Assembly: GCF_006345805.1 (NCBI RefSeq)
Contig: NW_021824830.1
Span: 1-17,452 of the forward strand
Length of the DNA stretch: 17,452 bases
Origin: Octopus sinensis
Lineage: Eukaryota
Reading direction: 5' to 3'
A program made the translations under genes and the position numbers. This document shows, in pieces, positions 1 through 17,452 of the stretch (position 1 is the stretch's first letter; each line of letters starts with the position of its first letter). Under the pieces are notes generated by a model. It was not told the DNA's origin. It was given only the letters and a program-made list of their open reading frames with translations, and did not search any database.

Positions 1-113
1 GGCCATGCTGGGGCACAAGGAGAATAACAAGAGTAAAAGTAGTAGCTACGCCTATAATACAAGGCAGAGCAAATGTAGCAACGCCAATTCTGCGGCATTC
101 TTCTATTTTTTTT

Positions 114-246
114 TATTCTTTTACTTGTTTCAACCATTTGTCTGCGGCCATGCTGGAGAACCGACTTTATATTCGAGCAAATCGACCCCAGGACTATTCT
201 TTGTAAGCCTGGTACTTATTCCATCCGCTAAGTTACGTATATATTA

Positions 247-319
<73 letters not shown>

Positions 320-670
320 GTGTGGTGTGTGTGTGTGTGTTGTGTGTCTGTGTTTGTCCCCCTAGCATTGCTTGACAACCGATGTGGTGTGTTTACGTCC
401 TCGTCACTTGCCGAAACCGCTAAGTTTACGGGCGACATAAACGCACCAGAAGTGGTTGTCAGGCGATGTTGTTTGGGAAAAACACAGACACAGACACAGA
501 CATACACATATACATACGACGGGCTTCTTTCAGTTTCCGTCTACCAAATTCACTCACAAGACATTGGTCGGCTCGAGGCTATAGCAGAAGACACTTGACC
601 AAGGTGCCACTCAGTGGGACTGAACCCGGAACCATGTGACTGGTAAGCAAGCTACATACCACACAGCCAC
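114..670 (-). mobile_element. tRNA-derived CORE-like SINE (family A), interrupted by an inverted internal piece of the same family (238-409)
   Basis: Reverse complement of the 13122-13533 copy: head GTGGCTGTGTGGTATGTAGCTTGCTTACC...GGTTCAGTCCCAC at the 670 end, CORE-like TGGCACCTTGGTCAAGTGTCTTC, and 3' end GAAACAAGTAAAAGAATA at the 114 end. Confidence 0.85.
238..345. repeat. (TA)n-(TG)n compound microsatellite
   Basis: Directly visible. Confidence 0.95.
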
Positions 671-1032
671 ATCAACATCAACATCCAGTGTAACAAGTGC
701 TGCAGCAGAGCAGCGGCTGCAGCGAAAGCAGCAATAACAATGACGATAACAGCCAATACTGCAACAGCAACAACAACGACAATGATCGAAGGAACGGTAA
801 CAAGTACAGCAGCAACGACAACCATTAAAACAGAATCGTCAAAAGGAACAACAGCAGAATCTACCCTAGAAGTAAAAATAATAATTAAAGGCGCAACATC
901 ACAATAGCAACAAGAAAGACTGTAGTACAATAACAGTAGCATGAACAGCAGAGTAGTGGCTGCATCCGCATCACCAGCAGCATCAGCATCAGCATCACCG
1001 GCAGCAGCAACTGGAAGATGCTCATAACAATA
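671..1032. repeat. Degenerate trinucleotide (GCA/ACA/ATA) low-complexity tract
   Basis: Runs such as gcaacagcaacaacaacgac and cagcagcatcagcatcagcatca, with stops in the + strand readings examined. Confidence 0.7.
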
Positions 1033-1097
1033 ATTATGTCCAAATAATATTGAAGTTATTGGTTGGAATATATACCTGTTTTAGTATTTTTAGTATT

Positions 1098-1182
1098 TAT
1101 CGTTTATTTGTTAAGGTCATTAGACTGCAGTCATGCTGGGGCACCGGTTTGAGGAACTTGAGTCGAATGACCGACCCCGGAA
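1098..1182 (-). mobile_element. Diverged 3' fragment of SINE family A
   Basis: gtcattagactgcagtcatgctggggcacc...gtcgaatgaccgacccc matches the family A tail (gtcatttgactgcggccatgctggagcacc...gtcgagcaaatcgacccc). Confidence 0.65.
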
Positions 1183-1199
1183 CATGTTTTTTATGTCTA

Positions 1200-1565
1200 T
1201 GATTATTCTGTAAATTGTAACCCGCAGAATAACAAGGCAGTTGAATCCATCTATATCCGTTGTTGGGCGATATGAAAACTACAACAATCTTCGGACAACT
1301 TGCTTTGAATTTTTTCATCCGGCATTTTATATCATGAGTTCAAGGTGTGGCTGGCGGACAACTTTACCATCCACCATTCTAAGGTTGATGAACTGAAATA
1401 GCAGTTTACTACACGTATTAATGAAATTGAAAGATGATATGAGACAGCATGCAATGAGCCAGCACTGAGGAATAAAAACCTTACCACTGACAAACCGTGG
1501 ATTTCTAACGAACGGCTGATGATATACCGTTCGGCACTCTGGCATCATATTGATATTATCTGAAA
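1200..1565 (+). pseudogene. Possible highly decayed LINE ORF2 fragment (endonuclease-RT linker)
   Basis: Frame from ~1333 reads HEFKVWLADNFTIHHSKVDELK*QFTTRINEIER*YETACNEPALRNKNLTTDKPWISNERL. The two stops are explainable as C>T changes, and KPWISNE resembles the 'KPWI(S/T)xE' motif between APE and RT in RTE/CR1/L2-type LINEs. Recognised by eye only. Confidence 0.3.
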
Positions 1566-2554
1566 TACCCTGTCTTATTGCCAACTTGCAGACACATTTC
1601 ATCCCTCACTCGTCTACATATACACAATATTCTCCAAAATCTCTCTCATAACTTTCCTTAAAAAGGTTTCTGAGCAGATATATGTTAAAGAGATCACATA
1701 CTTTGATATTTTCGGCTTTCTTTCAGGCAACTTATTTTCAATGGTGTTTTTTAAATATACATATTCTTCAACATAACTTATCTGAACCTAAAAGAGATTC
1801 TCTTCCCTTTAATGTTATTATCAGAAACAAACCAAGTTTTTAAAATATTGCCTTTTTTTTTTTATAGAAAAGATGCTAGATTGCAATTCGGAAAGATTTT
1901 GAATACTATTTCTTGCAAAAAAAGACACAGCTTGTATTATTTATCACAGATTCTTCTCCTTGGCATTCTATTCGACTTCTTTAAGATTCATATTAAAATA
2001 AAAAACAAAAATCAATCAGAAATCATTCCATACGATAAAGAGGTGAGCCTCATATATAACAGAGAGTTGAATAAATATTTAATAGCAGACGACCGATGTC
2101 GTCTGCTATTAAGAGACAGTTAAGCGTTTCTTCCTTCATTCAATATCAATTTCCAGGAAATTCAAATACAATTATATTGTTTTTTTAACCTTTTCTATAT
2201 CTATTTTTTAATGCTCTTATCCGGATCAATAAAATATTTCTTTTTTTGTCTTTTCTGGCCACTCTGTTTGTTTGTGCAATGATAGAGGAGGCTGAGAGAA
2301 GAATGATAAAATACGCCAGTTTCTGTCTAGACATCTAAGGAAGTAATGGAAGAACTCGCTACTTAAATTTTTAAACGAATCGCAAACTACAAAGGCCAGT
2401 TATGCAGTTTTATTACACACGTTCATACACACAGACGCATATTTTCAGAGAGAGATAAGGATACGGGGTTATGTGCGTGTTAATATGTGATTGCAAGCAT
2501 AAGTGCTGCATCTTTAGGATGGCGTGTTTATTGCGAGTGATGAATGTTTCTTTA

Positions 2555-2557
<3 letters not shown>

Positions 2558-2614
<57 letters not shown>

Positions 2615-2646
2615 TATGTATAATATATATAAATGTGTGTGGCGGG

Positions 2647-2682
<36 letters not shown>

Positions 2683-2804
2683 TATATATATGCAAATATA
2701 TATATGTATGTACATATTTATACATATACCTTTGCATATGCATATATGTATATATATGCAAATGTATATGTAGATGTGAACATGAATATATATGTACGTA
2801 ATAT

Positions 2805-2861
<57 letters not shown>

Positions 2862-3225
2862 TATATATTATATGTGATAGATACACATATATATGTATAT
2901 ATGGGCATATATATGTATATGTTTGCATATATGATATATATAGATGTAGAAAAACACAGACACGCACAGACGGACCCGCATACATATATTATATAGATAT
3001 ATGCGTATATATGTATGTATAAGTATATATATAATAATATATTAGATATATTATATATATATATATATATACATACATATATGTATAAGTAATATATATA
3101 TATATATCTATATTATATATCTGTATATACATATATATGCATATACATATATATGTATGTATGTAAATATATGTGTGTATTCTTGTAATTGTGTGCGCAG
3201 ACGCACGCGTATGTTTGTGTGTGTT

Positions 3226-3258
<33 letters not shown>
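2558..3258. repeat. Large compound (TA)n/(TACA)n/(TG)n microsatellite field
   Basis: Directly visible; explains the YIYI-type ORFs. Confidence 0.95.
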
Positions 3259-3741
3259 AAGCATGTGTTAATAAAGAGAAATGATTTCTCCGGAAACCGT
3301 ATTCTTCTTTCAAACGATAAGATCTAAAGTTCTGTACATATTAACTATGAAATCGCTGAATCAGACATTCTTCACATGGAAATGGTATCCACTTCAAACA
3401 CGGAATCGTCTTAATACATGCCGCCGCCAATCAATTCTATAGTTAGCAACCTGGAAATGATTGCAACAACAACAATTGTGTGTGTGTGGTGTGTGTATAT
3501 ATATATATATATGTGTCTCTGTATAAAGACAATAATCAAAGAAAAATTGAAAATCTAGTAAAAAGGCGTCTTTTACATTCAACACATCGAATTCCTCAAT
3601 TGATTGTAAAAATTCTTTATTGTGAATTGCGTTGATTTTTAATGGTGGTTTATAAGACGAACAATAAAAAAAGTACTAAACGAAAAACAAGCCAAAGAGA
3701 AGCCTTGCTAGACATAGCAACGGAAAACAATCAACAAATGG

Positions 3742-3858
3742 GGGCAGATGTGGCTGTGGCGTAAGATGTTTGTTTATGTAACCACATGATTCCGGTTTGA
3801 GTCGCACTGCGTGACACCTTGCGGAGATGTTTTCTATTACAGCTGCAGTCCGCCCAAA
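3742..3858 (+). mobile_element. Diverged 5' half of SINE family A, truncated at a (TA)n tract
   Basis: gtggctgtggcgtaagatg...aaccacatgattccggtttgagtcgcactgcgtgacaccttg aligns to the head of the 13122 copy. Confidence 0.75.
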
Positions 3859-4156
3859 TATATATATATATATATATAATAAAATAGGGTAATAATAAAT
3901 TATTATTACCAGTGGGCTAGCACAAAAAGATGCTTTCCTATTTGGAAGCCTCTTATCGTATTTATATATATATATATATATATAAATTAATTGTTATCGC
4001 CATATTAATATGGCATTCTTATAGATATAAGAATAATCGCTGCCGCTGGTCAGCTCCATGAACCCACCGCCATCAAGATAGCTATTGATACACAATCTGT
4101 ATCCATTATAACCTTCGAACAAGGGAGGTCAGCCGCTTCACACTGCCAGTCCGACA

Positions 4157-4198
4157 GCTACAGACGCGTTTCGGGGTATTGCCCCTTGTCAATGTAGC
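4157..4198 (-). ncRNA. Identical hammerhead ribozyme copy on the opposite strand
   Basis: Exact reverse complement of 4345-4386 inside the left inverted arm. Confidence 0.8.
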
Positions 4199-4344
4199 GC
4201 AGTCAGACCCGTAATCTCTTTTATAGAAACTTAGTAATTTTAATATTTCTATTATTGAAAACAAGTGGATGTATTCCACTGAAACTAGGTAAATAGAAAC
4301 CTTCGAACAGAGACGTCAGTGGCGACACCTGCGGGTCTGACTGC

Positions 4345-4386
4345 GCTACATTGACAAGGGGCAATACCCCGAAACGCGTCTGTAGC
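4345..4386 (+). ncRNA. Minimal type I hammerhead ribozyme, U3-A8 core variant
   Basis: Stem I GCTACA(4345-50)/TGTAGC(4381-86); core TTGACAA(4351-57); stem II GGGG-CAATA-CCCC; GAAA(4371-74); palindromic stem III A-CGCG-T; GUC triplet with predicted cut after C4380. Confidence 0.85.
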
Positions 4387-4845
4387 TGTCGGACTGGCAG
4401 TGTGAAGCGGCTGACCTCCCTTGTTCGAAGGTTATAATGGATACAGATCGTGTATCAATAGCTATCTTGATGGCGGTGGCCTCATGGAGCTGACCAGCGG
4501 CAGCGATTATTCTTATATCTATAAGAATGCCATATTAATATGGCGATAACAATTAATTTCCAGTAAACGCTGCCGTAATCTCTTTTATAGAGACTTAGTA
4601 ATTTTAATATTTCTATTATATATATATATATATATATTTATCGACATTTTCCTGCTTCCAAAATGGAGGCGAACACTTTTCTCTACGAGATCGACTTGAA
4701 GAATTGTTAAGTCACTCGAATATTTTCCACTTCTTTCTTAACATGAAACTAATGGCAGACTTAGTTTACAAATAAAGAAATTATATCCACCAATGCTGTG
4801 TCAATCGTTCATTTTTATCGTTTGACATTACGTAGATACATATAT

Positions 4846-4926
4846 ATCACCGTGATCACCGTGACCGACCAGGCTATCAGATGTTGCTACACATCGCTGG
4901 TCACAATGCACTTCGCTTTGTTTTAG
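4846..4926. repeat. Short interspersed-repeat end fragment between microsatellites
   Basis: atcaccgtg duplicated, then accgaccaggctatcagatgttgctacacatcgctggtcac. Recalled as the terminus of a common cephalopod repeat; only one copy in the window. Confidence 0.4.
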
Positions 4927-5408
4927 TGTGTGTGTGTGTGTCAATGTGTGTGTGCGAGGCTTCGAATAAGACTAGTTCCAATGCGTCTCCTCCACCATAT
5001 AATGCACAAGAAAACTAAAGATTAATATATTTAGCTCAGAAAATACGCCTGTAAATATATTGTTTCTTTTCAATACTTGAATTATGAAACATAATTGCAG
5101 GCATTTAACAGAAGACCAGGTTAAATATTCATTTACCATTATAGAAGATCTTTCTCTATAATTATCATATTTGAATATTTTTCAACAGCAGCCGTGTGTG
5201 GGCGCTGCATCAGCTAGGATGTCATTAATTACTGTTGGCCTTTTCTGGCTTCCCTAGTTATACGACGTACATTTTTTTCAACCAGGGTGTTAGATTATTG
5301 AGGACGCAGATATAGATATATAAGGAAACTTACAATAATGCCATCAACAATAATAACAATAACAAACAGTGCAATCTTCAAGGTGCTTATAATATTATTA
5401 AAAAAAGA

Positions 5409-6195
5409 GGACGGCGAGCTGGCAGAAACGTTAGCATGCCGGGCGAAATGCTTAGCCGTATTTCGTTTACCGTTACGTTCTGAGTTCAAATTCCGCCGAG
5501 GTCTACTTTGCCATTCATTCTTCTGGTGTCGATAAATTAATTACCAGTTACGCACTGGTGGTCGATGTAATCGAATTAATCCGTTTGTCTGTCCTTGTTT
5601 GTCCTCTCTGTGTTTAGCCCCTTCTGGGTAGTAAAGAAATAGGTATTTCTTCTGCCGTTACGTTCTGAGTTCAAATATCACCGAGGTCGACTTTGCCTTT
5701 TATCCGTTCGGAGTTGATTAAATAAGTACGAATTACGCACTGGGGTCGATATAATCGACTTAATCCGTTTGTCTGTCCTTGTTTGTCCCTTCTGTGTTTA
5801 GCCCCTTGCGGGTAGTAAAGAAATAGGTATTTCGTCTGCCGTTACGTTCGGAATTCAAATTCTCTCGCGGTCGATGTTGTCTTTCATCCTTTCGGGGTCG
5901 ATTAAATAAGTACCAGTTACGCACTGGGGGCGATGTAATCGACTTAATCCGTTTGTCTGTCCTTGTTTGTCCGCTCTGTGTTTAACCCCTTGTGGGTAGT
6001 AAAGAAATAGGTATTACGTCTGCCGCTACGTTCGGATTTCAAATATCACAGAGGTCGACGTTGCCTTTCATCCTTTCGGGATCTATTAAATAAGTACCAG
6101 TTACGCACTGGGGTCGATATAATCGACTTAATCCGTTTGTCTGTCCTTGTTTGTCCCCTCTAAGTTTAGGCCCCTTGTGGGCAATAAAGAAATAA
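5409..6195 (+). mobile_element. SINE family B with one head and four tandem ~184-bp body units
   Basis: Head GGACGGCGAGCTGGCAGAAACGTTAGC (A-box-like); units start at 5457, 5642, 5826 and 6010, each with a B-box-like GTTCAAAT(T/A) variant and CCTTTCATCCTTTCGGGGTCGAT-like core; ends AATAAAGAAATAA. Confidence 0.9.
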
Positions 6196-6627
6196 ATATT
6201 AATAGAAAAGAAAGCCAAATAACAGAACTAATCGTATTTGTGCGGTGGTGGCACTTTTACCAAGAAGTGGAGGAAGTGTGACAAAAGAATGAAAAAAAAG
6301 ACAAAAGGAAAAGAAAATAAGAAATCGAAAATCTCAAAAGATGGTTAGAACACTCTGTTGTCTTTGTGACTTTTAGCTGGTTTATCTAAATTTTCTCTTC
6401 TCATCATTATTTATTGCTATGTTCTCTGGCCAGAATTTTTTCCGTCTTCCCCTTTTAACCCTACAGGTCATTAATCTCTAAGTGGTAGGACGGCTTACTT
6501 TCATTTATTTTATCCATATCTTTAATTTACTATTTTTTTTCTTTAGCATTTTACATACATTTCTCTCGTCGTATACCCTTACAAACTAGAAATTCTATAT
6601 GCACATAAATATACGCCATAAATTCAA

Positions 6628-6829
6628 GACGGCGAACAGAATCGTTAGTACGCCGGGCGAAATGCTTAGCGGTATTTCGTCCTTCCTCATGTTCTGAGTT
6701 CAATTTCTGCCAGGGTGAACTTTGCGTTTTATCATATAGGGGTCAACCAGTTGAGTCCTGGCCTCGATGTAATCGACATATTTTCTCCCCCGAAATTGCT
6801 GGGCTTGTGCCAAAATTTGATTGCAATAT
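6628..6829 (+). mobile_element. SINE family B variant with a different 3' tail
   Basis: Same head and core as the 5409 copy, but the tail is ccccgaaattgctgggcttgtgccaaaatttga. Confidence 0.8.
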
Positions 6830-6907
6830 AGGCATTAATTTCAATTCTCTAATGACCAGATAATGTCCATTCTACTTGAACTTAATTACTTTTATATATA
6901 TTTTGCT

Positions 6908-7292
6908 TTGTGGAGGCGAAATGGCCCAGTGGTTAGGGCAGCGGACTCGCGGTCATAGGATCGCGGTTTCGATTCCCAGACCGGGCGTTGTGAGTGTTTA
7001 TTGAGTGAAAACACCTAAAGCTCCACGAGGCTCCGGCAGGGATGGTGGTGATCCCTGCTGTACTCTTTCACCACAACTTTCTCTCACTCTTACTTCCTGT
7101 TTCTGTTGTACCTGTATTTCAAAGGGCCGGCCTTGTCACTCTCTGTGTCACGCTGAATATCCCCGAGAACTACGTTAAGGGTACACGTGTCTGTGGAGTG
7201 CTCAGCCACTTACACGTTAATTTAACGAGCAGGCTGTTCCGTTGATTCGGATCAACCGGAACCCTCGTTGTCGTAACCGACGGAATGCTTCC
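6908..7292 (+). mobile_element. tRNA-derived SINE family C, full length, 12-bp TSD
   Basis: tRNA-like head TGGCCCAGTGGTTAGGGC...GGTTTCGATTCC; TSD ATATATTTTGCT at 6896-6907 and 7293-7304; near-identical to 11383-11764. Confidence 0.92.
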
Positions 7293-7906
7293 ATATATTT
7301 TGCTGGATATCCATCCCCAACCCCTAAGAAAACGCTGCTAAAAGAATCTGGTTTCCTTGAGTAGCACTTACTAGCAAATGCCAATGTTTATCTCTACTTT
7401 ACATTAGAATATAATAAATATTAAATTATTTATGTTCTTATGAATGCTATATATATTTTCCGACAAAATAGGTTTATATTTTTTCCATAACTAAAACTGA
7501 TTTGTAGTTATTACGATGTTTTTACACGAGGCATATAAAGATATACTTTTGTTTAACTTAGAACAACGCCAACTCGTTATTTCGAGTAATACTTTCACGA
7601 GACGATCAACGATTTATGCAACATATTACACTTCATTTAACATGTAAAGAAACGACAATTTCATCCTATTAACACAATTTATCCGTTCATATGAATGGGT
7701 GTTTTGATAAAAACAGTTTCAATATCATTTATAGTTGTCTATATTATTTTTTCAAATCCTATTAAAAAACTTTTAGACTTAATTATAACCTTAATTTAAT
7801 TATCATCTCTGCTTGCTTATTAATCAGTTAGTCTTTACTTTAAATTATCTTTAAAGTCTCTTCCAGACATAGGTTTCAAAGTATGCAATGTGCATTTCTG
7901 ACTTAC

Positions 7907-7960
7907 ATACACTCCATGCTATTGGCAACAGCAAAACTACAGCAGAAGGTTCTAATTTTC
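7907..7960 (-). CDS. Possible 54-bp symmetric exon of an unidentified host gene
   Basis: Minus strand reads ttatttatgtAG|...54 nt...|GTAAGT; phase-1 reading is KLEPSAVVLLLPIAWSV. No homology recognised. Confidence 0.22.
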
Positions 7961-9849
7961 CTACATAAATAACCATCAGTTAGGAGCATATGAAAATAGA
8001 TATATATAAAATAAGGTACCAGCAAAATTAATATAAACCCAAAACATATGATTAAGTATAAACCGTAGTGAAGTTTCAATGTGATTATTACCAGTAAGGT
8101 TCCGGTGTTATTAATGTTCAACATGTTCCGATATTATTAAACCTCAACAGAGAAAGAGTGTCTAACTGCATTGCAATATTCTAGAATGAGTAGAGATGCT
8201 ATGCTATTTTTCCTTATGAATTATAAGTGATATGAAAGTTTAAAGTAATGGATCATAACTAGATATCCATAGGCACCTATTCGTTTCTCGGAGCTGCATT
8301 AGCAGGAAAACTTAATTAATAGTAAAGTTTGTGATAACATAACCGTTGTGGAGAGTCTCAAAACTTTGTCTATGTGAAATTATTCATCTATTGAAATACA
8401 CATTGTCGATAGAGCAGTTATATAATATTTCTCTTGAGATTACCTCTCTTATATACTTATTGTGTTACAACCATGATAAATATGAACGAGAAATAAAGCC
8501 TCGTCCCAACGGAGACCAGTGAGAGCCTTTTTGAGCCTCTCCAGGGATTCGAACGCCTCTGATATACAAAGATAAAGTCAATAAAAATATTCACTGACAT
8601 TGCAAACAGCCACCCTGCTGATTAAGAACCCCGCGTACAAAATTTAAGGTAGCAACAGGCGCTCTCATTGTCCAACTGATGGGACAGATTTTCATCTCTC
8701 TCTGATATTTATCATATCAATACAGCAAATCTATGTTAGAGGTTATCTCGGGACAAGTATTGCACGACCTGGCCTATTGGCTGCGTGTACAAAATAAGTA
8801 TGATAAATTCATGGTTAGTTAAATTACACATGCAGTTATAGGAACCGAATAATGGGAATGTAATTTGCAAACCATTTCGAAACAGACGTTGGGGGGAAAC
8901 AAGTAGAAATGTTTGCTGTCGCAAAATGCGTTTAGATAACTTTTTAGTGATAATTTCATTAAACTGTTAACTAAAGAATCACAATAAGTTGCAGACTTTT
9001 TTTTCGTATCGAGAATCTAAACTTACTGCAGAAAACCTAACAACGTTGATTGTTCAACGAACGAAACGAAGATTAAACACAAAAGACTAACAGCAAATAC
9101 CAACTTCTATTGTTTAGCAGCATCACTAACTCTGAAAAACCGACAAAAAATCCCATAAATTCCGAACCACCCCTACCACACAATTACATACACACACACA
9201 CACATAATAACTTCGAATGAGAAAATAGATGATAGGGTAGGAATATTAGATTTGTGTAAACGATGTATGATAAATATCACAAAGATAATTATATAAGTAA
9301 TCCTAAATGTAGGTTAATAATAATTCCTACTATCACATTAGACATAATCAGTTAGTAAGTATAGACTAAATTCATTGTACTTGAAATAAAAACAAAAGCG
9401 ACAATACATTTCCCCGCTTCTCTTCTAATATTCTTTGTCTAGTATGTCTAACAATCATCATTAGCTTCTAGACATGGTAGAAAATTATCCTCTAATATAT
9501 AAATTCCTTCATAAGCGTGGTTTTTGTAAAGAGAGTTTTATATAAATCAATGAATGAAACGTTGGCGTTTGAATATACGAAAATTCCAATATCTTCTTTT
9601 CTCATCAGTTTAGAATTCATTCTGGTGAGAAGTTATTTGATATTTCTAAATAAAATACGATGGTGCAGTTATTTGAAACTGCGCTCCGTTATATTTTAAA
9701 CGATTTGTGAAAAAGTTATAAAGATTCCTGACAATGAACGCCCAATGATTTAGAGAGATGAAGAAGTGAGAAAGCATACGTCCATGCGTACGTACACGCA
9801 TGAATGCAGATATGATCATATATATATATAATATATATATATATATATA

Positions 9850-10154
9850 AGCAAGAAACCAGGACATCTACAGAGGCAGCGATATCTATGGAACATTGAT
9901 AAAGAGTTTGCAAATCCAGTATGCAAGATATCTATTATTGTTTCTGCTTCATAGCTCTCGATATTGGAGCAACGGGAGTTATACCAACACGTCCGGATCG
10001 AAGGTGGTTGAACTTGTTTTACTGGGATGGGAGCGCAAACTCTTAATTCCTGGACTACAAATAATGACGATATCTGGGACGATGGAAATCAAAGATATCT
10101 TACGACTTACACGATCAAGATGCTTTACTTCGCGAATCTGCAACTAAATTAGTC

Positions 10155-10155
<1 letters not shown>
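9850..10155 (+). mobile_element. 3' end of a restriction-like-endonuclease (R4/Dong-like) non-LTR retrotransposon, decayed and 5'-truncated
   Basis: Frameshifted peptide DIYGTLIKSLQIQYARY (9881-) / DIGATGVIP (9960-9986) / LQIMTISGTMEIKDILRL (10055-10108) matches the RLE C-terminal pattern 'KY..L...l...y......p(i/v)iiGalG.ip...lQ...l.GT..i....L'; (TA)n on both sides. Confidence 0.7.
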
Positions 10156-10204
<49 letters not shown>

Positions 10205-10320
10205 TTAGAGACAAGACCAAATTATTCACTAATATTTATTATATTATATATATATATTATATATATATGTATATATATATATATCTGTGTGTGTGTGTGT
10301 AAATGTTTGTGTGTGTGTGT
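10156..10320. repeat. (TA)n/(TG)n microsatellites
   Basis: Directly visible; followed by a short plus-strand family A scrap (10321-10351). Confidence 0.9.
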
Positions 10321-10370
10321 CCCAGCATCGCTTGAAACCGATAGAATAAGTCCATCCATACATAGCATAT

Positions 10371-10730
10371 ACTCTTTTACTCTCTTTTACTTGTTTCAGT
10401 CATTTGTCTGTGACCATGCTGGAGCACCGCCTTTAATCGAGCAAATCAATCCCATAACTTATTCTATGTAAGCCTAGTACTTATTCTATCGGTCTCTTTT
10501 GCTGAAACTCTATGTTACGTGGACGTAAACACACCAGCATCGGTTGTGAAGCGATGGTGTGGGGACAAACACACACACACATACATACACACACATATAC
10601 ATATATATACGACGGGCTTCTTTCAGTTTCCGTCTACCAAATTCACCCACTTTGGTCGGCCCGAGGCTATAGTAGAAGACACTAGCCCAAGGGACTGAAC
10701 TCGGAACCATGTGGTTGGGAAGCAAGCTAT
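10371..10730 (-). mobile_element. SINE family A, near full length
   Basis: Reverse complement of the 13122 copy, including the internal (CA)/(TA) tract and the ACTCTTTTAC tail repeats. Confidence 0.88.
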
Positions 10731-11382
10731 TGCACTTTCCGTTATAAACAATGCTAAATCTAGTTATTCCTGTGGCATCATTGCAGCGTCTATCGCTAAA
10801 TTCCCTCATAGCATCCTTTAAAATGTAAATAGTTGCAGAAGGTCTTTTAATTCCAAGTGTAATATCTCGATCATTTATCTACTTAATAGTAAATTCTGAC
10901 AAAACCCTCTTGAGAGCAAAGGCGAATTCTGAAAAACGCTTTTCTTGCAGACAGCTTTTCTGCAAAATCCCTTATCAGGGTTCACGAAACTTGCTATAAA
11001 AGAAAATGTTCTCCGCGTATTCATGCCCTCAAAATCAGGAACCATTCTCAATACAATCCTTCCCAATATAATTCAAACTTTAAAGAAATAAACAGCTTTT
11101 TTCGCCTACACTGATGAATGAGTAGGGTTTTCGTTAATACAACCCTAACAATTATCTCAAGAGATTGTTTACAACCATTCTAGTTTAAAAGGCAATTTGT
11201 CTTTGTCTTATTGTCTGATTGGAATTGTTTGAGTTCGTTAGCACTTGCAGCTATTTCAATAAATTCTTACTGAAGATTGTTATAATGCCTAAAGTAACGT
11301 AATCATCTTTTATGTATAACGATGCATACAACGATTCGATTATTTCGTTTTGCAAAGAGGGATCATGTATCGCTATCTTCTA

Positions 11383-11764
11383 GTGGAGGCGCAATGGCCC
11401 AGTGGTTAGGGCAGTGGACTCGCGGTCGTAGGATCGCGGTTTCGATTCCCAGACCGGGTGTTGTGAGTGTTTATTGAGCGAAAACACCTAAAGCTCCACG
11501 CGGCTCCGGCAGGGATGGTGGTGATCCCTACTGTACTCTTTCACCACAACTTTCTCTCACTCTTACTTCCTGTTTCTGTTGTACCTGTATTTCAAAGGGC
11601 CGGCCTTGTCACTCTCTGTGTCACGCTGACTATCCCCGAGAACTACGTTAAGGGTACACGTATCTGTAGAGTGCTCAGCCACTTACACGTTAATTTCACG
11701 AGCAGGCTGTTCCGTTGATCAGATCAACCGGAACCCTCATCGTCGTAACCGACTGAGTGCTTCC
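11383..11764 (+). mobile_element. tRNA-derived SINE family C, full length, 14-bp TSD
   Basis: TSD ATCGCTATCTTCTA at 11369-11382 and 11765-11778; tRNA-like A and B boxes. Confidence 0.93.
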
Positions 11765-11852
11765 ATCGCTATCTTCTACCTCACACATAACACTAGCGTG
11801 TCCAAAATAAGACTTAATCTAAATAATATACATTACATATATAAATAATAAA

Positions 11853-12094
11853 GGCGGTGAGCTAGCTGGCAGAATCGATAGCACGCCAGGCGAAATGCTT
11901 AGCAGTATTTCGTTTGCCGCTACGTTCTGAGTTCAAATTCCGCCGAGGTCGACTTTGCCTTTCATCCTTTCGGGGCCAATAAGTAAAGTAACGGTTTCGC
12001 ACTGGGGTCGATGTAATCGACTTAATCCCTTTGTCTGTCCTTGTTTGTCCCCTCTATGTTTAGCCCCTTGTGGGTAGTAAAGAAATGGGTATTT
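11853..12094 (+). mobile_element. SINE family B
   Basis: Head plus one body unit, ending in AGAAATGGGTATTT. Confidence 0.88.
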
Positions 12095-12097
12095 AAA

Positions 12098-12447
12098 GGC
12101 GGCGAGCTGGCAGAAACTTTAGCACGGCAGGCGAAATGCGTAGCCGTATTTCGTCTGCAGTTACGTTCCGAGTTCAAATTCCGCCGAGGTCGACTTTGCC
12201 TTTCATTCTTTCGGGGTCGATTAAATAAGTACCAGTTACGCACTGGAGTCGATATAATCGACTTAATCCGTTTGTCTGTCCTTGTTTGTCCTCACTGTGT
12301 TTAGCCCCTTGTGGGCAGGAAAGAAATAACTATTTCGTCTATCTGCACTTTCTGAGTTCAAATTCCGCTAAAGTTTACTTTGCCTTCCATCATTTCGGGG
12401 GCCGATAAATTAAGTACCAATGAAACTTTGGGGTCGATGAAATTGAC
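12098..12447 (+). mobile_element. SINE family B, head plus one full and one partial, more diverged body unit
   Basis: GGCGGCGAGCTGGCAGAAAC head; the second unit begins ~12331 (tatttcgtct...gagttcaaattcc). Confidence 0.88.
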
Positions 12448-12465
12448 AAAGGATTATATAGTGAG

Positions 12466-12759
12466 TGGGCGTAGGCTGGTGGTTGGAGTACTGCATTCGC
12501 GAATGCGAGGTCGTGGTTTCCATTCGTAGATGGGATGGTGCATTGTGTTCTGCAGCAAAACACTTCGTCTCGCGTTGCTCTTTGATCACGTCCACACTTG
12601 ATGCATTGCACACTGTGCACCTGCTCAGGTGAGGTCGATTTGAAGAAGGAAGTGAACTAATGCGCAGCACATACATTTGATCATTATAAACAAATCATTT
12701 GTGCAGGTCGTTCATCGAAACAGGTGAACACTAACACATCGTCTTCGACGAGAGAGTTC
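12466..12759 (+). mobile_element. Old tRNA-derived CORE-like SINE (family D)
   Basis: Degenerate tRNA head (ggctggtggttggagtac...gtcgtggtttccattc), CORE-like ttgtgttctgcagcaaaacacttc...gttgctc, and a 3' end catcgtcttcgacgagagagt reminiscent of the family C end. Confidence 0.55.
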
Positions 12760-13121
12760 ATCATGTAAATTTACACAACAAAGTCGAATAAATTTATTAA
12801 TATCTTCGCATTGAGAGAACGTAAACAAAAGCCAGGTGGCAATTGTTGTCGGCCCTCATTGTGAAAGGGAAATAATCATAAGAACCTAGAATTAATCTGA
12901 ATTGAAATAAAATTAAGAAACACACAATTATGGTACTCACTCCACATTGTTCATGTTTGTTCTCATTATGTAATAACTGCTCTTTAATCCTATTGTAACA
13001 CAATCAGTGCTTGCTTTAATTTCTTTAGAAAATGTGTGGAGATAATCTTAGCAAGTAATAACACTGCTAACACAGCAGAACAGAGTATTGACTTATCACA
13101 CGTTTAATATCCTTTCTAGTA

Positions 13122-13533
13122 GGCGCAAGAGTGGCTGTGTTGTACGTAGCTTGCTTACCAGCAACATGGTTCCGGGTTCAGTCCCACTGCGTCAAATCTT
13201 GGGCAAGTGTTTTCTAATATAGTCACGAGTCGACCAAAGCCTCGTGAGTGGATTTGGTAGACGGAAACTAAAAGAAGCCCGTCGTATATATGTATACATA
13301 TGTGTGTGTGTGTGTGTGTGTATGTTTGTGTGTCTGTGTTTCCCCCAAACATCGCTTGACAACCGATGCTGGTGTGTTAACTTCCCCGTTATCGGCAAAA
13401 GGGACCGATAGAATAATTACTAGGCTTGCAAAGAATAAGTCCCGGGGTCGATTTGCTCGACTAAAGGCGGTGCTCCAGCATGGCCGCAGTCAAATGACTG
13501 AAACAAGTAAAAGAGTAGAGAGTAAAGAGAGTA
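13122..13533 (+). mobile_element. SINE family A, full length (tRNA head, CORE-like domain, internal TA/TG tract, AGAGT tail repeats)
   Basis: GGCGCAAGAGTGGCTGTG head, GGTTCAGTCCC B-box-like, CTTGGGCAAGTG CORE-like motif, tail GAAACAAGTAAAAGAGTAGAGAGTAAAGAGAGTA. Confidence 0.9.
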
Positions 13534-14053
13534 TACTATGGTCTCATAATGAAATACGGTGTCCCTAGAAGTGATTTATATTTATAATTTATATGTTTCA
13601 TTCATTTTTCACCTAAAGTCAAGGAAGGAGAATTACTGTGCAGAAGACGCTCATTGAAGCCGGTGCACATTTCCTCTGTTATACTCTGTTAACTGGGAAA
13701 ATAGAGGTTGTCTCTCCATTGATGTAAATTCTGGAGACCACTTGATTCCCGATATAAATTCTCCTTCATATTTGTAGATGTTTGCAATTGCAGCAAAGCA
13801 GATTTTATGAAAATGTTTTGGATAAACATTTATGTAGTTACTTTATTGGTAAGTCCAGGGAGCATATACATAGGATATTATTGTTTGCTATATCAGCTAA
13901 CAACCGATTTCTACTTAGCGTGCAGCGCAATTTGAAATTGCTATCGATGCAGCTCATAAATGCTGAAATCTGGATTTCGAAATGCTAACCTCACTCCTGG
14001 ACTATTTTCGCCTGCCGCCGAGGGTTTTAAAAGTTCTTTTTAACACTATAAGT

Positions 14054-14315
14054 GTGGAGGCGCAATGGCCCGGTGGTTAGGATAGCTGACTCACAGTCGA
14101 AGGCTCTACAAGGCTCAGGAAGGGTGTCGAACCCTATTGTACTCTTTCGCCACAACTTTCTCTTTCTTCCTGCTTCTGTCTTTCAAAGGGACAGCCTTAT
14201 CACCCTCTGTGCCACGCTGAATCTCCTCGAGAACTACGTTAAAGGTACACGTGTCTGTGGAGTGCTCAGCCACTTGTACGTTAATTTCATGAGCAGGCTG
14301 TTCCGTTGATCGGAT
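14054..14315 (+). mobile_element. SINE family C, internally deleted and 3'-truncated at (TA)n
   Basis: Aligns to the 6908 and 11383 copies with deletions. Confidence 0.85.
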
Positions 14316-14364
14316 ATATTTATATATATATATATAATATCATATGTCACGGTTTCGTTTATCT

Positions 14365-14415
14365 TAATAACTGACGAGAATTCCGCCCTGACATCCGAAA
14401 CTCTGAGCTTTATTA
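14365..14415 (+). ncRNA. Degenerate minimal type I hammerhead ribozyme in a probable Penelope pLTR remnant (~14336-14500)
   Basis: Stem I TAATAA/TTATTA; CTGACGA(14371-77); stem II GAAT...ATCC (one mismatch); GAAA(14397-400); stem III CTC-T-GAG; position 16.1 is C instead of U. Confidence 0.6.
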
Positions 14416-14501
14416 TGGCGAATGTCTAATTGTCACATATTATATTATTGATAAATTCCTCTATTTACATAATATCGGTGTCATTCATTTATTTGTTGTG
14501 A

Positions 14502-14540
<39 letters not shown>

Positions 14541-14568
14541 GATTATTATTATTATTATTATTATTATG

Positions 14569-14607
<39 letters not shown>

Positions 14608-14647
14608 AATAATAATAATAGTAATAATAATAATAATTATAATAATA
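14502..14647. repeat. (ATT)n tract switching to (AAT)n
   Basis: Directly visible; polarity switch at ~14604. Confidence 0.95.
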
Positions 14648-14649
14648 TT

Positions 14650-15047
14650 TATATATATATATATATGCATATAGATATATTGGTAGCTCAATAGATAGGG
14701 ACAGAGACAAAGAAATATATATGCTACACACACACAGACACGCACACATACACACACACACACACACTTCACACATATATATATATATAATATACATGCC
14801 TACATATATCTAACCACCACGCTCACGCACACATACTCATACGCATATATATTTGTCACATCATATAATTACATATATATATGTATCTATATGTGTGTAT
14901 ATATATATTATATATATAATTATATAATATATATAATATATTGTGTGTGTGTGTGCGTATATATATGTATGTATATGTATGTGTGTGTGTATATATATGT
15001 ATGTATATGTATGTGTGTGTAAACAGAACAATACGTGAAAATGAGCC

Positions 15048-15083
<36 letters not shown>

Positions 15084-15106
15084 CACATACATATGTATGC
15101 ATATAT
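14650..15106. repeat. Compound (TA)n/(CA)n/(TG)n microsatellite field
   Basis: Directly visible. Confidence 0.9.
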
Positions 15107-15545
15107 AGCCCCATATTCACGTGTAATTGGTGGAAACACAGTTTCCTACACGATTATTCTAGCCCCGTAAAATAGTGCATCATGCAGTAAGCATCTATAA
15201 AAAAATAAATCAGATATTGTTTTCAGATATCAACCAACATATTCTGGTCATCTCTATTTTTAGATTATACATTTAGTTCGTTTCCTCATATTTTCGAGAT
15301 AGTCTTTCCTCTATAAATAACGAAAATAGTCACAAACATTAGTTGTTATGCATTTGTTCATAGTCCCAATAATAAATATCATTTCGATCTCCCTTAATGT
15401 GCTTGGCCATACACCGATTATGGTACAGCTTATTATTTTTGACCAATCGGGGTATGTCTCTGTTTGATTATGTTTTTTGCCCTATCTATTTCTGCATGTT
15501 CCAATAAATTCTATAAGTTCCAAAAATCCCATCTAAATATGCATG

Positions 15546-15614
15546 TGTATGTATATATATATTATATATAATATATATATATTATATACATGCTTATATA
15601 TATATGTGTGTACA

Positions 15615-15648
<34 letters not shown>

Positions 15649-15862
15649 TATATATATATACATTATATATATATATATAAATATATATATGCATATATGT
15701 TATGTATATAAATATAGTTATATACTTATAATATACATATACATATATTTTACGTATAAATATAATACATGTATATGTATATATATATTAATACCTATGC
15801 ATATATTATACACATACACATATATATATAAATATCCTTCATTCTATCTATCTATCTATCTG

Positions 15863-15919
<57 letters not shown>

Positions 15920-15967
15920 ATATATATATATATATGTACACACACATATATATGTATATATATAATA

Positions 15968-16006
<39 letters not shown>

Positions 16007-16076
16007 TATATATATATATATAGATAGATAGATAGACAGATAGATAGATAGATGAATGAAGATTTATATATATATT

Positions 16077-16119
<43 letters not shown>

Positions 16120-16139
16120 CACACCACACACACACACAC

Positions 16140-16174
<35 letters not shown>

Positions 16175-16278
16175 TATAGAGATATATAATTATATATATA
16201 TATATTATATATATATATATATATATAATACACGTACATACACACACTCATGCATATATGTATGTCTTTATGTGTGTG
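15546..16278. repeat. Compound microsatellite field with (TCTA)n, (TA)n, (TAGA)n and (CA)n
   Basis: Directly visible; contains an inverted duplication (see findings). Confidence 0.95.
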
Positions 16279-16767
16279 AGTACCTCCATTCTCTTTAGGA
16301 TAAAATTAGGCAGCCAGCAAATAATGTGATTGATTGTTTTTCTGCAGAATCCATATATTCTGCCGATCTGTTCCGTATTCGTCTATTTTATATATTTCAA
16401 TACTTCTGATGTGATTTTTTTCTTCACCTTGTTCCATATTACAAAAAAAAAAAAAATAGAAAAAAGAAAATATAAAAATACGAACACAAACAAAACAAAA
16501 AAACTAAACAAAGATAGAAAGAAATGTTCTGTCAAAATTTAAGTTCTTTACTTGTAACCCCTACAGAGCTTTTTCCGTTATAACACAACTTTTTTTCTAA
16601 AAGTGTTGGATATTTTCTCTGGAGGGCCTTCATGTCATCAGTTGTCCTGACATTCCTTAATCTTATCTGTAGCTTAGCTTTTTAATATATTCACTAGATT
16701 ATATCGTTTTTTTATGTTTCTTCGCTTCACAGTTCTGTGTTACATCAGACTTTCCTTTTCCACTCAC

Positions 16768-16856
16768 TAAGTTGCCTGACAGGTGCTAAAGACGTGAATA
16801 ATGTTGGACGGGGATCGATCCTGAATGACGGCTGTGACCGCCCGCGTATTTCTTTT
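16768..16856 (-). CDS. Possible 89-bp exon of an unidentified host gene
   Basis: GC-richer island bounded on the minus strand by tataatctttcAG| and |GTGAGT; open reading KEIRGRSQPSFRIDPRPTLFTSLAPVRQL. Confidence 0.2.
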
Positions 16857-16899
16857 CTGAAAGATTATACTATTAAACTTATCTTCTAGCTTTTTTTTT

Positions 16900-17230
16900 A
16901 ACTTGTTTACGTTGTTTGACTGCGGCTACGCTGGAGCACCGCCTTGAAGAGTTTCGGTCGAACAAATCGACTTGCGGATTAATTTTGTTTAAACCTGGTA
17001 ATTAATCTATCGTTTTTTTTTGCCGAACCACTAAGTTACGGGGACGTAAACACAACAACACCGGTTTTCAACAAGCGGTGGGGCAACAAAGAAAACACAC
17101 ACACACACACGAATACACACACATATATATATACGACGGGTTTCTTTCAGTTTCCGTCTACCAAATCCATTCGTAGGCTTTCGGCGTCCCAAGGCCATAG
17201 TAAAAACACTTGCCGAAGGTGTCAGGCAGT
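16900..17230 (-). mobile_element. SINE family A, diverged, head truncated at (TA)n
   Basis: Matches the tail, internal (CA)n and ttcagtttccgtctaccaaatcc segment of the other family A copies. Confidence 0.85.
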
Positions 17231-17274
17231 ATATATATATTATTATATATATATATATAATATATATATATATA

Positions 17275-17452
17275 CATCTATAAGCATTCCTGGCAGAAAA
17301 AAATCTACATCTAGAAGGTAAAAAAGCGATGCCGAAAAGGTTCCAGAGCACCAAAGTCTATCTTGTGACAGACAAGTTGAAATGAAGAAATGCAAACGGT
17401 ACCAAAAAAACTTGTGCATGGCGCGGATAGACTTTGAAAAGGCTTACGACGT
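17275..17452 (+). mobile_element. Reverse transcriptase fragment of an R4/Dong-like non-LTR retrotransposon (frameshifted; runs off the window)
   Basis: CRKGSR / LVTDKL / MKKCKRYQKNLCMARIDFEKAYD (17382-17450) matches the RT pattern 'QKGCrkgsrGtkdqLliDk.i...ck....NL.mawiDykKAyD'. Confidence 0.85.

Follow-up and report, generated by a model that had tools for sequence, protein, structure and literature searches.

The window, which is the whole 17,452-nucleotide stretch of Octopus sinensis DNA analysed here, very probably carries at 3984-4619 a single insertion of a young, ORF-less hammerhead tandem repeat (a non-LTR retrozyme), likely pasted into a TA tract in trans by a Penelope-like reverse transcriptase (RT) with a GIY-YIG endonuclease. 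The original prediction had reported a 364-bp unit bracketed by a 47-bp direct repeat, and self-comparison of the sequence confirmed this repeat (4209-4255 and 4573-4619, 47 nt, 98% identical, spacing 364). The unit had also been described as non-coding; it contained no stop-free stretch of 80 codons, including across the unit-unit junction. A 228-nt inverted arm at 3984-4211, a 99% identical inverted copy of 4332-4559 with three mismatches to the direct arm, had been missed, so the insert spans 636 bp and is larger than described. The placement in a (TA)n tract holds for the whole insert, which lies between TA tracts; the 364-bp unit itself touches (TA)n only at its right end. The insert and its borders are laid out as follows.

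3963-3983, no strand: left (TA)n target tract, read from the sequence.
3984-4211, minus strand: inverted, 5'-truncated arm corresponding to unit positions 124-351 (228 nt, 99%); outwards it stops at the first of the family's two fixed 3' ends.
4157-4198, minus strand: second hammerhead motif, within the inverted arm (motif scan; coordinates mapped from the inverted-repeat alignment).
4209-4211, no strand: 3-nt overlap of both arms at the inversion junction (self-comparison).
4209-4572, plus strand: one 364-nt period of the tandem unit, subfamily A, 43% GC, no ORF (fold z -8.3).
4261-4273, plus strand: weak match (4.7 bits, not above shuffles) to the host U1/U2 upstream element, a candidate internal snRNA-type promoter, 57 nt before the LINE landing position of subfamily B.
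4298-4433, plus strand: long irregular hairpin extending helix I, with the hammerhead at its tip (fold; 3 pairs with two-sided changes between haplotypes).
4318-4334, plus strand: equivalent of subfamily B's 17-bp LINE target, empty and differing at 4 of 17 bases (sequence comparison).
4345-4386, plus strand: type I hammerhead motif with canonical helix sizes, a U3-A8 core and a predicted cut at C4380/T4381 (motif, fold, conservation; definitions from the available passages of PMC4209133).
4560-4619, plus strand: 60-nt 'tail' between the fixed 3' ends 4559 and 4619, the two putative reverse-transcription start sites (end tally; analogy with PMC11167929, as far as its available passages go).
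4573-4619, plus strand: start of the next unit, identical with the right 47-bp copy of the original prediction, ending at the second fixed 3' end (self-comparison).
4620-4637, no strand: right (TA)n target tract, read from the sequence.

Other repeats were seen elsewhere in the window. Positions 5458-6194 and 11864-12327 hold tandem arrays of 184 nt (4 copies) and 241 nt (1.9 copies) belonging to one common interspersed repeat unrelated to the insert, and positions 6910-7294 and 11383-11766 are two 385-nt copies of another interspersed repeat, 95.6% identical.

A genome search, which the original prediction had proposed, was carried out with a 411-nt query and returned 2,183 candidate places in the 2.72-Gb genome. 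Among the 40 places that were scored, the best 41 matches were 97-100% identical and lay on many contigs. The hammerhead pattern of the family matched the genome exactly 1,410 times and its reversed control 0 times, a difference far beyond chance. Most of these matches belonged to subfamily B, which is about 86% identical to the window's subfamily A; a 32-mer specific to subfamily A had 143 exact genome matches. Mean substitution from the subfamily majority was 1.4% for A (24 units) and 2.2% for B (54 units). The tandem period was 364/362 nt, and across 74 loci the ORF-less tandems ranged from less than one to about 11 units. One subfamily-A unit contained an inserted 780-bp SINE-like repeat with internal tandem units of its own (L005:2085-2866).

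The complete type I hammerhead of the original prediction was borne out by the motif as read from the sequence, by its fold (z -2.6) and by conservation. Helix I pairs 4345-4350 with 4381-4386 (6 bp) and is followed by the core UUGACAA at 4351-4357, in which U3-A8 replaces C3-G8. Helix II has 4 bp and the loop CAAUA; then come GAAA and the palindromic CGCG, helix III having 1-2 bp with a palindromic loop, and cleavage is predicted after C4380. ViennaRNA cannot score the 2-nt loop of helix III. We take the loop CAAUA and a UGC/UAC bulge to resemble the loop 1-loop 2 tertiary contact of schistosomes. An Rfam scan of the window copy gave no hammerhead match up to E 10, and the call therefore rests on motif, fold and conservation; the other Rfam matches were rejected as microsatellite artefacts. 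The helix sizes and the palindromic loop follow the canonical animal type I layout given in the available passages of PMC4209133. These also describe the U3-A8 pair, present in 16 of our 16 rows, as a covariant form reported from schistosome motifs of Penelope-like elements (PLEs). Compared with the minimal PLE hammerhead, the octopus helices are canonical (6 bp and 4 bp), yet U3-A8 has been described from PLE-associated motifs.

Helix I continues into the long hairpin at 4298-4433, and self-folding of the unit was far above that of shuffles (z -8.3). Across 16 hand-chosen, related rows, 94.6% of the cells in the hairpin were paired, compared with 31-43% in slid controls. Two-sided changes occurred at 3 pairs, all in the extension, a count not above shuffles (392 of 500) among rows that are related; the core helices had no two-sided change among the 16 rows. 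The share of paired cells indicated that the structure is kept across haplotypes. From its sequence the unit is predicted to cleave itself, probably as a double hammerhead, and two intact motifs one unit apart were present in 9 of 39 loci sampled in genome order. With a single hammerhead on each strand, the window copy could not release a monomer; it is an ordinary member of the family and probably a dead end.

We tallied the ends of the insertions in 74 distinct loci, counting each insertion once and excluding loci that bear the LINE; 27 of the 74 came from a full-length search, which is biased to the longer end. Among 117 3' ends, 61 were at unit positions 40-53 (window 4619), 51 at 333-354 (window 4559) and 5 elsewhere. 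Two fixed sites 60 nt apart took 112 of the 117 ends, and TA or TAA repeats adjoined 105 of these 112. Inverted arms were present in 43 of the 74 loci, and 38 of the 43 had one end of each kind. Free 5' ends (n=31) scattered over unit positions 3 to 327, and the unit-derived length per locus varied from 215 to 4,056 nt. The 39 genome-order loci, which are free of the full-length bias, gave 31 and 28 ends at the two fixed sites and 2 elsewhere, and 22 of them were inverted.

The family thus shows partial tandems, 5' truncation, an inverted 5' copy, a tail at one end and an AT-rich or (TA)n target. The layout described for PLEs (PMC8557442, in its available passages) likewise has tandems that are partial, a tail at one end and an inverted copy lacking its 5' part. 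The enzyme of an anole element nicks both strands of AT-rich DNA in vitro and starts reverse transcription at two internal sites bracketing the tail; cleavage is not needed for this element, and uncut RNA is its main template (PMC11167929, likewise in the passages available). Poseidon of Anolis, the general PLE layout and the octopus family agree in having a hammerhead and AT-rich targets, a tail lying between two internal 3' ends, tandems that are partial and an inverted copy truncated at its 5' end. The octopus unit differs from PLEs in having no ORF and a tail of 60 nt, compared with the 30-40 nt described. Since the footprint matches both the PLE descriptions and the anole results in vitro, we infer the same process here: the two fixed ends within TA repeats likely mark pasting by a borrowed Penelope-type enzyme.

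The footprint also changes how the 47-bp repeat is read. The original prediction had taken 'one monomer plus a short overlap' as the insertion unit and as a sign of a circle. This reading did not hold: the left 47-bp copy starts at the inversion point of this particular copy, the right one ends at a fixed, family-wide site, and 5' ends elsewhere scatter over unit 3-327. The repeat is the product of the fixed right end and the chance inversion point of the window copy.

In class, the family is a retrozyme. It consists of a tandem unit within 150-450 bp bearing a type I hammerhead in each unit, has no coding capacity, is below 50% GC (43%) and is strongly self-paired; no LTR layout was seen in the family loci inspected. 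By every feature that can be tested from sequence, it agrees with the metazoan non-LTR retrozymes (PMC7229834), whose repeats in mussel are 350-390 bp long and for which circles of the same size were shown in mussel (Cervera and de la Pena 2020). Both are short ORF-less tandems with one type I hammerhead per unit, GC below 50%, strong self-pairing and co-existing PLEs. The octopus family differs in its U3-A8 core and in its short, dispersed arrays. It has fixed 3' ends, inverted arms and TA targets, none of which is described in the available passages of PMC7229834. Circles, shown for those retrozymes, are putative in the octopus family. The class is already published for mussel, coral and amphibians, and the octopus family is an additional member. 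The text of PMC7229834 gave no match for octopus or cephalopod, and our literature search (Repbase/Dfam and subscription journals being outside its scope) found no primary report of a retrozyme in octopus, nor of an octopus Penelope hammerhead.

The original prediction of a young, non-autonomous, hammerhead-bearing family with marks of Penelope-type mobilisation was supported. It had also stated that the element would be an ordinary PLE remnant if its copies occurred only as the terminal repeat (pLTR) of an autonomous family. In the loci sampled, no such arrangement was found. A Penelope ORF adjoined the unit in 0 of 74 family loci. By blastn or profile, the unit served as a sense terminal repeat in 0 of 80 GIY-YIG loci, a sample of thousands of candidates with Naiad-type families left out (30 top loci, 20 hand-picked stretches of other families and 30 of a divergent family). 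On these two counts, the element is a non-autonomous retrozyme. Because none of the 80 GIY-YIG loci held an autonomous partner sharing sequence with the unit, the link to Penelope is drawn from the footprint and not from homology.

Autonomous PLEs do co-occur in the genome, with open RT and GIY-YIG frames of 781 codons (L093:1532-3874) and 775 codons (L091:2245-4569). The 781-codon frame recurs at several loci, and its family may therefore be active. The sampled autonomous families have unrelated 3' repeats of their own and minimal hammerheads. At one locus (L047), a diverged copy of the unit follows a Penelope frame at a distance of 1.25 kb and is oriented the opposite way, which is best read as chance. 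Local alignment of the unit to 12 Penelope 3' regions placed 3 of the 12 (L044, L276 and, marginally, L045) above the best of 60 shuffles; these alignments were AT-rich and gapped, and homology was rejected. Profile matches in L091, L057 and L275 were traced to different hammerhead repeats that had inserted close by. In a divergent Penelope-type family (L273-L302; 8,002 candidate places), a hammerhead-like motif with U3-A8 occurs and the 3' ends fall at two sites some 60 nt from each other; the family has no convincing sequence likeness to the unit and is no more than a lead towards a partner.

A second hammerhead repeat family was also observed (L243-L272, L091:5452-5772 and L275; 1,911 candidate places), with a 352-nt period, a C3-G8 core, a similar hairpin run and its own two 3' ends about 44 nt apart. 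Further relatives of it, about 70% alike, occur in L057 and L006. A piece of this 352-nt family is joined directly to a subfamily-A unit at L026:1288-1376, and another adjoins a unit in L151; both junctions are possible template switches between families.

Two unlinked subfamily-B loci shared 1.5 kb of upstream sequence, which was part of a 5,352-bp LINE with a zinc-knuckle ORF1 and an APE-RT-zinc-finger ORF2. From this architecture, we take the LINE to be Tx1-like, presumably a member of the Tx1 clade; the closest named relative of one of its proteins was from Argonauta hians. On either side of the LINE stands a copy of unit positions 111-127, a 17-bp duplication. With a LINE-only query, the 3' end was readable in 29 of 30 fetched loci, and 28 of the 29 ran into the 17-bp target. 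All 26 exact LINE-target junctions in the genome were B-type. Subfamily A had none of these 26, with about 2.6 expected from its share of roughly a tenth of the motifs (143 vs 1,410), and the LINE was absent from the 1.5-kb flanks of all 60 subfamily-A loci fetched. Five successive units of one array each hold a LINE. LINE copies within arrays share no private substitutions, which indicates that they were inserted one by one, and copying of retrozyme and LINE as one 5.7-kb unit was rejected on this ground. LINE-bearing loci are L161, L162 and L193-L242 (e.g. G000:C3:72498000-72531900); L197-L199 contain LINE-on-LINE stacks with one target copy between.

Known Tx1-clade elements insert likewise at one site of a multicopy sequence, including mobile elements: Tx1 in Tx1D, Keno in U2 and Tx1-Mar in Mariner-N4 (PMC4494074, with Tx1 targets also in PMC4640811, both in their available passages). 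The octopus LINE shares with them the two-ORF APE-RT architecture and insertion at one site of a repeat. It differs in that its target is a retrozyme unit, in the sister subfamily and not in the window copy, its clade being a provisional assignment from architecture. No report of a Tx1 element in a hammerhead repeat was found in the literature search.

The site used by the LINE may bear on transcription of the unit. An ATCAGT-like element was present at -56 to -61 in 39 of 39 U1/U2 upstream regions (one LINE-occupied locus left out). The promoter matrix of these 39 regions gave a weak match 57 nt before the LINE site, ranking first in subfamily B and second in A and not above shuffles (150 and 212 of 500), and the corresponding site of the 352-nt family was not picked out by it. 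Two relatives of the LINE adjoin U2 or U1 sequence: one (88%) has its end at the first bases of a U2 gene (L322:3-1500), and the other (86%) follows the first 17 bases of U1 (L307:2325-3194). By position only, these placements support a putative transcription start of the unit at the LINE site. Newt satellite 2, a hammerhead tandem of about 330 bp, has a reported snRNA-type promoter (cited in the available passages of PMC2220036), whereas the octopus promoter is a weak positional hint.

We propose that the two nicked target strands would serve as primers for reverse transcription within the RNA, each strand at its own fixed site, and that the two resulting back-to-back arms would then be joined at a short overlap. 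Counting back from 4619, the cut site is reached after 239 nt, yet the direct arm extends over 411 nt, and a cut site lies within the inverted arm too. As both arms cross the cleavage site, one cut linear monomer read once cannot be the template. The template would be longer than a cut monomer: a circle, a multimer that stayed uncut, or a monomer to which the enzyme returns by template jumps. Its transcription might start near 4318 from the candidate internal snRNA-type promoter. Within a locus, the units of both arms are of one haplotype. In subfamily B, 114 variants were fixed in all covering units of their locus, 110 were singletons (some of them surely assembly errors) and 26 occurred in subsets, mostly in three long arrays. 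The shared haplotype favours repeated reading of one unit, and homogeneous multimer transcripts are also compatible with it; on balance we lean slightly towards repeated reading. In the three long arrays, variants are shared in blocks, with a period of 2 (alternating units) in L121 and with a repeated block of 4 units in L156 and in L157; such patterns are better explained by local duplication or by multimer templates than by a single monomer circle. Circular RNA is plausible for the family. Part of the unit was present as contigs in 14 runs guessed to be RNA, a kind of record that cannot show ends, strand or circles. Among Xenopus retrozyme dimers, 8 of 9 did not cleave in vitro (bioRxiv 10.64898/2026.07.22.740005, in its available passages).

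A fuller scheme can be imagined, which we regard as speculative and rather doubtful. In it, Penelope enzymes would read a self-cleaved 364-nt circle repeatedly from two fixed sites, and each unit would carry an snRNA-type promoter. The retrozyme's transcription start would have become the new target of a Tx1-like LINE lineage whose other targets are the first 17 bases of U1/U2 genes, the LINE thereby marking and borrowing the promoter, and the window's subfamily would have drifted out of the LINE's reach.

The main finding was weighed against three other explanations. The unit might be only the pLTR of an autonomous Penelope family, its copies being 5'-truncated remnants. Such copies would have the same ends, inversions and TA targets as those observed, Xenopus retrozymes do resemble pLTRs (the same preprint, as far as available), and the 80 GIY-YIG loci were drawn from thousands of candidates without Naiad-type families. 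However, what lies upstream of a unit is another unit, up to about 11 in a row (L157), and not a Penelope ORF in any of the 74 loci. The unrelated 3' repeats and minimal hammerheads of the sampled autonomous families, together with the diverged, distant and oppositely oriented state of the sole copy near a Penelope frame, also speak against this explanation, and we consider it very improbable. Still less credible is mobilisation by the Tx1-like LINE, with the retrozyme as a SINE-like passenger or part of a composite. That LINE is young (copies 96-100% identical) and nearly always lies within a unit, but the 17-bp duplication of unit sequence around it indicates that the LINE inserted into the unit. 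The LINEs of one array lack shared private substitutions and are often closer to copies elsewhere, and most retrozyme loci are free of the LINE, with ends that lie in TA tracts at the two fixed sites.

A stronger competitor, though an unlikely one, is that a short piece moves and that arrays grow later in place by unequal crossing-over or slippage, the hammerhead being a passive relic. The block-shared variants in L121, L156 and L157 agree with such growth, the scenario was offered in the 2026 preprint (bioRxiv 10.64898/2026.07.22.740005, in its available passages), and cleavage is dispensable in the anole system. Against it, the multi-unit arms of L117, L158 and L203 lie on both strands, share one haplotype and show both fixed ends, an outcome not readily expected of in-place expansion, and the hammerhead motif is exact at 1,410 places across subfamilies 14% apart. 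In-place expansion may still explain the longest arrays. We thus prefer a non-autonomous retrozyme pasted in trans by a Penelope-type enzyme.

On the grounds of co-occurrence and similar repeats, Penelope has been put forward as a partner with which animal retrozymes may spread. Li, Clavereau and Pollet (bioRxiv 10.64898/2026.07.22.740005, in the passages available) proposed vertebrate retrozymes, similar in length to the octopus unit, as non-autonomous PLE derivatives. Their argument is drawn from co-occurrence and pLTR similarity and leaves the mechanism to be shown, whereas the octopus case is one of an insertion footprint, with no homologous pLTR found. The octopus insertions, which are young and number in the hundreds, carry the footprint of the one Penelope enzyme that has been studied in vitro. 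Through the site-specific LINE, a retrozyme joins the known LINE targets, and there is a way of approaching where transcription of the repeat starts. The footprint itself names two exact putative start sites (4559 and 4619) and a target, which makes mobilisation directly testable with intact ORFs of the same genome.
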